NCBI GenBank assembly: GCA_050115495.1
Contig: JASFQK010000008.1
Span: 64,001-128,000, forward strand
From: Phycisphaerae bacterium
GTDB lineage: Bacteria; Planctomycetota; Phycisphaerae; UBA1845; Fen-1342
Direction of reading: 5' to 3'
Length of the DNA: 64,000 bases
Shown: piece after piece, positions 1-64,000 of the stretch
How the letters are laid out: every line of letters begins with the position of its first letter
How positions within the stretch are numbered: the first letter of the stretch is position 1
Position numbers and translations under genes: made by a program
Notes under the pieces: generated by a model
What the model saw: only the letters and a program-made list of their open reading frames with translations
Told to the model about the DNA's origin: nothing
Databases searched by the model: none

Positions 1-837
1 CATGATCTTTCGGCGATCGGCCCAGCACATGTAAGCGATCGAGACGAAGAATGATGCTGGCAGGCGGTGCAGCTCGGCCACCTTGACGCTGAGGACCGTC
101 GTGCGGCCGCCGAAGCCCATGGGGCCGATGCCAAGCGCGTTGATTTCGCGGTGAAGCTGCTTCTCGAGCTCGTCCAGTTGGAGGTCGGCGTTGTGGTCGC
201 CGAGGGGACGGAAGAGTTGCTCCTTGGCCTTGACCATACTGGTGCCGCGATCGCCGCCGATGCCGACGCCGAGAATGCCCGGGGCACAACCGAAGCCCTG
301 GGCCTGGAAGGCGGCGTCGAGGATGGCCTGGCGGACCCCCTTGAGGTCGCGACTGGCAGCGAACTGGGGCGAGGGAATGCTGTACTGGGCCCCGCAGTTC
401 TCCGAACCGCCACCCTTGAGCATCAGGCCGATGCGCAGCCAGGCGTGCTCGTGTTCGTGGAAGTGGATGGTGGGGAAGTCGATGCCCGTGTTGTCGCCGG
501 AGTTCTTGCCCGACAGGGCGGCGACAGCGTTGGGCCGCAGGTAGGCGGCTTTGGTCGCGATGCGCAGGGCGTCCTGGATCTGGACGGCCATTTGTCGTTG
601 GGAAAACCCCTCCGGGTGCCAGATGTGAAAGTTGGGCGTGCCGGTGTCCTGGCAGATGGGCCGGCCGGTCTCCCGCGACAGGCGCACGTTTTCCAGGATG
701 GTTTCGAGGGCGCCGCGGGCCGCCGAGTCGGGCGCTTCAGCAGCACAGGCGTCGCGAAGGGCCTGCTCGACGTCGGGCGATAGATCGGTGGAGGTGGATT
801 TGATGAGCTCCACCAGATGGTCCGTGATGTTGTCCAT
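1..837 (-). CDS. Class I fumarate hydratase / Fe-S hydro-lyase alpha region (partial, runs off the left edge)
   Basis: Own translation from ATG at 837 (GAGG RBS): MDNITDHLVELIKSTST...RPICQDTG...KGGGSEN...GCAPGILGVGIGG...LGIGPMGFGG...HRLPAS...MCWADRR. These are typical fumarase/tartrate dehydratase alpha motifs. Not in the ORF track because it is truncated. Confidence 0.9.
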   Translation of the reverse strand, partial: MDNITDHLVELIKSTSTDLSPDVEQALRDACAAEAPDSAARGALETILENVRLSRETGRPICQDTGTPNFHIWHPEGFSQRQMAVQIQDALRIATKAAYLRPNAVAALSGKNSGDNTGIDFPTIHFHEHEHAWLRIGLMLKGGGSENCGAQYSIPSPQFAASRDLKGVRQAILDAAFQAQGFGCAPGILGVGIGGDRGTSMVKAKEQLFRPLGDHNADLQLDELEKQLHREINALGIGPMGFGGRTTVLSVKVAELHRLPASFFVSIAYMCWADRRKIM

Positions 838-907
838 GGTCACCTCTTACCAGAATGACCCCGGCACCTCCCCACGGACCGTCATTATGGGGCCATCCGT
901 CGTCGGG

Positions 908-1624
908 TCAACCGCGGTATTCGCCACGGACGGGGCGGTCGGTGATGCCGAGATACTGCTCGATGCGTTGTTCGAGGAAGAGGGCGTGTTCAGGGTCATC
1001 GAGCATGCCGAGTAGCTTGATTCGCCCGCCGCCGACGGTGGCGGCATGCAGTTCGTACTGCACGCTGGTTCTGCCGCGGTTGCTGTGCCGCAGGCGCTCA
1101 CGGCAATAGAGCTGTTCGAGATCGCCGGTGGGCACGACGCGGTTGCCCGGCCAGGGTAACGGACCGTGGCGGATGGCCAGTTGCCCGGCGTCGACCGTGA
1201 TGACCGTGCGGTTCACAAAGCCGCAGAGGGTGAAGTAGGTCAGCCCAATGCCGACCGCGACGTGCAAGATGGGGAAGACGGCCATGATCCAGGGGGCGTC
1301 TCCGCCGAAGGCTATCGAGTACCAGAACACGAGAAACTCGTCCCAGAAGGCGCAGAAGAAAACGAGGAAGATGAAGGCTGGCGAGAACCAACGGCGAGTG
1401 ATGCGGAGGTTGCCGTCCCAGTCTTCGACGTGCAGGCCGCGGGGTTGGGGGACGGGCACCTCGTCAGACGCCGCTGACCGGGTCACCGGGCCGCCGCGCT
1501 CCCGGTCCAGGGCGTCGGCGAAGCTGAAGACGGCGTTGCAGGTGCGGCAGCGGGCGATGGCCGAGTCGACGTTCAGGTCGTCCGCCGGAATCTGCGCGCC
1601 GCAGTGTGGGCAGTGTACGTGCAT
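908..1624 (-). CDS. Zn-ribbon membrane protein (CxxC...CxxC, two TM helices)
   Basis: CPHC/CRTC at the N-terminus, two hydrophobic segments, GGAGG RBS before ATG 1624. Confidence 0.75.
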   Translation of the reverse strand: MHVHCPHCGAQIPADDLNVDSAIARCRTCNAVFSFADALDRERGGPVTRSAASDEVPVPQPRGLHVEDWDGNLRITRRWFSPAFIFLVFFCAFWDEFLVFWYSIAFGGDAPWIMAVFPILHVAVGIGLTYFTLCGFVNRTVITVDAGQLAIRHGPLPWPGNRVVPTGDLEQLYCRERLRHSNRGRTSVQYELHAATVGGGRIKLLGMLDDPEHALFLEQRIEQYLGITDRPVRGEYRG

Positions 1625-1666
1625 GGCCAACCTCCGGAGGCGCCGGCCGCCCGGCGCCGCGGGCGG

Positions 1667-2482
1667 CTACGGCGACGGTGTATCTTCCGGCGAAAGGAGC
1701 AGGGGGGCCAGGATGTGCTCGACGAACGCCGCCGAGGTGCCGTCCGTGTGCATGCCGTCGTAGCCGTAATCCCGGTAGTGCTTGCGATAGGGCATGTTGC
1801 GCAGGCGCGGGCCGTACACTTCGGCGACCGGCGTGTCTTCGCCGGTGGGCGCGGCGAAGCCGAAGAGGCCGGCGACGTTGATGCCGCGCGTCCGCCGATC
1901 GACCGAGCCGGTGATCGGCACGGCGTGAAGGAGGACGGGGTCATCGGGAGAATAGAAGTTGTATAGGCGGCCGCGCACGTGCCGCAGGGCCGGTCGCAGG
2001 TCGTAGTCGCGGGACATGCTGCTGCCGAGGAAGACGACGTTGTTCACCTGGAGTTCGTCGGGCAGATTTTCGAGGGCCCAGGTCGTGATTCCTGTTCCCG
2101 CGGACAGGGCGATGATGTTCACCGGGCACGCCGGATGATGGCGCAGATAGGCTTCGACGCGTTGGGCCAGCCGGTGCGCCTGCTCCTCGTTGCGCGAACG
2201 GTCAATCTGGTCGCGCAGGTGGCTGGGGATGAGACCCTGCCAGCCGAAGACTTCGAGCGAGCCCTCGTAGCCGGCTTGGCGCAGGCCGTGCGGCACGTCG
2301 ATCGTGCCGATGTGGCCGAAGGGCCCGGCGCCGCCGACGTAGTAGGTGCGGCCGTGCTCGCTGCCCGTGGCGTCGGTGCCGAGATAGGTGATCCAGGTGC
2401 AGCCGGTCAGGCAGCAGAGACCGGCGCAAAGCAGGAGGGTGAACCACCCCGCCAGCCTGTGGCGAACGCACCTCAACAACAC
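1667..2482 (-). CDS. Putative lipoprotein of the alpha/beta-hydrolase fold
   Basis: Signal peptide ending LTGC; nucleophile-elbow-like IIALSAGTG; LYNFYSPDD and GMHTD. Confidence 0.65.
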   Translation of the reverse strand: MLLRCVRHRLAGWFTLLLCAGLCCLTGCTWITYLGTDATGSEHGRTYYVGGAGPFGHIGTIDVPHGLRQAGYEGSLEVFGWQGLIPSHLRDQIDRSRNEEQAHRLAQRVEAYLRHHPACPVNIIALSAGTGITTWALENLPDELQVNNVVFLGSSMSRDYDLRPALRHVRGRLYNFYSPDDPVLLHAVPITGSVDRRTRGINVAGLFGFAAPTGEDTPVAEVYGPRLRNMPYRKHYRDYGYDGMHTDGTSAAFVEHILAPLLLSPEDTPSP

Positions 2483-2546
2483 AGAGTGAAACCTCCCGTG
2501 GACGGTTCCGGTCAGCGATCCGGGGACCGTCGGCCGAGTCGGTGGA

Positions 2547-2942
2547 TCAGGGTCCGGCGGCGTCCAGCACCTCGTCTTCGACGTAGATGGGCACGTCGCT
2601 GGCCACCCCGAGGGCGATGGCGTCGGACGGGCGACTGTCGACGTCCACGAGCTCGCCGTGACTGCGGAGGATCAGTTGGGCGTAGAAGGTGCCTTCGTGC
2701 AGGTCGTTGACGACGATCTTCTCCAGTTCGGCGGAGAGGGTGTCAATGACGTTGGCCAGGAGGTCGTGCGTCATGGGCCGCTGCGTGCGCAGGCCCTTGA
2801 GACGCCGGTCGATGGCGAGGGCTTCGGTCAGGCCGATGACGATGTGTAGTGTCCGGGAGCCGTTGCGTTCGCGCAGGACGATTAGCTGACGCTCGCGCGT
2901 CTCGCAGATCACGATCCTGGCCAGGTCCATCCGGACTTCCAT
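2547..2942 (-). CDS. Bifunctional nuclease family protein (DUF151)
   Basis: IVIGLTEALAI, RPMTHDLL, GTFYAQL, DSRPSDAIAL motifs. Confidence 0.92.
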   Translation of the reverse strand: MEVRMDLARIVICETRERQLIVLRERNGSRTLHIVIGLTEALAIDRRLKGLRTQRPMTHDLLANVIDTLSAELEKIVVNDLHEGTFYAQLILRSHGELVDVDSRPSDAIALGVASDVPIYVEDEVLDAAGP

Positions 2943-3105
2943 ACGCCGCCTCACCTTGGGCCGAACCGCAAGCTATCCCTGCCGCCGGGGGCTGTCAAGG
3001 AAAGCTGTGGTGGCGTGGCGGCGTGCGATTGACCGCGCTCCGCCGGGCTTCCTATGCTGGGCGCCGGTTGTTGCCGATAACCTGCATTCTGCGAGGCCGA
3101 TCGCC

Positions 3106-4824
3106 GTGCTGCGTCTGCTGGCTATCCTGGTTCTTGTGCCGATGGCGGCACTACTCGTCTGGCTGGGGCTTGGCCCGGCTCCCGAGCGTGCCGACTTCGT
3201 GCTCACGTCCGACGAGCCGCGCACGCTGGACCCGCATGGCGTGAGCTGGATTCCCGAAATCCAGATCGCCAACGCCCTGTTCGAGGGGCTGACGCGGGCG
3301 GGGGCGGAGACGTTCCTGCCGGAGCCGGCGGTCGCCGAGTCGTGGGAGGTCAGCCCGGACCAAACCGAGTGGACGTTTCACCTGCGGCCGGAGGCCCGCT
3401 GGTCGAACGGCGATCCGGTGACGGCGGAGGACTTCCGGTTCGCCTGGCTGCGCGTGCTCGACCCGCACGTGGCTGCGCAGTACGCGAGCCTGCTGTTCGT
3501 CGTGCGCGGTGCCGAGGCATACTACCGCTCGCGGGCGGATGATGATCCGGGCAACGATGTGCCTGCGGGCGAGGTGGGCGTGAGCGTCGACGACGCGCAG
3601 ACGTTGCGCGTGACGCTGGCGGCGCCGTGTTCGTACTTCCTGGACCTGACGTCGTTTCCGACGTTGGCTCCGGTGCATCGGCCGACGATCGAGCGCTGGG
3701 CGTACCGCGACGGGCGCGTGCTGACGGTAACGCAACATCTCTGGACGCGGCCGGAGAATATGGTCTGTAACGGGGCGTTCGTGCTGGCCCGCTGGACGTT
3801 CAAGAAGCGGATACTGCTGGAACGCAATCCGTTCTACTGGGACCCGGCGGGCACCAACGTCAACACGATCGAGGTGTACATCTCGAACGATCCGAATGCG
3901 GCGCTGATGGCGTACGAGGCGGGGCGGGTGGATTTGATCCGCGGCATGGAAACGCCGGTGGCGCGGGCTCTGCTGGCGGCACAGCAGGCGGGGCAGCGGA
4001 ACGACTTTCACATCGGCGATCGGTTCGCGACGTTTTTCTATCGCGTGAATTGTCGCCGGCCGCCGCTGGATGATGCGGATTTGCGGCGGGCGTTGTCGCT
4101 GGCAATCGACCGGGAGGCGATTTGTGCGCATGTGATGGGGTTGGGGGAGGCGCCGGCGCGGACGTACGTGCCGCCGGGAGCGGTGCCGCTCATGCCGCGG
4201 CAGACGCCGGACGGGAGGACGGTTTACTACGCGCCGCCGGCGGGGCTGGGTGAGGGGTTGAGTCAGGCGCAGCGTGAGGTGCTGGCGCGCGAGTACCTGG
4301 AGCGGCACCTGCGGCGGGCGGGGCTGGACGGGCCGGGGGCGCTGCGGCCGTTGGAGCTGGCCTTCGGAGCGGACCCGGAGCAACGCCGCGTCGCCGAGGC
4401 TGTGCAGCAGATGTGGGTGAGCGCGCTCGGTATTCGCGTGGATCTGCGGGCGATCGAGGGCAAGGTGCTGAGCACGCGCATTCGCGAGTTGGATTATGAC
4501 CTGGCTCGCAGCAACTGGTACGGCGACTACCTCGACCCGAGCACGTTCCTGAACATGTTCGCTACCGGCGACGGGCAGAATCGTACGGGGTGGTCGGACT
4601 TGCGCTACGACGAGCTGATCGCCGCCGCGGCGCGGGAGCCGGACAACGAACGCCGTTACGAGCAACTGGCCGAGGCGGAACGCATCCTCTGCACCGAGGG
4701 CGTACCGATCATTACGGTCTTTCATCGGCGGGGGAACTTCCTGCTACGGCCGGGCTTCGCCGGTCTGAACGATCACGTGCGCGATCTGCTGCCGATCCAC
4801 CGGGTTCGGCGGGTTGCGGAGTGA
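3106..4824 (+). CDS. Oligopeptide ABC transporter substrate-binding protein (OppA-like)
   Basis: [61 protein letters not shown]; start inferred at GTG 3106. Confidence 0.92.
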   Translation: [572 protein letters not shown]

Positions 4825-4854
4825 GAGGGGCGGCCGTCACGGTGGGTGGGCGGA

Positions 4855-5121
4855 TCAGGCCGGCCGGCGGAAGTGGTCGGCGTTGATTTCCATGAAACGC
4901 CGCCATTTCTCGGGCAGCTCGTCCTCGGCGAAGATGGCCTTCACGGGGCACTCGTCGACGCAGAGGCCGCAGTCGATGCAGATGTCGGGGTTGATGAAGA
5001 GCTGCTCGGCGGCGTCGAAGTCGGGCTCGTCGGGTCGCGGGTGGATGCAGTCGACCGGACAGACCTCGACGCACGAGGCGTCCTTCACACCACGGCACGG
5101 CTCGGCGATGTAATGCGACAT
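4855..5121 (-). CDS. 7Fe-type (FdxA-like) ferredoxin
   Basis: EPCRGVKDASCVEVCPVDCIH ... CIDCGLCVDECPVKAIF. Confidence 0.93.
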   Translation of the reverse strand: MSHYIAEPCRGVKDASCVEVCPVDCIHPRPDEPDFDAAEQLFINPDICIDCGLCVDECPVKAIFAEDELPEKWRRFMEINADHFRRPA

Positions 5122-5405
5122 GCAGGTTGCTCCGTGATAGTGGTACCGCCGGCGGCGGCACCACGCGGCCCGGCTCAGTTGCGGTGATTATAGCAGGGGG
5201 CGGGCGGGGAGGCAGAGGGGGCCGCGCGTCGGACGCCGCTCGTGGCAGATGTGCTACTGCGGCCTCGTTGCGTGGCGGTACTTGATGGGTGCTCGGCATC
5301 CGGGCGTTGATTCGAGCTGTATATTCTGGGTACGATCACGGGTGGTTAGTCGAGAAGGCGCGGTCGCCGGCGAGGTCGCCGGGTGACGGCGGAGGGTGGT
5401 GACGC

Positions 5406-6614
5406 GTGATGGCTCTTGGTTCGCGTATCGTGGGGAGTTGGCCGCGGCTGTGGCTCGGCGTGGCCAGTCTCGTCGTGGCGGCGGTGATCTGGCTGCCGCT
5501 GGTGCACTACCTCTTCCGGTGCGATCCCGCGGAGTACCGGTCGGTCGCCGATGTCCCGCCTCGGGCCGTCAAGCTGGCGGCGCGGCACGTGCGCCTGTGG
5601 GATGATCCCGCACAGCGCCGGCGTGCTACGGACGTGCTGCGGGCGTGCAATCCTGAATGGGACCTCATGTCGCGCGGCTACCTCGTGCTGTCGCTGGCCA
5701 ACATGTCGCTGCGTGAGCCGGCCAGGCAGGAGGCGGATCTGGCCACCATCGATCAGATCATCGACGACACGCTCGCCGCCGAGCGGGAACACGGCCACGG
5801 TCATTTCCTGCTGCCTTATGCGCACGCGCGGCCGTTCGTGCTCCGGCCGGCCCGCAGTCAGCATGTGGACAGCCAGATTGGGCTGATGCTGGCGGCGCGC
5901 TGCGTGCTGAAACGTAGCGAGAGTTATGGTGAACTCCTGCGCGAGCGGGTCGAGATCATGCAGCAACGCATGGAAGCCAGTCCGGTGCTGGCCGCGGAGA
6001 GCTACCCCGACGAGTGCTGGATGTACGACAACGTCAACGCTCTGGCGGTGATGCGGCTGTCCGATGTGCTGTTCGGGACTGACCACGCGGACTTCCTGAA
6101 GCGGTGGCGCGAGGTGGCGCCGCCGCGGCTGAGCGATCCGGGCTCGAAGCTGCTCATCTCGAGCTTCACGTGTTCGGGGACGGCGTTGGACGGGCCGGAG
6201 GGATCGACGATCTGGATGGTCGCGCATGCGCTTCAGCTTGTGGATGCGGATCTGGCTCGCGAGCAGTACCGGCTGGCCCGACGGGAACTGTCGCGGACGC
6301 TGCTCGGCTTCGGCTATGCGCGGGAGTGGCCGGACTCGTGGGTCGGGCCGGCGGATGTGGACAGCGGACCGCCGATTCCGGGGCTCGGCGTCAGTGCGGG
6401 GTCCAGCGGAACCGCCCTGATCGCGGCGAGCGCGTTCGACGATACGGTGTACCTGGCGGAGCTGTTCACGACGCTGGATTTCGCCGGCTTCCCCCAGGAG
6501 GACGAGCGTACGCTGCGCTACTGTGCGAGTAACGAGTTGGGCGACGCGGTCACGCTCTATGCGACGGTGCTGGGGCCGCTGTGGGATTGGGCCCTGTCGG
6601 AGGGGCGGCCATGA
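5406..6614 (+). CDS. Membrane-anchored protein, possibly linalool dehydratase/isomerase-like (alpha/alpha barrel)
   Basis: N-terminal TM helix; ESYPDECWMYDN, GFGYAREWP, DVDSGP motifs recalled from LDI-domain homologues; ATGA overlap with the next gene. Confidence 0.5.
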   Translation: MMALGSRIVGSWPRLWLGVASLVVAAVIWLPLVHYLFRCDPAEYRSVADVPPRAVKLAARHVRLWDDPAQRRRATDVLRACNPEWDLMSRGYLVLSLANMSLREPARQEADLATIDQIIDDTLAAEREHGHGHFLLPYAHARPFVLRPARSQHVDSQIGLMLAARCVLKRSESYGELLRERVEIMQQRMEASPVLAAESYPDECWMYDNVNALAVMRLSDVLFGTDHADFLKRWREVAPPRLSDPGSKLLISSFTCSGTALDGPEGSTIWMVAHALQLVDADLAREQYRLARRELSRTLLGFGYAREWPDSWVGPADVDSGPPIPGLGVSAGSSGTALIAASAFDDTVYLAELFTTLDFAGFPQEDERTLRYCASNELGDAVTLYATVLGPLWDWALSEGRP

Positions 6615-6952
6615 AGAAGCTGTCACTGGCGGGGTTGCTGTCGCCGGTCAGCCTGCTCATGGTGGCGGCGCTGCTGATGGCGGCCTATGCGGTCTGTCAC
6701 GCCGCCGGCTGGCGGGAGTATGTGGGCGTCATCTCGGGGACGTACTCGACGACGGCGGGTTCGGTCGACACGCAGATCGTGAAGGCTGGTGTGTACGCGG
6801 GTCTGTACTTCGCCGTTGTGCTGCTGGTTCCCGTGCTGGTATTGGCGGCGTTGCTGCAAGTGCTGGTGCTGCGGGTGTTTCGCCGTCGGCATCTGCGGGC
6901 GTCGGGACAGCTCGGCGAGGTTTCGGGCGACGGTGCCGATGGGGCGGAATAG
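6611..6952 (+). CDS. Small membrane protein (2 TM)
   Basis: ATGA overlap with the upstream stop; two hydrophobic segments. Confidence 0.7.
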   Translation: MKKLSLAGLLSPVSLLMVAALLMAAYAVCHAAGWREYVGVISGTYSTTAGSVDTQIVKAGVYAGLYFAVVLLVPVLVLAALLQVLVLRVFRRRHLRASGQLGEVSGDGADGAE

Positions 6953-7150
6953 CCGGCAGTGACGGGGTCGCGGCGCCGTCCGGACGCCACTGCGGATTCG
7001 TCTGCCCGGGCAGAAAAACGGCTGTACAACGCGGGGGCGGCAGGGCATATTACTAGTGAAGACCTATCTGAGGGGTTCCACGGCGTGGGTTCCGTGGACA
7101 CGATCGGCACAGGAGGGCCTTCGGCTCAGGCCGAGAAACAGGAGATCGAC

Positions 7151-8182
7151 ATGTTGAAGGGGACTTTCAGCCTATTGGCCGTGGTGGCGGTTTGCGCCTG
7201 CGCCGTTGTGGTGCAGGCGGCCGTGGTGATCGAAACCGTACCCGTCGGCAACCCGCGCAACGCTGGCGAGCTCTCCGGCGGCGGCTCGGGCGGAGTTGGC
7301 CCGAGTCGAACCTGCGGCTCGGTGTATTACACGTACAACATGGGTAAGTACGAGGTGACGGCAGCGCAGTACACCGAGTTCCTCAACGCCGTGGCTGCGA
7401 CCGACACGTACGGCTTGTACAACACGAACATGTGGTCGAACGGTAGCGGCTGCAAGATCGAGCGCTACGCCGGCAGCGGCACTCCCGGCGACCCGTACCA
7501 GTATCGCGTGGCGGACGACTGGGCGAACCGCCCGGTGAATTACGTGAGCTACTGGGATGCCTGCCGGTTTGCGAACTGGCTGCACAACGGGCAGCCGACG
7601 GGGGCGCAGGGCGATGGCACGACGGAGACGGGGGCCTACACACTCGACGGCTACAACGGCATAGACGGGCGGGAGATCCACCGCAACGGCGAGGCCACCT
7701 GGGCGGTGCCGAGCGAGGACGAGTGGTACAAGGCGGCGTATCACAAGAACGACGGGGTGACGGGCAACTTCTACAAATTCCCAACGCGCCGCAATGCTCC
7801 TCCGTGCAACGACCTGGTCGACCCTGATCCCGGCCACAACGCGACGTACTACGACGATGGCCAGACGATCGGCAGTCCCTACTACCGCACGGAAGTGGGG
7901 GCCCACGAGAACTCCGGCAGCATGTACGGCACCTTCGACCAGGGCGGGAACGTCATGGAGTGGAACGAGGCGATCATAGTCACGGCATTCGACTATACAC
8001 GGCGCGGCGTGCGGGGTGGGTGCTACTTCAACGAGGACCGCTACCTATCCGCGCGGCGCCGCGACCTGCAGATCCCGGCGGACGAGTCCTCCGCCTGCGG
8101 GTTCCGTGTCGCCGAGGTTCCTGAGCCCGCGTCGATAGTGATGCTGGCCCTGGCGGGCATGGGGCTCATGCGGAGGAGATAG
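7151..8182 (+). CDS. FGE-sulfatase (SUMF1) domain PEP-CTERM protein
   Basis: GGAG RBS, signal peptide, MGKYEVT, RPVNYVSYWDA, PSEDEWYKAAY, DQGGNVMEW, GFRV, then VPEPAS-TM-RRR. Confidence 0.92.
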   Translation: MLKGTFSLLAVVAVCACAVVVQAAVVIETVPVGNPRNAGELSGGGSGGVGPSRTCGSVYYTYNMGKYEVTAAQYTEFLNAVAATDTYGLYNTNMWSNGSGCKIERYAGSGTPGDPYQYRVADDWANRPVNYVSYWDACRFANWLHNGQPTGAQGDGTTETGAYTLDGYNGIDGREIHRNGEATWAVPSEDEWYKAAYHKNDGVTGNFYKFPTRRNAPPCNDLVDPDPGHNATYYDDGQTIGSPYYRTEVGAHENSGSMYGTFDQGGNVMEWNEAIIVTAFDYTRRGVRGGCYFNEDRYLSARRRDLQIPADESSACGFRVAEVPEPASIVMLALAGMGLMRRR

Positions 8183-8690
8183 GGCGGCGGTCTGACTCCT
8201 GGCCCCTCGGTTCGCTTGCTCTTCAATCGCGGCGGGTGGCAGTTCGCGTGAGCGGGCACTCGTGGAGCGAGACGGCGGCCTTCCTGGCGTCGCCCGCGGC
8301 CAAGACGGCGGTCGCCGCACTGCGGACGATGTCGCCGGTCTGGCACGAACTCTTTACAGGGACCGGATGACGAACGCGCGGCTGACGAACGAGTTAGCGG
8401 GCTCCTGACCGCTACAGGCGTGACGTTCGCCTGCGGTGCAGGCGCCGGGATTGTCATCGTGAGGGGCGCCTGCTAGTATCAGGCAGTGGGCAAGGCAAGT
8501 CGAGGCGTTGCGACGGTGCTTGGGCGTCGGCTGCACGCGCAGCGTTCAGGTTGTCCGGGTCCGTTGGGGACCGTCCAGGCAACGCCCGTCGTGGCAGCCG
8601 GATACGAGTTGCCACGATTGCGACAGCGGATGCTCGTCAGAAGCACGTCGATGTTGGTCTTCCAGTGGTCTCGTATGCAGGGGAAGAGAA

Positions 8691-9479
8691 ATGACCGATC
8701 GCGGCTGGCGGACCGTGTACGGCGTCATTCGTGACCCGCTCAGGAAACGGTTTTCAGTGCAGGAACTGCGCGCCGTGTTGGGCAAAGCCGGCTTCGATAT
8801 AGTGGCGCTGCCTCGCGACGATGATCGCGCGAAGATCTTCGCAAAGGTCGACGCAGCGTTTGAGAAGATGTCGGAGCGTGAGAAGGCCGCCGCGCTGTCG
8901 ATCCTCGCGGAGGAACTCACGAAAGGGGACGACGGGCTGCTCCAGGAGTCTCGAACTGCGTTGGAAAGGCATGGCTTCGACTACTTCGACGGCGTGTTCT
9001 CGTATGTGGAGCTATTCGACGAACGAGACCGCCCGTTCGTTCCCGAAAGCGCTATCCCGGATCTTTCCAAAGCACTGACCCGGCTTGCTGACCACGACTA
9101 CAGCGGTGCGATCGGCGCGGCATGTGGTGCTGTCGATTCGGTCACACAGAGAATCTACGCGGCTGCGGGAAGACCAGTTCCTGATGGTTTTCAAGGGAAG
9201 GTGTGCTCAGTGCTCAAGCCCCTTTGGAGCGGACTTGTTTCGCGACTCGTCGATGAAATCGGCATGAGTCAGAGCGATGCGGCCGATCTGGTGAAGTGCC
9301 TGCGAGGCAGCTGTACGTCGTCGTCGAACGCACTGCAGATCATGCGCAGGACCCTCGGAGACGTGCATGGCGATAAGCCTGCCACCGCCCAAACCGCCTA
9401 TTACGCAATCAAATCCGCTGCTGCGCTTTGCGGAATGATGAGCGAAGGTCTGCTTGGAGCACATCCAGTGCCAGCTTAA
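8691..9479 (+). CDS. Abi_C / HEPN-like abortive-infection family protein
   Basis: C-terminal DYSGAIGAACGAVDSV ... MRRTLGDVHG (Rx5H); lower GC than flanks. Confidence 0.6.
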   Translation: MTDRGWRTVYGVIRDPLRKRFSVQELRAVLGKAGFDIVALPRDDDRAKIFAKVDAAFEKMSEREKAAALSILAEELTKGDDGLLQESRTALERHGFDYFDGVFSYVELFDERDRPFVPESAIPDLSKALTRLADHDYSGAIGAACGAVDSVTQRIYAAAGRPVPDGFQGKVCSVLKPLWSGLVSRLVDEIGMSQSDAADLVKCLRGSCTSSSNALQIMRRTLGDVHGDKPATAQTAYYAIKSAAALCGMMSEGLLGAHPVPA

Positions 9480-9752
9480 GGGATCAGGTTCCTCCGCCGG
9501 AGGCGCCGTGGAGAACGGATCTCGGAGAATGCGGCGCGTTCCTGCACTTCCGTCCATACGGCGAAGCCCCTTCGCCGGAAGGCTGGGGGGGTACGGCGTA
9601 GGCCCGAGACAACTCGGGCAGGTGCAACTCGATCAACGGGCTACGATATTGTATGATGGACAAGGAGACTGGTAAGGGTTCTCAAGGTGCGGCGCGGTCG
9701 ACACATCGAGCCGCAGATGAGCGCGAGTCCAGTTGGAGTGAGGAGGCCTCTG

Positions 9753-10868
9753 ATGACGGGGCGGCGGTATGTGCCATTGGTCCTACTCGTGGCATATGGT
9801 TGTTCTGCGAGTCCAGTGGGGGATCGCTCCGCATCCGGGCGTAGTGAAACGGTGAGATCGGCGCGCGGCAATCCGGAAGCAGAAAGGCGCGGCACGGAGC
9901 AGTTGCACGGAGAGCGCAGCTATGCAGCCGACCTTGACGGGCTGCAGGCGTGGGCCGACGCGCTCCAGGAGACAAGAGCGTACTTCGACCTGCGATACGG
10001 ACCGTGTCCGGTCTGCGAAGGCACGGGAAGAGTGAGGAATACGGACCCGGCGCGGCCGCTACTGGTTCCATGCGACTTCTGCGGCGGACGCGGTCGCGTC
10101 CTCGATCTCACGGAGTTGGATGATTTCCTCATGCACGTGCTGTTCGGCTTACCGTTCGCCGTGTGGGACGTAACGACCGAGTATTTGGAGCGCATGCAAC
10201 AGCGAATGGAAAGCGACGCCGATTTCGCCATTGCTGTACGGCGCGCCTCGGCGGTGCTGGGCGTTTCGCTGAACCCATGGGGCCTCGAAGCGGATACACT
10301 CGCCTTGCACGGCGAAGTCGCACAGATCGTAGCGATCAATCTGGGCGAGCTGAATCGTCATGTGATGGAAGTGCATAGGCGAGTAGCGAGCGCAACGCTG
10401 TCTCTCTATGTGGTGGCAGGAGGAGTCAGGCAGATCCTGAGCGATGGGGATCATCTTGTATTTGTCTTGGACGGAATGGCGACCAATCGTATTGATAGGT
10501 CGGCAGAAAGCGTGTCGTTCTTGGTGTGCGCGCCGAGCGCCGATGCTCTACCGGGGCTCAGAGATATACAGCGTTTTCGGCCGCTGATAATCGTCGGCAG
10601 CATTGGCGCCCCAGATTGGCTGGCTGAGGATTGCCCGCTCATCATCGACAATATGCGGTGTGGAGACTGGGAGACGGATGCCTACGCCGAGTTGACGAGG
10701 GCGGTCAGACGGTCCCGCGACCGGTCGGCAGACCGGTTGGTCGGGCTGATTCGTGAATCGGACGTGCCCGTGATTACGGTACGTTCTTCCCAACCACACG
10801 GCGTTGAACGCTTGCTCCAGTTGCTCGGCCAGCGCAGAGCAGACATGTCGCGTTCTGCGGAGCCGTGA
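9753..10868 (+). CDS. Hypothetical lipoprotein with DnaJ-type CxxCxGxG zinc finger
   Basis: GAGGAGG RBS; lipobox VAYGC; CPVCEGTG ... CDFCGGRG. Confidence 0.65.
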   Translation: MTGRRYVPLVLLVAYGCSASPVGDRSASGRSETVRSARGNPEAERRGTEQLHGERSYAADLDGLQAWADALQETRAYFDLRYGPCPVCEGTGRVRNTDPARPLLVPCDFCGGRGRVLDLTELDDFLMHVLFGLPFAVWDVTTEYLERMQQRMESDADFAIAVRRASAVLGVSLNPWGLEADTLALHGEVAQIVAINLGELNRHVMEVHRRVASATLSLYVVAGGVRQILSDGDHLVFVLDGMATNRIDRSAESVSFLVCAPSADALPGLRDIQRFRPLIIVGSIGAPDWLAEDCPLIIDNMRCGDWETDAYAELTRAVRRSRDRSADRLVGLIRESDVPVITVRSSQPHGVERLLQLLGQRRADMSRSAEP

Positions 10869-10973
10869 AAGGGTCACCGTTCCATTCGCAATCTCCTCTG
10901 CTGTGCTTGTGCGGTCTATTGCTCGGCGGGAGCACGTCCGGCGGTCCACCGTGAGGGAGGGGAGGCAGCCAAC

Positions 10974-11037
10974 GTAGGGCGGGTCTCACCCTCCGAGATG
11001 AACTGCAGAACGAATCGGTGGGTGGAACCCACCCTAC
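10974..11037. repeat. Inverted pair of GTAG-type REP palindromes (REPIN-like)
   Basis: GTAGGGCGGGTCTCACCC ... GGTGGGTGGAACCCACCCTAC. Confidence 0.75.
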
Positions 11038-11135
11038 ACACTCGGCGGCTTGGCGTGCTTGGCGCGTAGCAACAAACCGGCCCGGGCGGCCGTCGCCGCG
11101 CGGGCCGGGTGGTGTTACTGGTCGTGTGCCGGGGC

Positions 11136-12572
11136 TTAGGAGGCCGCGGCGGCTTTGGCTTTGGGGGTTTGCGTGAGCAGCCATTCGTGCATTGAGCCGG
11201 CGGCTTTCTTGCCGTCGCCCATGGCCAGAATGACCGTCGCCGCGCCGCGGACAATGTCGCCGCCGGCGAAGACGCCGGGCATGCTCGTGGCGAGCTTGTC
11301 GTCGGCCTCGATATAGCCCCACTTGTTCGTCTTCAGTTCGGGGGTGGCGGCGGTCAGCAGGGGGTTGGCCTTGGTGCCGATCGCCGGGATGGCGACGTCG
11401 CAGGGGACGATGAACTCGGAGCCCTTGATGGGGACCGGCCGCCGGCGGCCGGAGTCGTCGGGTTCGCCGAGCTCCATCTGGATGCACTCGACGCCGGTGA
11501 CCCAACCGGATTCGTCGCCGACGTAGCGGATCGGGTTCGTCAGCAACTTGAAGATGATGCCCTCTTCCTCGGCGTGCTTCACCTCTTCGGCACGGGCGGG
11601 CATTTCGGTGCGGCTGCGGCGGTAGACGAGCGTGGCCGTCTCGGCGCCGAGGCGCTTGGCGGTGCGGACGGAGTCCATGGCCACGTTGCCGCCGCCGATG
11701 ACGACGGCGTTCTTCGGGCGGATGATGGGCGTGTCGAAGTCGGGGAACTCGTAGGCCCGCATGAGGTTCGAGCGGGTGAGGTACTCGTTCGCCGAGTAGA
11801 CGCCCTTGAGGTTCTCGCCGGGGATGTTCATGAAGACGGGCAGGCCGGCGCCGTTGGCGATGAAGAGGGCGTCGAAGCCCTCCTCGCCCAGCAGCTCCTG
11901 GACGGTGAACGTGCGGCCGACGACGACGTTGCAGATGATCTTGACGCCCATCTCGCGCAGGCGGCCGACCTCGGCGTCGATGATCTTGTTGGGCAGGCGG
12001 AACTCGGGGATGCCGTAGGTGAGCACGCCGCCGGGCTGATGCAGGGCCTCGAAGATGGTGACGTCGTGGCCCTTCTTGGCGAGCTCGCCGGCACAGGTCA
12101 GCCCCGCCGGTCCGGAGCCGACGACGGCGACGCGATAGCCGGTGGAGGCGGCGAGGATGGTTTTGATGTCGAGGTTTTCGCGGGCCCAGTCGGCAACGAA
12201 GCGCTCGAGGTGGCCGACGGCGACCGGCGTGCCCTTCTTGCCGCGGATGCAGACCTGCTCGCACTGCTCCTCCTGGGGGCAGACGCGGCCGGTGATGCCG
12301 GGCAGGGCGTTGGCGTCGAGCAGGATGCGGGCGGCACCTTCGAGGTTGCCCTCGGCGATCTGCTCGAGGAAGCCGGGGATGTCGATACCGACGGGGCAGC
12401 CGTAGACGCACTTGCCGTCCTTGCAACGGAGGCAGCGGTCCGCCTCGAGCTTGGCGATGCTCTGCTGGAAGCCGAGGTTGACTTCCTGGAAATCGCGGTT
12501 GCGCACCGTGGCTTCACGTTCGGGCATGTGCTGCCGCTCGATGGCCATCCGCTCTTTGGGGGTCATTGCCAT
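11136..12572 (-). CDS. NfnB/SudA-type flavo-Fe-S subunit (GltD-like, often annotated as homotetrameric NADPH glutamate synthase)
   Basis: RCLRCK-CVYGCP, GRVCPQEEQCE, GSGPAGL, YGIPEFRLP, IGGGNVAMD, GVFAGGD; paired with an NfnA-like gene; no gltB nearby. Confidence 0.92.
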   Translation of the reverse strand: MAMTPKERMAIERQHMPEREATVRNRDFQEVNLGFQQSIAKLEADRCLRCKDGKCVYGCPVGIDIPGFLEQIAEGNLEGAARILLDANALPGITGRVCPQEEQCEQVCIRGKKGTPVAVGHLERFVADWARENLDIKTILAASTGYRVAVVGSGPAGLTCAGELAKKGHDVTIFEALHQPGGVLTYGIPEFRLPNKIIDAEVGRLREMGVKIICNVVVGRTFTVQELLGEEGFDALFIANGAGLPVFMNIPGENLKGVYSANEYLTRSNLMRAYEFPDFDTPIIRPKNAVVIGGGNVAMDSVRTAKRLGAETATLVYRRSRTEMPARAEEVKHAEEEGIIFKLLTNPIRYVGDESGWVTGVECIQMELGEPDDSGRRRPVPIKGSEFIVPCDVAIPAIGTKANPLLTAATPELKTNKWGYIEADDKLATSMPGVFAGGDIVRGAATVILAMGDGKKAAGSMHEWLLTQTPKAKAAAAS

Positions 12573-12611
12573 GATGGAGTCACCTGTTAGCGTTGACGGT
12601 CGTGGCCGTGG

Positions 12612-13466
12612 TCAGCGCCCCGCCGCGGCGCCGAGCCTGCACTTGTGCTCGGCGCGGTCGAGGGCTTCCTTCTCCTGCCTGCGGTAGGCGGTGAGACGGT
12701 CGGCCAACTCGGCGAAATTGACGAGGTGGCCGTCGAACTCGGGCCCGTCGACGCAGGCGTACTTGGTTTCGTCGCCGATCGTGACGCGACAGCCGCCGCA
12801 CATGCCGGTGCCGTCGATCATGATGGGGTTGAGCGAGACGATGGTTTTGATGCCGGACTCGCGGGTCAGGTCGCAGATGGCCCGCATCATGGGCACGGGG
12901 CCGGCACAGTAGATGATCTCGATGGGCCGCGATTTGTCGGCCATCATGTCGCGGAGCTTGTCGGCGACGGTGCCCTTGTAGCCGTAGCTGCCGTCGTCGG
13001 TGGTGGCGTAGACGACGTCGGAGACTTCGCGGAGCTCGTCTTCGAGGACGACCAGCTCCTTGGTGCGGCCGCCGGTGATGGAGGAGACGTAGCAGCCGAT
13101 CTCGCGGAGGGCGCGGGCCAGGGGGTAGATGACCGCGGTGCCGACGCCGCCGCCGACGAGGACGGCATGCCCGACCTTCTCGATCTCGGTGGGCTGGCCG
13201 AGGGGGCCCATGACGTCATTGATGAAATCGCCGGTGTTCTTGAGGAAGAGCTCGCGGGTGGTCTTGCCGATGGCCTTGACGATGAGCTCGATGGTGCCGG
13301 CTTGGGGGTCGGCGTGAGCCATGGTCAGGGGGATGCGCTCGCCGGTCTCGCCGAGGCGGATGATGACGAACTGGCCGGGCTTGCGGTGCTTGGCCACCAG
13401 GGGGGCATCGATACGGTACCATTTGACGTCAGAGGCCAGTTGCCTGGCGTCGAGGATCTTGAACAT
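12612..13466 (-). CDS. NfnA/SudB-type FAD/NAD-binding 2Fe-2S subunit
   Basis: KPGQFVII, ERIPLT, GPLG, GGGVG, AGPVPMM, MIDGTGMCGGCRV, ACVDGPEFDGH. Confidence 0.93.
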   Translation of the reverse strand: MFKILDARQLASDVKWYRIDAPLVAKHRKPGQFVIIRLGETGERIPLTMAHADPQAGTIELIVKAIGKTTRELFLKNTGDFINDVMGPLGQPTEIEKVGHAVLVGGGVGTAVIYPLARALREIGCYVSSITGGRTKELVVLEDELREVSDVVYATTDDGSYGYKGTVADKLRDMMADKSRPIEIIYCAGPVPMMRAICDLTRESGIKTIVSLNPIMIDGTGMCGGCRVTIGDETKYACVDGPEFDGHLVNFAELADRLTAYRRQEKEALDRAEHKCRLGAAAGR

Positions 13467-13641
13467 AGGCTGCTCCCGGGCGGGCTGGGCACGGATCTCG
13501 TCAGGGCGCAGTCCAAGAGCCCGCCGACGGCGGAGGGTGAGCAAGAACCGTGCCACCGGGAATGGGGGTTTAGCGCCGGCGACCCCGGGATATCCGGCCT
13601 CGGCTGGGGGATTTTCCCCATCGGCGGTGGCCAGAATGCCG

Positions 13642-14769
13642 TTACGCGCGGAACGTGACCGAGACCGCTTGCAGGGGCTGCGGTCCGTCGGCGGCGAGTC
13701 GGTCGGCGAGGTCGCGGGCCTCCTCCGCCGACGTGCACAGCGTGAAGAACGCCGACCCGGAGCCGGTCATGCGGACGGGGCCGGGGCAGAGTCGGCGGAT
13801 GGCAGTTATCCAGACCCGCAGGTCGGGGTAGGTGGCCAGGGCGGGCTCTTCGAGGTCGTTGAAGAGGATCGCCGACAGGGCGGGCGGGTCGGCGAGGCGG
13901 GCGAGGACGTTGGCGAGGGGCGGGCGGGGCTCGGTCGGCGGGTCGCGGTCCCAGGCGGCATAGACCGCCGGCGTGCGACAGAATCCGCCACCGAGCAGCA
14001 GTATGGCGTGGGTGGTGAGGGGGTCGGCGGCTGGGGCGGCAGGTCGAAGAAGGGGACTGGCGCCGAGCCGGGGGGCCTCGCTGTGCTCAGTTGCCGCCGC
14101 GGGCGAGGTGCCTGTCCCCTCTTCCGACCGTTTGTCGGGGACGTCACGATCGCCGGCGCGCTGGCTTGGTTCGGCGGCGGGCACGCTTGCCGGCGGGCGC
14201 TCAAGCTGCTCGCCGGCAGCGGCAGGTCGGCTTCGGTCGGCGCCGGACTCACTGTCGGTCCGGTCGACGCCCGCGTCGCCTCGTGCCTGACCGGCGAAGA
14301 CGTCCTCGATCTGGTCGCCGCGGCCGCGGAGGATACAGAGCGGGCTGTGGAAGAAGAGTGGCACGTCCGAGCCGAGGGCGGCGCCGATGCGAGCGAGGTC
14401 GGCGACGCCGAGCGACCACAGGTCGTTGAGCAGGGCGAGCGTCGTGGCGGCGTTCGAGCTCCCGCCGCCGAGCCCCGCGCCGGCGGGGATCCGCTTGGCG
14501 AGTTCCAGGTGCACGCCGAAGTCGCTGCCCGTGGCCCGGGCCAGCTCATCGGCGGCCCGAAGGGCCAGGTTCCCCCGGTCGGTCGGCAGGCTCGGGTCGT
14601 CGCAGGAGAGCGTCCGGCGGCCGTCCGGAGCCGGGTGAGCGGTGATCGTGTCGTGCAGCGAGACCCGGGCGACGAGCGACTCGATCTCGTGAAACCCATC
14701 CGGCCGCAAACCAACGACGCGGAGCGTCAGATTGATCTTCGCCGGCGATGAGCGGGTGAGTGGGGGCAT
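13642..14769 (-). CDS. ispE: 4-diphosphocytidyl-2-C-methyl-D-erythritol kinase with a ~85-aa internal insertion
   Basis: SPAKINLTL, DGFHEIES, KRIPAGAGLGGGSSNAA, LGSDVPLF, FNDLE, MTGSGSAFF. Confidence 0.93.
   Translation of the reverse strand: MPPLTRSSPAKINLTLRVVGLRPDGFHEIESLVARVSLHDTITAHPAPDGRRTLSCDDPSLPTDRGNLALRAADELARATGSDFGVHLELAKRIPAGAGLGGGSSNAATTLALLNDLWSLGVADLARIGAALGSDVPLFFHSPLCILRGRGDQIEDVFAGQARGDAGVDRTDSESGADRSRPAAAGEQLERPPASVPAAEPSQRAGDRDVPDKRSEEGTGTSPAAATEHSEAPRLGASPLLRPAAPAADPLTTHAILLLGGGFCRTPAVYAAWDRDPPTEPRPPLANVLARLADPPALSAILFNDLEEPALATYPDLRVWITAIRRLCPGPVRMTGSGSAFFTLCTSAEEARDLADRLAADGPQPLQAVSVTFRA
14042..14129. repeat. Palindromic element inside the ispE coding sequence
   Basis: GGTCGAAGAAGGGGACTGGCGCC ... 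GGTGCCTGTCCCCTCTTCCGACC, imperfect inverted repeats. Confidence 0.7.
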
Positions 14770-14775
14770 GGGGGG

Positions 14776-14804
14776 ATTATACGGGAAGTCACCGGCGCAG
14801 GCAG
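14776..14804 (-). promoter_or_regulatory. Putative sigma70 promoter of ispE (possibly leaderless mRNA)
   Basis: CTGCCT-N17-TATAAT, with -10 ending 6 nt before ATG 14769 and no RBS. Confidence 0.5.
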
Positions 14805-14929
14805 TTGGGATGCGGACGCGCGTGGACTCTCTTGCCGCGGCGTTGGCTGGGAGACTTGAGAAGTGCGGGGGGCCACCAGTCCTGAGCGATTCCGACGAGT
14901 GTCGGGCGACGTTCTCCGACGAAGTCACT

Positions 14930-15973
14930 TCACGCGGTCATGCGCGTGTCCCAGGCTTGCGCCAAGCGTCGCGGCTCGTTTCGCTTCTTCGAGGTAATCC
15001 ACCACTTGCCTCGGCGGGCAGACAATCCTCGGCTGGCCAGCGCGCGCATCACGTGTCGGTCACCGGCTTCAAGTAGTCGCTTGATGTGACGGGCGGGACC
15101 GAAATCGGCCTGCCGGGTGTAGTACATCCAGCCCGCCACCTGCGCTCGTTTGCGTGCAAGCCCTTCGAGGGAATCCGCGCTGACCACCTTCGCCCCACGG
15201 AGGTATGCTTCGGCCAGCGCAAGGGCCTTCGCGGTCTGCTCTGCCACGATCTTCACGCCGCGCCGGTTGTTCACGCGCAGGTTGTGCACTCGTTGCTCGC
15301 GGTGCTGGGCCGCGAATCCGTTCATCCGTAGCTTTCGGGCGTTGATCGACAGACCGTGACCTTCGATTTGCCTCCGCATCGCGTCGCCTGGCCATTCAGC
15401 TAGGCTCGGCGATTGGACCGAGATCACCATGTCGTCATAGGTGCGCGAGTACCGCGAACCGTTCCGCCCGCACGCGGCCGACAGCGCACGATCGGCGTCG
15501 TAAAGGAAGAGGTTCAGCGCATCAGAGCTTACCGGTGAACCTTGTGCCATACGACCACGCACGGTGCACAAGAATGACAGGAGCAGCGCCACGTCCGATC
15601 CAAAACCCATGCCCAGCAGTCGTTTCTTCAATTCAAGCTGGGAGATCGACGGGTAGCAGTCTCGTACGTCTCGTGTGACCACGTAGCGTCGGCCGAGGTG
15701 CCGCCGAGCACTCGTGAAGCATGATCGCGACTTTGCGCCGCCGTGGGCACATGGGTGGGGTGGAACGGCCCGAACCAGGAATCGGTGTAGCTTTCGGAGT
15801 ATCGACTTGGTCTGAGGCTTGGGTGCGTCGATCTCCCTGATCTTCCCGCACACGCGCTTCTGACGCGTCGGTAGAAACGCGGCGTCCATGTTCTTGGCTA
15901 GCGTCCACAGTCTCGCCTCGGACATGCCGACAGCTTTGGCTATGTCAGCGCCCCTCATCGCTTCTGGTTTCAT
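14930..15973 (-). CDS. Retron-like reverse transcriptase with divergent motifs
   Basis: GKIREIDAP, AHGG, SCFTSARRH (region X), TRDVRDCYPSIS, MAQGSPVSS, YSRTYDDMVIS, GLSINARK, QRVHNLRVN (region Y), GWMYY thumb; GGAG RBS. Confidence 0.9.
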   Translation of the reverse strand: MKPEAMRGADIAKAVGMSEARLWTLAKNMDAAFLPTRQKRVCGKIREIDAPKPQTKSILRKLHRFLVRAVPPHPCAHGGAKSRSCFTSARRHLGRRYVVTRDVRDCYPSISQLELKKRLLGMGFGSDVALLLSFLCTVRGRMAQGSPVSSDALNLFLYDADRALSAACGRNGSRYSRTYDDMVISVQSPSLAEWPGDAMRRQIEGHGLSINARKLRMNGFAAQHREQRVHNLRVNNRRGVKIVAEQTAKALALAEAYLRGAKVVSADSLEGLARKRAQVAGWMYYTRQADFGPARHIKRLLEAGDRHVMRALASRGLSARRGKWWITSKKRNEPRRLAQAWDTRMTA

Positions 15974-16295
15974 CCGTCTCCGTCTCCGACGACAACGTTG
16001 ATCTCAGCTCGTCCTCGACAGACAGCATCTTCTGAATCATTGCGACAAGTGCCTGGCTCACTTGGTCTTCGCTCTGCAAACGTCCGTTAGCAGGTTGCGC
16101 GAGAATGATGAGCACCTCCGGCGGAATCCGCAGGGCATTCGCGAGCCGTCGCAACACATCCAGTGACGGCTGCCGCTCGCCGTTTTCGACGAGGCTTAGA
16201 AACGGAATGCTGACGCCTGCATTGTCGGCGAGCGTAGACAGCCGCATCCCTTTTGCAGCCCGCACTATACGAATGGCCTTGCCAAGCTCTAGCAT
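15945..16295 (-). CDS. XRE/Cro-family helix-turn-helix protein, overlapping the RT start
   Basis: LGKAIRIVRAAKGMRLSTLADNAGVSIPFLSLVENGERQPSLDVLRRLANAL; 29-nt overlap with the RT gene. Confidence 0.92.
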   Translation of the reverse strand: MLELGKAIRIVRAAKGMRLSTLADNAGVSIPFLSLVENGERQPSLDVLRRLANALRIPPEVLIILAQPANGRLQSEDQVSQALVAMIQKMLSVEDELRSTLSSETETDETRSDEGR

Positions 16296-16351
16296 TGGCA
16301 GTCCCTTGAGTTCGATCTGTGAGCACACGCGTTACCCATCGCGCGCTGATA

Positions 16352-16648
16352 TCAGGATGCGAGGAGTGTATCGACCTCTGCCTGGAGTTGATCGAACAGC
16401 AGTTCGAGCTTCTCCGCGAGGTCCATAGCCTCCGCCGCGGCCAGGGTCCGACCGTACCGACCGAGTTCTTCGATCAGCGTGGCCAGAGCGACCGCGTCAT
16501 CCATCGACCCCGAAGTCCCCGAGGCTCTCCGCCGCGCCATTTCTGACGAGAGGAGCTTGCGAATCCGGATGGCGCCATCTTCAACGACGCGAAAGAACTC
16601 GCAGGGCCTGGAGGAACTCCCCGACCACACCAACTCATGATGCTGCAT
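16352..16648 (-). CDS. 98-aa small helical protein, candidate effector of the RT operon
   Basis: GGAGG 6 nt before ATG 16648; amphipathic C-terminal helices (DDAVALATLIEELGRY...EKLELLFDQLQAEVDTLL); lies between the structured leader and the HTH gene. Confidence 0.7.
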   Translation of the reverse strand: MQHHELVWSGSSSRPCEFFRVVEDGAIRIRKLLSSEMARRRASGTSGSMDDAVALATLIEELGRYGRTLAAAEAMDLAEKLELLFDQLQAEVDTLLAS

Positions 16649-16649
16649 A

Positions 16650-16900
16650 CGCAGCCTCCATTGGGTTTGGCGGGAAGAGCATCGCTTCCCGTCGGGGTCC
16701 GACCAGCCGGGGACAGTCCCCGGACTCACGATCGGCAGGCCTGGCAGGGGCCAGGCTCCCGCGGCTAGCGCCGCTCCCGGACGAGCCGGGCAACCTCCCC
16801 GCGACACGAGATCCCGGGGCAGGTGAGGGGTTTGGAGGCTTGGTGCGATCGGTTATTCAGTTTTCAACTGGGCGCGGACAAGCCGGTGGCCCACTAAACT
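16650..16900 (-). ncRNA. Putative RT-associated structured ncRNA/leader (retron msr-msd-like position)
   Basis: Seven adjacent hairpins (16671-16823) enclosed by the inverted repeat AGCCTCCA 16653-16660 / TGGAGGCT 16833-16840, directly downstream of a strong promoter. Confidence 0.65.
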
Positions 16901-16906
16901 GCGGGT

Positions 16907-16935
16907 ATTATACCACACAAGTAAAATGGAGTCAA
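16907..16935 (-). promoter_or_regulatory. sigma70 promoter of the RT operon
   Basis: TTGACT-N17-TATAAT with extended -10 TG and an AT-rich upstream region. Confidence 0.85.
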
Positions 16936-17221
16936 CTTTGGTTAAATAATTTTCTCTTTTTCGGACGATCACCTCGCTGCACCGATTGCGCGGTGTGGTG
17001 GTCCTGCAGCGTACACGGCTGCGGGTCAACTCCCTCGCTTTCCGGCGTCAGGACGCCGTAGACGCATTCGTGCACGCGGCGGAGGAGAACTCGGGCCAAG
17101 GCGATCGCGGGTATGGCGCGGCGGGTGGGCTGCGGAGGGGGCACGGCCGGGCGGCAGCGTGTTGGCTGCGGCGCTGTTTTGCTTCTCAGCAGGCGAAAGG
17201 GGTACGTTGCGCCGCGGGGCG

Positions 17222-17788
17222 CTACAGCTCGTCGTCGGGTTGCAGGGGGGAGTGGTGCCAGGGCCAGTAGCTCATGACCGCTGCTTCGTCTTCGTCGAGG
17301 CTGGCGTGGTAGTGATGTGCGTGCGGGCAGGGGAAGCGGAATTCCTGTTGCGTGAAGCCGCGCAGGCGGAGGGTTGCCTCGAACTCGTCCAGCGGGCCGT
17401 AGGCGTAGATCACGTTGTGCTGGTCGTAGACGAGCAGGCCGGGGCCGCTGAAGGACTCCACCCAGACGTGGTGCCGACCGTCCTGCTCGAAGAACGTGCG
17501 GTATGTTTCGAGGAAGCCGCGGACCGCCGCCGGCGAGATGTCGGCGGCCGCGTATCGTCCTGGTGGCCGTTCCTCCCGGCGGGGAGTGAGCAGGACGTAC
17601 AGGACGCCGAACGGGCCAGGGAGCAGGTCGAGCAGGGCCAGGATCAGGTTGATGTGGTCGCGCGACGGACCGATAACGAGGCGCATGGGCCCCGTGGTCT
17701 GCTCGCGATACCAGAGGTCGCCGTATTCGTGCGGCTGCGGCGGCTGGCGCCAGCGGGGGCTGGACAGTTTCGGCAATCTGATCTTCAC
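17222..17788 (-). CDS. Hypothetical protein
   Basis: Good codon usage; FFEQDGRHHVW, LVYDQHNVIYAYG, PHAHHYH. Confidence 0.7.
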   Translation of the reverse strand: MKIRLPKLSSPRWRQPPQPHEYGDLWYREQTTGPMRLVIGPSRDHINLILALLDLLPGPFGVLYVLLTPRREERPPGRYAAADISPAAVRGFLETYRTFFEQDGRHHVWVESFSGPGLLVYDQHNVIYAYGPLDEFEATLRLRGFTQQEFRFPCPHAHHYHASLDEDEAAVMSYWPWHHSPLQPDDEL

Positions 17789-17809
17789 GGTTCCACCGGT
17801 ATAGCAGCC

Positions 17810-17915
17810 GCAGGGCGAGCCTCGCCCGGCGATCGTTCGATTGTCAGTTCGCGGTCACGCCGCGTCGATGGCGTTTCTGGGCGTTCGATTGTGCGGCGGG
17901 TGAGACCCGCCCTAC
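17810..17915. repeat. REPIN-like element (inverted REP pair)
   Basis: GCAGGGCGAGCCTCGCCCGGC ... GGCGGGTGAGACCCGCCCTAC; 17837-17915 differs from 18812-18890 at 8 of 79 positions. Confidence 0.75.
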
Positions 17916-17960
17916 GTGCGGTGTGATCGGCGGGGTGGGAGTGGCGACGTGGCGTGGTGT

Positions 17961-18722
17961 TCATGGCCGGGGCTCGGTGCTGCTGAGACGCAGGCGGAGG
18001 AGGAGGTCGTTGAGGGCGGGGGCGGCGGTGGGGTCGGGTGGTAGGGGGCTGGTGGCGGAGGCGGCTTCGAGGGTGGCGGTCAGGCGGCGGTATTCGTGCT
18101 CGTGGAAGGCGAGATCGGTGTCGGCCAGGGGGTCGTGCTCGCCGCCGGCGGTCTTGCGGGCGATGAGGTCGTCGACGTGCGGGAGGCGGTGGGCCTCGTT
18201 CAGACGGGGGAGGTTCGCCTCGATCTCGCCGGTACGCATTAGGTGCAGGCCGGCCAGCAGCACGCGGTACGTGTAGAGCAGCGGCTTGAGGCGGCGGTGC
18301 TGCTCGACGAGCCGCCACTGCGTGCGGGCGAAGCCGAGGTAATGCAGCGCGTGCTGCTTCGTGACGCAGCCGCGGGCGATGGCCTTCAACTCGTCGTGGA
18401 CGGGCGTCGTGTGCAACACGAGCGGCGAGTAGAGCTGCTCGAGCACGTACCCGTTCGGGCGGAGCAGCAGGCGGAAGAACTTGCGGACGTCGTGCGTGAC
18501 GAGGTCGAGATCGACGCCGGCGGGGCCCGTGGTGCACTCGATCGTCTCGGGCGGCGGCGTTAGACCGATAACTTCGCGGAGCGGCAGCACGTGGACGCCG
18601 CGAAGGTCGTAGTCGGAGTCCGCCGACGGGAAGCCGTAAAGGTGGGCGCCGCTGATGGTGACGAAGAGGAGCGGGTAGGGCTGGGCGGCGATCACGCTTT
18701 GAAGTTGTGGCGGGGCCGGCAT
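17961..18722 (-). CDS. Pol-beta superfamily nucleotidyltransferase (YcgL/RlaP-like, Nuc-transf)
   Basis: ISGAHLYGFPSADSDYDLRGVH, HDVRKFFRLLLRPNGYVLEQLYSP, KPLLYTYRVLL. Confidence 0.88.
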   Translation of the reverse strand: MPAPPQLQSVIAAQPYPLLFVTISGAHLYGFPSADSDYDLRGVHVLPLREVIGLTPPPETIECTTGPAGVDLDLVTHDVRKFFRLLLRPNGYVLEQLYSPLVLHTTPVHDELKAIARGCVTKQHALHYLGFARTQWRLVEQHRRLKPLLYTYRVLLAGLHLMRTGEIEANLPRLNEAHRLPHVDDLIARKTAGGEHDPLADTDLAFHEHEYRRLTATLEAASATSPLPPDPTAAPALNDLLLRLRLSSTEPRP

Positions 18723-18759
18723 GTGGATGAGTCCTTGGGGGCGTTTCGCTCGATCACGC

Positions 18760-18890
18760 TGGCGTTTCTCGGCGTTCGGTCGTGCGGCGGGTGGAACCCG
18801 GCCTACGCGGCTCGATTGTCAGTTCGCGCTCACATCCCGTTCATGGCGTTTCTCGGCGTTCGATTGTGCGGCGGGTGAAACCCGCCCTAC
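18760..18890. repeat. Tandem REP-containing units
   Basis: TGGCGTTTCTCGGCGTTCG..GTGCGGCGGGTG(G/A)AACCCG(G/C)CCTAC repeated at ~84-bp spacing. Confidence 0.75.
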
Positions 18891-18973
18891 CCGGTTGTGG
18901 TTGCCGGCTGTGTGCGGCGCCTTCGGCTCGGAGGCAGTCCGCTTCTTCAACCGCGTGATCGGTCGCGCTTGCG

Positions 18974-19750
18974 TTAGTCAAGGTCGCTGGCGATATTCGA
19001 GACCAATCGGCACTTCTCGCAGCGGAAGTCATAGCGGTCGAGCCACTGCTCGTCGAGCTTCCAGGCTCCGCCGCAGTCCGGACAGCGACGCTGAAGCTCG
19101 GCCCGGCGGCTGCGCCCGTAGTAACGCATCAGGTCGTAATACGTCGGCACGCCGGTGTTGGCTTCGATTAGTCGGCAGACGTCGCGGCCCTCCTCCGCCA
19201 GTTCGCTGTGCGGTTCCGACAACTGTCGATAGGCCAACCGTTCCCCGGCGCCGCTGGCGATCCAGATTGAGTCGAGGTCGCGGTAGTGGTAGGCCCAGAA
19301 TCGCAGGTCCTCGAAGTTGCCGTACTCGCTCGTCGGCGGGATGCGGTACAGCGGCACGACGCCGCCGCATCCGCCGCAACGCAGCGGCGTCTCGCACGAG
19401 AGGAAGTCCGTGGAGAGGATCAGCGCCGGCGGCTTGCGGCAGGTGCAGACCGGGTCCGACTCGGGGTCAGGGCCGAGCACGCGTGTCGAACGCCATTCGA
19501 CGCCGGCTTTGCGCAGAGCGCGTATGGCATCGCGAACCCGCTTGCTGCGATGTTTGGGGTGCAGCGAGTCGGCGTCCGGCAACGACACGTACCAGCGCCA
19601 GCCGCCGCGGATCTCCACAACGGGGGCGTCCTGCTCGATCAACTGCCCGTTTCGCCGGAGTGAGAACAACAACTCGTCGATCGCCCAGCGCACCTCTTCC
19701 GGGTCCGCCTTTCGTTTCTGCCAGGTGAAGGTCAGTTCCGCCGTGTGCAT
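18974..19750 (-). CDS. Zn-ribbon protein (DUF2310-like)
   Basis: LRRNGQL, CTC, PLRCGGC, QLSEPHSELAEEG, PTYYDL, CPDCG, FRCEKCRLVS; GGAGG RBS. Confidence 0.85.
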   Translation of the reverse strand: MHTAELTFTWQKRKADPEEVRWAIDELLFSLRRNGQLIEQDAPVVEIRGGWRWYVSLPDADSLHPKHRSKRVRDAIRALRKAGVEWRSTRVLGPDPESDPVCTCRKPPALILSTDFLSCETPLRCGGCGGVVPLYRIPPTSEYGNFEDLRFWAYHYRDLDSIWIASGAGERLAYRQLSEPHSELAEEGRDVCRLIEANTGVPTYYDLMRYYGRSRRAELQRRCPDCGGAWKLDEQWLDRYDFRCEKCRLVSNIASDLD

Positions 19751-19809
19751 GCTGGGCCTCCCTGGGCGACCGCGGCCCTGTTTCCGCAGGGTCCGTCGAA
19801 TCGCCGGTG

Positions 19810-20781
19810 CTACATATTGTCGTTTCCGAACGTCCGCTGGAACAGGGCCGGGACGATTTCGCCGGCGGTGCCGCGCAACCACACGTCACCGCCACCGGGT
19901 TCGTCCGGATCGATCACGATCAGCTTGGCGCCGGCGGCGCGGGCCCTGGCGGGCAACATGGCCGCGGGCAGGACGACGCCGGACGTGCCGATGATCAGCA
20001 TCACGTCGCAGCGCCGGCTGTCGGACAGGGCTTGGCTCCAGTCCGGCTCGGTCAGCGGCTCGCCGAAAAGCACGGCGCTCGGACGCACCAACCCGCGCCA
20101 GGAGAGACCGGCCAGCGGGCGGATCGCCAGGGCCACACGCAGCAGCGCCATCCAGCTCAGCTCGGCGGCCTCCAGGCGGCGGACGATCCTGGCCAGACCG
20201 GCCCGGGTTAGCAGCCGCACGAAACGCTTGCGCAGCGTAACGACCCGCAGCAGCGAGCCGTGGATCTCGCGGACGGTGGTGCTCCCGGCTTCCTGATGCA
20301 GGCCGTCGACGTTCTGCGTGACCACGGTCACGTTGACGTGCTTCTCGGCGTGGGCGATGGCCTGGTGGGCGGCGTTGGGCTTCGCCTGCGCCAGCGGCCG
20401 CAGCAGCCGGGCCAGGAAGTGGGCGAGTCGCCGCGGACGCCACAGGGCCGTTCGCACCAACCCGGTCCACGTCGCGAACTCGTCGGGCGAGAACTCTGTC
20501 CAGAGTCCGCCGGCAGTGCGGAAGGTGTCGATGCCGCATTCGGCGGAGACGCCCGCGCCGGTGAAGACGACCAGACGCTCGGCGGAGCGCAGGTAGTCGG
20601 CGGCGAGATCCAGATTGTCGCCGGCTGGCGTTATGTCTCGCGTACACTCGTTGGCTGGCGTGATATGGCACGCTCTCCGGTCGCGGTCACGTGATGCAAC
20701 TCCGCCGGGCTTTGATGAGGAAGGCGTTGACGCGGGTGTAGTCGGGGCGGTCCGGTAATGTTGTTCGTTCGTACGCCGCAT
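19810..20781 (-). CDS. Sir2/CobB-family NAD-dependent deacylase (true start uncertain)
   Basis: VFTGAGVSAECGIDTFR, PNAAH, TQNVDGLHQEAG, EIHGS, RPSAVLFGE, IGTSGVVLPAA; the Zn-finger cysteines are absent. Confidence 0.9.
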   Translation of the reverse strand: MRRTNEQHYRTAPTTPASTPSSSKPGGVASRDRDRRACHITPANECTRDITPAGDNLDLAADYLRSAERLVVFTGAGVSAECGIDTFRTAGGLWTEFSPDEFATWTGLVRTALWRPRRLAHFLARLLRPLAQAKPNAAHQAIAHAEKHVNVTVVTQNVDGLHQEAGSTTVREIHGSLLRVVTLRKRFVRLLTRAGLARIVRRLEAAELSWMALLRVALAIRPLAGLSWRGLVRPSAVLFGEPLTEPDWSQALSDSRRCDVMLIIGTSGVVLPAAMLPARARAAGAKLIVIDPDEPGGGDVWLRGTAGEIVPALFQRTFGNDNM

Positions 20782-21625
20782 CGAATCGACGATGTAGCTC
20801 CAGCCGCCAGGCGTCGACGTCGGGCCAGGGGACCTCGCCGCGGCGGATGGCCAGCAGGCGGTCGCGATGCTCGTCGACGGCCACGGGGACCGTCGCTTCG
20901 CGCAGGGCGACGATTCCCGCCAGCAGCAGCCGGATCAGGTGCATGGCGTGCTTCCATTTGATGTCGCGCTGGCTGTTGAGGCGGGCGGAGAGCTTGCGGA
21001 ACTGGCTGAGCACGTAGCCGCCGTAGGTCTGGTAGATGAGCTTCGAGAGGAACGCGGTGCGCAAGTCGAGCAGTTCGCGGGCCAGCGGCGTGGCATGCTC
21101 GACGAGCGGCGTGTAGAGGCACTCGAGGACGTTCGGGTTGGCCTTCAGGGCGAGCGTGAGGAACTTCTGCAATTCCCAGTAGCACTCCTGCGACTGGGCG
21201 TTTTCGAGCTGCTCCGGTACGCCGTAGAGCGACCAGTGCATCTCCGCCGGCGGGAGGTAGACGCCGCGGCGGTCGACGTCGGAGCCTTCGTGGTCGAGGC
21301 CATACGCCCGCGAGCCGACCACGCAGCGGTAGATGACGCAGTCGAGCAGGTCGTAGTCGTCGAGGACGTTGGCGGCGGACCAGATCTGTTCGCGCAATAA
21401 CTGCTTGAGGACGGCGAACTGGTTGCGGCGCAGGGTGGCCTCGCTGCCGTCGGCGAAGCGGACGCGGTAGGAGTGCGTGTGGTCCGCCGGCGACTTGACG
21501 ATGAGGCCGACCGCGCCGGGCGGATGCTGCACGTCGCTGCCGGCGGCCTGGACGCCGATGCGGCTGACGACCTGCGTCCCGGGCGGGACGATGGCGTTCG
21601 GGTCGTAAGCGATCCTGCGGGGCAA
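20687..21625 (-). CDS. Second YcgL/RlaP-like nucleotidyltransferase with an N-terminal SH3-like extension
   Basis: VVGSRAYGLDHEGSDVDRRGVY, WELQKFLTLALKANPNVLECL, WKHAMHLIRLL, LPDRPDY. Confidence 0.9.
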   Translation of the reverse strand: MPRRIAYDPNAIVPPGTQVVSRIGVQAAGSDVQHPPGAVGLIVKSPADHTHSYRVRFADGSEATLRRNQFAVLKQLLREQIWSAANVLDDYDLLDCVIYRCVVGSRAYGLDHEGSDVDRRGVYLPPAEMHWSLYGVPEQLENAQSQECYWELQKFLTLALKANPNVLECLYTPLVEHATPLARELLDLRTAFLSKLIYQTYGGYVLSQFRKLSARLNSQRDIKWKHAMHLIRLLLAGIVALREATVPVAVDEHRDRLLAIRRGEVPWPDVDAWRLELHRRFDAAYERTTLPDRPDYTRVNAFLIKARRSCIT

Positions 21626-21711
21626 GGGGGTACTCCTGTCTGTGCGGGTGGTGCGCTATTGTCGTCCGCGGCGGGGCGGAGGCAACGGGGGCTCCCTCGA
21701 CGACGCTGGTG

Positions 21712-22377
21712 TCATCGCCTCAACCTCGCCCCCCAGTCCTGGAGCTCGCGTTGCATGTTTGTTCGGGCGGCCGCTTCGTACTTCTCCCGGAATCGGGCCG
21801 TGTGGAAGATGTGGTCCTTGGCGAGCATGCTGCGCAGGAACGCCTGGCGGTGTGGTCCGAGTTCCTGGTCGGGGAGGCCGACCTCGCGGCGGATCGCGTC
21901 GGCGTAGCGGTCGTAGACCGCCGGCTCGCGACCCAGGATGCTGAGGTCGATGTCGCAGATGATTCGCTCGCGGTCGTCGTGTAGCGGACGGCGGTGGTCC
22001 GTGGCCAGAATCAGATGCACGACGCCGGTTACGAACTCGGGAGCGGCCCCGAGCGACGTCAGCGCGGTGCGAGCCAGCTCGGCGCTGCGCTCTTCGCTGT
22101 CCTTGGCGCCGATCGCGTACACCGCATCGTGGAAGAGAATGGCCGCCTCGATGTCCAGTGGCTCTTCGAGGGCTGTGTCGCGGCGCAGGATGTCGAGGCA
22201 ATCCTCAACGTGCGCCAGATTGTGGTAGGCGCGCCAAGGCTCGGTGTGCCGGCGGTACAGCTCTTCGCAGACCGCCTCGGTGTCGCCGGTCAGGTCGAGC
22301 CCTTCGCAGATGCGAGCCCAGTGCCGGCGCAGTCGCTCTCGCTGATTCGCAGGTTGGTCCGAGCTGTCTGCGGGCAT
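21712..22377 (-). CDS. HD-superfamily metal-dependent phosphohydrolase (COG4339-like)
   Basis: EPWRAYHNLAHV, AILFHDAVY, SEERSAELA, LILATDH, DIDLSILG, IRRE. Confidence 0.88.
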   Translation of the reverse strand: MPADSSDQPANQRERLRRHWARICEGLDLTGDTEAVCEELYRRHTEPWRAYHNLAHVEDCLDILRRDTALEEPLDIEAAILFHDAVYAIGAKDSEERSAELARTALTSLGAAPEFVTGVVHLILATDHRRPLHDDRERIICDIDLSILGREPAVYDRYADAIRREVGLPDQELGPHRQAFLRSMLAKDHIFHTARFREKYEAAARTNMQRELQDWGARLRR

Positions 22378-22497
22378 CGCTTGGACTCCGTCGCATCGCA
22401 ATGAGGTGCACGGCCGTTCGCGCCAGATCCGGCCGCTACGTCAACTGCCGGCCCGCCTGAGCCACGTCAAGCCGGCGACCGAGCATACCGCTCCGCG

Positions 22498-23496
22498 CTA
22501 GTCGCCGGCGTCATCGTCGGCGGGCTGTGTCGTGGGCGGTGCGATCGTCACGGTGAAGCTCTTCACCATGGCCTGCACGTCCGGCCAGATCGCATCCTCC
22601 AATTCCGGGGCCATCGCAGTGAAGATCGCGAAGCACATGCCGTGCTTCAGGAAGACCCACTGCCGCAGGATCACGTGCGTCTCCGGATGTTGCCCTTCCC
22701 AGAACAGCGCGTCCGCGCCGTCCACCTGGACCGTCGTCATGGCGTCGACCGTGCACTGCGGATCGAGCATGTGCGCCCAGGAGAGGGCCCATTCGCGGCG
22801 AACACGCTCGAAGAGCGCCGCCTCATCCTCGCCCGGCTCGGCCGAATACTCGCCGAGCATATAGACGTCCATGCCGACCGGAGCCTGCGGTGGAACGAAC
22901 TTGATCCAGTGGCCATAGTTCTCCACCTCCCACCCGTCGGCCACCTCCAGAAAGAACGGAAGCGGCAGCGACGGCTCGACGAACATGAAGCCGAGACGCG
23001 CGTCCTTGTAGTACCAATGCGTGTAGGTCTGACGAGCCACGGCGTTGAAGTACTCCGTCCAGGTGGGCTGGTAGAACTCGGGGAAGTTCGTCCACATCTC
23101 GGTTTCGGCCACTTCTTCGGTCTCGCACGATACCGGTACATCGTGCACGGCGAGCCAGAAGCTCACCATCGCGTCGAACGACCCCATCATCATGGGGGAC
23201 CGGCGGCGGGAACTCAGGAAGCGGGCCCGCCGGTCGGGATCGTCGAGCCACGCGCTGGTGGGCGTCGCGTCTTCCGTGGACGAGGTGGGAGCGGACGTGG
23301 TGGTGGGGCTGGCGCTGGGGGCATTGTCGGTTGCAGGCGGCGCTGGTGTCTCGGCAGCGGCCGAAGCCGTCGCTTGTTGCTGGCTGGATGCGCCGGGCGC
23401 AGGCTTCGGTGGGGAATTGGAGTCGCATGCGGTGCACGTGATCAGCGCGAGCAGGGCAGCCGCCAGGACGACGTGGGCGATACGCGCGGTGCTCAT
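22498..23496 (-). CDS. Hypothetical lipoprotein
   Basis: GAGGAGG RBS, lipobox TCTAC, Pro/Thr/Ala linker. Confidence 0.7.
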   Translation of the reverse strand: MSTARIAHVVLAAALLALITCTACDSNSPPKPAPGASSQQQATASAAAETPAPPATDNAPSASPTTTSAPTSSTEDATPTSAWLDDPDRRARFLSSRRRSPMMMGSFDAMVSFWLAVHDVPVSCETEEVAETEMWTNFPEFYQPTWTEYFNAVARQTYTHWYYKDARLGFMFVEPSLPLPFFLEVADGWEVENYGHWIKFVPPQAPVGMDVYMLGEYSAEPGEDEAALFERVRREWALSWAHMLDPQCTVDAMTTVQVDGADALFWEGQHPETHVILRQWVFLKHGMCFAIFTAMAPELEDAIWPDVQAMVKSFTVTIAPPTTQPADDDAGD

Positions 23497-23695
23497 TGAT
23501 GCCTCCTCAGTCGGATTGTTGTGGCCTTTCGACAATAGAAGCCGCCGACAAACGGGCTTCTTCCTCGCCGGGGGCCGCCCCCCCGAGTGTGCACATAGTA
23601 TACACGGACCGGTCTGTCGTTCGGTTGGCCCGCGTGCCAGATTCCGCCTGCGTCCGCGTGGGTGACCTGTGCGGGCTTACCGATCGACGAGCTCG

Positions 23696-24547
23696 CTACT
23701 CTTCGACATTCGCTCCCCAGCCGTCGTACTCGCCGCCGTGATCACGGGCGAGGTGGAACAGGCGGATCGTTACCTCAGTGATCTTGTCGGGCTCGACCGA
23801 GTCCACGCGGGTGACGTGCAGGGTCCAGCGTGACTCTTCATCGGACGGCGGCGTTCGGTCGACGACGCGAAAGCCGTCCGCGACGAGGATCTCAGCGACG
23901 CGGTCCAGGCCGTCGCGGCTCTCAAAGTAGAGCCAGTGGTCGACCTCCCGCGGCTTGGTGAGATCGTCACCGTGCGCGCGCAGTCGTGCCAGGACTCTCT
24001 CGTCCTTGATGCGCTGCCAATCATCGTTCGTCGGGTGCAGTGTTCTGCGGTAGACCTCCCAGTCGGGATCTTCACGCAGGTCCAGGCGTGGCCGACGCGA
24101 CGCCAGGTTGGACGTCAACTTACGCAGCAATTCCTGCGTGTGCTCCGGCTGCTCCGTATATATGTAGAGCACGTAGCTCTGCCCATTCACCTGCCGTCCG
24201 GCGTAGCGCTCTGTGTGCGCGTCGAGGCCCTTGTCCAGCGAGTCTTCCAACGCGTAAACGTCCTCGAAATCGTCTGCGCTCGGGAACCCGTTCTCTCGCC
24301 AGGCGCGGGCATCCAGCCGCAGGGTGATTAAGTGCCGGAGATGACCGCCGGCAGAAGGCATTGCTCCCGCGTCGACGTGGATTACCGTGGCTGCATCATC
24401 GGACGCCCGCATGAATGTGACCCAGTCAGCGCTTGGCATTCCTGCCCGTGCCGGCGGCGCTGGCCGCCGCCGGTTCAACTGCCACACGACTAACGCTGCG
24501 GCGACGACGACCGCGAGCGCCAGCATCGCCGGGATTGCCGTCTTCAC
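23696..24547 (-). CDS. DUF695 / RraB-like domain protein
   Basis: N-terminal TM; DPDWEVY; HGDDLTKPREVDHWLYF ... GGEYDGWG. Confidence 0.8.
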   Translation of the reverse strand: MKTAIPAMLALAVVVAAALVVWQLNRRRPAPPARAGMPSADWVTFMRASDDAATVIHVDAGAMPSAGGHLRHLITLRLDARAWRENGFPSADDFEDVYALEDSLDKGLDAHTERYAGRQVNGQSYVLYIYTEQPEHTQELLRKLTSNLASRRPRLDLREDPDWEVYRRTLHPTNDDWQRIKDERVLARLRAHGDDLTKPREVDHWLYFESRDGLDRVAEILVADGFRVVDRTPPSDEESRWTLHVTRVDSVEPDKITEVTIRLFHLARDHGGEYDGWGANVEE

Positions 24548-24656
24548 TTGAGTTCCTCCGCTTGGCGGGCGGATGCCCTTGTCGTTGGGGGCTGCCCCGA
24601 GTGCGTGCAGTATACACGAACGGGGCGACGTCCGGCCGGCTCATGGTTCGGGACTC

Positions 24657-26483
24657 CTACCTCATCCGGAAGATGGGCCCCTTGGGTACGAAGGGCAGGC
24701 TGCGGCCTTCGGGAAGCAGGAAGGCGTGCGGACGCCGGGTGCGGAGGCGGTCGCACCAGCCGTCGGTGATGATCAGGATGGGACCGGCGCGGGGGAAGTC
24801 CTCCGCCTTCTCCAGCAACGTGATGCCCGGTTGCAGGATGGTTCCGCCGCGACCACGCACTTTCACGCGGTCGGCGATCGCATCGGGCGGTAGGTAGCCC
24901 TGGTCGTAGGCGGCGGCATCGCAGAAAACGACACGGACCGTGGGCACATCGCGGCTGACGGCGTACGAGGCGACCGCGCCGAGGGCCTTGCCGAGCAGCT
25001 TGTGGTCCATGGAGTCCGAGGTGTCGATGATCACGCCGAATGTGCGACCGTCCTCGGCACCCTCGATCGGACACCAGCTCGGCCGCGGGATGTCCGGCGT
25101 GGCGGACTGCCGGCGGCTGGGTCGGGCGTACGTGCGGCGTTTCTCCAGCGGGGAGAAGTAGCCGTCGAACCATCGGGCCAGCTCCACCTCCCAGGGAATG
25201 GCTGGCTGCTGGAGTGCGCGGATCTCTTCCACGAGGCCCGCTGGCAGGAAGCCGCGGTTCTCCTGCTCGTGATAGACGAGGCCCTGCGCGAGGCAGTTTC
25301 GGCAGAAGTCGTCGAGAGACATGCCGGTACCCGTTGTTCGCCAGTCCGGAGCACGCGGTTCGATGATGTCGCATTGCTCGATGCCGGCGAGTGTGGCGAG
25401 CTTGCGGTAGCGCCGCAGGTCCGTGACGATCCGATCGTAGACCGCCTCCGCCGACAGGCCCTTCAGTTCGGCGTCGTGGAGCCCGCCGAAGGTCGGGATG
25501 TCGCCGATCTGCATCTCGATGAGCCAGCCGTTGATGACGTAATCGCAGGCGACGTTCCAGAGATACGGTTCGCGGCCGAGGCGTCGCGCACCATGCTGCA
25601 GCCCGACGTGAAGCAGTTCGTGGGCGAGCACGAAGCGCGCCTCCTCCAGCGAAAGGGCCGCCGCCGGATTGATGAGGATTTCGGTATTCTCGATATCGAC
25701 GGCGGCCACGGAGATGCGGAGGCGCTGGCAGATCTTGGGGTCCTCAGTGATTTCGAACGCTTCGGCGAGGGCCCCGAGCAGCGGGTAGCTGCTGATGAAC
25801 CAACTGCGAGCCAGTTGGGCGTTGGTTTGGGTTTGCTTCTGACCGCTCAGACTGTCGAGGCTGCCGGCGGCGACCTGGACCGCCTGGCGGACGGCCTCGG
25901 CGATGCCATCCCTGAGGCAGTCGGGCCAGGGGCGGGGCTGTGCGATCCAGGGGCGGTAGACGCGGTGGCACTTGCGCTCGATGACCATGTCGTTCGTGTT
26001 GCCGGCGGTCCCGAAGTGGCTGAACTCGGGCGGGATGCCCGCGGTGTCGAAGAGCCGATACAGCTCGTGTTCGTCGCGGGCCGGCAGGTCGAGTCGGCCG
26101 CGCATCTCCTCGGGAACTCGGCCGAGCTTCAGGTCGCTCAGGAAGCGGGCGACCACGCAGTCGCAGGCGGTGTTCCAGGCCCGCTGGTTCTCATGCGTCT
26201 GGAAGTGTTCGAGGCCGAGGTGAAGCAGGCAGTGTGCCAGGACGTACGTCCACTCCTCGGGCGTCGCCCGCCGCGTGGGATGAACGTGGATTGCGCCGTT
26301 GGAGGTGACCTGTGCCCAGCCGTCCGCGGGACAGCGCGAATGCTGTTTGCGGTGTACGTCGGCGCGCATCCAGAGCGGGGTGAACATCGGATGTTGCCTG
26401 ATGGCCGCGGCGGCCTGCTCGAAGTTGCGCGTCGCCGGATCGAGCCTGTCTTGCTGTGATTTGCGTCTACTTCGACGTGCCAT
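24657..26483 (-). CDS. DUF2201-type metallopeptidase + VWA-like domain protein
   Basis: VLAHCLLH...WNTACD and VLAHELLH...WNVACDYVIN (duplicated), RPSRR, IDTSDSM, RGRGGT, IITDG. Confidence 0.85.
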   Translation of the reverse strand: MARRSRRKSQQDRLDPATRNFEQAAAAIRQHPMFTPLWMRADVHRKQHSRCPADGWAQVTSNGAIHVHPTRRATPEEWTYVLAHCLLHLGLEHFQTHENQRAWNTACDCVVARFLSDLKLGRVPEEMRGRLDLPARDEHELYRLFDTAGIPPEFSHFGTAGNTNDMVIERKCHRVYRPWIAQPRPWPDCLRDGIAEAVRQAVQVAAGSLDSLSGQKQTQTNAQLARSWFISSYPLLGALAEAFEITEDPKICQRLRISVAAVDIENTEILINPAAALSLEEARFVLAHELLHVGLQHGARRLGREPYLWNVACDYVINGWLIEMQIGDIPTFGGLHDAELKGLSAEAVYDRIVTDLRRYRKLATLAGIEQCDIIEPRAPDWRTTGTGMSLDDFCRNCLAQGLVYHEQENRGFLPAGLVEEIRALQQPAIPWEVELARWFDGYFSPLEKRRTYARPSRRQSATPDIPRPSWCPIEGAEDGRTFGVIIDTSDSMDHKLLGKALGAVASYAVSRDVPTVRVVFCDAAAYDQGYLPPDAIADRVKVRGRGGTILQPGITLLEKAEDFPRAGPILIITDGWCDRLRTRRPHAFLLPEGRSLPFVPKGPIFRMR

Positions 26484-27537
26484 CACCCCGCTCCGCCAAA
26501 CGAGGCAGGTCGCGGACGATCTCGACCATGAGCCAGCCGGGGAGGCCGGCGTCCGTGTCGGATTTCGCCACGACCATCTGCGCAATCTCCAGGCTGATCG
26601 ACGCCAGGTCTTTCATCAGGGCCTTGGCCCGGTGGGCGAGTTGCCGCTGCTGACCGGTGACGGCCGCCGTCTCGGCCGGGAGTTCCTTGATCAACTGGGC
26701 CCGGAACGACTGGGCGAGGAAGTACAAGACGTCGCGGTCGCCGGCGTCGTGCGGCCAGCCGACGTCGCCCTTGAGAATGGCGGCGAGCTGGTAGCGGCTG
26801 CGGATCTGCTTCACGAACGCCTTGAACTGCCCAGCGTGGTGTGGCGAGAGGCAGCCGAAGGCCAGCACTTCGAGCTGTCGATCGCCGAGCCGGTCGCCGT
26901 ACTCCCTCATGGCGTCGCTGAGGATGTGCCAAGCTCGGGGCGAGGAAAAGGGCTCTTCATGCTTGGGCGGTTGGCTCCACAGGTGGTCGGGTCGGTTCTG
27001 GATGTACTCGACGATCGTCTGGTGCACCTCGTTTTGATAGGCCCAGTCGAGCCAGTCGCGGTGCGACACGGTGAGGTGCACGTGCACCATGCGATTCAGG
27101 AGGGCCGACGACATGGGTTTGACGATGGCGCTGTCCTGCGATCGGTTGCCCGCTCCGATGACGATCGAACCTTGTGGAAGCTCGAAGTCGCCCACGCGCC
27201 GGTCCTGAATGAGGCTATAGAACGACTTCTGCACTTCGTGCGTGCAGGCGTTCAACTCGTCCAGGAACAGGCAGTACGGCTCTTCCCGGGCGATCATGCT
27301 GGGCGGGCAGAACCGGCTCTTGCCGTCCGTGATCTGGGGCACGCCGATGATGTCCTCCGGGGCCAATTGGCTGCCGAGGAGGGAGACGCAGGGCATGCCG
27401 AGGTGGGCCGCGAACTGCTGCACGATCGACGATTTGCCGATGCCGGGCGCGCCCCAGATGAAGACGGGGCGCACGATCGCAACGTTTAACAGGAAATCAG
27501 AGAGCTCTTTCTGCGTAACCGTTCTTGCCGGATTCAT
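26467..27537 (-). CDS. MoxR/dynein-related AAA+ ATPase
   Basis: GAPGIGKS (Walker A), LFLDELN (Walker B), GAGN, MSSALLNR, SPRAW; overlaps the VWA partner. Confidence 0.92.
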   Translation of the reverse strand: MNPARTVTQKELSDFLLNVAIVRPVFIWGAPGIGKSSIVQQFAAHLGMPCVSLLGSQLAPEDIIGVPQITDGKSRFCPPSMIAREEPYCLFLDELNACTHEVQKSFYSLIQDRRVGDFELPQGSIVIGAGNRSQDSAIVKPMSSALLNRMVHVHLTVSHRDWLDWAYQNEVHQTIVEYIQNRPDHLWSQPPKHEEPFSSPRAWHILSDAMREYGDRLGDRQLEVLAFGCLSPHHAGQFKAFVKQIRSRYQLAAILKGDVGWPHDAGDRDVLYFLAQSFRAQLIKELPAETAAVTGQQRQLAHRAKALMKDLASISLEIAQMVVAKSDTDAGLPGWLMVEIVRDLPRLAERGDGTSK

Positions 27538-27700
27538 TCAATACTCGCGCGGTGGTCGTGACGTATTCCGGGTACCCCCATCTGTGTTGACGGGCTGGCG
27601 TGCTTCGATGATGTGGTCTGCTGTCGGGGTGCGTGCAGTATAGCAGAACGAGTTGGCGTTTCCACCGGTCTGTCTCGGAATTCACCGGGCGTGGAAGGCC

Positions 27701-27800
27701 ATAGGGCGGGCTTCGCCCGGCGCTGCGTTGAATGCCGGTGGACTCTCGCGATTCGTCGATGGGATCGTTTGGCGGTCGGGCGTTCGGTGGGCAGAAGCAG
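27701..27800. repeat. Degenerate REPIN-like element
   Basis: TAGGGCGGGCTTCGCCCGGC...GCGATTCGTCGATGGGATCGTTTGGCGGTC, similar to 29308-29414. Confidence 0.6.
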
Positions 27801-28095
27801 CGCTATGCGGTTCGATCGTAGCGGTCGTGGTTGCAGTCTGTCCTGCAGCCAACATGCTAAGGTCTCCTGTAACAAGGAGTTGAGAAAACAGAGAAGCCGG
27901 AGCGCAGCGCGGCGGTCCCGTTGCGTGCACGGCTCGCGTGGGTCAATCACGGTTTCGGAATCGCGTTGTTGGCACAGGATCGAGCGGTTCACGTGCTGAG
28001 CTACGTTTCAGGCGTGGTACACTTGGCGTATCGCAAGGGCGCGGCACACGGCCCTCGTAGACACAGCGGTCCACTTCAACTCAGGGAGATCATCG

Positions 28096-29115
28096 ATGAG
28101 ACGAGAATCCTCGGGAGCAGCAGTTGCGGCGTTCCTGTTCGTCGGCACCGCCACCGTGTCGCTTGCGCAGAGCATCGACTTCGAGACCGTGTTCGACGGC
28201 GTGGGGACGATAGAGAGACAGCCGATCTTCAATCAGTACGAAGCCAGCCATGGCGTGACATTCACGATGCGCGATGCGGCAACCGGAGACTTCGTTGGAT
28301 ATCCGCTCATCGCCAAGAGAGGTGAGCCGCAGGTCGGTTTCACCGGATGCGCCGGAGCCGACATGCCGCTGGAGGGACAAGGCGTTGGCGATTCCTACTT
28401 GGCTACATCAATATCTGGTGGTGGTGATCCGTATGATCTGCTTGTCGAGTACAGTACGCCGGTCTCCGCCGCGTCGGGCGTGCTCATCGATCTTGACTAC
28501 CAAAGCTCCTGGCCCGACCCGCATGAGCGGTGGGAGATAATCGCGTACGACACGAGCGGAAGCGAACTCGCCTGCATCACCATGGAGGCGGAAGAGGGTC
28601 CCTCGAATCCAGATTGCGGCTGCGTCGACTGTGGTCCAGGCGATGGACGCGCAGATCCATGGGAGTTCAATATTCCAGGCGGACAGATAAAGTCAATTCT
28701 CTTTCACAGGATTGGCGACCCTCCAACTCCAGTTGTGTTCGACAACTTCAGCCCGGCCACGGGGTTTCAGTGTCCGGAGGTCTCGGTACACGCAGATCCA
28801 TGGTCCAAGCTGTGCTGCGGAGACAGCACCGAGCTGATTGCTGATCTCTTCGGTGGAAGGCCACCCTTCACGTATCAGTGGCAGCAGGAGGCAACCCCCG
28901 GCGTCTGGACGGATCTCGACACCGATCCAACGCAGACGGTATTACCTATAGAGACCACGAGCTACCGCGTCGTCGTCACGGACAGCAACGAGTGCGAAGT
29001 GACAAGCGATCCGTTCGAGCTTGCCGTTTGCGGTGGGAGTGCTGACATGAACTGCGATGGGAAGGTGGATATGGCCGACTTCGGGCAGTTTCAGTTGCAG
29101 TTCACCGGCCCGTAG
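28096..29115 (+). CDS. Secreted hypothetical protein with an Ig-like segment and a C-terminal dockerin-like motif
   Basis: Signal peptide; GGRPPFTYQW...YRVVVTDS; ADMNCDGKVDMADFGQFQLQFTGP. Confidence 0.75.
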   Translation: MRRESSGAAVAAFLFVGTATVSLAQSIDFETVFDGVGTIERQPIFNQYEASHGVTFTMRDAATGDFVGYPLIAKRGEPQVGFTGCAGADMPLEGQGVGDSYLATSISGGGDPYDLLVEYSTPVSAASGVLIDLDYQSSWPDPHERWEIIAYDTSGSELACITMEAEEGPSNPDCGCVDCGPGDGRADPWEFNIPGGQIKSILFHRIGDPPTPVVFDNFSPATGFQCPEVSVHADPWSKLCCGDSTELIADLFGGRPPFTYQWQQEATPGVWTDLDTDPTQTVLPIETTSYRVVVTDSNECEVTSDPFELAVCGGSADMNCDGKVDMADFGQFQLQFTGP

Positions 29116-29307
29116 GTTGGTCATCGATGCACCACCGCCGGCAGAGCCGCCAGCGGAGTCACTCAGTGGACCGCCGCTCTTATCGTGAAGATGTACGCCC
29201 TGGACGCTGCCGTGTTCGATGCACGCGGTTCTGTTGGAGAGTCTGACGTATGCGAAACACGTGCCGTTTCGGCCGGGTTCGACTTTCCGGGTCCCGGCGA
29301 TCACATA

Positions 29308-29414
29308 GTCGGGCGGGCTTCGCCTGGCCGATGTATCGGTGGTCGGCCCAACTCGGCGATTCGTCGATGGAATCGTCTGGCGGTCCACCGTTCGGCGGGT
29401 GAAACCCGCCCTAC
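29308..29414. repeat. REPIN-like element
   Basis: GTCGGGCGGGCTTCGCCTGGC ... GGCGGGTGAAACCCGCCCTAC. Confidence 0.75.
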
Positions 29415-29419
29415 ATTCC

Positions 29420-29448
29420 TTCACGCAGGTATTGGCGGGTTGTATAAT
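29420..29448 (+). promoter_or_regulatory. Putative sigma70 promoter
   Basis: TTCACG-N17-TATAAT upstream of the gene at 29568. Confidence 0.55.
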
Positions 29449-29567
29449 GGCCGGTGTCCGTTGTTGCTCGAAGCGCGGCCTCGCCGGTCTGGACACGTTG
29501 TCCGCGGCGGGGTCCCACACAGGCCGGCGCTCATAACAGGGCCTTCCAATCTTGAGCGCACCCTTCC

Positions 29568-30671
29568 ATGAAACCATCGCAGATGCGGCGGCGGATCGCC
29601 GTCGAAGCCGCCCGGCTCATGTACGAGCGGCTGGAGTCCGAGTATTTCACCGCCAAACGTAAGGCCGCCGCCCGCCTGGGCGTCAATCCGCGGCACCAAC
29701 CCCAGGAGCTCCCCTCGAACCGGGAGATCCGCGACGAGTTGCAGGTCTTCGCCCGCGTGCACGAAGGCGAAGCCCGCACGACCAACCTGCAGGAAATGCG
29801 CGTCGCCGCCCTGCACATGATGCGCAAGCTCGAACGCTTTCACCCGCGCCTGATCGGCAGCGTCATGACCGGGCACATCCGCGAGGGCTCGGACATCGAC
29901 CTGCACGTGTTCAGCGCGAGCGTCGCGAACGTCGTGCACACGCTGGAGCAGCAGGGCCACACGTGCGAGGTCGAGCGCAAGCGGGTTCTCAAGCACAACG
30001 AGGAGCGTATCTTCACGCACGTGCACTTGCACGACCGGTTCACGTTCGAGTTGACCGTGTACGGGCTCGACCAGCTCTCGTACGTGTTCAAGAGTTCGAT
30101 CACGGGGCAGGCGATCGAGCGGGCGTCGCTGGACGAACTGGAGGCGATGATCGCCCGCGAGTACCCGGACGTCGATCTGGCGGCGGAGGGCGACGAGCCG
30201 GAGATCGAGCCCGGCGTGTTGTGGCCGGTGCTGCTGGTGCCGCTGGCGGATGTGAAGCAGGACCCGCAGTGGCATCCGGAGGGTGACGCTCTGTACCACT
30301 CGTTGCAGGCCTTCGAGGTGGCCCGGGCGACGTGTCCGTACGATGAGGAGCTGATCGCGGCGGCGCTGCTGCACGACGTCGGCAAGGCGATCGATCCGCA
30401 CGATCATGTCGCCGCCGGCCTGGAAGCGTTGGAGGGCACGCTTACGCCGCGCGAGGCGTTCCTGATCGCGCATCATATGGATGCGCAGGCGTTGAAAGCG
30501 GGCACGCTCGGCGTGCGCGCCGCCCGGCGGCTGCGCGAGTCCGAGTGGTTCGAGGACCTCATGCTGCTGCGCGACATCGACGATCAGGCCCGCCGGCCGG
30601 GTGCTGCCGTGTGCAGCGTCGAGGAGGCGATTGCGTACATCGAGTCGTTGGAAGGTGATTTGGCGTTCTGA
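29568..30671 (+). CDS. Nucleotidyltransferase + HD-domain fusion protein
   Basis: LIGSVMTG...SDIDLHVF (pol-beta NTase); QDPQWHPEGDALYHS, AALLHDVGK (HD of the CCA-enzyme type). Confidence 0.85.
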   Translation: MKPSQMRRRIAVEAARLMYERLESEYFTAKRKAAARLGVNPRHQPQELPSNREIRDELQVFARVHEGEARTTNLQEMRVAALHMMRKLERFHPRLIGSVMTGHIREGSDIDLHVFSASVANVVHTLEQQGHTCEVERKRVLKHNEERIFTHVHLHDRFTFELTVYGLDQLSYVFKSSITGQAIERASLDELEAMIAREYPDVDLAAEGDEPEIEPGVLWPVLLVPLADVKQDPQWHPEGDALYHSLQAFEVARATCPYDEELIAAALLHDVGKAIDPHDHVAAGLEALEGTLTPREAFLIAHHMDAQALKAGTLGVRAARRLRESEWFEDLMLLRDIDDQARRPGAAVCSVEEAIAYIESLEGDLAF

Positions 30672-30726
30672 AGTCAGCCGCTGGGCGGTGATGGCGGCGC
30701 GCAGCGCCCGGGTTATCGCGGGAGTT

Positions 30727-30836
30727 GTAGGGCGGACTTCGCCCGCCGATTGCGTTGACTGCTGGTGGTTCGTCGTCGTGCTTCGTCAACAACGTCCCTC
30801 GGCGGTCGATCGAGCAGCGGGTAGAACCCGCCCTAC
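30727..30836. repeat. REPIN-like element
   Basis: GTAGGGCGGACTTCGCCCGCC ... GCGGGTAGAACCCGCCCTAC. Confidence 0.8.
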
Positions 30837-31006
30837 GACTCGGCGACGAGCACAACCGGCCGGTCGGCGGGCATCTCGTTCGGAAATGCCGCCAGCAGTC
30901 GTCCGTACGACCTCCGGCGGTCGGGCGGATAGCTCACGGCGCGGTGACGACACGCCGGTGGCAGGCTGTGGATGAACAGCTCTGACAGCGTCGCTGCTCG
31001 CGCTGC

Positions 31007-31173
31007 CTGGCGGTGTCGGCTGAGTCGGCACGCCGGCGTTGGATGAACTGGAAGCCCGGGTGGGACAACACGACACGCAGTTTGTCGCCGTGGTTCAAGC
31101 AATTCGCGAATTGATGGAGCCGTCGGCCCGGAAGAAGGGCCGTATCGGCTTTCGGCCGACTGATGAGGATTGA
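31007..31173 (+). pseudogene. C-terminal remnant of an ORF6N-domain protein
   Basis: LAVSAESARR / frameshift / LDELEARVGQHDTQFVAVVQAIRELMEPSARKKGRIGF resembles the conserved ORF6N-protein tail; no N-terminus. Confidence 0.55.
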
Positions 31174-31176
31174 CCG

Positions 31177-31215
31177 ATGGGCACCGTGTACCGCGAAACC
31201 TACACGAAGCCGCTG
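31177..31215 (+). pseudogene. Possible N-terminal stub of a planctomycete tyrosine integrase
   Basis: GAGG RBS + MGTVYRETYTKPL, resembling integrase N-termini recalled from planctomycetes; the frame then loses resemblance; close to a tRNA. Confidence 0.4.
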
Positions 31216-31422
31216 CGGAGAGTAAGACGGTACATGTGTGGCCCCCAAGGTCAGGGAGACGCGGGAAGCACAGGCTGCCACGACGCGTCACCATTATACG
31301 GACTATCGTGCCCCACGGCGTGTCACGCGAACAACGCCGGGCCCACGCGGCGGCCCGGTTCCCAAGCCCCTTCTGCCCCACGCCCCGCTCCCGGCGGGCG
31401 TCAGGCACGCCTCGGGCGGGTA

Positions 31423-31495
31423 AGCCACCGGGGGGACTCGAACCCTCAACCTGCGGTTTACAAAACCGCTGCTCTGCCAATTGAGCTACGGTGGC
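31423..31495 (-). tRNA. tRNA-Thr(TGT)
   Basis: GCCACCG acceptor stem, TAGCTCAATTGGCAGAGC D arm, GCGGT-TTTGTAA-ACCGC anticodon arm, GGTTCGAGTCC T arm; CCA not encoded. Confidence 0.97.
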
Positions 31496-32007
31496 AAGGT
31501 ATTGATAATAAACAACTTAGGCGCCAGGCTCGCCGCGCGAGCGACAACCATGACGACGGCCGCTTCCTGGGCGTATACCAAGGATAATGGTACCAGAATG
31601 CCGCTTGGAAGCCAGCAAACGGGGTCGTGGCCGGCGGTTTTTCGATCCGCTGCTCTCGCCGCATAGGCGGTTGGGATTCGCCGCCACGGACTGGCGGCAA
31701 ACAGCCTATCCGCGTGCCTTACTCCGTCCTTCTGGTTGGGGGACGCGGCTCGTAAACTGACCGCAAATGCCCCGAACGCTCACACTGCATTCGCGCAGCA
31801 GCACGAGAGCCCGTCGCAGCGCAGTAGTACGAGATCTGTGGAGCTTCGCCACAGCTCGATTGGGCCAGGGGAGCCGAGGCCTATTCCCCCTCCTCAATTC
31901 GGAACGTGTGCGGGACCATCGTAGCTGAATCGGTCACCGCACTCGATGCACGTAGGCCCTTGACGTGCAGGAAGGACGGAATCATCGGCAGGCGCAACGG
32001 TGCTGGG

Positions 32008-34365
32008 CTACTCGCGTGCGGCCTCCGCTCTCTTTTGGTCGAGTACGGTCCGGATCTTCGCCAGCAGGCCCCATCGTGTGAAGGGTTTCTGCAGGAACTC
32101 GACGCCTTCGTCCAGCACGCCGTGACGCGCGACGACGTCCGCCGTGTACCCCGAGATGAACAGCGTTGGCGTCGTGGGACGTGCTTCGTGCAGTTGCTCC
32201 GACAAGGCATGGCCGTTCATGTCGGGCATGATCACGTCGGTAATCAGCAAGTCGATGGGACCTTTGTGGTTCCGTACTGCCTGCAGTGCTTCGTGACCGC
32301 CTCGGGCCGTGATCACCGCGTACCCGGCGGTGCGGAGTGTCCGGGCTGTTAACTCGCGCACCGGATCTTCATCCTCGCACAAGAGCACGGTCTCGCTGCC
32401 GCGCAGTGAATCGGTGGAACGCTTCTGCTGTGCTGGCTCCTCCTCAGCAACCGCCTCGGCTGCCGGTAGATAGATCTCGAACGTTGTGCCCTGCCCCGGC
32501 TCGCTGTGAACTGCGATGTGACCACGCGAGCGCTGGACAATGCCGTATACGGTGGCGAGGCCGAGCCCCGTGCCCTTGTCCGCCGCCTTGGTCGTGAAGA
32601 AAGGCTCGAAGATCCGCTTGCAGGTCTCGGCATCCATGCCATGCCCAGTATCAGTCACGGCCAGCAATACCGCCGGTCCCGGACGCGCATCCGTGTGATT
32701 GTCGGCGTACTGCTCGTCCAGCGTGACATTCCGAGTCTCCAGAGTAAGTTGGCCGCCGTCCGGCATGGCGTGGACCGCGTTGACCACGAGGTTCACAATG
32801 ACCTGCTCGAGCTGGCTGGCGTCGGCGTGCACGGACTTGAGCTGGGGGTCCGTGATCGCCTCGAACGTGACGTTCTCGGTGATCAATCGCCGCAGCATCT
32901 TCTCGAGGTTTTCGAGAACTCGGTTCAGATTCAGGACCTCGGGCTGCACGACGTCGCGTCGGCTGAAGGTCAGCAACTGCCGCGTCAGCCGCGCGGCGCG
33001 CTGGGCGGCTTCGTTGACCTGCTCCATGGGGCCAATGGCGCCGTGGTCAGCGCCCAGTTTCTTGCGCAAGCACTCCATGCTCAGTTCGACGTTGCCCAGG
33101 ATCGCGGTGAGGATGTTGTTGAAATCGTGGGCTATGCCCCCGGCCAGTTGTCCCACGGCCTCCAGTTTTTGCGACTCGTGGAGGCGGGCTTCCAACGCCC
33201 GGCGCTCGTGCTCCGCCTGCCGGCGCTCGGTGATGTCCAGAAACGTGACGACCGCACCGACCACCTCGCCATCGCGGCAGATCGGATAGGACCAGTACTC
33301 AGCGGGGAAGCTGGTTCCGTCGGCACGCCAGAGAACCTCGTCATCAACATGCGTTCCCTCGCCTCGCTGGATTGCCTCGTTGATGCGGCACCGGTCCTCG
33401 GGGTACGGGGATCCATCAGCCCACGTGTGGTGAATCAGGTCATGCATATTCTTGTTGAGCACCTGCTGCGAAGACTCGTACCGGAGCATCTTGAGGCAGG
33501 CGGGATTGCACAACGTGCAACTGCCGTCGAGATCCAGACTGTAGATGGCCTCGGCCGTGGAGCTCAACAGCAGACGCACCTTCTCCTCGCTGTCGCGTAA
33601 CGCCGTCCCGATTCGGGCGCGCTCCAGCACCCGTCGCCGGAGTCTCACGGTCGCCAGTCCAATGCCTCCCAAACCTATAAGCCACAGCAGGCCGAAGCCG
33701 AACGCCATAGTGGTCCTCTGCGCGCGCTCCGCCGCCAAATAGGGTTGCAGCGGCGCCGAAACACTGATCCCGCCGCGCACATCGCCTTCCTTGTAACCTT
33801 GAGCCGCGTGGCATTTCAGGCAACCCTTCTCCGTGATCAGCGGGCGCATCAGGCGCAGGTACGGTTTGCCCTCGATCGGCGCGACGGAACTGACCTCCGG
33901 TACCGCCTGCTCGAACTCCTTGAGCGCCATTTTCTCCCATGAATCCGGTGCGTTGGCGGCGCGGATTGGATTGAGGCTGGTAATATGGCTGCGTATTCCA
34001 TACTGCTCGCGACCCAACTCGTGGACCTGGCGTGTCATGTAAGCCGGGTTCACCAACGTCAACCGCCGCCCCGAGGGTGTGACGAGATCCCGTTCTTCAA
34101 GATGCGCCAGTTGAGGATTGGGCGGTGTATCTTCTGTGACAGGTGCGTAGACGCCGCCATGGCTAGCGTTCCAGCGGCGGTAAACAATGTCCTTGTCGAA
34201 CGCGGCGCGCGCCGAGTCTCGCAAGAAATCGAGGTTCTTCTGGTGTTCGTGGCTCAGCGTCCAGACAAAAAACGCGACCACGATCACCGTCCACGTCGCC
34301 GTCAGAGACAACACGCAACGCCGCAGACCCCATGATTGTCTCGGAGATGTGTTTGTTTCCGCCAT
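32008..34365 (-). CDS. Hybrid sensor histidine kinase/response regulator (DUF3365 heme-c-type sensor, PAS, HisKA, HATPase, REC)
   Basis: HGGVY, NPAYMTRQ, CLKCH; PAS; GQLAGGIAHDFNNILT, NLVVNA, DTGHGM, GTGLGL; LLITDVIMP. Confidence 0.93.
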   Translation of the reverse strand: MAETNTSPRQSWGLRRCVLSLTATWTVIVVAFFVWTLSHEHQKNLDFLRDSARAAFDKDIVYRRWNASHGGVYAPVTEDTPPNPQLAHLEERDLVTPSGRRLTLVNPAYMTRQVHELGREQYGIRSHITSLNPIRAANAPDSWEKMALKEFEQAVPEVSSVAPIEGKPYLRLMRPLITEKGCLKCHAAQGYKEGDVRGGISVSAPLQPYLAAERAQRTTMAFGFGLLWLIGLGGIGLATVRLRRRVLERARIGTALRDSEEKVRLLLSSTAEAIYSLDLDGSCTLCNPACLKMLRYESSQQVLNKNMHDLIHHTWADGSPYPEDRCRINEAIQRGEGTHVDDEVLWRADGTSFPAEYWSYPICRDGEVVGAVVTFLDITERRQAEHERRALEARLHESQKLEAVGQLAGGIAHDFNNILTAILGNVELSMECLRKKLGADHGAIGPMEQVNEAAQRAARLTRQLLTFSRRDVVQPEVLNLNRVLENLEKMLRRLITENVTFEAITDPQLKSVHADASQLEQVIVNLVVNAVHAMPDGGQLTLETRNVTLDEQYADNHTDARPGPAVLLAVTDTGHGMDAETCKRIFEPFFTTKAADKGTGLGLATVYGIVQRSRGHIAVHSEPGQGTTFEIYLPAAEAVAEEEPAQQKRSTDSLRGSETVLLCEDEDPVRELTARTLRTAGYAVITARGGHEALQAVRNHKGPIDLLITDVIMPDMNGHALSEQLHEARPTTPTLFISGYTADVVARHGVLDEGVEFLQKPFTRWGLLAKIRTVLDQKRAEAARE

Positions 34366-35074
34366 GTCACCCGCCTCGCGGGCGCTCCAGACGGCGAACT
34401 GCCTCGCGACCTGCGCTTCACCCGCTGGCAAGACAGCCGCCATGCGGCCTGAGTGCTCTGACCGACGTTTCCCATTCTGGCTTGGCCCTGCCCGGCCAAC
34501 GGGTCAGGTTAGAGCAGTGTATCCGGGGACGGGGCGTGCGTACACGCCTTTCGGACGATGTTGCGGGCTTCCGGGGCGTCGTGGGGGCGGAAGGGCTCGT
34601 CCGCGAGGTCGGATTACGCCCCTGTCCCTCCGGAATCTCTTGTCCTTCCTGCTGGTAAAGGATTTACGTTCACGAGCGCAGCGTATCGGATACGACGAGT
34701 CCTCGCTGAATCCGAACGGAGGTGTGTCTGTCCACCGACGTTTGTGTACGCAACAGAACGCCACGACGCGGGGCTGAACAACGTTGCAACGTGGCACGCA
34801 GGTCGCGGCTTGGATTGAGGCTGCAACCACTAGCCTCGGAACTGCTTCCCTGCAAAGCAGCGGTTAACCTCACCGGTGCTCGGTGAGCAGTGAGGCGTCG
34901 CCCAAAACTGCTACGTCTGTGTCGTGGTCGGCAGCCTTCGGGAGTCTGACGCGAGCGGTTGTCGCGACAACCAGACGAGCCGCTTCCTGCGCCGCCGTGC
35001 GCCGTCGATCGGCTCTGGTATCTCAGAAGCTGCGTTTTCGTAAGTCTATGCAAAGCAAGAGCTTAATTGCAGAG

Positions 35075-35106
35075 CCGCTGCTCTGCCAATTCAGCTACGG
35101 TGGCAA
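35075..35106 (-). repeat. Duplicated 5' half of tRNA-Thr (att-like direct repeat of 31466-31497)
   Basis: CCGCTGCTCTGCCAATT(C/G)AGCTACGGTGGCAA, 31/32 identical. Confidence 0.85.
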
Positions 35107-35400
35107 TGGGCTGTCTGCAAACGACTTACATCGCCAGGACCTGCGATGTCGAACACACGCGGAACTGCCGCAACGACGGCCCGTTTGGCGGCTCCATTGA
35201 TCGTACCGTGTTACCAGAGCGCCGGCTCGCGGCCAGCCGGCGGGGCTTCGGGCAGCGGTCTTTGCGCCCCCGGCACCAGCGCCAAGCGGTGGTCGTGAGG
35301 CGACCCTTGTCACAAAACAGCGGGCGGCCCGAGCGTCACCCCCCTTCGTTCCTCTGTCCCTGTGCTCCTCTGCCCCTCTCATCCTTTGATCCTACGCTTC

Positions 35401-36090
35401 TCAATACATCGCGGGCAGCAGGCGCTTCACCCGGGCTCGGTATCGGCGGAACTCGCCGCCGAACTGGCCGGCCAGGAAGCGGTCCTCGCGAGCGGTGCGG
35501 AGGAGAACGAGCGGCAGCAGGACTGCGATGCAGAGTAGGGCGGCCGAGAGGCTCCCCAGAAGCAGGGACGCGCCGAAAGCCACGGCGAGGTTGCCCGTTT
35601 CCGAGGGGTGCCGGATGAAGCGGTAGATGCCCCGCTGGATCAGCTGCTGTGCGGGGGCGACGGTGATTTCGGTTACGAAGAAGCGACCCAGTGCGCGGAT
35701 CGCTGCGTAGCGTAAGGCGACGCCGACGAGCATCAGCAGCCCGCCGGCGGCGGAGACGATGGCCGCGGCTGGCGACGCCGCGCAGTTGCGGTGGAGCATC
35801 GCTGTCCAGAAGACGACAAGAATCCCGGCGCCGGTGGCGAGTGCCAGCCCATGAGCCTGTGTACCGGTCGCGTGCGCCTGCGCAGGCCTCAGCTCCCCGC
35901 CGCACGGCGCGGCCGCGACGTCGACGAGGCACAACAGAGAGGCGAAGACCAGGAAGGCGATGAACGCAACATCGCCGGGAAGGCGGGTTGGGCCGAGTTG
36001 AATCAACAGGGGGAGGAGCAGCAGGAACACGTGCGTGCTGAGGAATAGCAGCAACTTCGCGGCCGACCGTGGCGATGTAGAGCAGCCCAC
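35401..36090 (-). CDS. Isoprenylcysteine carboxyl methyltransferase family membrane protein
   Basis: Multiple TMs; LGRFF, LIQRGIYRFIRHPSETG, EDRFLAGQFGGEFRRY. Confidence 0.88.
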   Translation of the reverse strand: MGCSTSPRSAAKLLLFLSTHVFLLLLPLLIQLGPTRLPGDVAFIAFLVFASLLCLVDVAAAPCGGELRPAQAHATGTQAHGLALATGAGILVVFWTAMLHRNCAASPAAAIVSAAGGLLMLVGVALRYAAIRALGRFFVTEITVAPAQQLIQRGIYRFIRHPSETGNLAVAFGASLLLGSLSAALLCIAVLLPLVLLRTAREDRFLAGQFGGEFRRYRARVKRLLPAMY

Positions 36091-36120
36091 TTCGGCTCTC
36101 CGCAGATCGGCTTCACCCGG

Positions 36121-36768
36121 CTAGATCGATCCCGGCTCATGTGTCTGCTCGGGGTCTATCACCTCGGCGACGAGCCCGCGCAGGTGCGCCTGCGACACGT
36201 GCAGGGCCTGAGCGATCGTGCCGATGACGGTTGATTCCCGCTCATGAATGGCGCCGTCCGCCGTAGCCACGGCCAGGGCGGCTCGAATAACCAACTCCTT
36301 GCCCTGATCGTTCAGATGTGGTGCCAGCGACCGGAGCCAGGCGCCGAGGCCGTTGCCTTTCGCGCGTGCCTCGGCGATCGCCTCCTCCAATTCGGCCTCG
36401 GCCAGTTCCTGCTGGAATACTTCCGCACAGACCCGCCGCATGGCCGCCAGTTCGATTCTCTCCACGTGGCCGTCGGCCACGGCGACGGCGGCCATGGCCT
36501 GCCGCACGGCCTGTCGAAACTGGTCCTCGAGCTGGGCCGCGTCCGCCTCCGGGTCGAATGACAGGACCTCGAGCTTGAACGACGTTCGGCACCGCTGGCA
36601 CTCGACATATTCAGACAGTTTGTCCAGGGGAATGAGCGGGATGAAGTACAGCGTGAAGAAGCGTCGCACGCGCTTGTGGGCGTAGGGTCGCCGGCAGCCG
36701 CACTCCGGGCAGTGAAACTCGCCGCGCCGCACCGTACCGGTAACGCCCCGTGTGCCGAAAATGATCAC
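36121..36768 (-). CDS. Zn-ribbon + TerB-like domain protein
   Basis: IIFGT, CPECG, RRFFTLYFIPLIP, VECQRC; VAVADG...E and ATADG...E TerB motifs; GGAGG RBS before GTG. Confidence 0.85.
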   Translation of the reverse strand: MIIFGTRGVTGTVRRGEFHCPECGCRRPYAHKRVRRFFTLYFIPLIPLDKLSEYVECQRCRTSFKLEVLSFDPEADAAQLEDQFRQAVRQAMAAVAVADGHVERIELAAMRRVCAEVFQQELAEAELEEAIAEARAKGNGLGAWLRSLAPHLNDQGKELVIRAALAVATADGAIHERESTVIGTIAQALHVSQAHLRGLVAEVIDPEQTHEPGSI

Positions 36769-37083
36769 AGTCGTTCCTCCCGGTGGGTCCCTGCTCGTCC
36801 CGTCAACCCGCACACCACGTCTACGGTACGAACGCCATCCCAGGCAGTCAAGTATATTGGCGTGACGGCGCCCGGTTGCGCTCGGGCAGGAACGACGACA
36901 TCAAGAGAAACTGGCAAATCCCTACGACGCCGCCCGGGGTCGGCTTCGGGGACGAGGCCGGACCGGGTGGCCTCGGCGTCGACCGCTAACCACTGGTTTG
37001 GTAACATCTTCGAGAGTGTGGCAGCGGGGCGGCGAACCTGTCCTGAGCGACCGGGCGGATCAACGATGTTGTTGGGCCGTGTT

Positions 37084-38307
37084 ATGACTGTAAGATCCGT
37101 GCGAGGCTCCCGGAGGTGCTGCATCATGGCGCTCGTATTTCCGGCACTCGTGTTGTCGTGTCGGGCGCCCGGCGCGTCAGGACGCGGCGACGCTGGACCG
37201 CGTTCATCTTTCGACGGTGACTCCGCGGTGGTCCGGACCGAGAGGCTCTCCCCGGCGATCGACGCGATCGTCGCCGAGCAGGTCGAACCGGACGGCCCGG
37301 GTGTGGCGCTGCTGGTCGTTCACGCGGGGAAGATCCTGCACGCGCAGGGCTATGGCATGGCGGATGTGGAACATGGCATCCCGCTCACGCCCATTTCGAT
37401 GATGCGCACCGCGTCGGTGTCCAAGCAGTTCACGGCCATGGCGGTCCTTCTTCTGGCAGAGGACGGGGCGATCAGGCTCGACGATCCCGTCCGGCGGTTC
37501 TTCGATTCGCCGGTGTACGAGGGCATGACGGTACGTCACCTCTTGCAGCACACGTCCGGGCTCGCGGATTACTTCGACGTCTTCGAGAAGGACTGGGACC
37601 GCTCGAAGATCGTCACGAACGACGACCTGATCGAGTGGTACACGCGGACTGCGCCGAAACCCGCGTTTGCCTCCGGCGAACAGTGGCAGTACTCCGATGG
37701 CGGCTATTCGCTGCTGGCCTCGATCGTCGCCAAGGTGTCCGGCCGGAGCTTCCCGGCGTTCGTACGCGAACGCATTTTCGCTCCGCTGGGCATGAACCGC
37801 TCCCTGTTCTTCAACCTGGCCCAGCCGGAGCCGATGCAGAACCGGGCGTGGTGCTACGACAAGAGTGCAGATGGGCGGTTCGAGCGTGTCGATGGCAGTT
37901 ACATGAACGGAGTTGTCGGTGAGGGCGGACTCTACACCACATTGCTGGACTACTACTTGTGGGATCAGGCCCTCTACGGCGAGCGGTTGTTGCCACACGA
38001 ACGAATCGAAGAGGCTTACACGCCGGCTGTGCTGAATGACGGTACGCAGGCCATCGCCGACGACGCGATGTTCTGTAGTGATCCGGGCTACGGGTACGGC
38101 TGGATCACCGCGCAGCGCGGCGGCCGCCGCATCGTCTTCCATCCCGGCGATTGGTACGGAGCACGGGCCCTGACCATCCGGCACATTGACGAGCGCTGCA
38201 CGCTGGCCCTGCTCTCGAACAACGGGGAGATCTCGCTGGCCGACATCGCTCGGCGGGTCGACACGCTGGTTCGCGCCCACCTGGGACTCGGCGACGCCGG
38301 CGAGTAG
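37084..38307 (+). CDS. Serine hydrolase, beta-lactamase class C-like (start uncertain)
   Basis: ASVSKQFTA (SxxK), LLQHTSGL, WQYSDGGY, IFAPLGM, GEGGLY, HPG. Confidence 0.9.
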   Translation: MTVRSVRGSRRCCIMALVFPALVLSCRAPGASGRGDAGPRSSFDGDSAVVRTERLSPAIDAIVAEQVEPDGPGVALLVVHAGKILHAQGYGMADVEHGIPLTPISMMRTASVSKQFTAMAVLLLAEDGAIRLDDPVRRFFDSPVYEGMTVRHLLQHTSGLADYFDVFEKDWDRSKIVTNDDLIEWYTRTAPKPAFASGEQWQYSDGGYSLLASIVAKVSGRSFPAFVRERIFAPLGMNRSLFFNLAQPEPMQNRAWCYDKSADGRFERVDGSYMNGVVGEGGLYTTLLDYYLWDQALYGERLLPHERIEEAYTPAVLNDGTQAIADDAMFCSDPGYGYGWITAQRGGRRIVFHPGDWYGARALTIRHIDERCTLALLSNNGEISLADIARRVDTLVRAHLGLGDAGE

Positions 38308-38653
38308 CGACGAGCAGGATTCTCAGCGGATTGCGGCGTTCGGCAGCGTCGGCCGTTGCGGTAGAAGGGCGACACGTCATATCGCGAATCCTTATCCGCC
38401 GCGCTCCTCCGCGCGATAATGTCGCGTGTCGGGGCCAGCGCCCGGCGGTTCTCTCTGGATAGCAGCTTCAATGCCCTTCAACGAGACAACAGGGCGCCGG
38501 TGCTTCGTCGCCGTAACGAGGCATCACCACGCCGGACGTTATGAGTCCTGCCACACACGGTGCGCATTTTCTTTTTGACTTCGCGAAGCTCACGCCATAG
38601 CATCTGGCCTGCCTGGAATTCGTGACCCGGGCGTTTACCCATGAGAGGAGAGA

Positions 38654-39550
38654 GTGGTGTCTTATCTGTCGCGCGCGCTTGTCGCGCTCACTTTGCTTGC
38701 AGCCGTTACCTGTGCCAATGCCGACACGCTGAACGAGTGGAACCTCATCGTGCGTCACGATCTGGTCACCTCGTCCGAGGTCGACGGCAGCGCCATGATT
38801 GGCGGCAATCTGAGCGGTACGTCGAATTACGCGATTCACGGCGTTACCGCCTTCAATGGCGACGGGCTGGTCGTCGGTGGCGACATCACCGGCGGCACCG
38901 TGCAGGTCAATAATGGCGGCAACCTCCGCATCGGCGGGGCGGTGCAGTCCGGCGCCACCGTGCTGCTGAACGGCGGCGGTGCGCAGATCGACGACCTGAC
39001 CACGCCGGCGATGATCAGCGCGGCGTTCGCCCACGTGGAGGCGATCAGCGCTGTGTTCGCGAGTCTGACCGCGAACGGCACGCTCGACGGTGCCGGCAAC
39101 ATGACCGCCACGCCGACGGTCATGGACGGCCAGAGCGTCGCCGTCTACAACCTGTCGAACGATGACTTCCAGAACCTCGGCCAGCTCAACCTCGTCATGG
39201 GCTCGGCGGACACGGTGATCATCAACGTGACGTCCAGCGGCGGCGTGGTCGACTTCCGCGCTCCGCCGAACATCATCGGCGGCTTCAACCAGAACAACTC
39301 GTCGCGGATTCTGTGGAATCTGCCCGATGCGACCAGCGTGTTGGTGAACAACTCGTTCAACGGCGCGTTGCTCGCCCCCTTCGCCGACCTGGATCTTCAG
39401 GGTGGCGGCATGAACGGCACGGTCGTGGTTGATTCGATCAGCCACATGAACGCCGAAGTGCGGCAGTTCACGTACACCGGCTACGTGCCCGAGCCGGCGT
39501 CGCTGGGGTTGCTGGGTGCGGGCGGCCTGCTGGTGCTGCGCCGCCGCTAG
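38654..39550 (+). CDS. Choice-of-anchor A domain PEP-CTERM protein
   Basis: Signal peptide; SEVDGSAMIGGNL, ILWNLPDA, GALLAPFA; VPEPAS-TM-RRR. Confidence 0.88.
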   Translation: MVSYLSRALVALTLLAAVTCANADTLNEWNLIVRHDLVTSSEVDGSAMIGGNLSGTSNYAIHGVTAFNGDGLVVGGDITGGTVQVNNGGNLRIGGAVQSGATVLLNGGGAQIDDLTTPAMISAAFAHVEAISAVFASLTANGTLDGAGNMTATPTVMDGQSVAVYNLSNDDFQNLGQLNLVMGSADTVIINVTSSGGVVDFRAPPNIIGGFNQNNSSRILWNLPDATSVLVNNSFNGALLAPFADLDLQGGGMNGTVVVDSISHMNAEVRQFTYTGYVPEPASLGLLGAGGLLVLRRR

Positions 39551-39591
39551 GCCGGACGCACAGTCCGCTGCATCGGTCTGAGTAACTCGAC

Positions 39592-39629
39592 GCGGAGGCG
39601 CCCTCCGGGGCGCCTCCGCTGTCTCATTT
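39592..39629 (+). terminator. Putative intrinsic terminator hairpin
   Basis: GCGGAGGCGCCC-TCCG-GGGCGCCTCCGC followed by a weak T-tract. Confidence 0.5.
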
Positions 39630-39772
39630 GCTGCACGTGGGGGGAAGTCGAAATTACGTCGGATCAAACGCGTCGCTCGCTCGGCGGTGGTGTTGATCAC
39701 GCCGCGTTGTGCCTTGTGGAGATGGAGGAACGGAGGTAAGAAGACAGACCGCGTCGGATATGGAGTGCGGCG

Positions 39773-39934
39773 TTGCTGCTGACGATTACGACAACCCGGT
39801 CGCCGGCGACTGACCTGGGGTGGCTGCTGCACAAGCATCCGGCCAAGGTTCAGGCGTTTGGATTGCCGTTCGGGCAGGCGCACGTGTTCTATCCGGAGGC
39901 GACGGAGGAGCGGTGCACGGCGGCGCTGCTGCTC
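39773..39934 (+). pseudogene. hen1: Truncated Hen1 (3'-terminal RNA 2'-O-methyltransferase), first ~54 codons only
   Basis: MLLTITTT..PATDLGWLLHKHP..VQAFGLPFGQAHVFYPEATEERCTAALLL matches the bacterial Hen1 N-terminus; sequence is unrelated afterwards. Confidence 0.85.
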
Positions 39935-40533
39935 TGCCGAGTGCGGGATTGCGACGACGAGCAAGCACCACGTTGGCTGTCGCGGATAGTCGATCCGCGA
40001 GACGTAGTTCGGGTGCTGCTCGAGCGTGCCTCTCGTCTATGCCGCGGCTGCCACGTAGCGTTGCAGACCAACTTGTCCGAATCGTTGATCACACGCCCCC
40101 GACACCAGGATCGCGCCACGCTGCAAACGCCAGCCTGGCGGCCCGTTCCAGAAACAGGTGGATATGGCGTGGCTGCTGGCCTGCAACGTAAGTGCTTATC
40201 TGGCAGTGCTATACAGGCGGCGCGCCGGCTTAAACAACAATGTAGCCGGACAAGGTTGCCAACGCTGCTGTGGCGACAGCCTGACGTGGCCGTCGCACAC
40301 TGGTAGACTATGGTGCAGCGGCGAAACGCCCAGCCTACTCGCGCGGGGAGCGGAGGTGCTGGCGATGGTCGCATCACCAAGGAACAGGTGCGTGGCCCTC
40401 TGCGGGGGTAGAGCGCGCATACGTCCAGGGATGGCCGTTCACGCCGCCGTACGTCACGGACCATTGAATCGTGAGCGACAACTCGCTGACCGGGAAGCGA
40501 ATGCGGGGACCTTCTATCTTCAGGAGTGAAACC

Positions 40534-42702
40534 ATGTATATTCCAACACGGTCTTCGACGGGCGGCCAGTGGCTCATTCTGGCGGTGGTGGTTTCAGGCT
40601 TCGTCGTTGTTGGCTGTTCACCTGTCAAAACAGACTCCGATACTGATGGGGATGGTGTTGGGGATATCATCGACGCGTGTCTAGACACGCCGGGCTGCGC
40701 CGTGGTCGATGAAAACGGCTGCCCCATCGACAGCGACGGTGATGGAACGTATGACGGTTGCGGCGAGTTGCCCGGAACTACGATTCGAGTGGGGGATGAT
40801 CCGCTGTTGGGTCTCGCTTACGGCGCCTTTCGTCAGCACGAACGTCCCGAGGGTCTCCAGCCGACGCTTGAGGAGATTCGAGAGGACTTGGAGATTCTCA
40901 AAGCGATTCTGTCATCGCCGCCACGAATCCGAATCTACTCGGCCACCCGTGGGAGTGGGTTTGCCGCGACCGAAGCGGCGGGCCGTGGATTTCAGGTCAC
41001 GCTCGGCGCGTGGATTGGCAAGGATGCGGAGGCCAATAGAGAGGAGATTAGGGCCCTGATCAACATAGCGAACAGCTATCCGCTCGCAGCTGCGATAGTG
41101 GGTAACGAGGCGATCTGGCGCAAGGACGTCTCGCCAGACGAATTGGCCGGCATGATTCTCCAGGTGAAGGAAGCTCTACCCGAAGGCGTGCTCGTGGGCA
41201 CAGCTGAACTAAGTGAGACTTGGATGACAGAGGAGGCGAAGGTTGTTGCAGACGCGTCGGAAGTCCTGCTGGTTCACGTTCATCCGTACTGGGATAAGGA
41301 GTCGGTGGAGCAGGCAGCCGCGGCAGTGTTTGATCGCTATGACGACGTAGCCCAGGCGTACCCAAGCAAGGTCGTGATCATTGGCGAGACAGGATGGCCG
41401 AGCGCAGGCCAGATCGAGGGTAAAGCTGTTCCGTCTCCGGATTACCAAGAGGCCTTCATGGTCGATTTCGCGAAGAGGAACGCAGAGCGTCGCATCGCGA
41501 CGTTCTTCTTCTCGGCCTTTGACGAGCCGTGGAAAGGGGCAGGGGAACGCCCGCCGGATGAGGCCATCGCCAGCGCAGGATACGGTGGGAATCCGATCGA
41601 AGGAGACACGGGAGCCCATTGGGGCGTGCTTCGCTGGAACCGGACAGTGAAGTCGAATCTCGCTGACCAGTTCGCCACCGTCCCGGAGCCGCCCTGCCAC
41701 ACGCGGGAGTTCGTTGTCTTCACGCAAGGGACCCTGTCGCCAGGACACGGTATGGGCGTTGATTCTTCCTCGGGGCGCGGCGACTGGGTCGTGACATCGG
41801 AATACCTGCGCCTTGACTATCCGGCGGGGCAGTGCTGGGGAAGCGTGTTTGTGACTGTGGGTGAACCAGCGGCGGAGGTCCCGCGGCCCGACTTCGAAGA
41901 TCTGAGTGAATTCGGTTGGGTGGCCTTTGACGTGCGCGGCGAGATGGGCGGCGAGACCCTCGAGGTAGCGGTGAAGGACAACCAGGCCGCGGACGATGGG
42001 ACGGAACCAAAGGTGCGCGTGGTCGGACTGGAGACCGCGTGGCGTTCTGTGGCGATTCCCCTGGACAACTTCGACGGGGTTGATCTCACACGCGTATGCG
42101 TTCCGGTATCGTTCAACCTCGTCGGGATGAATGCGCAAACCGTGTTCGTCCAAAACGTCCGGTACGTACCTGTGGAATGCCCAGTGACGTCCGAGCTTGC
42201 AGTAACTCGAGTTGCTCGACCTGCGACAGCAGAGGGAGATGTCTTCGTGGACGGCTGCATGGGAAGGTGGTACGCGATGGGTCTAGACACGTCCGAGGGA
42301 GTCCACGATTGGGCTGAGACGGTTAATGGGGCCCTATGCCTGTCGTACCCCGGGGGCCAGCGGTGGGGTGCGATGTCCATCGTCGTTCAGGAGCAGACCG
42401 TACAGCGGCCACGGCCACACTACCAGGACTTCTCGTCGTACGGGCGGCTGGTTTTCGAAGCCCGCGGAGATGTTGGCGGTGAGTCCTTTGAAGTAGGTGC
42501 AAAGGACCGGTACGCGCCCGACACGGGGCAAGAGACCAAGGTGACCGTTGGCCCGCTGACGTCAACGTGGGAGTACTTCTCCATTCCCATCGATGAGTTC
42601 GTGGGTACGGAGTTCGGCGAGCTATATGTGCCATTTGAGGCAGTGTTTGAGGGCAGCACTGGGAGAACAGTGTTTATCAGAAACATCCGATACGGGCCGT
42701 AG
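40534..42702 (+). CDS. GH17-family beta-1,3-glucanase lipoprotein with TSP3-like repeats and two tandem C-terminal CBM-like domains
   Basis: Lipobox VVGC; DTDGDGVGD/DSDGDG; IRIYS, IVGNEA, HVHPYW, IGETGWPSAG, FSAFDEPWK, HWG; internal repeat of the C-terminal domains. Confidence 0.88.
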   Translation: MYIPTRSSTGGQWLILAVVVSGFVVVGCSPVKTDSDTDGDGVGDIIDACLDTPGCAVVDENGCPIDSDGDGTYDGCGELPGTTIRVGDDPLLGLAYGAFRQHERPEGLQPTLEEIREDLEILKAILSSPPRIRIYSATRGSGFAATEAAGRGFQVTLGAWIGKDAEANREEIRALINIANSYPLAAAIVGNEAIWRKDVSPDELAGMILQVKEALPEGVLVGTAELSETWMTEEAKVVADASEVLLVHVHPYWDKESVEQAAAAVFDRYDDVAQAYPSKVVIIGETGWPSAGQIEGKAVPSPDYQEAFMVDFAKRNAERRIATFFFSAFDEPWKGAGERPPDEAIASAGYGGNPIEGDTGAHWGVLRWNRTVKSNLADQFATVPEPPCHTREFVVFTQGTLSPGHGMGVDSSSGRGDWVVTSEYLRLDYPAGQCWGSVFVTVGEPAAEVPRPDFEDLSEFGWVAFDVRGEMGGETLEVAVKDNQAADDGTEPKVRVVGLETAWRSVAIPLDNFDGVDLTRVCVPVSFNLVGMNAQTVFVQNVRYVPVECPVTSELAVTRVARPATAEGDVFVDGCMGRWYAMGLDTSEGVHDWAETVNGALCLSYPGGQRWGAMSIVVQEQTVQRPRPHYQDFSSYGRLVFEARGDVGGESFEVGAKDRYAPDTGQETKVTVGPLTSTWEYFSIPIDEFVGTEFGELYVPFEAVFEGSTGRTVFIRNIRYGP

Positions 42703-42766
42703 TTGCCGCTTTGAAAGCTCCACGTGGGCGCGATCAAGGCGGGCACGCTTAGTCAGCGCGATCGGG

Positions 42767-44713
42767 TTAGTCAGCACTTCGTGCTACCCTGAAACCCACA
42801 TTAACATGGCTGCTCGTCATTTCCTCGTCCCGTTCCGCCCTCCACGTGCAGAAACGAAGCTCATCACCCCAAGAACCGCCCATTCGGGGCTTTCTCGCAC
42901 TCAAGCGACGGTCCTCGAGATCCCAGTCGTCCCAGTCACACCACTCTGCCACGTTGCCGCTGAGGTCGAAGAAGCCCAGAGGATTCGGGCAGAAACTTGC
43001 TACCGGGGCCGCGAACACGAAGCCGTCATCAGCGGCCATTGCGTCAACGATGTCCATCCGCTGTGCGAGGGATCGGTCCGGCAGGTTCGCAACCATCCCG
43101 GCCCAGTCTCGATCCGTTCGCCAGTTGGGTTCGTGCAGGTATTCGTAACGTCCCCACCAGAAGGAAGTCCGGGTATCAGCGAGAGCAGCGCACGTCCATT
43201 CGGCACGTGTCGGTATGCGATATCCGTCTGTCTTTCTACGTGGTGTAATCTGACTGCCTTCGATTTGGTAGTACGGTTCGAGCCCCTCGAGCGTGCTCAA
43301 CCAGTTGCAGAAGTGAACGGCGTCCACCCAACTGACATGAACGACTGGCAACGCCGGAGTCGTGTAAGCAACGGGGCCGGGTAGGCCGGCATCTCTCCAG
43401 TTTGCGCCTTCAAGCTGGTTCCACTGGTAATTGAAGTCAAGGCCCCAGGACACTCCGTTTTGCTCAGCAGTCGTCCTGTATGCAGTTGCCTCGACGAATG
43501 CCTGGAATGCGGCAACGGTTACTTCTGTACTGCTGAGGTAATACTCTTCAAGCGGCCGCGTTGCTCCGGGGGTCTCGAGTTTTGCATCGTCCAACCGGAT
43601 AACTGTCAACCCTGCCGGATTGCGGTACCAGCCGAACGCAGGCGGCTTTCCGGTACCAACGCTTTGCATGTGGGAATCCCAGCCGAATCGCCAGAGCACC
43701 CAGTGCACGAGGGTGTCGAGACCGGCGGCGTGGCCAAGCGTAGCTTTCTGGATGGCGAGAAGTCGCTCCGCTATGTCAGAACGAGTTTTCTTGTCCATGA
43801 ACCTGTCGGGTCCGGCAACCCCGAGGGCAGCGATCGCGCCATCACGAATCTGTGCCTCCGTCGATAGGGGGAGTTGCACGGTGGAATCAGCCAATCTCAA
43901 GAGCGTCGGCAGGGTATGCTGGTTGACCCACATGGGGGCGGCCCCGAGGACCCACCATCGGAGCGAAGGATCCCCGTTGTGCGCAAAAGCCTGATCGAGG
44001 ACTTCCTCAAGAGCGTCGTCTTCGCTGATCTGGAGGAGGCATATCGCGGCGTTTCCTCTCTGTGCGCAACTCAGTGAAGTGTTTGCCAGAACGCCCCGCA
44101 GCAGCTGGCGACTGGCCCGAGCAGGCAGTTGTCGTTGGTGTACGCTCAAGTACTCCTCGAGTTGCATCAGTGATGCTGCCCGGGTTACCTCTGCCGCGGC
44201 ACGCCGCGAATCCTCGGCACGCCGTGCGGCCATGCCGGTCCAGAGGCCGTAGGCCAAGGTGCAAAGCAAGAGAAAACCGTTGATGGGTCTGCTCAGAACT
44301 ATGATGACTGTGACCACACGTCCGTTGAGGTGCCGCAGGCTGACCAGCAACACGAGGATGGCAACGGAGAGACTGAACAGCCACAGAGGTATCATGCGCA
44401 ATAGAGCGATTGCGCCGATCACAATCGTCACGTACGCGGCGAACCGTACGGGATCTCTCCACGGTGGCCACCAGAGGTGCCAGTAGCCCGCGTGAACGGG
44501 CGCGGCTGGCGTTGAGGAGATCGACTGTGGGGGCTGCGAAGCGTCCTGAGGCGGCGGTGTGCTGTTGGCATGAGGGGCAGTGCCTGGGGGGGGGGCAACG
44601 GAATCTGGTGGAACGCTTGCACCAGCAGACGTCGTGCTCGATGACTTAGTAGACGTGTGCGTCCCGTCGCCCCGTTCAGTCCTGCCGCGTTTCTTTCGGC
44701 CGGAAGTAGCCAT
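42767..44713 (-). CDS. Membrane protein with C-terminal FGE-sulfatase domain
   Basis: TM helices; TEVTVAAF, LPVVHVSWVDA, YRIPTRAEW, PNPLGFFDLSGNVAEWC, GFRVAR. Confidence 0.88.
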   Translation of the reverse strand: MATSGRKKRGRTERGDGTHTSTKSSSTTSAGASVPPDSVAPPPGTAPHANSTPPPQDASQPPQSISSTPAAPVHAGYWHLWWPPWRDPVRFAAYVTIVIGAIALLRMIPLWLFSLSVAILVLLVSLRHLNGRVVTVIIVLSRPINGFLLLCTLAYGLWTGMAARRAEDSRRAAAEVTRAASLMQLEEYLSVHQRQLPARASRQLLRGVLANTSLSCAQRGNAAICLLQISEDDALEEVLDQAFAHNGDPSLRWWVLGAAPMWVNQHTLPTLLRLADSTVQLPLSTEAQIRDGAIAALGVAGPDRFMDKKTRSDIAERLLAIQKATLGHAAGLDTLVHWVLWRFGWDSHMQSVGTGKPPAFGWYRNPAGLTVIRLDDAKLETPGATRPLEEYYLSSTEVTVAAFQAFVEATAYRTTAEQNGVSWGLDFNYQWNQLEGANWRDAGLPGPVAYTTPALPVVHVSWVDAVHFCNWLSTLEGLEPYYQIEGSQITPRRKTDGYRIPTRAEWTCAALADTRTSFWWGRYEYLHEPNWRTDRDWAGMVANLPDRSLAQRMDIVDAMAADDGFVFAAPVASFCPNPLGFFDLSGNVAEWCDWDDWDLEDRRLSARKPRMGGSWGDELRFCTWRAERDEEMTSSHVNVGFRVARSAD

Positions 44714-45231
44714 GTCTCCGCATTCTCAGTTGGGCGGTTGACGGCTGGATGTGCCACACGCTCAGCCTATCGAGGGTGGCGCGGCCCTGCGGTGGCCAAC
44801 CCGTGCGCCGGATGAGGTCCCTGAGGCGTGGTTTCCGACCGGCGCACAACGATTCCGCTACGATTGACTGTCTACCGGGAGTGTAATCCGACAAGAGGTG
44901 AATGTCCACGGCGAGTGGTCGCCCGGAGAAAACAGCGCCAAGCCAGTGCAGGAGAGGCTTTCGTGCCCGGCGCCAGCTCATTGGACAATGGCTTGTTGCG
45001 TTTCTTAAACGGACGAAATCCAGCAACGGCTGGCCGCCCAGCGGGTGTTGGCGTTTGTCACCTGGATGAAGCGCTGGGTGGACCCTGGCAGACAGGTGGC
45101 GTCGTTCCGGCCGGCAGCCGGAGTGATTCGCGTAGTTGGGCGTGGGGCGCAAGACGGGTTCGGGGGTGGTCGGTCCAGGCCGTGGGTAGAGATGATCCAC
45201 TGAGCGCTTGAATCTCCGCCACGCCCCGGTG

Positions 45232-47181
45232 TCAGGTGCGGACCAGCACCGCCAATTCGTTCGATTCGAGGTCGACGTGAACAGCACGGCGGAGGGGGTT
45301 CTGGCTCCAGGTCATCGTCGTTCCCGTGCCGTTGCGGGCGAGTGTGCTGAAGTCGACCTTCCACTGGCTTCCGTCCGGCGAGATGTCGGCGTCGACCTCG
45401 ATCCAGCCGCTCCAACCGTGGTACGGGTGCGGGCGGGCCACGATGAGTATCTCGCTGTCGGCGTGGACACGCGAGCAGGCGAACACGCCGCCACGTTCGA
45501 GCGAATGGCCGAAGCCCTGGCCGTTCTCGCTGATCTCGCGGAAGTAATATCGCCCGTAACGTAGCGGCAGGTGCGCCGCGCGACGGTCGGCCAGCGCCTT
45601 GAGCATCTTGAACATCCCCCCATCCGTCGGCCATGCTCCAGCGACGCCGGGGAACTTGCCCCACAGCGCCTCGCGGACGCACTCGAAGCTGTCCAGACGC
45701 GGCGACCCGTCGCCCCAATGCGTGCCGGCGAGGTTCTGCTCCGTGCCGTAGTACAGGCAGGGGATGCCGGGCAGCGTGTACAGCAACGCGACGCAGAGAC
45801 GCACCTCCGCATCGGGCGAGTACGGGTGCCGGATGCGCTGGTGGCGGTCGTGGTTGTCGGCGAATGTCACGAAGAACGACGACGCGTCGCCGTGCGAACA
45901 AATCAGCTCGTCCTGCTTCTTCCGGCGTTCGTCGAAGACGTCGCGCAGGCGACAGACGGGCGCGCGGTGTTCGAACGCCCCCGTGCAGACGTCGCGGATC
46001 GCGTCGGCGAGCGGAAAGTCGAGCGCCGCGTCAATGCCCAGACCGCCGGCGGCGTCGCCCGCGCCGGGCCCGTTCCGTCCGACGAAGTCCGCGATCGCCG
46101 TGTTGTTGTCGGCGACCTCGCCGAAGGTGAAGAAGTTCTGCTTGCCGATCGTGCGGCCGAACTCGGTCATGGCGTTGCCGAAACGCTGAATCTGCTTGGG
46201 GTGCACATACTTCACCGTGTCGATGCGGAAGCCGTCGAAGTCGTACCGGGCGACCAGGTACTGGTAGCAGCGCAGCAGGAGCGTCAACACCGGCGAGCGG
46301 CCGAAGCTTCGCAGCGGATCGTCGTCCCCGGCCTTGTACTCGACCACGAGCTGCCGCATGTCGCCGAAGTCGCCCGGCACGAACCCCAGCCAGGGGTACT
46401 TGGACAGGTCATCGCCGGTCTTGTCGCCCCGTCGGCGAAACAGCGTGGGGTCGCGCATTTCCGTCGGGTACGCCGCTTCGTCCGGTTGCGTGGCCTGCTG
46501 GGGCGAGAGTTTGTTTCGCCAGTCGCCACGGGCCCCACCGAGGCCTTCGGTCCAGAGGATATCCGGCAGACCGCCGCCGCCTTCTGATTGGTTCAGCAGA
46601 TCCTGGTCCCGGAAGGTCGTGACCCACTCGCCGAACCGGTCATACCAGAACACGCGGCCGAGGTGGTTGAGGACGATGTCGAGGATGACGTACATGTGCA
46701 GACTGTGCGCCTGCTTCACGAGATTGGTCAGTTCCATCTCGGCCGTTGCCTGTTCGCCGTTGGAAGCCCAGCGCTCATCGATCGCCAGCAGGTTCTGGGC
46801 GGCGTAGCCGTGGTAGGTCATCAGGTTGGACGCCGCCAAGTTCCGCACGAGTGGCGTAATCCAGATGGCATTGACGCCCAACTCCTTGAGGTAGCCGAGC
46901 TGTGCCTCGATGCCCTTCAGCGTGCCGCCCTGGCGCGACGCCCAGTGCATGTCCCAGCCGATGGGCGGGTTGCATTTCTCAGAGGCCGGTTGTGCCGCGG
47001 GGTTGTTGAAGCGGTCGACGAGCAGGAAGTACATGCACGTGTCACGCCAGTCTGCGGGCGAGGGAAACGGCCGCTCCAGGCCGGCCGCTTCGAGCTCCTT
47101 GTCCGTCATACGCGCCCGCTGGCGGGCATCGGCAATCACATCATCCACGCTTTGATCAAAGACAGACTGGGGCGCGGGCAT
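45232..47181 (-). CDS. GH13 alpha-amylase family glycoside hydrolase
   Basis: YFLLVDRF, YHGY, DIVLNH, DGFRIDTVK, FGEV, FADNHD, GIPCLYYGTEQ; AGGAG RBS. Confidence 0.93.
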   Translation of the reverse strand: MPAPQSVFDQSVDDVIADARQRARMTDKELEAAGLERPFPSPADWRDTCMYFLLVDRFNNPAAQPASEKCNPPIGWDMHWASRQGGTLKGIEAQLGYLKELGVNAIWITPLVRNLAASNLMTYHGYAAQNLLAIDERWASNGEQATAEMELTNLVKQAHSLHMYVILDIVLNHLGRVFWYDRFGEWVTTFRDQDLLNQSEGGGGLPDILWTEGLGGARGDWRNKLSPQQATQPDEAAYPTEMRDPTLFRRRGDKTGDDLSKYPWLGFVPGDFGDMRQLVVEYKAGDDDPLRSFGRSPVLTLLLRCYQYLVARYDFDGFRIDTVKYVHPKQIQRFGNAMTEFGRTIGKQNFFTFGEVADNNTAIADFVGRNGPGAGDAAGGLGIDAALDFPLADAIRDVCTGAFEHRAPVCRLRDVFDERRKKQDELICSHGDASSFFVTFADNHDRHQRIRHPYSPDAEVRLCVALLYTLPGIPCLYYGTEQNLAGTHWGDGSPRLDSFECVREALWGKFPGVAGAWPTDGGMFKMLKALADRRAAHLPLRYGRYYFREISENGQGFGHSLERGGVFACSRVHADSEILIVARPHPYHGWSGWIEVDADISPDGSQWKVDFSTLARNGTGTTMTWSQNPLRRAVHVDLESNELAVLVRT

Positions 47182-47394
47182 GGTTTTCGCTCCTGAGAAG
47201 TGATGTATTGATGGGCTCCGAACGGTCACAATTGTAGCGAAGTGCCACCCATGTCTTCAACCGCCATCCAAACGGGCCATGCGACAGTCGATGTTTACGG
47301 AGCGGTGGTCGCGTGTCCCCCGTGCATCCGTCATCTGCCCGTGCACGTATAATCGGAGTGTCCCTTCGATAGCTCTGGAGACAAGGAGGAAGTT

Positions 47395-48543
47395 ATGCGC
47401 TGGTTTCGCCAATCCTGCCCGCGGAACTCCTGGGTGGTTGCCGTCCTCGGCACGCTTCTGGTGGTCGAAGCCGCCCGCGGCCAGCACGTCAGCGACTGGG
47501 ATGCCATCTGGCGTCACCCGCTGCCCGAGAGCCGGGCGGTGAAGGTTACTACGGTGCCGGAATTGGGATCGGGCATAGAAAATCGCGAGTGGCAGATGAT
47601 CGCCACGCGCTACCACGAGGTTCACTATCAGCCGACGACCAATCCCGACAAGGTGGCGGAGGTGTGTGCCCTGATCGACAACCTCTACGATTTCCTCGCC
47701 GGCCGCAGCCCCGCCAAGCCCGAGACGCCGATTCGCACGTTCATCATCCCGGACGAGTGGGCGAGTTCCCGCTGCTCCCGCGCGGCCAACGCGATGCGCA
47801 CCGGCGATCAGGCCGACGTTCCGTTCATCCTGGCCAGCCTGTTGCACGAGGAAACGCATCTGTTCAACTTCGCGTTCCTGAAGGACAAGCCGCAGGGCTG
47901 GTGGGCCGGCGAGTACTTCTGCCTCTACTTCCAGCAGCGGGCGCTGTGGCTTGCCCAGGGCAAGGACTTCCGGAAGGAGGCCCTCACTCGCCTGCCGGAC
48001 GGGCCGGGTTGCGGTCTGGCAGAGATCCAGGCCCGCGGCAAGCGGGCATTCGATGAAGCCGTCGCCGCCTTGTACTTCTTCGAGGAGCAGTTCGGTCGGG
48101 AGAAAATCGACGCTTTCCGCCGGGCGTGTCTGCGGGAGTCCCTCAAGACAGGCGGCGGCCCGCTACCGGACGCCGTGTTCGCGGAGGTCTTCGGCCACCC
48201 GGTCGCCCAGCTCGATGAGCGGTGGCGGGTGTTCTACGGTGGGGCGGACACCGCAACGCCGGCCGAACCCGAAGCATCTCGCGATCCGCGGCTGAGCAAG
48301 CCGGTTTCCTACACCACGGACAAGGCGTCCGTGCAAAACGTTGTGCAGGAACTCGCCCGACAGGTGGGGCTGGGCTACGACTTCGGCACGTCCCGCCGGC
48401 AGACGGCGCCGTTGTGCACGCGCTGGCTGAAGAACCTGCGCATCGAGAACCAGCCGCTGCACGAAGCACTACACCAGATCCTCGACCCGCTCGGACTCAC
48501 CTATCGGCTGGACGGCGACGCGATCGTGCTGCGCAAGAAGTGA
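47395..48543 (+). CDS. Secreted putative gluzincin metallopeptidase with a C-terminal STN-like domain
   Basis: AGGAG RBS; signal peptide; LLHEETH + downstream WWAGE; C-terminal LHEALHQILDPLGLTYRL. Confidence 0.6.
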   Translation: MRWFRQSCPRNSWVVAVLGTLLVVEAARGQHVSDWDAIWRHPLPESRAVKVTTVPELGSGIENREWQMIATRYHEVHYQPTTNPDKVAEVCALIDNLYDFLAGRSPAKPETPIRTFIIPDEWASSRCSRAANAMRTGDQADVPFILASLLHEETHLFNFAFLKDKPQGWWAGEYFCLYFQQRALWLAQGKDFRKEALTRLPDGPGCGLAEIQARGKRAFDEAVAALYFFEEQFGREKIDAFRRACLRESLKTGGGPLPDAVFAEVFGHPVAQLDERWRVFYGGADTATPAEPEASRDPRLSKPVSYTTDKASVQNVVQELARQVGLGYDFGTSRRQTAPLCTRWLKNLRIENQPLHEALHQILDPLGLTYRLDGDAIVLRKK

Positions 48544-48677
48544 CGCCGACCAACGCCGGCACCGGCTGAAGTATACTGCTTGCGGGCGGGCCTCCGCAGG
48601 CTATCATCTCCGGCTGCCGTTCATGCACCGCGAGCGGCGCGGGCCGGACGTTCGATCGCCTGTTGAAGAGGGGCAGT

Positions 48678-49733
48678 ATGGCGCACTCCGGGCGGGCCGA
48701 TGGTGATGACATTCCGTCGCTGTTCGGGCGTGACATCCTGCGCCTGGGTCGCCGCCGGCGGGAGCAGTGCCTGCAAGAGGCGTGCGCGTACTGGCGCCGG
48801 GCGGGCTTTCCCTACCCACGGCTGACCCGTAGCGAGATCGAGCCGCACTTCCGGGCGCTGGCCGACACGCCGCTGTGCACGCTGCGCGACGGCGATACGC
48901 TCGGTCCGTCGACCGTGGGTCTGCGGCTGGCGAACTCGTACCACCCGCAGATGTGGCACGCCCGCAGTCACCGGCATCGGCGCAGCCCCTATACCTACTT
49001 CCACGAGGACGACCACCTCCGGGCCATGCTCGAGCGGGCCCCGCGCTTTTGGCCGAACGCCCGCTGCTGGTCCGCCCAGGCCGTCCGCAACCTCATCCGT
49101 GTCTACTCCGGCGGACGCGTCGCCAACTTCCGGCCGGTCGTCGCCCGGAACATCCTGGCCGCATACTCCGCCGACGGCGATACCGTCCTGGATTTCTCGG
49201 CCGGCTACGGCGGCCGGCTGCTGGCCTGTTGCACGCTCCGGCGGCACTGCGTAGCGATCGACCCGGCCAGGCGCCAGGTGTTCGGCCTGCGGGCGATGTG
49301 GCGGGACCTGCGAGCCCACTCGCCCGGGCAGGTGGAGATCGTCCAGGGCTGCGCGGAGGATGTCCTCACCGGCGTCGGCCGCGGTTCGGTCGATCTCGTG
49401 TTTTCCAGCCCGCCGTACTACAACCTCGAAATCTACTCCGACGAGGCCACGCAGAGCTCCAGCCGGTACCGCACGTATGACGAGTGGCGGGCGCGCTTCC
49501 TCGACGTCGTCGTTACACAGTCCCGCCGCGTTCTCCGCCGTGGAGGGTACTTCATCATCAACGTGTCCACGCGTGGGCGGCACGCTCTGGCCGACGACAC
49601 GCTGGCGATCGCCTCGCGGCTGTTCCGGCACGAGGCGACGCTGCACATTGCCATGCCGTGTCGCCCGTTGCAGCGGTCGCAGAACGGGGGTGCCTGCCGA
49701 GCCGAGCCGATCTATGTCTTCCGCAAGCGCTGA
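48678..49733 (+). CDS. SAM-dependent amino-methyltransferase (DNA N4C/N6A-like)
   Basis: NFRPVVA, VLDFSAGYGGRL (motif I), DLVFSSPPYYNLEIYS (motif IV), LRRGGYFIINV. Confidence 0.85.
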   Translation: MAHSGRADGDDIPSLFGRDILRLGRRRREQCLQEACAYWRRAGFPYPRLTRSEIEPHFRALADTPLCTLRDGDTLGPSTVGLRLANSYHPQMWHARSHRHRRSPYTYFHEDDHLRAMLERAPRFWPNARCWSAQAVRNLIRVYSGGRVANFRPVVARNILAAYSADGDTVLDFSAGYGGRLLACCTLRRHCVAIDPARRQVFGLRAMWRDLRAHSPGQVEIVQGCAEDVLTGVGRGSVDLVFSSPPYYNLEIYSDEATQSSSRYRTYDEWRARFLDVVVTQSRRVLRRGGYFIINVSTRGRHALADDTLAIASRLFRHEATLHIAMPCRPLQRSQNGGACRAEPIYVFRKR

Positions 49734-49740
49734 GTCGCCG

Positions 49741-50541
49741 TTGACCGTATCGCCCAGCCCGATCGAGGTGTACCGCGTGCATCGCCGGCGGGTGTACGTA
49801 AAGCGCGAGGACCTGTGCGCCGTGCCGCCGGCGCCGCCACTGGGGAAGCTGCGGGGGTTGGAAGTGCTTGTCCGCCGACTGGTGGCCGGCGGCGCGACAT
49901 TAATCGGCTGCTGGGATACGCGTGTCTCGAAACTCGGTCACGGTCTGGCGGCGTTCGTCCGCCGGCTGCGCGGAGTCCGGGCCGTCGTGTGCTACCCGCA
50001 CTTGCAGGGCGGCACCACACCCGAACCCGTTGTGCAGGCGGCGGCACTCGGTGCCGAGATCGTCCCTATGCGCGGCAATCACGTGTCCATCTGCTTCGCC
50101 CAGGCCCGGCAGATCGTCGAGGCGAAGGCGGGCGTGATGCTGCCGTTTGGCCTCGACTGCCCCGAGTCGGTGACGGCCATCGCCGCCGAAGCACGCCAGA
50201 CGCCGCCAGAGATGCTCAGGAACGGCACGGTTGTGCTAAGCTGCGGCTCCGGCGTGACCTTGTCAGGCCTGCTCACCGGCTTCGACCCTATGCCTCGGCG
50301 GATCGTCGGTGTCTCCGCCGGCCGGTCGGTGCGAAAGCTGGAGCAATGCGTGCGCAAGTACGTCGGCAGGATGCCGCGCCACGTGACGCTCCTGTCGGCG
50401 ACTATGCCGTATGACCACGTGTCGGCGCAGGCCTGCCCCTTCCCCGCGCACCCGAACTATGACCTGAAGGCCTGGGCCTATCTGGCGGACAACCTCGCGA
50501 CACTGTCGTCGCCGGTGCTTTTCTGGAACATCGGCGCGTAG
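49741..50541 (+). CDS. Fold-type II PLP-dependent enzyme (ACC deaminase/D-cysteine desulfhydrase-like)
   Basis: VYVKREDL...LGKLRG (PLP Lys), LGAEIV, SCGSGVTLSGL, HPNYDLKAW, LFWNIG; TTG 7 nt after the MTase stop. Confidence 0.8.
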   Translation: MTVSPSPIEVYRVHRRRVYVKREDLCAVPPAPPLGKLRGLEVLVRRLVAGGATLIGCWDTRVSKLGHGLAAFVRRLRGVRAVVCYPHLQGGTTPEPVVQAAALGAEIVPMRGNHVSICFAQARQIVEAKAGVMLPFGLDCPESVTAIAAEARQTPPEMLRNGTVVLSCGSGVTLSGLLTGFDPMPRRIVGVSAGRSVRKLEQCVRKYVGRMPRHVTLLSATMPYDHVSAQACPFPAHPNYDLKAWAYLADNLATLSSPVLFWNIGA

Positions 50542-50552
50542 CGGCGGTCGGG

Positions 50553-51584
50553 TCAGGGGTAGGTCGTGTCATTGATTCTGGCTTGTTCTCGATTAACACG
50601 GGCGTCGGACACATCGCTGTACCGTTCGGGCACTTCCATGGCTTTCGCAAAGTACTCACTGGCCTCCTTCGACCTGCCCCACACGCGGTGCAGTCTGCCG
50701 AGTTCGTACAGGGCGAAGCCATAGCCCGGGCGCAGCGTGTCGACCACTTCCTGCAAGTGCTGCCGGGCCTGCTCGAAATGTCCATCCACCGCGGTCGTTG
50801 GTTCTCCAGCATCCCGGGCCAGGACGCCCAGTCTTAGGTGCACTGAGCCGAGGTCGCACGTATTCGCCCAGTCGCCGGGCAGCAACCGGTCGGCTCGCTG
50901 CAGCGCCTCGGCCGACAAGCGGAGGCGACGTTGTCTCTTGTCCAGTGGCGTGCGGGCGATGTAATCGGTGGAATACATGAAGGCCATACCGAGGGCGTTT
51001 GCGCACGTGGCGGCCACGGAATTGCTGCCCCCGGGGGCGCGGCGAATCTCCCTGACGCAGCGACGGCACTGCCGGAAGTGCTCTCTGATATCTCTGACCA
51101 AGCCCGAACTGGGCGGCTGGCCCGGTTCGGGAAGCTGCTGCGGAGACGGAATCATCCACATGGCGTGTGTCTGTGCCAGGTAGGCGCGGGCGATGTCCCG
51201 CAACGAAGCGTCCGCGGCCGTCCGGATGACTTCCTCGAAGTAGCCCTGGGCCAGGACGAGGTACTTATGGCTGTAGCGGTGGTAGTTCGCCACGCCCAGG
51301 TTGAAGCGCGCCTTGAGCGTCACTTGCGGATCCGGGCACTCATGCAGGATTCGCGCGAAGTACGCGACGGCGTCAGCGGACCTGCCCGTCATGTCGAGGA
51401 CGACGCCCTTGTACAGGACAGCGAGGCCGTAGTGCGGGTCCTGCCGTAGCGCCCGGTCGATGTACTGGGCTGCCCGTTCGGCGTCCTGGATGCGGCGCTC
51501 TCGCTGGTATTGCTCGATGGCCTCCAATCCCTCGGTCAGCGAGGTGAAGGCTGTGTAATTCATCGTTTCGAGCGACAGGGGCAT
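50553..51584 (-). CDS. Tetratricopeptide repeat protein
   Basis: RALRQDPHYGLA, ARFNLGVANY, ANALGMAF, ALYELGRLH; starts 1 nt after the upstream stop. Confidence 0.8.
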   Translation of the reverse strand: MPLSLETMNYTAFTSLTEGLEAIEQYQRERRIQDAERAAQYIDRALRQDPHYGLAVLYKGVVLDMTGRSADAVAYFARILHECPDPQVTLKARFNLGVANYHRYSHKYLVLAQGYFEEVIRTAADASLRDIARAYLAQTHAMWMIPSPQQLPEPGQPPSSGLVRDIREHFRQCRRCVREIRRAPGGSNSVAATCANALGMAFMYSTDYIARTPLDKRQRRLRLSAEALQRADRLLPGDWANTCDLGSVHLRLGVLARDAGEPTTAVDGHFEQARQHLQEVVDTLRPGYGFALYELGRLHRVWGRSKEASEYFAKAMEVPERYSDVSDARVNREQARINDTTYP

Positions 51585-51585
51585 A

Positions 51586-52593
51586 TCAACCGTCCTGGGC
51601 GAGTGTCTCATGTTGTCGGATGGAGGCCGCGGTCTTGAAGGCCAGCTCCGCGAGCAGATTGGGCAGGCCCTGCTCGGCGGTGGCGGAGTACCAGGCCGCG
51701 ATAGGAGCCCGCCGGTCGGATAGGCGAACGGTCGCGCCGCCAGTCTTGTCGGCGCGGAACAGATCCACGTGCACGGTATATTGCGGGGGATCAAGCCAGC
51801 CGGTCAGGTGTCTGGCGAGGGACCACAGCAGACCGGCGTCGAGCTTGGCAGACATGCTCGGCAGCGGCAGCAAGGTCTCAAAACGCACGACGGCGGTGGG
51901 CGTGACCGTTCGCTTCAGGGCCTCGCCGATGCGCTGCTCGAGTGCCTGCTGCCGAGAGAGGGCACACTGCATGTGCTCGAGGAGACTACGGAAGAACGCG
52001 GTTTCCTCCATCTTCCGCGGGGATGTGATCCGGACGCGGATCTCCCGCGGGCCCTCGTCCCGGGCGGACGAGTACCAGCGGATGAACCGCGTCATCAGGA
52101 TGCGCAGGACCACGACGAGCAGGACAAGCGCGAGCGGGAAAGCCCATGGCTCAACCGCCGACCACAACGAGGCGAACCAGCGGCCGTGATACCACGAGGC
52201 GTGCAGCAGCCGGAGTTCCTCTGCGGCGGTCTTACGGCTGGCTTCGTCGGGCGCGAGACGGACGGCGTCCTTGTAGTAATCGATGGCCTTGGCCGTCTCA
52301 CCGATGCGTTCGGCGGCTCGGGCTGACAGCAGCAACGCCTCATACCGCGATTGTGGACTACCGTCCTTGTCGGCCGCGGCCTGTGTGGCAGCCGCCGGCG
52401 AGGGAGACGTCGCCGGTGCAGGTGACACGGTCGTCGAGCTTGCGCCCGTCGGTGCGGGGAGCGCAGCGGGGGACGCCGGTGTGGTCGTGGGCGCCGACAT
52501 TGGCGGCTGCGACGCGCCGGTGACGGCACGTGCCGCCGGGCCGACACAAGATGCGGCAACCACCAGCAGACAGAGGCAGACCCGCGCTGTCAT
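51586..52593 (-). CDS. Membrane protein with signal peptide, single TPR and TM helix
   Basis: Signal peptide, Pro/Ala/Thr linker, AIDYYKDAVRLAPD, TM WAFPLALVLLVVVL. Confidence 0.7.
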   Translation of the reverse strand: MTARVCLCLLVVAASCVGPAARAVTGASQPPMSAPTTTPASPAALPAPTGASSTTVSPAPATSPSPAAATQAAADKDGSPQSRYEALLLSARAAERIGETAKAIDYYKDAVRLAPDEASRKTAAEELRLLHASWYHGRWFASLWSAVEPWAFPLALVLLVVVLRILMTRFIRWYSSARDEGPREIRVRITSPRKMEETAFFRSLLEHMQCALSRQQALEQRIGEALKRTVTPTAVVRFETLLPLPSMSAKLDAGLLWSLARHLTGWLDPPQYTVHVDLFRADKTGGATVRLSDRRAPIAAWYSATAEQGLPNLLAELAFKTAASIRQHETLAQDG

Positions 52594-52626
52594 GATAGGC
52601 GTATCCCTGTCGGCGAGGTCACTGGC

Positions 52627-52821
52627 TCAGGGCCCCACGACGTGGTAACCCTGTTCGTCGACCAACACCACGCGCACATTCGCTCCGACCAGTGACTCGC
52701 CCACATATCTTCGGGCCTCGTCGAGCGTATCGAAGCCGCGTTTCCGCTCGATCCAGGTCGCGGAGCGCTCATCGTAGACCTGGACCTTGTAGTATGGATA
52801 CGGCCTTCGCTTGCTCGACAT
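52627..52821 (-). CDS. Small hypothetical protein (64 aa)
   Basis: MSSKRRPYPYYKVQVYDERSATWIERKRGFDTLDEARRY; protein-like composition. Confidence 0.55.
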   Translation of the reverse strand: MSSKRRPYPYYKVQVYDERSATWIERKRGFDTLDEARRYVGESLVGANVRVVLVDEQGYHVVGP

Positions 52822-53532
52822 CTGGACTATCCCGGAGCGCGGCGGCGCATGCCCCAACCGCCGCACTCGAGTGCGGCTCACATGATAGCCCGCCCCGCCC
52901 AGTTCGTCCTCGCCGTCTGTCCCGCGCCAGGCTGACCGCCCGCACGCGACACGCACTACCGCGCTATTTTCTATATACTAACATATGCCGAACCAATTGT
53001 CAAGCCGGCTGTGCGGAATAGACGCCGGGAAGAACGCCACGCGGTCTCCGTCGAAGGTCGGACGACGACACGCCGGGTCGATGGAAAGCACAGCCTGGTG
53101 TGTGTACGAGCCCGGGGTCTACGGCGGCATCGTCTCAGCCGCATTCGCGCGGGGACGGCGGTCGAGTACCATTCCGTCGACCAGAAACTTCCGGGCGGCG
53201 CTCATCGGGTCGGCGGCGCGGCGAGCGGAAGACGGCCCTGGCGGTGATCACCGGCACGATGCGGCCCGGTGTGACACGTCGCCCTTGCACCTCGAACGGA
53301 ACTCGACCCCGTCTCCATGCCCGGAGCGTCGGGGTCCAGCCTTGAAGTATCGATGACCGCGTGGAGATGAGCCGGCTCGTCGCGGTCCGTATGTCACTGG
53401 CACGTGCCAGAGCTGCCTGGCGCAAGGCGTCGCGCCAGCCTTGCGCAGGCAGAAGAGCGAGAGATGGAGCACGGGCGCGCAGACGCGACGCGCACCACCG
53501 CAATGCGCACGTCGCCGGAAGGAGAACCTGAG

Positions 53533-54270
53533 ATGCCACTCTTGAGTCGACTGGCGGCGGAGTGCGTGGGGACATTCTGGCTGGTGTTCGGCGGTTGTGG
53601 CAGTGCGGTCCTGGCGGCGAAGTTCCTGGCCACCGAGGGGACGACGCCGATCAACCTGGGGATCGGGCTGGTGGGCGTCGCGCTGGCCTTCGGTCTGACC
53701 GTGCTGACCATGGCCTTCGCTATCGGACACATCTCGGGTTGCCACCTGAATCCGGCGGTGTCGCTGGGGTTGCTGGTCGGCGGCCGCTTCTCCGCGAAGG
53801 ACCTGCCGGGGTATGTCGTTGCGCAGGTGATCGGTGCGGCGGCCGCGGCCGGCGTGTTGTACGTGATCGCCTCGGGGCAGGGCGGCTTTGCCATCGATGC
53901 GAATGCGGCGGGGGCGTTCGCGACCAACGGCTACGCGGCACGTTCACCGGGCGGCTATTCGCTCGTCGCCTGCCTGATCGCCGAGTTCGTCCTGACCTTC
54001 TTCTTCCTGCTGATTATTCTTGGGGCGACGGACCCGCGGGCTCCGGCCGGCTTCGCCCCGATCGCCATCGGCCTGGGTCTGACGCTGATTCACCTGATCG
54101 GCATCCCGGTGACGAACGTGTCGGTGAACCCGGCGCGCAGCACGGGCCCGGCACTGGTCGTGGGCGCGGCGGCCCTCCAGCAACTCTGGCTCTTCTGGGC
54201 AGCCCCCCTCGCCGGCGCAGCGGTCGCGGGCGTTCTGTACCGCTGCCTGGCGCCGGTGAAGAAGGCGTAG
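53533..54270 (+). CDS. aqpZ: Aquaporin Z
   Basis: [52 protein letters not shown]. Confidence 0.96.
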
Positions 54271-54517
54271 ACGCAGAGGCGCCGCTCTGACACAGCCTTC
54301 GCCTCCTGATATTGTTGTATTGGCGGGTCCCGAACTGGCGCGCCTTCGGCGGTGTTCGGGAGGGGTGTCATTCCCGGCGACGTGTCTCGCCAGAATACGT
54401 TTTTTCGGACTTGCCAGCGGGCGATCGCAGAGCTACACTTCAGTCGCACACTGAGGGACCCGGGGCACGCGTGTTGAAGAACATGCCTTCGGCTCGCCTG
54501 AGCGTGAACGAGCGAGT

Positions 54518-57500
54518 GTGGTTTCCGCTTCGTTCTTGGGGAATGGGCGGATCCGACCGGTTGAGCAACGCGGTCGGTGCGGGTGCACCGCCGCAGTAGC
54601 AGTAATGGTGGGGCTCAGTATGGCCGGGCTGTGCCTGGCCTGCACGCTGCTGGCTATGCGGCTGGCGACGCCGGTGCCGGGGGATCTGAACGACGATGGA
54701 CAGATCACGGCGGCGGACATCGAAGCCTTTGTGTTGGCCGTTAACGATCCGGCCACCTGGTGCACCACGTACGAACGGGATTACGTGTATCTCCTGGAAC
54801 TGGCAGACTTTGACGACGATGACGCCGTCACGATCGACGACATCCCCGGCTTCGCTCAGGTGCTCTTGCCGCACCTGTTCGGCGGTGGTGGCTTGGGGGC
54901 CGAGACGCTTGGGGCGGCAGTCAGCGAGACCGTCGACCTCGACATCGACTCGGACAATACGGATGGGACCAACCCGCGTGCGCCCACTGCGTACGAGGAC
55001 CTGATCGAAGACGACCCGTACGAGACGGGCAAGCAGATCGTGGTCGACACCGACCCGTCCAGCATCCCGCGGACGCCGGCGGTACTGGAGTTGCACGCGA
55101 CTGGCGTGGCGACCGTCCCAGACGTGAAGTTCCGCCTGATCTACCCTGCCAACGTCTCCGTGGCCATCGCCGCATGGCTCTATGACAGCGAGGAGTCGGC
55201 AGATTCGGGCGCCGAGCAGAGCTATCCGTATTCGCATTGGATCCTGGGCGACATGAATGACGACGGGTCGGTGAACAACTTCGACCTGAGCCCGTTCATC
55301 TTGGCCCTGACAGACCGGCCAGCTTACTATCAGGCGTTCCCCGGGCTGGACCCCGATCTGAACGGCGACATCAGCGGTGACTGGGTGTTGGCCAACTCTG
55401 ACATCAGCCCGTTTGTCCAACTGCTGGAGGATCCGGTGATTATGCCCATCCCGGCCCGGCTGCTGGTTAGGGGTATGGACGTCAGCGCTGCCCAGGGCGA
55501 GACGCGCATCTTCGCCGAGGCAGACACGGATGCCGACGGCACGTACTCCGCTGCGGACGCCGACGCGGTCCGCGCCACCGTTTACGATGATGACCAGGGA
55601 GTGCCCCCCGGCGAACTCGGTGCTGGGCGGCCTTGGGGTGCCACGCTACCGGTGGCCACCTTCTCGGCGGTCAATCTGCGTAGCGGGAACCTGCATACTG
55701 AGATCCCGATTGACGCCTGGCCAGGGTACGGGCCCGACGTGGATTTTCGCCTGTACCACTCGTCGGGAGCCGCCGGGGCCGAATGCCCCACCTCCACAGG
55801 GTTTACGCTTGGCTCCGGTTGGTCCATGAGCTACGGTGGGTGCCTGCGCTTCTACCCGAGCGAGGTTAGCCCCGAGCAGATCACCGTCATCGAGGACGAC
55901 GGCAACACGACCACGTTCACCTGGAATTCGCAATCCTCTATCTGGGAGCCCCCGGCGGGTGTTCACGACACGCTCACCGTGGCGGAACAGAACATGATGG
56001 TGCCGGTGAAGGAGATCAGTGACGCCACGCCGCCGGCTCCGGCGTGGGTGCTGACGCGGAAGAACCAATGGCGGCGCATCTTCGATGCACGCGGCTGGCT
56101 GCTGTATCACACGGACAGCAACCGCGAGCCCGACGACGACCAGCCGACCTATGGGGGCCTCGCCATTCGCGTCAATCGTTATCCCGACAACGATCCGAAC
56201 TACGCCGGGATGATCAGCTACATTCGCGACATGACCGTGTGTCGCCGGCTCGATTTCCATTACGACGAGTACGGTCAGCTGGAGGTGATCACGGAAGAGG
56301 ATGTCGTCAATCGGGAGTGGCATTTCTACTACGACGGGTACGGGCGGTTGACTACGGTCTCGCTGTGGGACAACCCCTATGCCGATCCCGAATGCGACGA
56401 CGGCACGTGCGAGATCGTCTGGGACGTCTATATCACGTACGATACCGACAGCCAGATCGCCACGATCTCCGACAAGCTGGATCACGGGGCGGCCAACAAC
56501 AACCCATACGAGTACGAATACGATGACCTGGGCCGCCTGAACGTGGTCACGTCCCCCGCGCTGGATCAGCAGGACCCCGCACCGGACCCGAGCCCGCAGG
56601 TGCTGACGTACGACTACGCGCAGAGCCCCTTGCGTTTCGAAACCGCTTACGAGGACCGGCGCGGCAAGGAATGGACCTGCCTGTTTGAGATGTGGGGTGG
56701 TATCGCCAGTGTCGAAGATCCCGTGGGAAACACGTGGGAAATCGAGTACGACAGCGACCGGAACCCCGAGTATTTCACCGACGAGCGTGATAGCACCTGG
56801 ACAGCCACATACGACGGTGTCGGCAACCTGCTTACGCTGACGGATCCGCTGGGGTACCGACGACAGTGGGAGTACGACATTTACAGCAACGTCACCACCA
56901 TCACACCGCCGCTCAACAACACCGGCGGACTCGACACCTCGAAGACCGTTGAATTCGAGTACCTGGACTACTACGACGTTGGGAGCCAGTTGATCGCCGA
57001 CTTCACCCACCTGACCAAGATCACCGAGCCAGACCCGGACGGCGATGGGCAGGTTGGGTATGGTCCCGCCGAGACGTTGCTCGCTTACCATCACGCCGAC
57101 GTGGGGGCCAGCGGCACGGGCGAGCTGAAGCGCGTCACCGACGCCAACAGTGTTCAGAATCGGTTCACGTATCACTCGCACCACGGCACGCTGTACGACT
57201 GGACCGAAGGACCCGACAGCGCTGTGGACGAGGACTACTACCCGGTCTATACCCGCACAGAAACGGATAACGGGGGTCGAGTCGAGCACTCGACCCAGTG
57301 GAATTCCAGCGGCACAGCCGAGTACAACGCCAGTAACAACCCAACGACGGCACAGTGCACTGGACGGGAAGGCGAGCCTACGCTCTCAGCCCCGGATCCG
57401 GATCCGCCGGATGATTATGCGCCAGTCGAGGATTGCGCCTGGTACATCCTCATGTCTCGGTGTGGCGGTGAAGGGACCTGCCAGCAGGCCGAGTACGACA

Positions 57501-59446
57501 ACATGGGCAACTTGCTGGAAGCGTCGGTGACGCTCGAGCCGACGTGGAAGGTGCTCTGTCCCTGGATCACGCCGCCTGGCGCAATCCGCGAAACCTCCGA
57601 GCGCACCGTCGTGAACACGTACGATGCACTCTATCGGCTCCGCACGACGACGCGGACCACGCAGGAAATGACGGCGACGAGCAGTGACTACGATGACGAT
57701 GAACGCGCCACCGTCACGCGTGACTTCGAGTTCGTCCCCGACGAAAACGGGAACCTCCGCTACGTGACGGACAGTGAAGACAGCACGACCGAGTACGTCC
57801 ACGACGACGCCAATCGCCTGACGCAGGTCATCGTCGATTCCACCACCGTCGTCACGTACAACTACGCCAACTGGGTTGCGTCCGACTACATCGTCGCCAC
57901 CTATGCCAACGGCACGAGCACGCAGTGGCTGTTCGACGCCGCAGGTCACATCGATCACATCACGCACCGCGAGGGAGCCAACACGCTGCTCGATCTGGAT
58001 TACACGTGGACACCCGACGGCCTGGTCAGCTCCATCGTCGAGACCACCTCGACCAACACGACGACCGTGTCGTTCACGTACGACAAGCGCGGCCGGCTCC
58101 TCGGTGAAACGCGCGTCGTGGACGGCACGACCACCGTCTACGACCTGACGTACACCTACGACCAGCTCGGCAATCGGCTGACGATGACCGACAACCTCGC
58201 CGATCCGGACATCGTCACCACGTACCACTACGACACCCAGTCGCCCGTTTGGCCTCCGGGCTACGAGCGGCAAGGGCAGACCCCCTTCTACGGCACGCTG
58301 AACAACCGCCTGATCTGGGCCCAGACCGTTCAGGGCGAAACCACGCTCGAGACGCGCTGGTATGTCTACAACGCCGGTGGGCACGTCAAGCGGATCGTCA
58401 CGCACCACCCGGGCGATCCGGCGTACGGGATCGAGCATTTCCAGTACAATGGTGCCCAGCAGATGTGGCTGCACCGCACGTTCACGTGCCAGGCGGACCA
58501 GGACCGCGAGCCGATCAACACGGTGGGCCTCACCGCCTGGGAGTTCCGCTACACCGCGGATCGGCGGCGGTACCTGGCGCGGGCCCGGGACGCGACGCTG
58601 CCGGCGGACCAGTACGATCCGTACCTCGAGCCGCTCGACGACGACCCGCAGGACCGGTTCGTGCGGTGGAGCGAGTACGTGGGTGACCAGGTGCACGCGG
58701 ACTTCGAGATGGACCTGAGCGGCCAGACCCCGGTAGCGGACGTGACGGCCCGCTACGTGCACGCCGGCGGGGCGGACGGGGCGCTGGTGGCCATGGACGG
58801 CGGCCCCGGCTACACGCTGAACGACCGCCGGTTCTTCCACCAGGACCTGCTCGGCACGGCGCGGCTGCTGACGGGTGCGAACGGGGCGGTGACGCAGTCG
58901 CTGGCGTTCAGCGCGTTCGGCGGTGTTGTTGGAACCGCTCCCGCGGGATCGCCGCGGTATGGGTACGCCGGGGCGTGGGGTTACCAGGACGACGGGCTGG
59001 GCACGCCGGGCTGGACTGGACCGGCGGCGCTGCACGTGGGGGCGCGGTACTACGACCCGGCGATCGGGCGGTTCCTGGGACGGGATCCGATTGGGATCTT
59101 CGGAGGCATTGACGTCTACGCATTGGACGTCGCACCGACTGTGGGTGTTGATCCCAGTGGCCTCTTCACGTTCGGCGACATATTGTCCGCTGCGCGGACG
59201 GCGGTGACGGCGGCGGTGCGGGGCGCGCAAGCTGCAGCGCGTGCAGGTCGAGCTGTCATCCGCCAAGTGGGGCGAATGCGACCGAGATGGATGAAGAATG
59301 CCAAGGGCTTCGAGTCAGAAATCTCAAAGGACTTCCGAGTCGGATGGCATGGGTTCAAGAACAAAGCTGGCAAGCAGATGTGCCGACCCCACTACCACCG
59401 ACGACCTGGAATTGGGCATCACCGCCCATGGGATGGAGGATGGTAA
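54518..59446 (+). CDS. Rhs/YD-repeat polymorphic toxin with N-terminal dockerin-like repeats and a His/Arg-rich C-terminal tip (start uncertain)
   Basis: GDLNDDGQI and GDMNDDGSVN; VNLRSGNL; YD repeats; core DLLGT...GARYYDPAIGRFLGRDP...PTVGVDPSGL. Confidence 0.92.
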   Translation: MVSASFLGNGRIRPVEQRGRCGCTAAVAVMVGLSMAGLCLACTLLAMRLATPVPGDLNDDGQITAADIEAFVLAVNDPATWCTTYERDYVYLLELADFDDDDAVTIDDIPGFAQVLLPHLFGGGGLGAETLGAAVSETVDLDIDSDNTDGTNPRAPTAYEDLIEDDPYETGKQIVVDTDPSSIPRTPAVLELHATGVATVPDVKFRLIYPANVSVAIAAWLYDSEESADSGAEQSYPYSHWILGDMNDDGSVNNFDLSPFILALTDRPAYYQAFPGLDPDLNGDISGDWVLANSDISPFVQLLEDPVIMPIPARLLVRGMDVSAAQGETRIFAEADTDADGTYSAADADAVRATVYDDDQGVPPGELGAGRPWGATLPVATFSAVNLRSGNLHTEIPIDAWPGYGPDVDFRLYHSSGAAGAECPTSTGFTLGSGWSMSYGGCLRFYPSEVSPEQITVIEDDGNTTTFTWNSQSSIWEPPAGVHDTLTVAEQNMMVPVKEISDATPPAPAWVLTRKNQWRRIFDARGWLLYHTDSNREPDDDQPTYGGLAIRVNRYPDNDPNYAGMISYIRDMTVCRRLDFHYDEYGQLEVITEEDVVNREWHFYYDGYGRLTTVSLWDNPYADPECDDGTCEIVWDVYITYDTDSQIATISDKLDHGAANNNPYEYEYDDLGRLNVVTSPALDQQDPAPDPSPQVLTYDYAQSPLRFETAYEDRRGKEWTCLFEMWGGIASVEDPVGNTWEIEYDSDRNPEYFTDERDSTWTATYDGVGNLLTLTDPLGYRRQWEYDIYSNVTTITPPLNNTGGLDTSKTVEFEYLDYYDVGSQLIADFTHLTKITEPDPDGDGQVGYGPAETLLAYHHADVGASGTGELKRVTDANSVQNRFTYHSHHGTLYDWTEGPDSAVDEDYYPVYTRTETDNGGRVEHSTQWNSSGTAEYNASNNPTTAQCTGREGEPTLSAPDPDPPDDYAPVEDCAWYILMSRCGGEGTCQQAEYDNMGNLLEASVTLEPTWKVLCPWITPPGAIRETSERTVVNTYDALYRLRTTTRTTQEMTATSSDYDDDERATVTRDFEFVPDENGNLRYVTDSEDSTTEYVHDDANRLTQVIVDSTTVVTYNYANWVASDYIVATYANGTSTQWLFDAAGHIDHITHREGANTLLDLDYTWTPDGLVSSIVETTSTNTTTVSFTYDKRGRLLGETRVVDGTTTVYDLTYTYDQLGNRLTMTDNLADPDIVTTYHYDTQSPVWPPGYERQGQTPFYGTLNNRLIWAQTVQGETTLETRWYVYNAGGHVKRIVTHHPGDPAYGIEHFQYNGAQQMWLHRTFTCQADQDREPINTVGLTAWEFRYTADRRRYLARARDATLPADQYDPYLEPLDDDPQDRFVRWSEYVGDQVHADFEMDLSGQTPVADVTARYVHAGGADGALVAMDGGPGYTLNDRRFFHQDLLGTARLLTGANGAVTQSLAFSAFGGVVGTAPAGSPRYGYAGAWGYQDDGLGTPGWTGPAALHVGARYYDPAIGRFLGRDPIGIFGGIDVYALDVAPTVGVDPSGLFTFGDILSAARTAVTAAVRGAQAAARAGRAVIRQVGRMRPRWMKNAKGFESEISKDFRVGWHGFKNKAGKQMCRPHYHRRPGIGHHRPWDGGW
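58571..59107 (+). repeat. Rhs core-end segment, copy 1
   Basis: Near-identical to 59851-60387 (offset 1280). Confidence 0.92.
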
Positions 59447-59449
59447 GAC

Positions 59450-59785
59450 ATGTATGGTCGGTGGCCCTTGCTTCTGCGTGAGCGGGCGTGTCCGGGCACA
59501 CTTCAGTTCGCTGAGAATCGGACTGAGCTCCTCGTTCTTTTGGACGAGTTCAGCGATATCATTGAGGAATTCGAGGCGTGGGACGCTGACGGACGTCCCG
59601 TTGATCTCGGCACGTACGCAGCCGATTTCGCGGCCGGTCGAGAGGACAAGGGGGTGCTCGTACGCGAGCAGCCTGACAGGCATGGGGCATTGCGTGCCAT
59701 TCGAGACTACCGTCCGGACGTACAAGGTGTTCCGGCGCCGTCAACCTCGATCGTCGATTGGGCCCGAATTGCGGGTGTCAAGTGA
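59450..59785 (+). CDS. Putative immunity protein for the Rhs tip
   Basis: Starts 3 nt after the toxin stop; acidic 111-aa protein. Confidence 0.7.
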   Translation: MYGRWPLLLRERACPGTLQFAENRTELLVLLDEFSDIIEEFEAWDADGRPVDLGTYAADFAAGREDKGVLVREQPDRHGALRAIRDYRPDVQGVPAPSTSIVDWARIAGVK

Positions 59786-59850
59786 CGCTGCGTCGCTGCC
59801 CGGTGCGTGCGAGCAGTGAGATCCTGCGTGGGCCCGACGACCGTCAGCGA

Positions 59851-60816
59851 TACCTGGCGCGGGCCCGGGACGCGACGCTGCCGGCAGACCAGTACGATCC
59901 GTACCTCGAGCCGCTCGACGACGACCCGCAGGACCGGTTCGTGCGGTGGAGCGAGTACGTGGGTGACCAGGTGCACGCGGACTTTGAGATGGACCTGAGC
60001 GGCCAGACGCCGGTAGTTGACGTGGCGGCCCGCTACGTGCACGCCGGCGGGGCGGATGGGGCGCTGGTGGCCATGGACGGCGGCCCCGGCTACACGCTGA
60101 ACGACCGCCGGTTCTTCCACCAGGACCTGCTGGGCACGGCGCGGCTGCTGACGGGTGCGAACGGGGCGGTGACACAGTCGCTGGCATTCAGCGCGTTCGG
60201 CGGCGTTGTTGGAACCGCTCCCGCAGGATCGCCGCGGTACGGGTACGCCGGGGCGTGGGGCTACCAGGACGATGCTCTCGGTACGCCGGGCTGGACCGGT
60301 CCGGCGGCGCTGCACGTCGGAGCCCGGTACTACGACCCGGCGCTCGGGCGGTTCCTGGGGCGGGATCCGATGGGAATCTTCGGTGGCGTGAACGCATACG
60401 GTTACGGCTTGGGCAACCCCGTGTCGATGATTGATCCGAGCGGGAGATTCACTCTCGGAGAGGTCGCAACAACGGTGGCGATCGGCGCCACGCTTGGTGG
60501 TCTCAGCAATGGTGTACAGTCTGGTTCGTGGAGCTGGAAGGACGCCGCCGTGGGCGCTGCAGGGGGCGCGGTTGGGATGGGCGTAGGTCTGATCAATCCA
60601 ACCCTCGGAGGCGCCGCGGGCGGATTCACAGGCGGTCTGGTGAGTTGTGCGATAAACTGGGAGGCTCCGGGTTGGCGTCTGGTTGGTTCGACGCTTGCAG
60701 GTGCTTTGGTCGGCTACTTCTCCGGGTTCATGACGGAAGGGGGTATGAAGCTAGAGTCGTCGGTTGCTGGCTTCATCGGTGACGTTGCAGGCAACATCTG
60801 CACAAACTGGGAGTGA
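59851..60816 (+). pseudogene. Orphan Rhs cassette: duplicated core end + alternative Gly-rich hydrophobic C-terminal tip
   Basis: Homology begins abruptly at YLARARD with no convincing start; NPVSMIDPSG is followed by a different tip. Confidence 0.85.
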
Positions 60817-60841
60817 CTGTTACCGCAATCGGACGAGGGCC

Positions 60842-61363
60842 ATGAACGACTTCATCGACGGCCTGCGTTGCTTCTTCCGTCAGCGCTCGCTTTGGGCACA
60901 GCCTCACATCAACGCCAACAGGTACTGGTTTGGGGCATGGTACTGGGACGCCGCGCGCGCCGCTTTGTGGTGCCTCTGCGTTAACGTGGTGGTCTGGATT
61001 GCCATCGGGCAGACAGGCCCTGACGGTATCGTCCGGCATATCGCCCTGTTCTGTCTCATGGCTGCGGTAGGCACGTCCTTGGTTGTCCTGAAGCTTAAGC
61101 GGCGGTATTACGTGGCCGCGCCGCTCGTTGACCGTGAAGGGCGCCGGAGATGCGTCGCTCTTCCACTGCACACTTTTCTAACGGCAAGGGCATACACATT
61201 CGGCGCGACTCTGTGTGTCAGCGCGGGTGTTGCGTTGAGCGTGGTGATGCGCGATTGCCGACCGGCTGCGCTATGCGCGGTATTGTGCCTTTCGTACGCG
61301 ATTGAGGGGATTCTGATGCGTGCCGGCGGCCGATGGCAACGAAAGCGTCTCCGACAGGGTTGA
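60842..61363 (+). CDS. Putative membrane immunity protein (about 4 TM)
   Basis: GAGG RBS; directly after the orphan tip; hydrophobic helices. Confidence 0.65.
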   Translation: MNDFIDGLRCFFRQRSLWAQPHINANRYWFGAWYWDAARAALWCLCVNVVVWIAIGQTGPDGIVRHIALFCLMAAVGTSLVVLKLKRRYYVAAPLVDREGRRRCVALPLHTFLTARAYTFGATLCVSAGVALSVVMRDCRPAALCAVLCLSYAIEGILMRAGGRWQRKRLRQG

Positions 61364-61556
61364 GCATGAGCCTCTGGCAATTCGTTCGCCCGCATCGCTT
61401 GGCCGCGGCCGTGCTCCATGCGGCGAAAGTTGGCGAGCGTGCGTGAGGTCTGCAGACGTGACTTCAGCGCCAGCCGCTGCTGCAGGCCGTTGCTCCGGCT
61501 CAGACAGGCAGCAGTCTGCGCGCGGTGGCCCCAGCGGGGTGGAAGGGAGGAGACAT

Positions 61557-62585
61557 ATGAAGCTGAACGCGTGGCGGATCATGGCGTTCGTGGCTGCGGT
61601 CACGGCTTGGGCCGGGGTTGCCGGGTTGGCGGAAGAGAAGCGTGATCATCAGCCGGCGGCAGCGCCGGGCCAGCCGCAACCTTGTGCCACACAGCCGGCG
61701 ACGGCGCGAGACTTTACGCCACTGAGTTGGCGAACGGCGGGCGTGCCGGGACCGTGCGTGTCGGACCGCAGTACGTGTATCTGCGACCAGATCACCTCGG
61801 GTGGCGTGGGCTGGTGCTCACGGCACGGACGCGGGTTCGCCTATGGCCACGTTCTCCGAACCTGGCCGCTGTTCCGCACGTTGCTCCCGACCGACGATGG
61901 ATCGGGCAATGTGGAACAGACGCCGCACCCAGGATGCACCGCGCACGGCACTGGAGAGGACGAGGCCGGCGGCGATGAGCATGAGACTCACTACTACGGA
62001 GCTGTGCTCCTCAGCCACGAGAGCCTGCTGCTCATGCTCAACGCAGTGCCCAGGGCCGGGGGGCCGAAAGGGAACCCCTACCGCGTCGAGGCCATTCCGG
62101 GGTACTGCCCGGAGACCGGGCAGTACCTCGTGATGGGTCGGTGGTATCGGTCGTGGATCGTCCCCGCCATGGAGGCCGGCCGCCTGTTGCCGGGCCTGAG
62201 GAAGAGCGCGACCGCCGGCCAGACAGGCGATGATGGTGCGCAAGTGCCTGTGGATGCCGCGGGTGAACGCCCCGCCGAAGGGGCAGCAACTGCTGATGCC
62301 GGCGATCCGGTGCCGGGCTGCGAGTTCTGCCGCCAGGCCTTCGCGGCCGGTGCGGTGTGGAGCGCGTCGGGCTTCCCGGTGCAGCCGTTCTGCGAAAAGT
62401 GCGGAGTCGGCGTGGTTGCCGGGAGAGTCTTCATCGGCCGGGAAGCGTACGAGCTGGCCCGCGCAGCCGACGGGGCGCTAGATCTGCATCGCCTGCACCG
62501 TTGCGAACGCTGCGGCATCGGCGTCCTGGCCGGCGGCCGATGTGACGTTTGCTCAGAGTGCAAGAAGTGCCACGCGGGGCAGTGA
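61557..62585 (+). CDS. Secreted Cys-rich hypothetical protein
   Basis: GGAGGAG RBS, signal peptide, several CxxC motifs (CEFC, CEKC, CERC, CDVCSECKKCH). Confidence 0.65.
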   Translation: MKLNAWRIMAFVAAVTAWAGVAGLAEEKRDHQPAAAPGQPQPCATQPATARDFTPLSWRTAGVPGPCVSDRSTCICDQITSGGVGWCSRHGRGFAYGHVLRTWPLFRTLLPTDDGSGNVEQTPHPGCTAHGTGEDEAGGDEHETHYYGAVLLSHESLLLMLNAVPRAGGPKGNPYRVEAIPGYCPETGQYLVMGRWYRSWIVPAMEAGRLLPGLRKSATAGQTGDDGAQVPVDAAGERPAEGAATADAGDPVPGCEFCRQAFAAGAVWSASGFPVQPFCEKCGVGVVAGRVFIGREAYELARAADGALDLHRLHRCERCGIGVLAGGRCDVCSECKKCHAGQ

Positions 62586-64000
62586 AGCGATACGGACGAA
62601 CCCGGGCAGCGTCTGTCGTTGTTAGCACGTTGTCTGGGATGCAACGTGCGTATGCTTCCGTGCTCGCGGCCGGGAGCACGCCGGTCAAGCGGAATATCCC
62701 CGCCCCCGGCTGGGGTGCGGGCATGTCCGTTTCGCCGTTCTCGGCCGTTAACCTCCGCAACGGCAACGTGTTAACGGCGATTCCCCTCGTGTCTTGGGAT
62801 CCCGCGGGGCCGCCGGTCGGCTTCACGCTGTACCACAACAGCCTCGCCGCGCCGTACGACACGGACTCCGCCGCCTGGGGGTTCGACCTGGGCGACGGCT
62901 GGAGCGTGAGCTACGGCGGCCACGTCGAGGGCAGCAATGGCGATACGTGCGTCACCGTGGTCCATGCAGATGGGCGGCGCGACGTGTACACGTGGGTGGA
63001 CGGGGAATACGTACCGCCGGCGGGCGTGCATGATCTGCTCACCTGGGACGGCGGGGCGTCCGAGTGGACGCTCACCAGTCCGGACCAGACGCAGGCGGTG
63101 TTCAACGACGATGGGTTCCTGGTTGAGGTTCTGGACAGTAGCGGGAACGCGTGTACGGTCGAACGTGACGGCGGCTACCTCACGTACGTAAACAGCGCTG
63201 CACACGGCCTGTCGGGCGCAGGCGACAACCGCCTCGAGTTGAGATACTACGACAACCGCCTGTACCAGATCGAGGACCCCATCGACCGCATCTGGGAGTT
63301 CGAGTACGACGGCTCGGGCCGGCTGTGGAAGATCCACTATCCATCCGACGGGTACGTTGCGGCGTCGTGCGTCGAGATTCTTTACGAGGCGGGGGCGTCG
63401 AACCGCATCCAGCACATCCGTTCGCGGGAATACAGCGTCGCCGCGAGCCCGTCCCCCTACGCCTGGACGTGGAGCTACACGTACACGGACGGCTGCCTCA
63501 CGCTGGTTGAAGATCCCGACCACGACATCGGCGAGGTGGACCCCGTACGCTACGAGCAGGAGTTCGCCTACGAGGCCACGCCCGGCGGCGACGATCTGTG
63601 GGAGACGACGTACACCGATCGGCGAGGCTACGACTGGCTCGTGCGTTTCGACACGGCGGGCGACGCGGTGGAGTACGAGGACCCGCTGGAGAGCGTGACG
63701 GTTCTGGCCTACGACGCGGACCATAATATGGTCGAGTACACGGATCCGACGGACCCGGCCGACCCGCTATCGCATACCTGGAGAGCAACGTACGGCCCCG
63801 TGGGCAACGTCGAGACGGTCACCAGCCCGATCGCCGGGCAGACCTGGACGTACACCTGGGAGCAGCCGGAGCCGTCGACCCGGCCCAACCTGTACCGCCT
63901 CACGCAGGTCTCCGACCCGGTCAGCGGCTGGGTGAGCTACGAATACGCCTGCGACGACCCGGACGATCCGACGCTCGTAACGAGCGTGACCGAGATGGCC
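62582..64000 (+). CDS. Second Rhs/YD-repeat protein (partial, runs off the right edge)
   Basis: GTG overlapping the upstream TGA; WGAGMSVSPFSAVNLRNGNVLTAIP...GWSVSYGG...PPAGVHD, paralogous to the 54518 protein; YD repeats. Not in the ORF track. Confidence 0.85.
   Translation, partial: MKRYGRTRAASVVVSTLSGMQRAYASVLAAGSTPVKRNIPAPGWGAGMSVSPFSAVNLRNGNVLTAIPLVSWDPAGPPVGFTLYHNSLAAPYDTDSAAWGFDLGDGWSVSYGGHVEGSNGDTCVTVVHADGRRDVYTWVDGEYVPPAGVHDLLTWDGGASEWTLTSPDQTQAVFNDDGFLVEVLDSSGNACTVERDGGYLTYVNSAAHGLSGAGDNRLELRYYDNRLYQIEDPIDRIWEFEYDGSGRLWKIHYPSDGYVAASCVEILYEAGASNRIQHIRSREYSVAASPSPYAWTWSYTYTDGCLTLVEDPDHDIGEVDPVRYEQEFAYEATPGGDDLWETTYTDRRGYDWLVRFDTAGDAVEYEDPLESVTVLAYDADHNMVEYTDPTDPADPLSHTWRATYGPVGNVETVTSPIAGQTWTYTWEQPEPSTRPNLYRLTQVSDPVSGWVSYEYACDDPDDPTLVTSVTEMA

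Follow-up and report, generated by a model that had tools for sequence, protein, structure and literature searches.

Type VI is the least understood of the retron types. Its RTs, with 158 entries listed for the type, form a lineage within clade 3, its HTH protein is a small Cro/C1-type protein of cluster 2_1 with 91–110 amino acids, encoded ahead of the RT gene or overlapping it, and its accessory proteins are predicted to be three-helix bundles (Mestre 2020, PMC7736814). The small proteins (SPs) published for type VI are assigned to clusters cl2075, cl2760, cl3272 and cl3897, or are described as unclustered ('Large'). In two preprints, an SP toxin and a hybrid RNA appear as canonical type VI parts (bioRxiv 10.1101/2025.10.22.683967; bioRxiv 10.64898/2026.04.27.721009). 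Both concern Gammaproteobacteria, and the control mechanisms that they describe conflict, being translational in Retron-Vpa2 (Zhang et al., bioRxiv 10.1101/2025.10.22.683967) and post-translational in Retron-Sen3 (Garcia-Rodriguez et al., bioRxiv 10.64898/2026.04.27.721009). Planctomycete hosts go unmentioned in the main text of Mestre (2020) and of both preprints. Among papers on retrons in Planctomycetes, judged by title or abstract start, none dealt with the family presented below.

The locus described here lies in a window of 64,000 nucleotides from a Phycisphaerae bacterium (contig JASFQK010000008.1), and all positions are those of the window. The unit is probably a type VI-style retron that acts as a phage-defence operon. 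This reading draws on the parts and their order, their conservation in a family of related loci, covariation in the RNA, a predicted protein fold and the occurrence of the leader together with the SP in an RNA library. The unit widens the known type VI layout and is not a new kind of system. To judge from its PADLOC HMM matches alone, the locus is probably already labelled retron VI by defence-annotation tools.

Organization and distribution of the locus

The unit consists of a promoter, a leader of ∼250 nt, a 98-amino-acid open reading frame, a gene for a 116-amino-acid HTH protein and an overlapping gene for a 347-amino-acid reverse transcriptase (RT), in that order (Table 1). An earlier note on this DNA had listed these elements, and all are present in place on the minus strand. 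Its description of a lower-GC unit next to ispE is borne out as well. The G+C content is 0.58–0.62 over about 15400–16600, compared with 0.65–0.75 in ispE and 0.67–0.72 upstream, and ispE, recognised by its GHMP kinase domains (Pfam), directly follows the RT unit. The RT family was not found in six of six genomes of the same genus (84–93% complete), all of which have ispE; by this distribution, the unit fits an acquired insert or accessory element. A search of 30 relatives gave no member of the family in any of them; three carry other, weakly matching RTs.

Table 1. Features of the retron-like unit, in window coordinates
Feature	Position	Strand	Basis or remark
AT-rich element just 5′ of the −35, weak palindrome here	16940..16954	-	position conserved in leader alignment
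Sigma-70-type promoter, TTGACT-N17-TATAAT, extended −10 TG	16907..16935	-	11/12 positions match
Structured non-coding leader, candidate msr-msd part of hybrid RNA	16649..16900	-	start predicted from −10
5′ hairpin P0	16869..16894	-	separate MFE folds
Conserved single-stranded box, family consensus CTCTTTGACAAT, here GTTGAAAACTGAAT	16855..16868	-	best conserved leader columns (alignment A3)
Anti-Shine-Dalgarno box AGCCUCCA	16833..16840	-	pairs with SP Shine-Dalgarno (SD) in MFE fold
Hairpin P6	16699..16735	-	R1 helices 7–9; 5′ strand is IR1 (16725–16734)
SD region UGGAGGCU of SP	16653..16660	-	GGAGG 6 nt before ATG
SP, 98 aa, candidate effector/toxin	16352..16648 (with stop)	-	conserved in 23/23 related loci with enough upstream DNA
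Hairpin right after SP stop codon	16325..16346	-	alignment of 23 intergenic regions
IR2 box CUCACAGAUCG, partner of IR1	16313..16323	-	plain MAFFT alignment
HTH protein, 116 aa, Cro/C1 type, C-terminal helical extension	15945..16295	-	Pfam HTH_3, 3e-12
Retron-type RT, 347 aa	14930..15973	-	Pfam RVT_1, 1e-9; 29-nt overlap with HTH gene

The family comprises about 110 RT clusters at 90% identity. Of the 16 named genome records with this family, 14 are Planctomycetota by title. The SP-HTH-RT order is kept in 23 of 27 related loci, the remaining four ending 2–456 nt upstream of the RT, and likewise in locus L002; this synteny holds down to 35% RT identity. The three open reading frames are intact in all loci with enough upstream DNA. 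The earlier note had named homologous RTs devoid of HTH gene, small open reading frame or leader as an outcome that would speak against a retron-like system; 23 of 23 testable loci keep these parts. A scan of viral contigs gave no relative of the RT family. Tblastn against plasmids gave only 23–30% identical retron RTs of other kinds and one classical type VI locus, which served as calibration.

The reverse transcriptase

A profile of 29 family members was compared with solved chains. The retron RTs Ec86, Ec67, Kva2, Ec83 and Ec78 matched at 1.9e-29 to 1e-14, Ec86 being the best at 1.9e-29, and group II intron and DRT2 RTs reached only about 1e-10 to 1e-11. A DRT/UG-type RT was rejected because the nearest solved chains are retron RTs and the PADLOC matches are to retrons only.

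The best PADLOC model for the RT is RT_VI (129.5 bits), with RT_III-A next (115.4 bits). RT_VI is matched by all 29 RTs of alignment A1 with the best E-value of any family. The scores are low. Family RTs reach 107–133 bits to PADLOC retron RT models, compared with 181–383 bits for other retron RTs of the same phylum to their best model. Classical type VI RTs reach 297–311 bits to RT_VI in Alphaproteobacteria and 212–227 bits in two Planctomycetota genomes, with a margin of 44–170 bits for RT_VI. Identity to classical type VI members is 23–27%. In a tree of 65 RTs, with no type IV or V references, the family stands as a separate clade, with a stem of 1.22 changes per column, outside the classical type VI clade; this tree does not resolve the branching order at its base. 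By sequence, the lineage is placed beside classical type VI rather than inside it, as a divergent, mostly planctomycete branch.

These features bear on another reading, in which the unit is a separate retron type with an independent RT lineage and its own C-terminal domain, motifs and SP, sharing with type VI the HTH module and the operon logic through common ancestry of the module or through module exchange. The long stem branch and own clade, the low bit scores and low identity, a C-terminal extension and the coexistence of classical RT_VI retrons in the same phylum (L014, L027) all favour it. It is nevertheless considered unlikely. RT_VI is still the top model for seven of the eight family RTs with ranked matches (in P0083, RT_III-A is one bit higher), and an AU test does not reject the family plus classical type VI as one clade (p-AU 0.614), the lnL of that tree being 2.75 above that of the free quick search. 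Published type VI also holds a heterogeneous 'Large' lineage with unclustered SPs, as described in the source, and this lineage may include the present family.

The earlier note had recognised the combination of RT and HTH as type VI architecture, and the PADLOC models for both proteins agree with this. It had also allowed for a new subtype, provided that the locus was no close match to a described type VI retron; given the 23–27% RT identity to classical members, 'possibly new subtype' stands. Its observation that the motifs differ from those of characterised retrons holds too. Motif C is TYDD (codons within 15428–15442), and the family has TYDD or xADD for YxDD, so that the aromatic residue is lost. 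The place of the retron VTG triplet is taken by V/I-H-N/S/G, with H230 invariant and the final G not conserved; ITG, VTG or VLG stands there in the classical type VI RTs of this alignment. The family reads S-A-x-x-H, N being replaced by S; neither A89 nor H92 varies within the family or among five classical type VI RTs. The family-specific C-terminal extension is about 70 amino acids long and carries an invariant WW. Hallmarks such as VTG and YxDD can thus be lost in a conserved lineage, which is relevant to RT classifiers.

The non-canonical motif C and the replaced VTG might also indicate a decayed, non-defence remnant, that is, an HTH-regulated operon whose RT no longer polymerises and is kept for regulation only. 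This is very improbable. The catalytic D180/D181, the motif A aspartate and QGSP are invariant in 29 of 29 members spanning 37–77% identity, and all three open reading frames are intact in every locus with room for them. SP and HTH, the two open reading frames tested, change most at the third codon position (0.47/0.41/0.61 for SP), and by this pattern both evolve as coding sequence.

The HTH protein and its predicted complex with SP

The open reading frame of the HTH gene spans 16328–15945, with a conserved ATG at 16295. The best PADLOC model is HTH_VI (4.1e-19, 66.6 bits), and the next family reaches 28 bits. Comparison with a classical type VI HTH protein gave an hhalign probability of 98% with 32% identity over 66 columns. 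This clear homology to the type VI HTH counts against a separate retron type. The protein is slightly longer than the type VI range of 91–110 amino acids. It is a candidate antitoxin and repressor.

A model of the SP-HTH complex scored 0.70, and the best of three controls scored 0.02. Among solved complexes 116 of 157 attain this mark, as do 2 of 215 mismatched pairs, a calibration that holds only roughly because the alignments were our own. At least 80% of contacts are shared among the three runs, and partner pLDDT is at least 74. The model supports direct binding of SP to the HTH protein.

The small protein

SP has 186 representative clusters of relatives (50% identity) at E ≤ 1e-3. Of 23 aligned relatives, 21 share its Met start, and GGAGG or a similar SD-like run of purines precedes the start in 22 of the 23 relatives listed; in L042 such a run precedes a corrected ATG 12 nt downstream. 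The N-terminal half is basic and the C-terminal half acidic. An AF2 model predicts a three-helix bundle (pLDDT 85.3, pTM 0.76) with helices at residues 15–40, 46–66 and 71–97. SP thus has the position of type VI accessory proteins, between ncRNA and HTH, and, as predicted, their three-helix fold. No Pfam or PADLOC family matches it. Foldseek of the model against the PDB gave nothing at E ≤ 1e-3 and only generic helical bundles, and an ESM Atlas search gave no usable match. The one classical type VI SP candidate compared shows no similarity (hhalign probability 0.1), a point in favour of a separate retron type.

The earlier note had treated the small open reading frame and the structured leader as additions to type VI. 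Both are present; they are, however, among the canonical type VI parts already described in the two preprints, so that the novelty of the locus is much lower than the note assumed.

SP might not be a toxin at all but an adaptor, chaperone or nucleic-acid-binding partner of HTH and RT, any growth arrest then coming from elsewhere, e.g., from an HTH-RT-RNA complex or a host target. The arginine-rich N-terminal helix would suit such a role, and SP is without the hydrophobic C-terminal core that is described as necessary for the toxicity of the Vpa2 SP. The database searches, with no toxin family match and only generic helical bundles from Foldseek, point the same way. On the other hand, SPs of the Sen3 type are likewise described as amphipathic helical proteins, and in its position, size class, SD occlusion and predicted tight HTH binding SP resembles the type VI SP toxins as described. 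A non-toxic role is quite unlikely, and SP is best regarded as a candidate effector.

Promoter, leader RNA and alternative pairings

The promoter is the sole site of its kind in 14500–17600, where 50 shuffles gave a mean of 0.4. Of 23 related loci, 21 have a TTGAC-like −35 in the corresponding position, and the remaining two are truncated by the end of the contig. The AT-rich element 5′ of it is a clear palindrome in some relatives. Perfect arms of at least 5 nt occur in 9 of 21 loci, and in 6 of 21 the palindrome is matched or beaten by ≤5% of shuffles; in the window the arm measures 4 nt, a length also reached by 17% of shuffles. The element is a candidate HTH operator or UP element.

A single 550-nt metatranscriptome contig corresponds to 16337–16886 (minus strand) without differing letters and covers the leader, SP and a further 15 nt. 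Other contigs from this library cover 15824–16299 and 14867–15022. Such contigs show presence only, and DNA in the library is possible. No contig was found over 16887–17400, 16300–16336, 15023–15823 or 14400–14866, which is no evidence of absence. Contig depth is 35.1 for leader plus SP compared with 3.1 and 2.9 for HTH/RT, depths that cannot rank genes. The leader-SP RNA may be the abundant species, as in Vpa2.

The leader folds with z = −2.18, and one of 200 shuffles gave an equally good fold. RNAalifold on a MAFFT alignment of 21 leaders gave only four pairs because that alignment is too poor; a covariance model, R1, was built in its place from an eight-sequence seed. R1 finds the leader at the expected place in three non-seed loci (E 2e-6 to 5e-3) and has no match in 28 loci of other RT types. 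Counted on an alignment fitted to the model, 75.2% of cells pair, compared with 41–51% with partners slid, the covariation score is 0.236 compared with 0.07–0.09 for slid partners, and double changes occur at 36 of 59 pairs. In 12 distant loci searched without filters, weak matches at expected places (E 0.06 in L036, 0.24 in L002, 0.33 in L038, 0.46 in L052) are mixed with chance ones, so that the same fold is not proven in the Pirellulales-type half of the family.

The 5′ hairpin P0 appears in seven of eight separately folded leaders, the stretch from L055 beginning too late; its letters differ in each relative and the hairpin is kept. A CUCC-like box lies at the same place in 21 of 21 aligned leaders. 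In the anti-SD helix (helix 1 of R1), 81% of cells are paired and double changes occur at four of seven pairs. The SD:anti-SD duplex energy does not stand out from that of shuffled SD sequences (≤5% in 2 of 21 loci), and the CCUCC box is the best SD partner in 9 of 21 loci only.

IR1 can pair locally, forming P6, or with IR2 beyond the SP stop codon. In an alignment fitted to no structure, 74% of cells in the IR1-IR2 helix pair, compared with 24–51% when slid. Its first four pairs form in 18 of 20 loci with letters. Pair 197:689 is GC in 11 loci, AU in 7 and GU in 1, and pair 198:688 is GC in 13, AU in 5 and GU in 1. The hairpin right after the SP stop codon is kept with differing sequences in the window, L037, L039 and L041, the examples inspected by eye.

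An Rfam scan of 14000–18000 (E ≤ 10) found no family; mir-2320, Guanidine-III and HgcC scored far below gathering scores, and none is retron-related. Inspection of the leader allowed no msd, priming or branching G, a1/a2 pair or long msd-like stem to be named. Direct repeats of 7 nt are confined to subgroups, and no such pair is shared by the whole family. CCCGGCT is repeated in P3 and P6 of the near relatives of the window. The overall leader architecture matches those described for Sen3 and Vpa2, which again weighs against a separate retron type.

A proposed mechanism

The preferred reading of the unit as a type VI-style defence retron suggests the following mechanism, in which the toxicity of SP, the role of HTH as antitoxin, the synthesis of cDNA, the trigger and the defence function would hold by analogy with Retron-Vpa2 and Retron-Sen3. 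A strong constitutive promoter would drive a hybrid RNA of about 550 nt. The 5′ half would be a multi-hairpin ncRNA serving as RT recognition site and template, and the 3′ half would encode SP. In the resting fold, the ribosome site of SP would be paired with the CCUCC box near the 5′ end; in a second, mutually exclusive fold, IR1 would be joined to IR2 past the SP stop codon. SP would be the effector. The product of the next gene, the HTH protein, would hold it by direct binding through its C-terminal helices and would probably also restrain the promoter, the RT or both. The RT, presumably coupled in translation to HTH by the 29-nt overlap, would reverse-transcribe a portion of the leader to single-stranded DNA. 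On phage infection, the quantity or fate of this DNA, or of the complex between HTH and SP, would change; SP would then be released or translated, and the infected cell would stop growing.

A more far-reaching combination is doubtful. It would make the unit its own, largely planctomycete retron type, with an RT that has departed from VTG/YxDD and gained a WW C-terminal domain, a new acidic three-helix SP that does not insert into membranes and a two-state RNA switch set by RT or cDNA. If true, IR1 would toggle between a local hairpin, with SP silent, and the helix with IR2. The family would then offer a natural retron RNA switch, expressed in situ in a wetland metatranscriptome, whose alternative folds, with covariation on both sides, link reverse transcription with translation.

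Under the preferred type VI-style reading, the planctomycete lineage provides a distant, well-populated comparison set for type VI. The hybrid-RNA layout has been kept while nearly all else has changed, and the conserved features therefore point to essential parts. These are the 5′ hairpin with the single-stranded box, the CCUCC box, the alternative pairing of IR1 and IR2 and the C-terminal HTH helices, which by prediction hold SP. The switch model that follows from the covarying IR1-IR2 helix can be tested directly.

Comparison with known systems

Canonical retrons (Ec86/Eco1 and others) share with this locus a retron-type RT, a structured RNA upstream and the logic of a defence system. They differ in that the RNA here contains coding sequence and that RNA and HTH would control the candidate effector, a small protein. 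Their VTG triplet is not kept here, and no a1/a2 pair or branching G can be assigned.

Classical type VI loci (Agrobacterium rubi plasmid NZ_CP049211.1, which is L068, and L014 and L027 in Planctomycetota) also have a homologous HTH gene that overlaps the RT start, with a small open reading frame and a gap of several hundred nucleotides upstream. Their RTs score 212–311 bits to RT_VI, compared with 107–133 for this family, have YIDD, FVDD or WVDD and ITG, VTG or VLG motifs and are without the ∼70-amino-acid C-terminal extension. Their SP candidates have 46–63 amino acids, compared with 98 here.

Retron-Vpa2 of Vibrio parahaemolyticus, as described by Zhang et al. (bioRxiv 10.1101/2025.10.22.683967), has the same order of promoter, structured RNA, SP, HTH and RT. 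Its hybrid RNA of ncRNA and SP coding sequence is about 470 nt long, compared with the 550-nt RNA-library contig here. In both, the SP ribosome site lies in a stem and a 3′ segment folds back to pair with the 5′ part. The Vpa2 RT has YADD where TYDD is found here; the 23–27% identity was measured to other classical RTs, not to Vpa2 itself. The Vpa2 SP has 55 amino acids and a hydrophobic, aromatic C-terminus, whereas the SP here has 98 and, as read from its sequence, an acidic amphipathic C-terminus. Vpa2 is also described with a 7-nt direct-repeat pair, of which none is kept family-wide here, and with a long msd-like stem, which could not be named here.

Retron-Sen3/cl2075 (Garcia-Rodriguez et al., bioRxiv 10.64898/2026.04.27.721009) belongs to another RT subclade and host phylum. 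Its SP has 79 amino acids, compared with 98, and as far as testable is of a different family. The RNA layouts as described are alike: a 5′ stem-loop lies upstream of a basal stem in which the SP ribosome-binding site is sequestered, and several internal stem-loops follow. In both systems IR1 inside the ncRNA pairs with IR2 just past the SP stop codon, giving two alternative folds. The Sen3 preprint reports no statistically significant covariation of this helix, whereas it is clear here. The HTH protein is proposed to bind SP in Sen3, and such binding is supported here by a complex model with controls.

Layout and encoded proteins

The retron-like unit with ispE directly downstream of its reverse transcriptase (RT) gene is a type VI-style retron from a divergent, mostly planctomycete lineage. 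An earlier note had listed a promoter, a leader, a 98-amino-acid open reading frame (the small protein, SP), an HTH gene, an overlapping RT gene, lower G + C and the neighbouring ispE; every item was confirmed at coordinates, as one compact unit on a single strand. The promoter is the only site of its type in positions 14500–17600, the mean in shuffled sequences being 0.4. The leader fold is more stable than those of shuffles (z −2.18), a spacer of 56 nt separates the SP and HTH genes, and G + C is 0.58–0.62 within the unit versus 0.65–0.75 alongside.

Coordinates of the unit, its parts and neighbouring genes in the window
Feature	Position	Strand	Remarks
Whole unit	14930–16954	−
AT-rich element	16940–16954
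Sigma-70-type promoter	16935–16907	−	TTGACT-N17-TATAAT, TG before −10; motif
Leader, ~250 nt	~16900–16649	−	start predicted
Hairpin P3 repeat region	16776–16790		CCCGGCT
Hairpin P6 repeat region	16699–16735		CCCGGCT
IR1	16725–16734	−	5′ strand of leader hairpin P6; complementary to IR2
SP, 98 aa	ATG 16648, stop 16352	−	GGAGG ahead of ATG
IR2 box	16313–16323	−	complementary to IR1
HTH, 116 aa	ATG 16295, stop 15945	−
RT, 347 aa	15973–14930	−	overlaps HTH gene by 29 nt
RT C-terminal extension, ~70 aa	14930–15150	−	RT residues ~275–347; invariant WW
ispE, 375 aa	13642–14769	−
Upstream gene run	17222–21625	−	first gene: 188-aa ORF, no family
RlaP nucleotidyltransferase, PF10127	17961–18722	−
DUF2310 Zn-ribbon protein	18974–19882	−
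SIR2	19810–20781	−
Second RlaP	20687–21625	−
RraB/DUF695 protein	23696–24547	−
DUF2201 putative metallopeptidase, VWA-like domain	24657–26585	−
MoxR-type AAA_5 ATPase	26467–27537	−	overlaps DUF2201 gene

The AT-rich element is a candidate operator for the HTH protein, with an UP element as the alternative. Arms of at least 5 nt are found in 9 of 21 loci, and in 6 of 21 the element is equalled or bettered by no more than 5% of shuffles. It sits 4–6 nt 5′ of the −35 in the window and in six of the comparison loci (L038, L039, L041, L045, L046 and L055). Some relatives display clean palindromes with half-sites that co-vary, e.g., GGTTAAT-TT-ATTAACC and GGAAAA-TTTC-TTTTCC; the palindrome is weak in the window itself.

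The RT belongs to Pfam RVT_1 and the regulator to HTH_3; no Pfam family was found for the SP. The best PADLOC model is RT_VI for the RT (3.6e-38, 129.5 bits; second, RT_III-A, 115.4) and HTH_VI for the HTH protein (4.1e-19, 66.6 bits; second, 28). The solved chains nearest to a profile built from 29 RTs of the family are retron RTs, with Ec86 first (1.9e-29), followed by Ec67, Kva2, Ec83 and Ec78, and group II intron and DRT2 RTs are far lower.

The SP is confidently modelled as three helices (pLDDT 85.3, pTM 0.76), for which no specific structural relative was found. The modelled HTH–SP complex scores 0.70 (runs 0.61, 0.76 and 0.70) and the best of three controls 0.02. The runs share at least 80% of contacts, with a partner pLDDT of at least 74, and the interface on the HTH side comprises residues 10–15 and 56–101. 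The 0.70 mark is attained by 116 of 157 solved complexes and by 2 of 215 mismatched pairs, counts that are only rough since the author's own alignments were used. The complex model supports, short of showing, binding of the SP to the HTH protein.

Relatives and synteny

A collection clustered at 90% contains 114 relatives of the RT at E ≤ 1e-3, 111 of them strong. The few named ones are from Planctomycetota, except for one Chloroflexi MAG. Sampling 401 genomes of the phylum yielded just two carriers of the family, the window's genome and G197; the remaining 76 RT matches are other retron-type RTs (78–144 bits). The loci compared number 27, i.e., 16 from genomes, 14 of which are Planctomycetota records, and 11 from metagenomes. 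Two complete units are found on short contigs (2.5 and 4.9 kb), one of a Rhodobacteraceae MAG (L037, PXDM01000406.1) and one of a Candidatus Paceibacterota MAG (L044, JBBDHZ010000124.1); this placement represents either mis-binning or transfer outside Planctomycetota.

The pairing of the RT with a small open reading frame and an HTH gene, to which the earlier note had drawn attention, is kept by homologous RTs: an SP homologue and an HTH gene lie ahead of the RT in 23 of 27 loci. The other four are cut off by the contig end at 2–456 nt 5′ of the RT; the HTH gene is still present in two of them. In L002 the SP-HTH-RT order is identical. SP homologues are 92–103 amino acids long where complete (that of L053 ends at the contig end), and the Met start is conserved. 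Differences per codon position are 0.47/0.41/0.61 for the SP and 0.49/0.33/0.67 for the HTH gene; the SP evolves as a coding sequence. With a profile of 21 SPs, a search of 1.84 billion proteins yields 186 representative clusters (E ≤ 1e-3), almost all of which are stand-alone proteins of 90–106 amino acids.

Leader RNA and long-range helix

Alignment indicates that the leaders are homologous across relatives. A TTGAC −35 and the AT-rich element are found at the upstream edge in 21 of 23 loci, the other two being truncated. After the −35 comes a 5′ hairpin with a different sequence at every locus. It is followed by a single-stranded box that is conserved (CTCTTTGACAAT), a CCUCC-like box present in 21/21 leaders, several hairpins and the SD. 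Individual MFE folds of eight leaders display a common architecture, with the CCUCC box paired to the SD in five; the strength of this duplex is no greater than with a shuffled SD.

A covariance model seeded with those eight leaders finds three further loci, at full length and in the expected place (E 2e-6, 5e-4 and 5e-3). It leaves 28 loci with RTs of other types unmatched, and in the distant half of the family its matches fall below significance. Pairs were counted on the alignment fitted to this model, where the structure pairs 75.2% of cells versus 41–51% with slid partners. Double changes are found in 36 of 59 pairs (slid, 14–23), and the covariation score is 0.236 (slid, 0.07–0.09).

Past the SP stop, a hairpin preserved with varying sequences is followed by a conserved box, IR2. 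When the whole RNA is aligned by plain MAFFT, two IR1–IR2 pairs covary cleanly (GC 11, AU 7, GU 1 and GC 13, AU 5, GU 1), and 74% of cells are paired versus 24–51% in slid controls. As IR1 also pairs locally, the IR1–IR2 helix and the local P6 fold are mutually exclusive.

Hairpins P3 and P6 both contain the 7-nt direct repeat CCCGGCT in the window and in L031; L057 and L055 have a shifted CCGGCT-containing repeat at both places. The repeat is not conserved family-wide; other subgroups have other repeats in other places.

Genomic context and expression

ispE is found in six of six same-genus genomes, in one of them with prfA directly upstream, while the RT family was found in none of these six nor in 24 other relatives searched. 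The unit is therefore accessory and was probably acquired. Three of the 24 display different, weak RT matches. No relative was found in viral contigs.

The same-genus orthologues of the ispE product align only to residues ~2–160 and ~246–369, and the ~90 central Ala/Pro/Arg-rich residues look like an insertion specific to the window's genome. The gene run upstream of the unit is accessory-looking; its 188-aa gene was looked for in 30 relatives and found in none. The genes of the run have no PADLOC match, and an RNA-repair or conflict island is a possible reading of the run.

Three contigs of metatranscriptome run X2 are identical to the unit, which indicates presence only. One of 550 nt (16337–16886) begins 14 nt inside the predicted leader and ends 15 nt beyond the SP stop, one of 476 nt covers the HTH gene and the RT start, and one of 156 nt the RT end.

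Comparison with type VI retrons

Mestre et al. 2020 (PMC7736814) defined type VI by a clade-3 RT accompanied by an HTH protein of the small Cro/C1 kind and by small accessory proteins for which a three-helix bundle was predicted, the ncRNA not having been found as of that report. Zhang et al. 2025 (bioRxiv 10.1101/2025.10.22.683967) describe a 'hybrid RNA' of ~470 nt in Retron-Vpa2 that joins msr-msd to the coding sequence of a toxic SP, with the ribosome site of the SP sequestered; the HTH protein represses reverse transcription and msDNA de-represses SP translation. For Retron-Sen3, Garcia-Rodriguez et al. 2026 (bioRxiv 10.64898/2026.04.27.721009) present the SP as toxin and the HTH protein as antitoxin, a 5′ stem-loop, an RBS within the basal stem and IR1–IR2 pairing on both sides of the SP, with alternative folds proposed as here. 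The order of the unit, from promoter through structured RNA, small protein and HTH to RT, is therefore the layout already published for type VI and adds nothing to it. The CCCGGCT repeat may correspond to the msd-loop/riboregulator repeats of Retron-Vpa2.

A classical type VI locus on an Agrobacterium rubi plasmid (L068, NZ_CP049211.1), used for calibration, reaches 299 bits with RT_VI, where the next model has 139, and 121.7 bits with HTH_VI; four of its alphaproteobacterial relatives score 297–311 bits to RT_VI. Between the HTH gene of L068 and a gap of ~370 nt lies an unannotated 63-aa open reading frame (L068 1377–1568), whose C-terminus is hydrophobic and which is probably the SP of this locus. 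Classical type VI loci are also found in two Planctomycetota genomes (L014 and L027; 212 and 227 bits to RT_VI), so that two type VI-like lineages coexist in the phylum; in L027 the HTH gene overlaps the RT and a small ORF lies upstream.

The window's RT family scores 107–133 bits to RT_VI, which exceeds the next model by −1 to +18 bits. In a tree of 65 RTs, with types IV and V left out and the base unresolved, the family (29 rows) forms one clade (support 100, stem 1.22) and classical type VI (10 rows) a separate one (support 95). The tree that joins the two is 2.75 above the free quick search in likelihood (p-AU 0.614), and since it is slightly better, a sister position is compatible. The NAXXH motif is SAxxH in the family, with A and H invariant, and NAxxH or DAxxH in the aligned classical type VI RTs; YxDD is TYDD in the window's near relatives and xADD in the rest, versus YIDD, FVDD and WVDD. 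VTG, a hallmark of retron RTs, has been lost: the family has VH[N/S/G] where these classical RTs have ITG, VTG or VLG. The C-terminal extension (consensus RQAxFSPAR...GDR...KWW...RNEPxRLAxxW; W324, W325 and W341 invariant) is absent from the alphaproteobacterial type VI RTs. The HTH protein is clearly homologous to that of A. rubi (probability 98%), and the SP has no similarity to the A. rubi candidate, the one classical SP candidate compared (probability 0.1).

By analogy only, the unit would be expected to direct cDNA synthesis, toxicity and defence. It agrees with type VI in every feature examined in silico. Its RT is a candidate member of the type VI clade and lacks the VTG hallmark, and the unit is therefore ranked as a divergent type VI-style form.

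What the first reader, a model, noticed from the sequence alone, without database searches (positions are those of the whole stretch)
16352..16848. RBS of the small ORF is sequestered by the closing stem of the leader RNA
Seen: in the transcript, AGCCUCCA (16840-16833) is exactly complementary to UGGAGGCU (16660-16653), which contains the GGAGG Shine-Dalgarno of the 98-aa ORF. Inference: the ORF is translationally silenced until reverse transcription, RNase H cleavage or cDNA binding opens the stem, giving an RT-controlled toxin switch. I recall RT-DNA-dependent derepression of a small toxin being reported for a type VI retron; that should be verified.
Basis: partly seen in the sequence, partly recalled or inferred. 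Interest (0 to 1): 0.8.

Follow-up and report, generated by a model that had tools for sequence, protein, structure and literature searches.

The report
RNA clamp silencing retron toxin gene
This anti-phage system (a type VI retron) folds the start of its RNA back over the ribosome-binding site and first codons of a small putative toxin gene; that is a known design, here in a little-studied lineage with some undescribed extra RNA features, and whether reverse transcription unlocks it is untested.

Summary
The 8-bp pairing is real and is half of a 20-bp clamp: the RNA's 5' strand covers the Shine-Dalgarno (SD) and codons 6-9 of a conserved 98-aa protein (SP). The locus is a type VI retron (leader-SP-HTH-RT). 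Across 21 loci the 5'-strand/coding helix dominates the fold in 18 and covaries. The SD is covered directly in 14; in 7 it is caged in a hairpin instead. One metatranscriptome contig spans leader plus SP.

SD masking is already described for Retron-Vpa2 (DNA-dependent derepression) and Retron-Sen3 (SP made constitutively, held by HTH), so 'RT-controlled switch' is plausible but unproven. Against a pure switch: SP-HTH binding is predicted (0.75 vs control 0.05), Vpa2's direct repeat is not conserved, and deleting the clamp in silico frees only 1-2 kcal/mol.

Not found in the papers I read: (1) covarying leader/3'-spacer helices that cross the clamp and put it at the far end of a ~100-120-nt template; (2) an rRNA-type boxA just before the clamp in 14 of 21 loci (degenerate here); (3) an RT clade with no YxDD tyrosine (0 of 120).

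Verdict: new variant of a known kind.

The parts
16907..16935 (-). sigma-70-type promoter (TTGACT-17-TATAAT); transcription start inferred near 16900
   Evidence: 1 found, 0.5 expected; similar -35/-10 boxes upstream of most homologous leaders
16862..16873 (-). position of an rRNA-type boxA in homologues; degenerate in this copy (5 of 12 matches)
   Evidence: at least 9 of 12 matches to the host 16S-leader boxA in 14 of 21 loci
16841..16852 (-). 5' clamp strand, anti-CDS half (helix H1, 5' side)
16833..16840 (-). 5' clamp strand, anti-SD half (helix H2, 5' side); resembles the host 16S 3' end
16735..16825 (-). four small hairpins; inferred reverse-transcription template (msd-like), variable in sequence
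   Evidence: template role inferred from position 5' of the a2-like strand
16724..16734 (-). a2-like strand; pairs with 16324-16313 after the SP stop codon
   Evidence: (7 of 11 pairs with two-sided changes)
16692..16722 (-). hairpin P (16722-16708), strand b (16707-16702, pairs with 16350-16345), strand c (16699-16692, pairs with SP codons at 16513-16506)
   Evidence: b 6 of 6 and c 5 of 8 pairs with two-sided changes
16672..16690 (-). hairpin R upstream of the SD
   Evidence: 100% of cells paired
16653..16660 (-). SD-containing strand (H2, 3' side)
16352..16648 (-). SP, 98 aa, three-helix bundle, putative toxin; codons 6-9 (16632-16621) pair with the clamp
16313..16350 (-). SP-HTH spacer: strand b', hairpin Q (16344-16327), a1-like strand (16324-16313) with candidate priming G at 16317
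   Evidence: priming role inferred
16337..16886 (-). stretch covered by one 550-nt contig of an RNA run (leader plus whole SP gene; hybrid-RNA-like)
   Evidence: one study, contigs only, strand not shown
15945..16295 (-). Cro/C1-type HTH protein, 116 aa (HTH_VI)
   Evidence: (E 3.1e-19)
14930..15973 (-). retron-type reverse transcriptase, 347 aa, catalytic motif TYDD
   Evidence: (RT_VI E 3.6e-38)

Best explanation
This is a type VI retron with two locks on a small abortive-infection toxin. (1) Shown in sequence and by covariation: one transcript carries the leader and the SP gene, and its 5' strand clamps the SD and codons 6-9, keeping SP initiation low. (2) Shown by covariation: three helices join the middle of the leader to the SP coding region and to the spacer after the SP stop codon. 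They share no bases with the clamp and cross it. Inferred: both sets coexist as a pseudoknot and build the a1/a2-like priming site, which also needs ribosomes kept off the SP gene. (3) Inferred: RT primes near 16317 and copies leftward through about 100-120 nt; on reaching the clamp strand it displaces or degrades it, and the DNA end can compete for it, raising SP synthesis. (4) Predicted: HTH binds SP and neutralises leak-through. By analogy with Vpa2 and Sen3, HTH also binds RT, and phage recombination or RecBCD-inhibiting proteins tip the balance. (5) Inferred: in most relatives a boxA recruits the Nus complex so that HTH and RT are transcribed past an untranslated SP gene.
For: Gene order and profile hits; 7 of 7 loci found by RT alone have an SP-like ORF and HTH upstream. 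The 5' strand is predicted to make 9.8 or more pairs with the SP coding region in 18 of 21 loci. On 12 aligned loci, 87.9% of 728 cells pair and 37 of 61 pairs change on both sides; 0 of 500 shuffles reach this, and slid controls give 38-47%. The initiation region is caged in two different ways: direct anti-SD pairing in 14 loci, or an SD/start-codon hairpin in 7. GGAGG opening costs 7.5 kcal/mol; 6 of 110 host GGAGG-led ORFs cost as much. An RNA contig bridges leader and SP. SP-HTH score 0.75, best control 0.05; the mark was reached by 116 of 157 solved and 2 of 215 mismatched pairs; contact agreement at least 96%, partner pLDDT at least 82. Precedent.
Against: No experiment was done, and where RT stops is unknown; in Vpa2 the copied part is a stem-loop within the first arm. 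In silico removal of the clamp or template lowers SD opening only to 5.7-6.5 kcal/mol because other pairings form, and opening of the whole -20..+13 region (14.9) is no higher than the host median (16.1). The SD pairs with the 5' strand at probability 0.45 or more in only 8 of 21 single-sequence folds. The H2 core shows little covariation (1 of 6 pairs two-sided). Sen3 has a masked SD yet makes SP basally. A blind search recovers the a1/a2-like helix as best pairing in 13 of 21 loci and beats 95 of 100 shuffles in only 7 of 21. The candidate priming G is absent in 3 of 21 loci. The boxA is degenerate in this copy.
Confidence: 0.5

Rival explanations
1. Sen3-like: the clamp is a scaffold or damper. 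SP is made basally, is held by HTH, and is released after translation by a change in the RT-HTH-RNA-DNA complex.
For: Sen3 has the same basal-stem SD and a long-range repeat after the SP stop, yet makes SP constitutively. SP-HTH binding is predicted through the HTH C-terminal helices, as modelled for Sen3. In silico gain from opening the clamp is small.
Against: Two different folds both cage the initiation region across 21 loci, which a pure scaffold would not need. Sen3's basal SP was seen with a C-terminal tag that abolished defence; I infer the tag could disturb the RNA next to the stop codon.
Confidence: 0.3
2. Vpa2-like action in trans: the 5' end of the cDNA base-pairs with a repeat in the riboregulator loop and opens it.
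For: Shown for Vpa2 with msDNA supplied in trans. This window has an 8-nt repeat (CCAAACCC) beside both halves of H2.
Against: That repeat is at chance level (18% of shuffles) and lies 93 nt from the priming end. No template/initiation-region repeat above chance was found in the other correctly placed loci of the 16 tested (the L010 and L018 rows were mis-anchored, and L003, L025 probably so).
Confidence: 0.1
3. Fold switch: the clamp forms during transcription and is replaced by the long-range helices once the 3' spacer is made, independent of RT catalysis.
For: The two helix sets cross and cannot be drawn as one nested fold. Such alternative conformations were proposed for Sen3.
Against: The sets share no bases. 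The nested fold with long-range helices forced is 12 kcal/mol less stable than the clamp fold, and the clamp persists when those strands are blocked.
Confidence: 0.1

Closest known systems
Retron-Vpa2, type VI retron of Vibrio parahaemolyticus (Zhang et al., bioRxiv 10.1101/2025.10.22.683967)
   Same: Leader-SP-HTH-RT order; one RNA holding template and SP gene; SD and start sequestered; 3' end wraps back as an a1/a2-like priming helix.
   Different: In Vpa2 the SD and start lie in stem-loops of a second arm and a 7-nt direct repeat is conserved; SP is 55 aa; RT motif is YADD. Here the SD is clamped by the 5'-terminal strand, the clamp crosses the priming helices, no repeat is conserved, SP is 98 aa and the motif is TYDD.
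Retron-Sen3, type VI cl2075 lineage (Garcia-Rodriguez et al., bioRxiv 10.64898/2026.04.27.721009)
   Same: SD in the basal stem; small hairpin upstream of the 5' repeat; long-range repeat after the SP stop; HTH modelled to bind SP through C-terminal helices.
   Different: SP is 79 aa, hosts are Proteobacteria, motif is YVDD, and its long-range stem showed no significant covariation. Here the SP family differs, named relatives are mostly Planctomycetota, and the long-range helices show many two-sided changes.
rRNA-operon leader (5' hairpin plus boxA, NusB-S10 antitermination; PMC13753749)
   Same: A boxA word near the 5' end, often after a small hairpin, matching the host's own 16S and 23S leader boxA; host has NusB and Rho.
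   Different: It precedes a retron RNA with an untranslated gene. The copy in this window is degenerate. Function untested.

Membership tests
Type VI retron | Operon order structured RNA - SP - HTH - RT | tested here: met
   same order in the 20 other loci
Type VI retron | HTH of the type VI cluster | tested here: met
   HTH_VI is the best PADLOC hit, E 3.1e-19, next 2.3e-07
Type VI retron | RT belongs to clade 3, type VI | tested here: inconclusive
   RT_VI is the best profile (129.5 bits) but RT_III-A scores 115.4; no tree with reference type IV/V/VI RTs was built
Type VI retron | Retron RT motifs (catalytic aspartates, region X, YxDD, region Y VTG) | tested here: inconclusive
   Aspartates kept (DD in 119 and 118 of 120), region X Ala and His kept (111 of 120, 9 gaps); Tyr of YxDD in 0 of 120; VTG read as VH[NSG] (the canonical motif names are recalled)
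Type VI retron | SP from a known cluster (PADLOC SP_VI) | tested here: inconclusive
   No hit for the window protein; 2 of 100 family members hit SP_VI weakly, best E 4.6e-4. The type includes lineages with SPs outside the main clusters
Type VI retron | Single abundant RNA covering leader and SP gene | tested here: inconclusive
   One 550-nt contig of one RNA run bridges 16337-16886 with no other letters; contigs cannot show ends, strand or level, and DNA carry-over is not excluded
Type VI retron | RT-dependent ssDNA, SP toxicity, phage defence | not testable with these tools
   needs experiments
Vpa2-type translational control | SD or start codon sequestered in conserved structure | tested here: met
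Vpa2-type translational control | Conserved direct repeat in template loop and riboregulator loop | tested here: not met
   (16 loci tested); the Vpa2 repeat itself is in a supplement I could not open
Vpa2-type translational control | cDNA needed for SP translation | not testable with these tools
   needs reporter assays
Sen3-type post-translational control | HTH binds and neutralises SP | tested here: inconclusive
   binding predicted, score 0.75 vs best control 0.05; neutralisation not testable

The most novel reading that the evidence does not exclude
A third control logic within type VI retrons: a cis-acting read-through trigger. The RT primes downstream of the toxin gene and copies back to the RNA's 5' end, stripping a 20-bp clamp off the toxin's own SD and first codons in the same pseudoknotted molecule. 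An rRNA-type boxA carries transcription past the silenced gene, and the RT clade has lost the YxDD tyrosine.
Probability: 0.25. Interest if true: 0.75.

Novelty: new variant of a known kind. Interest (0 to 1): 0.48.

Why it matters
The two published type VI retrons disagree on whether the masked SD matters. This lineage offers a clean test: the clamp, the priming helices and the template are all defined by natural compensatory changes, so stem-breaking and rescue mutants can be designed directly. If RT does strip the clamp, cDNA synthesis itself is the switch that turns on a toxin. The boxA suggests how a transcript with an untranslated gene escapes Rho, a question neither preprint's main text raises.

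Tried and rejected
Rfam: only a tRNA in the window.

Viral contigs: no relatives by SP, RT or a DNA pattern. Plasmids: only distant RTs (22-30% identity in the listed rows) and generic HTHs, so no reference type VI sequences for a tree.

SP fold search: no PDB match at E <= 0.001, only generic helical bundles. No Pfam or NCBIfam family above cut-off. ESM Atlas gave nothing usable.

The CCAAACCC repeat as a Vpa2-type trigger was rejected. The predicted cDNA has no special fold (z -0.4). Cognate versus cross-locus duplex energies were not discriminating: the best non-cognate partner was as good or better in 8 of 16 loci. A longer 151-aa reading of the SP frame was rejected because homologues start at the same Met and are 93-103 aa.

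In one search the RNA contig over HTH and the RT start has depth 3.1 against 35.1 for leader plus SP, and 16300-16336, most of RT and the flanks are uncovered; contig depth cannot rank genes, so I do not use this.

Dropped loci: L004, L007, L014 (weak SP hits without HTH or RT), L001 (contig ends inside RT), L027 (unrelated weak RT hit), and duplicates L017, L020-L023, L026, L029. Orders and class centred on G744, G621 and G453 gave 1 of 20, 1 of 12 and 0 of 18.

Full report
Observation. An 8-bp match alone is weak, since one search lists 7 perfect 8-9-bp inverted pairs in 701 nt. Folding a longer stretch shows that the same 5' strand continues into a 12-bp helix (H1) with SP codons 6-9, giving a 20-bp clamp around the start codon (z -3.3, z -4.3). 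Pair probabilities are 0.88-1.0 for H1 and 0.51-0.89 for the SD helix H2.

The locus. A near-consensus promoter precedes a leader of about 250 nt, the small protein (SP), a Cro/C1 HTH and an RT. The best PADLOC profiles are HTH_VI (E 3.1e-19) and RT_VI (E 3.6e-38, with RT_III-A 14 bits behind). SP is conserved: 13 other proteins at 67-83% identity and 142 representatives at E <= 0.001, a few of them spurious by length. It folds as three helices (pLDDT 85) with no significant structural match; 2 of 100 members hit SP_VI weakly. The RT clade has 120 members at E <= 1e-30, and those with an organism name are mostly Planctomycetota. None of the 120 has Tyr at YxDD, while the aspartates are kept. 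The system is patchy: 6 of 279 genomes in the order, 5 of 401 in the class, none of 6 other genomes of the genus, and 4 of 401 in another class.

Conservation of the clamp. I compared 21 distinct loci including this one. On the 12 that align, the structure I named has 87.9% of 728 cells paired and 37 of 61 pairs changed on both sides; 0 of 500 shuffles reach this and slid controls give 38-47%. That structure was drawn from the window sequence and related sequences inflate such counts. An unsupervised consensus fold of 8 loci recovers H1 and H2. In single-sequence folds the 5' strand makes 9.8 or more pairs with the SP coding region in 18 of 21 loci, including all 5 loci added last through RT alone. 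The SD is complementary to the 5' strand in 14 loci. In the other 7 (L010, L024, L025, L030-L033) that strand pairs just upstream, and a hairpin encloses the SD and start codon. Two folds with the same effect argue for selection on blocking initiation. The H2 core itself hardly covaries (1 of 6 pairs), as expected for an SD, and it pairs with the 5' strand at probability 0.45 or more in only 8 of 21 folds.

A second set of helices. Three leader strands pair far downstream: c with SP codons at 16513-16506, b with bases just after the stop codon, and a with 16324-16313. Two-sided changes occur in 5 of 8, 6 of 6 and 7 of 11 pairs. A blind per-locus search is weaker: it returns the a helix as best pairing in 13 of 21 loci and beats 95 of 100 shuffles in 7 of 21. 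These helices nest among themselves, cross the clamp and share no bases with it. Forcing them into a nested fold costs 12 kcal/mol, and blocking their strands leaves the clamp intact, so I infer a pseudoknot. Helix a matches the a1/a2-like wrap-back described for Vpa2. A G at 16317 follows a bulge at the end of the a1-like strand in 18 of 21 loci. If priming is there, the template runs toward the 5' end and meets the anti-SD after about 100 nt and the end of the clamp after about 120 nt, similar to product sizes of Vpa2 (86 nt) and Sen3 (112 and 145 nt). A ribosome translating SP would melt c and b, so the clamp may also protect the priming fold (inference).

boxA. Just 5' of the clamp, 14 of 21 loci match the host's 16S-leader boxA at 9 or more of 12 positions; such matches occur at 2e-4 per position in the genome. 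The same word stands upstream of the host 16S and 23S genes, and the host has NusB and Rho. I placed the anchor on this motif by eye, but its position is fixed by the clamp. The window's own copy has 5 of 12. A hairpin-plus-boxA layout binds NusB in B. subtilis (PMC13753749, passages). Searches for retron with boxA found 0 papers, and neither type VI preprint's main text contains boxA, NusB, Rho, antitermination or pseudoknot.

Expression. One wetland metatranscriptome has a 550-nt contig identical to 16337-16886, bridging the leader and the whole SP gene. This fits a hybrid RNA. It is one study, contigs only, and DNA carry-over is not excluded.

Does RT open the stem? For Vpa2 it is shown that cDNA is needed for SP translation and works in trans, with a 7-nt repeat proposed as the device (parts 1-4 of 8 of the text and passages read). 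For Sen3 the SD lies in the basal stem, as here, yet SP is made basally and HTH neutralises it (parts 1, 2, 4-8 of 9 read). Supplements of both were closed. In this lineage no such repeat is conserved. SD opening costs 7.5 kcal/mol against a host mean of 4.2 (6 of 110 as high), but removing the clamp lowers it only to 5.7-6.5, and the wider initiation region is not unusually closed. SP-HTH binding is predicted with score 0.75 against a best control of 0.05; the mark was reached by 116 of 157 solved and 2 of 215 mismatched pairs, runs agree in at least 96% of contacts, partner pLDDT is at least 82, and these counts hold only roughly with my own alignments. The contacts include the HTH C-terminal helices, as modelled for Sen3.

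Verdict. I favour two locks, an RNA clamp that RT loosens plus an HTH antitoxin (0.5), over a Sen3-like post-translational model (0.3), a trans-acting repeat (0.1) or an RT-independent fold switch (0.1). It works like the published type VI retrons and is very probably one, though RT placement by tree is untested. SD masking is already known. The clade, the SP family, the crossing helices, the boxA and the RT motif were not found in what I read. A SPIRE survey lists type VI mainly in Bacteroidota, Bacillota and Pseudomonadota and notes that its cut-off drops many type VI RTs (PMC13712802, passages).

Noticed in passing
window 14930-15973 and 120 homologues: The whole RT clade lacks the Tyr of YxDD (TYDD 34, VADD 27, SADD 10, LADD 8 and others) and reads VH[NSG] where retron RTs usually have VTG (recalled); the aspartates are kept.
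   Followed up: partly
G000 contigs C7, C8, C25, C30, C32, C36, C46, C61: A repeated element ends in a boxA-like word followed by different flanks that often continue like the extended boxA of the retron leaders; possibly an insertion-sequence end that carries or targets boxA.
   Followed up: no
G000, about 20 places, many about 110 nt from contig starts: A second repeated element with an identical end containing TTTTGACAA, probably an insertion sequence that breaks the assembly.
   Followed up: no
L012 (SP and RT) and L006 (RT): L012 has a frameshift in SP and only a short RT match; L006's RT is split over two frames. Decaying copies or assembly errors.
   Followed up: no
window 13642-14770: An IspE-like (GHMP kinase) gene follows the RT and carries a long low-complexity insertion between its two Pfam domains.
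   Followed up: no
window 17961-18722 and 20687-21625: Two predicted nucleotidyltransferase-like ORFs (family recalled, no NCBIfam hit) and a Sir2-type deacylase at 19810-20781 lie upstream of the retron.
   Followed up: no
window 16296-16324: The a1-like strand ends about 7 nt before the HTH ribosome-binding site, so forming the priming helix could affect HTH translation.
   Followed up: no
G000:C34:41954-42670 (L027): A second, distant RT-like gene in the same genome.
   Followed up: no
L032 and L028 upstream flanks: L032 lies next to a tRNA-like sequence and L028 next to a HicA-like small gene (both recognised from memory), consistent with mobile or defence islands.
   Followed up: no

Follow-up and report, generated by a model that had tools for sequence, protein, structure and literature searches.

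Gene Organization and Genomic Setting

The window, by which we mean the whole 64,000-nt stretch of DNA that was analysed, carries on its minus strand, in the direction of transcription, a promoter, a structured leader, and the genes for a protein designated SP, a Cro/C1 HTH protein, and a retron reverse transcriptase (RT), the module being followed downstream by a gene with GHMP kinase domains. The coding part of the module comprises the following genes.

16352-16648, minus strand: SP, 98 aa, three-helix bundle, putative toxin; start placed from homologues and the GGAGG site
15945-16295, minus strand: Cro/C1 HTH protein, 116 aa; PADLOC HTH_VI 4e-19, Pfam HTH_3
14930-15973, minus strand: retron RT, 347 aa, with D102, TYDD (residues 178-181), and VHN (residues 229-231)

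The best PADLOC models for the locus are RT_VI and HTH_VI, and its layout is the ncRNA-SP-HTH-RT operon of the type VI retrons, which were characterized only in 2025-2026 from two Gammaproteobacteria that disagree on the mechanism (bioRxiv 10.1101/2025.10.22.683967, 10.64898/2026.04.27.721009). The lineage of the RT is delimited by a gap in score, 111 of 114 protein matches reaching at least 172 bits and the remainder at most 63, and the gap recurs among full-length proteins in a full profile search. From the loci of the lineage, 10 duplicates were removed, together with four whose upstream DNA was too short and those that broke off before the HTH gene. The 30 non-redundant loci that were left, mostly from Planctomycetota, all keep the ncRNA-SP-HTH-RT layout with an HTH gene of the Cro/C1 kind; among the loci that could be named, 11 of 13 belong to the Planctomycetota. 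Two lineage members (L040, L042) sit on short contigs of Rhodobacteraceae and Paceibacterota bins, reflecting either transfer or misbinning.

The module is sporadic in its occurrence, being found in 0 of 71 genomes of the host family and in 6 of 278 other genomes of the order. Two scans of viral contigs revealed no relative, and the phage and plasmid collections yielded only distant retron RTs, with 22-30% identity among the matches listed. Upstream of the module, a minus-strand cluster at 17961-21625 encodes two RlaP-family nucleotidyltransferases, a Sir2 protein, and a DUF2310 protein, and a 323-aa ORF on the plus strand (8508-9479) with a weak Abi_C match (E 0.048) is possibly another defence gene. 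Other planctomycete SP-HTH-RT retrons (L032, L085-L087) have different RTs and other small proteins.

Expression across the leader and SP is indicated by a single metatranscriptome contig, from one study available as contigs, which spans 16337-16886 with zero differences and bridges the two, while ending short of the distal repeat arm IR2 described below and giving neither RNA ends, strand, nor level. This contig is compatible with the published hybrid RNA (ncRNA plus SP) of type VI retrons. Separate RNA contigs cover pieces of the HTH and RT genes at a depth of about 3, compared with 35 over the leader and SP, depths that cannot be used to rank the genes, just as a lack of coverage is no proof of anything.

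The Reverse Transcriptase and Its Lineage

The best PDB match of the RT is Ec86 (113 bits), with DRT2 and DRT9 far more distant at 42 and 35 bits, and Foldseek ranks 1-11 are all retrons. In the initial annotation, the multi-branch leader had been likened to the ncRNAs of DRT systems, and a DRT-type system, in which such an RNA templates rolling-circle or homopolymer DNA, would indeed account for many short hairpins without a long msd stem, DRT2 and DRT9 likewise combining an RT with a multi-hairpin ncRNA upstream. The analogy is, however, not supported by either the protein or the operon: profile and fold both identify the RT as that of a retron, outside the DRT2/DRT9-like class, for the 98 RTs examined 25 families are listed and none is a DRT model, and the SP-HTH-RT layout with an inverted repeat across SP is a feature of type VI. 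To our knowledge, DRT2 and DRT9 systems have no SP-HTH module, and a DRT-type mechanism is considered very improbable.

In the RT alignment, D102 and D180 are invariant and D181 is nearly so, which gives a retron-class RT with intact catalytic aspartates. The YxDD and region Y (VTG) signatures are nevertheless missing, in that the Y is kept in none of the 98 RTs (F in two), the forms noted including TYDD (27) and VADD (25), and VTG is replaced by VH[NSG] or IHS with an invariant H in place of T. These substitutions could be taken to mean that the RT is a non-polymerising RNA-binding scaffold and the leader a mere riboregulator of an SP-HTH toxin-antitoxin pair, a reading against which stand the conserved aspartates, the covariation of the repeat IR1/IR2 (see below), and the fact that other RT_VI-best proteins, as well as a type V retron locus with RLLDD, have non-Y motifs. 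Since the type V locus also lacks the Y, loss of the motif excludes neither a retron nor activity, and the scaffold reading appears improbable. The enzyme may be unusual in priming or fidelity, given its multi-hairpin template and the presence of xxDD and VHN motifs.

The assignment to type VI in the strict sense is less straightforward. The RT_VI score is 129.5 bits, only 14 above type III-A, and the type VI RT of an E. coli prophage scores 351. In a maximum-likelihood tree, whose reference comprised nine annotated type VI loci, one type V locus, and profile-labelled proteins with zero type IV loci, the lineage forms one branch (support 99) outside the group (support 94) to which the known RTs of types VI and V belong. 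AU tests do not reject joining the lineage to the type VI/V RTs (p 0.29 and 0.18), so that its placement relative to clade 3 is provisional. With this placement and the failure of the two motif tests, membership in type VI in the strict sense is tentative.

Fold of the Leader RNA

The initial annotation had described this region as a leader of seven hairpins, packed almost end to end and closed by an 8-bp long-range stem, without a single long msd hairpin, and had proposed it to be the template or scaffold RNA of the RT. The elements of the RNA as they are now read are listed below.

16833-16840, minus strand: anti-Shine-Dalgarno strand of the 8-bp long-range stem, pairing with the SP ribosome site
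16739-16823, minus strand: four short hairpins (16794-16823, 16776-16790, 16761-16774, 16739-16756), putative msd or template arm by their position 5' of IR1
16725-16734, minus strand: IR1, the 5' arm of the repeat that spans the SP gene, identified by the anchored pairing test and covariation
16707-16723, minus strand: hairpin directly after IR1, conserved in position; in 10 aligned leaders, both sides have changed in 5 of 7 pairs
16691-16703, minus strand: 5-bp hairpin of the initial annotation, disfavoured (pair probability 0.04)
16671-16691, minus strand: conserved hairpin whose base reads ACGG...CCG, placed 43 nt ahead of the SP start; 23 of 30 loci have at least 6 bp, and 6 of 7 pairs change on both sides
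16653-16660, minus strand: SP ribosome-binding site, GGAGG at 16659-16655, predicted from sequence and MFE to be sequestered
16325-16346, minus strand: hairpin just 3' of the SP stop codon, visible here and in homologous spacers
16313-16323, minus strand: IR2, 3' arm in the SP-HTH spacer, whose bulged A16318 and outermost G16313 are candidate priming residues

All of the inverted repeats are present in the sequence as described, and the absence of a long msd hairpin is correct, which is to be expected since a type VI ncRNA is fused to a toxin mRNA and is for that reason unlike a classical msr-msd. The seven-hairpin fold itself holds in part. Five stems (16671-16691, 16707-16723, 16739-16756, 16761-16774, and 16776-16790) have pair probabilities of 0.76-1.0 and the one at 16794-16823 is in the MFE structure in interrupted form; the hairpin at 16691-16703, in contrast, is displaced, its bases pairing in the MFE with 16730-16735. 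A local alternative partner for IR1 is found at 16699-16704. The long-range stem is real, joining 16833-16840 to 16653-16660, and covers the GGAGG of the SP ribosome site. What had been overlooked is that the RNA runs on through the SP gene to the partner repeat at 16313-16323.

Because the sequence has 68% GC, the hairpins might simply be a product of chance, and the folding energy of the single sequence gives some room for this, with a z of only -2.31 on the minus strand (equalled by 4 of 200 shuffles) and -1.64 on the plus strand; 2 of 60 GC-matched windows drawn from the same 64 kb also reach -2.3. The number of hairpins speaks against chance, the 251-nt minus strand containing seven perfect ones of at least 5 bp (six from the initial annotation and one at 16858-16870) and none of 2000 dinucleotide shuffles doing so. 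Homologous leaders fold beyond their shuffles as well, with a median z of -2.9 and 26 of 30 below -2, and the SP coding RNA is structured too (median z -2.8, 19 of 30 below -2, control windows -0.1).

Compensatory changes point the same way. Across the five named helices in 10 aligned leaders, 16 of 30 pairs have changed on both sides, which none of 500 shuffles reach and slid controls approach with 6-13, counts that are inflated by relatedness and refer to a structure derived from the window's own sequence. Covariation is best for the two 3' hairpins and weakest for the RBS stem (75% paired). From a plain MAFFT alignment, RNAalifold retrieved the two 3' hairpins and three pairs of a third, the last of the template arm, but neither the RBS stem nor the other template-arm hairpins. 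An Rfam search of window positions 10000-24000 gave no meaningful match. The leader hairpins are real structured RNA: a chance origin is refuted by conservation and covariation, and we give it a next to negligible probability. Position, conservation in the 30 loci, and covariation likewise support the proposal that this is the template or scaffold RNA of the RT. Two to six hairpins are predicted in the template arm of all 30 loci, and the hairpin at 16671-16691 is a candidate protein-recognition stem.

Ribosome-Site Stem and Long-Range Repeat

The covariation sought between homologous leaders extends to the long-range repeat. In an anchored test, IR1 and IR2 from the same locus score 24.1, foreign combinations score 19.7, and the own pairing beats all 20000 permutations; this test was chosen after the alignment had been seen and replaced unconstrained duplex tests, which were too noisy. 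The own partner ranks first in 14 of 30 loci, and the outer pairs 2 and 3 of the helix occur as three and five standard pair types, switching among G-C, A-U, and C-G. The looser duplex test is weak (median z -1.0), and the repeat scores poorly in six Pirellulales-like loci. Within IR2, the bulged A and the terminal G are each found in 29 of 30 loci, which makes A16318 and G16313 candidates, on sequence grounds, for the priming residue.

The leader thus combines a structured ncRNA with an a1/a2-like inverted repeat, as in retrons, though the repeat appears in the MFE structure of only 2 of 30 loci and is lacking in the other 28, forcing it at a median cost of 6.9 kcal/mol. Forcing IR1/IR2 opens the RBS stem, and the two helices are mutually exclusive in a nested fold.

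Evidence for the RBS stem in the homologues is mixed. In 16 of 30 loci the best helix ends at most 11 nt from the SP start, and in the other 14 it ends 16-36 nt before it; its duplex test is weak (median z -0.9, own partner among the top three in 10 of 30), and in 17 of 30 loci it lies at a fixed distance, 28-36 nt, from the boxA-like motif described below. A conserved 7-nt direct repeat of the kind proposed for Vpa2 was not found in this lineage (mean excess 0.26 nt), and a repeated GGCGA is present in 4 of 8 comparison loci. A TCTTTGA motif considered as anti-Shine-Dalgarno element for the HTH gene was rejected, own and foreign pairs giving -6.50 and -6.47 kcal/mol.

Promoter, Candidate Operator, and boxA-like Motif

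Three further elements lie at or before the 5' end of the transcript.

16940-16955, strandless: palindrome with the consensus GGWWAA-N4-TTWWCC, lying 4 nt before the -35 box; putative HTH operator
16907-16935, minus strand: sigma70-type promoter TTGACT-17-TATAAT, 11/12, start predicted near 16900; -35 TTGAC conserved in homologues
16855-16872, minus strand: boxA-like motif, degenerate in this copy (8/12, 6.3 bits); lineage consensus GNTCTTTGAMAA

The transcription start near 16900 that had been predicted before agrees with the 11/12 sigma70 match at 16935-16907. The palindrome reaches at least 9/12 in 27 of 30 loci, lies 4 nt from the -35 box in 22, and has arms that agree at 5.6 of 9 positions as compared with 2.8 after shuffling. 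A matrix built without the window's own site finds that site as the best match in the 5.97-Mb genome (18.6 vs 13.6 bits). Of eight ordinary type VI loci, five (from Aeromonas, Serratia, Microvirga, Scytonema, and Azospirillum; L115-L119) have a different palindrome, GTTCGC-N5-GCGAAC, upstream of the leader, in four of them beside TTGAC. The recognition helix of the HTH protein differs along with the palindrome (KSYLSE-type vs PFLSL-type), and the single lineage member with a deviant recognition helix also has a deviant palindrome. Because it varies with the recognition helix, the palindrome is likely to be the operator to which the HTH protein binds. Neither type VI preprint uses the words operator or palindrome in its main text (bioRxiv 10.1101/2025.10.22.683967, 10.64898/2026.04.27.721009), and none of the papers listed by a further literature search mentioned a type VI retron; by these search terms, the palindromes would give the HTH protein a DNA target that neither main text mentions. 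The third-best genome match of the matrix (11.1 bits) is located at 16848-16869, inside the leader and overlapping the boxA-like site, and is a possible second operator.

The motif GNTCTTTGAMAA follows the transcription start at 10/12 or better in 26 of 30 loci, the consensus having been derived from the same loci, and equals the motif in three of four planctomycete 16S leaders, including that of the window's own genome. In B. subtilis, the rrn boxA bound by NusB has the consensus AUGAUCUUUGAAA after a small 5' hairpin (PMC13753749). The lineage consensus matches it in place and sequence, with the difference that GNTCTTTGAMAA is carried by a retron transcript, where it would be a putative NusB site, and that the copy in the window is degenerate. 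No boxA above shuffle level was seen in eight non-planctomycete type VI loci, and, read by position, a boxA-like motif (9-10/12) stands behind a hairpin in three of four other planctomycete HTH-retron loci (L032, L085, L087), so that on this reading the motif is not peculiar to the lineage. No literature linking boxA, antitermination, and retrons was found. If retron leaders carry a boxA, Nus antitermination would reach as far as a defence RNA.

Two observations on the same genome (G000) concern its other boxA-like and rRNA sequences. A non-coding element of about 410 nt, present in at least eight copies that are 88-97% alike (C8:1724-2132, C7:62238-62641, C36, C30, C32, C25, C61, and C46; L123-L125), starts after a -10-like TATCTT, ends exactly at a perfect boxA-like GATCTTTGACAA, and has no Rfam match; it is possibly a multi-copy structured RNA or an antitermination cassette. 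Between the 16S gene (L076, contig C11) and the end of its contig lie 1250 bases without a 23S gene, as with unlinked rRNA genes.

The SP and HTH Proteins

An ORF of 90-103 aa occupies the SP position before the HTH gene in all 30 loci. SP itself has no PADLOC or Pfam match, and its 83 homologues are all without a Pfam domain. The structural model (pLDDT 85) consists of three helices, for which the fold search gave no PDB match at E 0.001 and no Atlas match, the profile search finding designed repeat proteins only; natural relatives by sequence were not found among solved structures. In a comparison with the known type VI clusters (cl2075, 2760, 3272, and 3897) by fold and length, the three-helix fold fits and the length does not. 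By analogy with the characterized systems, SP is inferred to be the toxin.

The modelled HTH-SP complex scores 0.81, the best control 0.01, with reference to a mark that was reached by 116 of 157 complexes of solved structure and by 2 of 215 mismatched pairs. The modelling used a custom-built alignment; at least 97% of contacts are shared between runs, with a partner pLDDT of at least 78. In this model, the HTH protein would act as the SP antitoxin, as in Sen3, and HTH residues 16-55, with the DNA-reading helix, would lie outside the listed interface.

Proposed Mechanism

Taken together, the region probably forms the 5', non-coding half of a hybrid RNA that belongs to a type VI-like anti-phage retron from a divergent and mainly planctomycete lineage, in which the RT template and the SP toxin gene share one transcript. 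In the model that we favour, the 8-bp stem is predicted to hide the SP ribosome site in the resting state, any SP that is made would be bound by the HTH protein, as modelled, and the HTH protein would presumably also sit on the palindrome at the promoter. The boxA would shield the long untranslated leader from Rho termination, although the motif is weak in the window's copy. In the active state, IR1 would pair with IR2 beyond the SP stop codon, as suggested by covariation, and the RT would prime at the IR1/IR2 helix. In the a1/a2 geometry of retrons the template lies 5' of a1, here IR1, and for that reason the RT would copy the four short hairpins, probably yielding msDNA of about 100-115 nt. 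Once copying reaches the anti-Shine-Dalgarno strand, the SP ribosome site would be freed, SP would accumulate, and the infected cell would stop growing, by analogy with Retron-Vpa2 and Retron-Sen3.

Control at the protein level, as in Sen3, may act instead or additionally. In that alternative, msDNA is constant, and SP is made constitutively and held by the HTH protein. The RBS stem would do no more than adjust expression, and it is the protein complex that would respond to the trigger. The way Sen3 itself works (bioRxiv 10.64898/2026.04.27.721009), the score of the HTH-SP model, and the fact that the RBS stem is not universal in the 30 loci favour this alternative, and the fixed distance of the RBS helix from boxA and its exclusion of the IR helix in a nested fold are in conflict with it; we regard it as a serious contender, somewhat short of an even chance. 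The two modes are not mutually exclusive.

A bolder version, which we consider unlikely, takes the lineage as a separate one that arrived at the type VI design on its own, apart from clade 3. Here priming would occur from the 2'-OH of the bulged A16318, which lies 3' of the inner helix, at the place taken by the branching G in canonical retrons; the xxDD and VH[NSG] motifs would serve to read this A rather than a G, copying would erase the anti-Shine-Dalgarno strand in cis and turn the toxin on, HTH-SP would autoregulate at the palindrome, and Nus factors would act at boxA.

Relation to Known Type VI Retrons

The leader appears to work like the hybrid RNA of type VI retrons, and the system is a known one in a divergent planctomycete branch, marked by an RT without the Y of YxDD, VH[NSG] in place of VTG, a multi-hairpin template arm, and a nearly invariant bulged A. 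With Retron-Vpa2, in which msDNA frees SP translation, it shares the ncRNA-SP-HTH-RT operon, a probable hybrid RNA of leader and SP, an SP ribosome site in a stem, and an inverted repeat that joins the RNA 3' end to the leader (bioRxiv 10.1101/2025.10.22.683967). It differs from Vpa2 in having 3-5 short hairpins rather than one long template stem-loop, in not conserving the 7-nt direct repeat that lies between msd and riboregulator in the Vpa2 group, in the length of the hybrid RNA (about 550-600 nt vs 470), and in its 98-aa SP and TYDD instead of YADD in the RT (bioRxiv 10.1101/2025.10.22.683967).

The features shared with Retron-Sen3 (cl2075 lineage) are an RBS in a basal stem with an exclusive IR1-IR2 helix across SP, structured SP coding RNA, a 5' stem-loop, and the HTH protein as SP antitoxin, which is modelled in the present case; the 166-nt SL3 of Sen3 is, in contrast, lacking here, the RT lineage is separate, pairing of a 5' motif with the HTH ribosome site was unsupported by our test, and operator and boxA go unmentioned in the main text on Sen3 (bioRxiv 10.64898/2026.04.27.721009). 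This would make the planctomycete lineage a third, distant type VI design with a concrete cis switch, in which the RBS stem is set against the priming helix. The type VI retrons of Mestre et al. 2020 (PMC7736814) likewise have a Cro/C1 HTH gene upstream of the RT and a small three-helix accessory protein, with an SP of 75-79 aa vs 90-103 aa here and an HTH protein of 91-110 aa vs 116 aa. On planctomycete type VI retron ncRNA, the literature search returned only the SPIRE survey (PMC13712802), in the accessible part of which type VI is assigned to Bacteroidota, Bacillota, and Pseudomonadota, and lineage members may sit unnamed in preprint supplements. In an E. coli P2-like prophage (L082 693-1085), an annotated 130-aa gene spans the type VI ncRNA, and its SP likely starts at 931.
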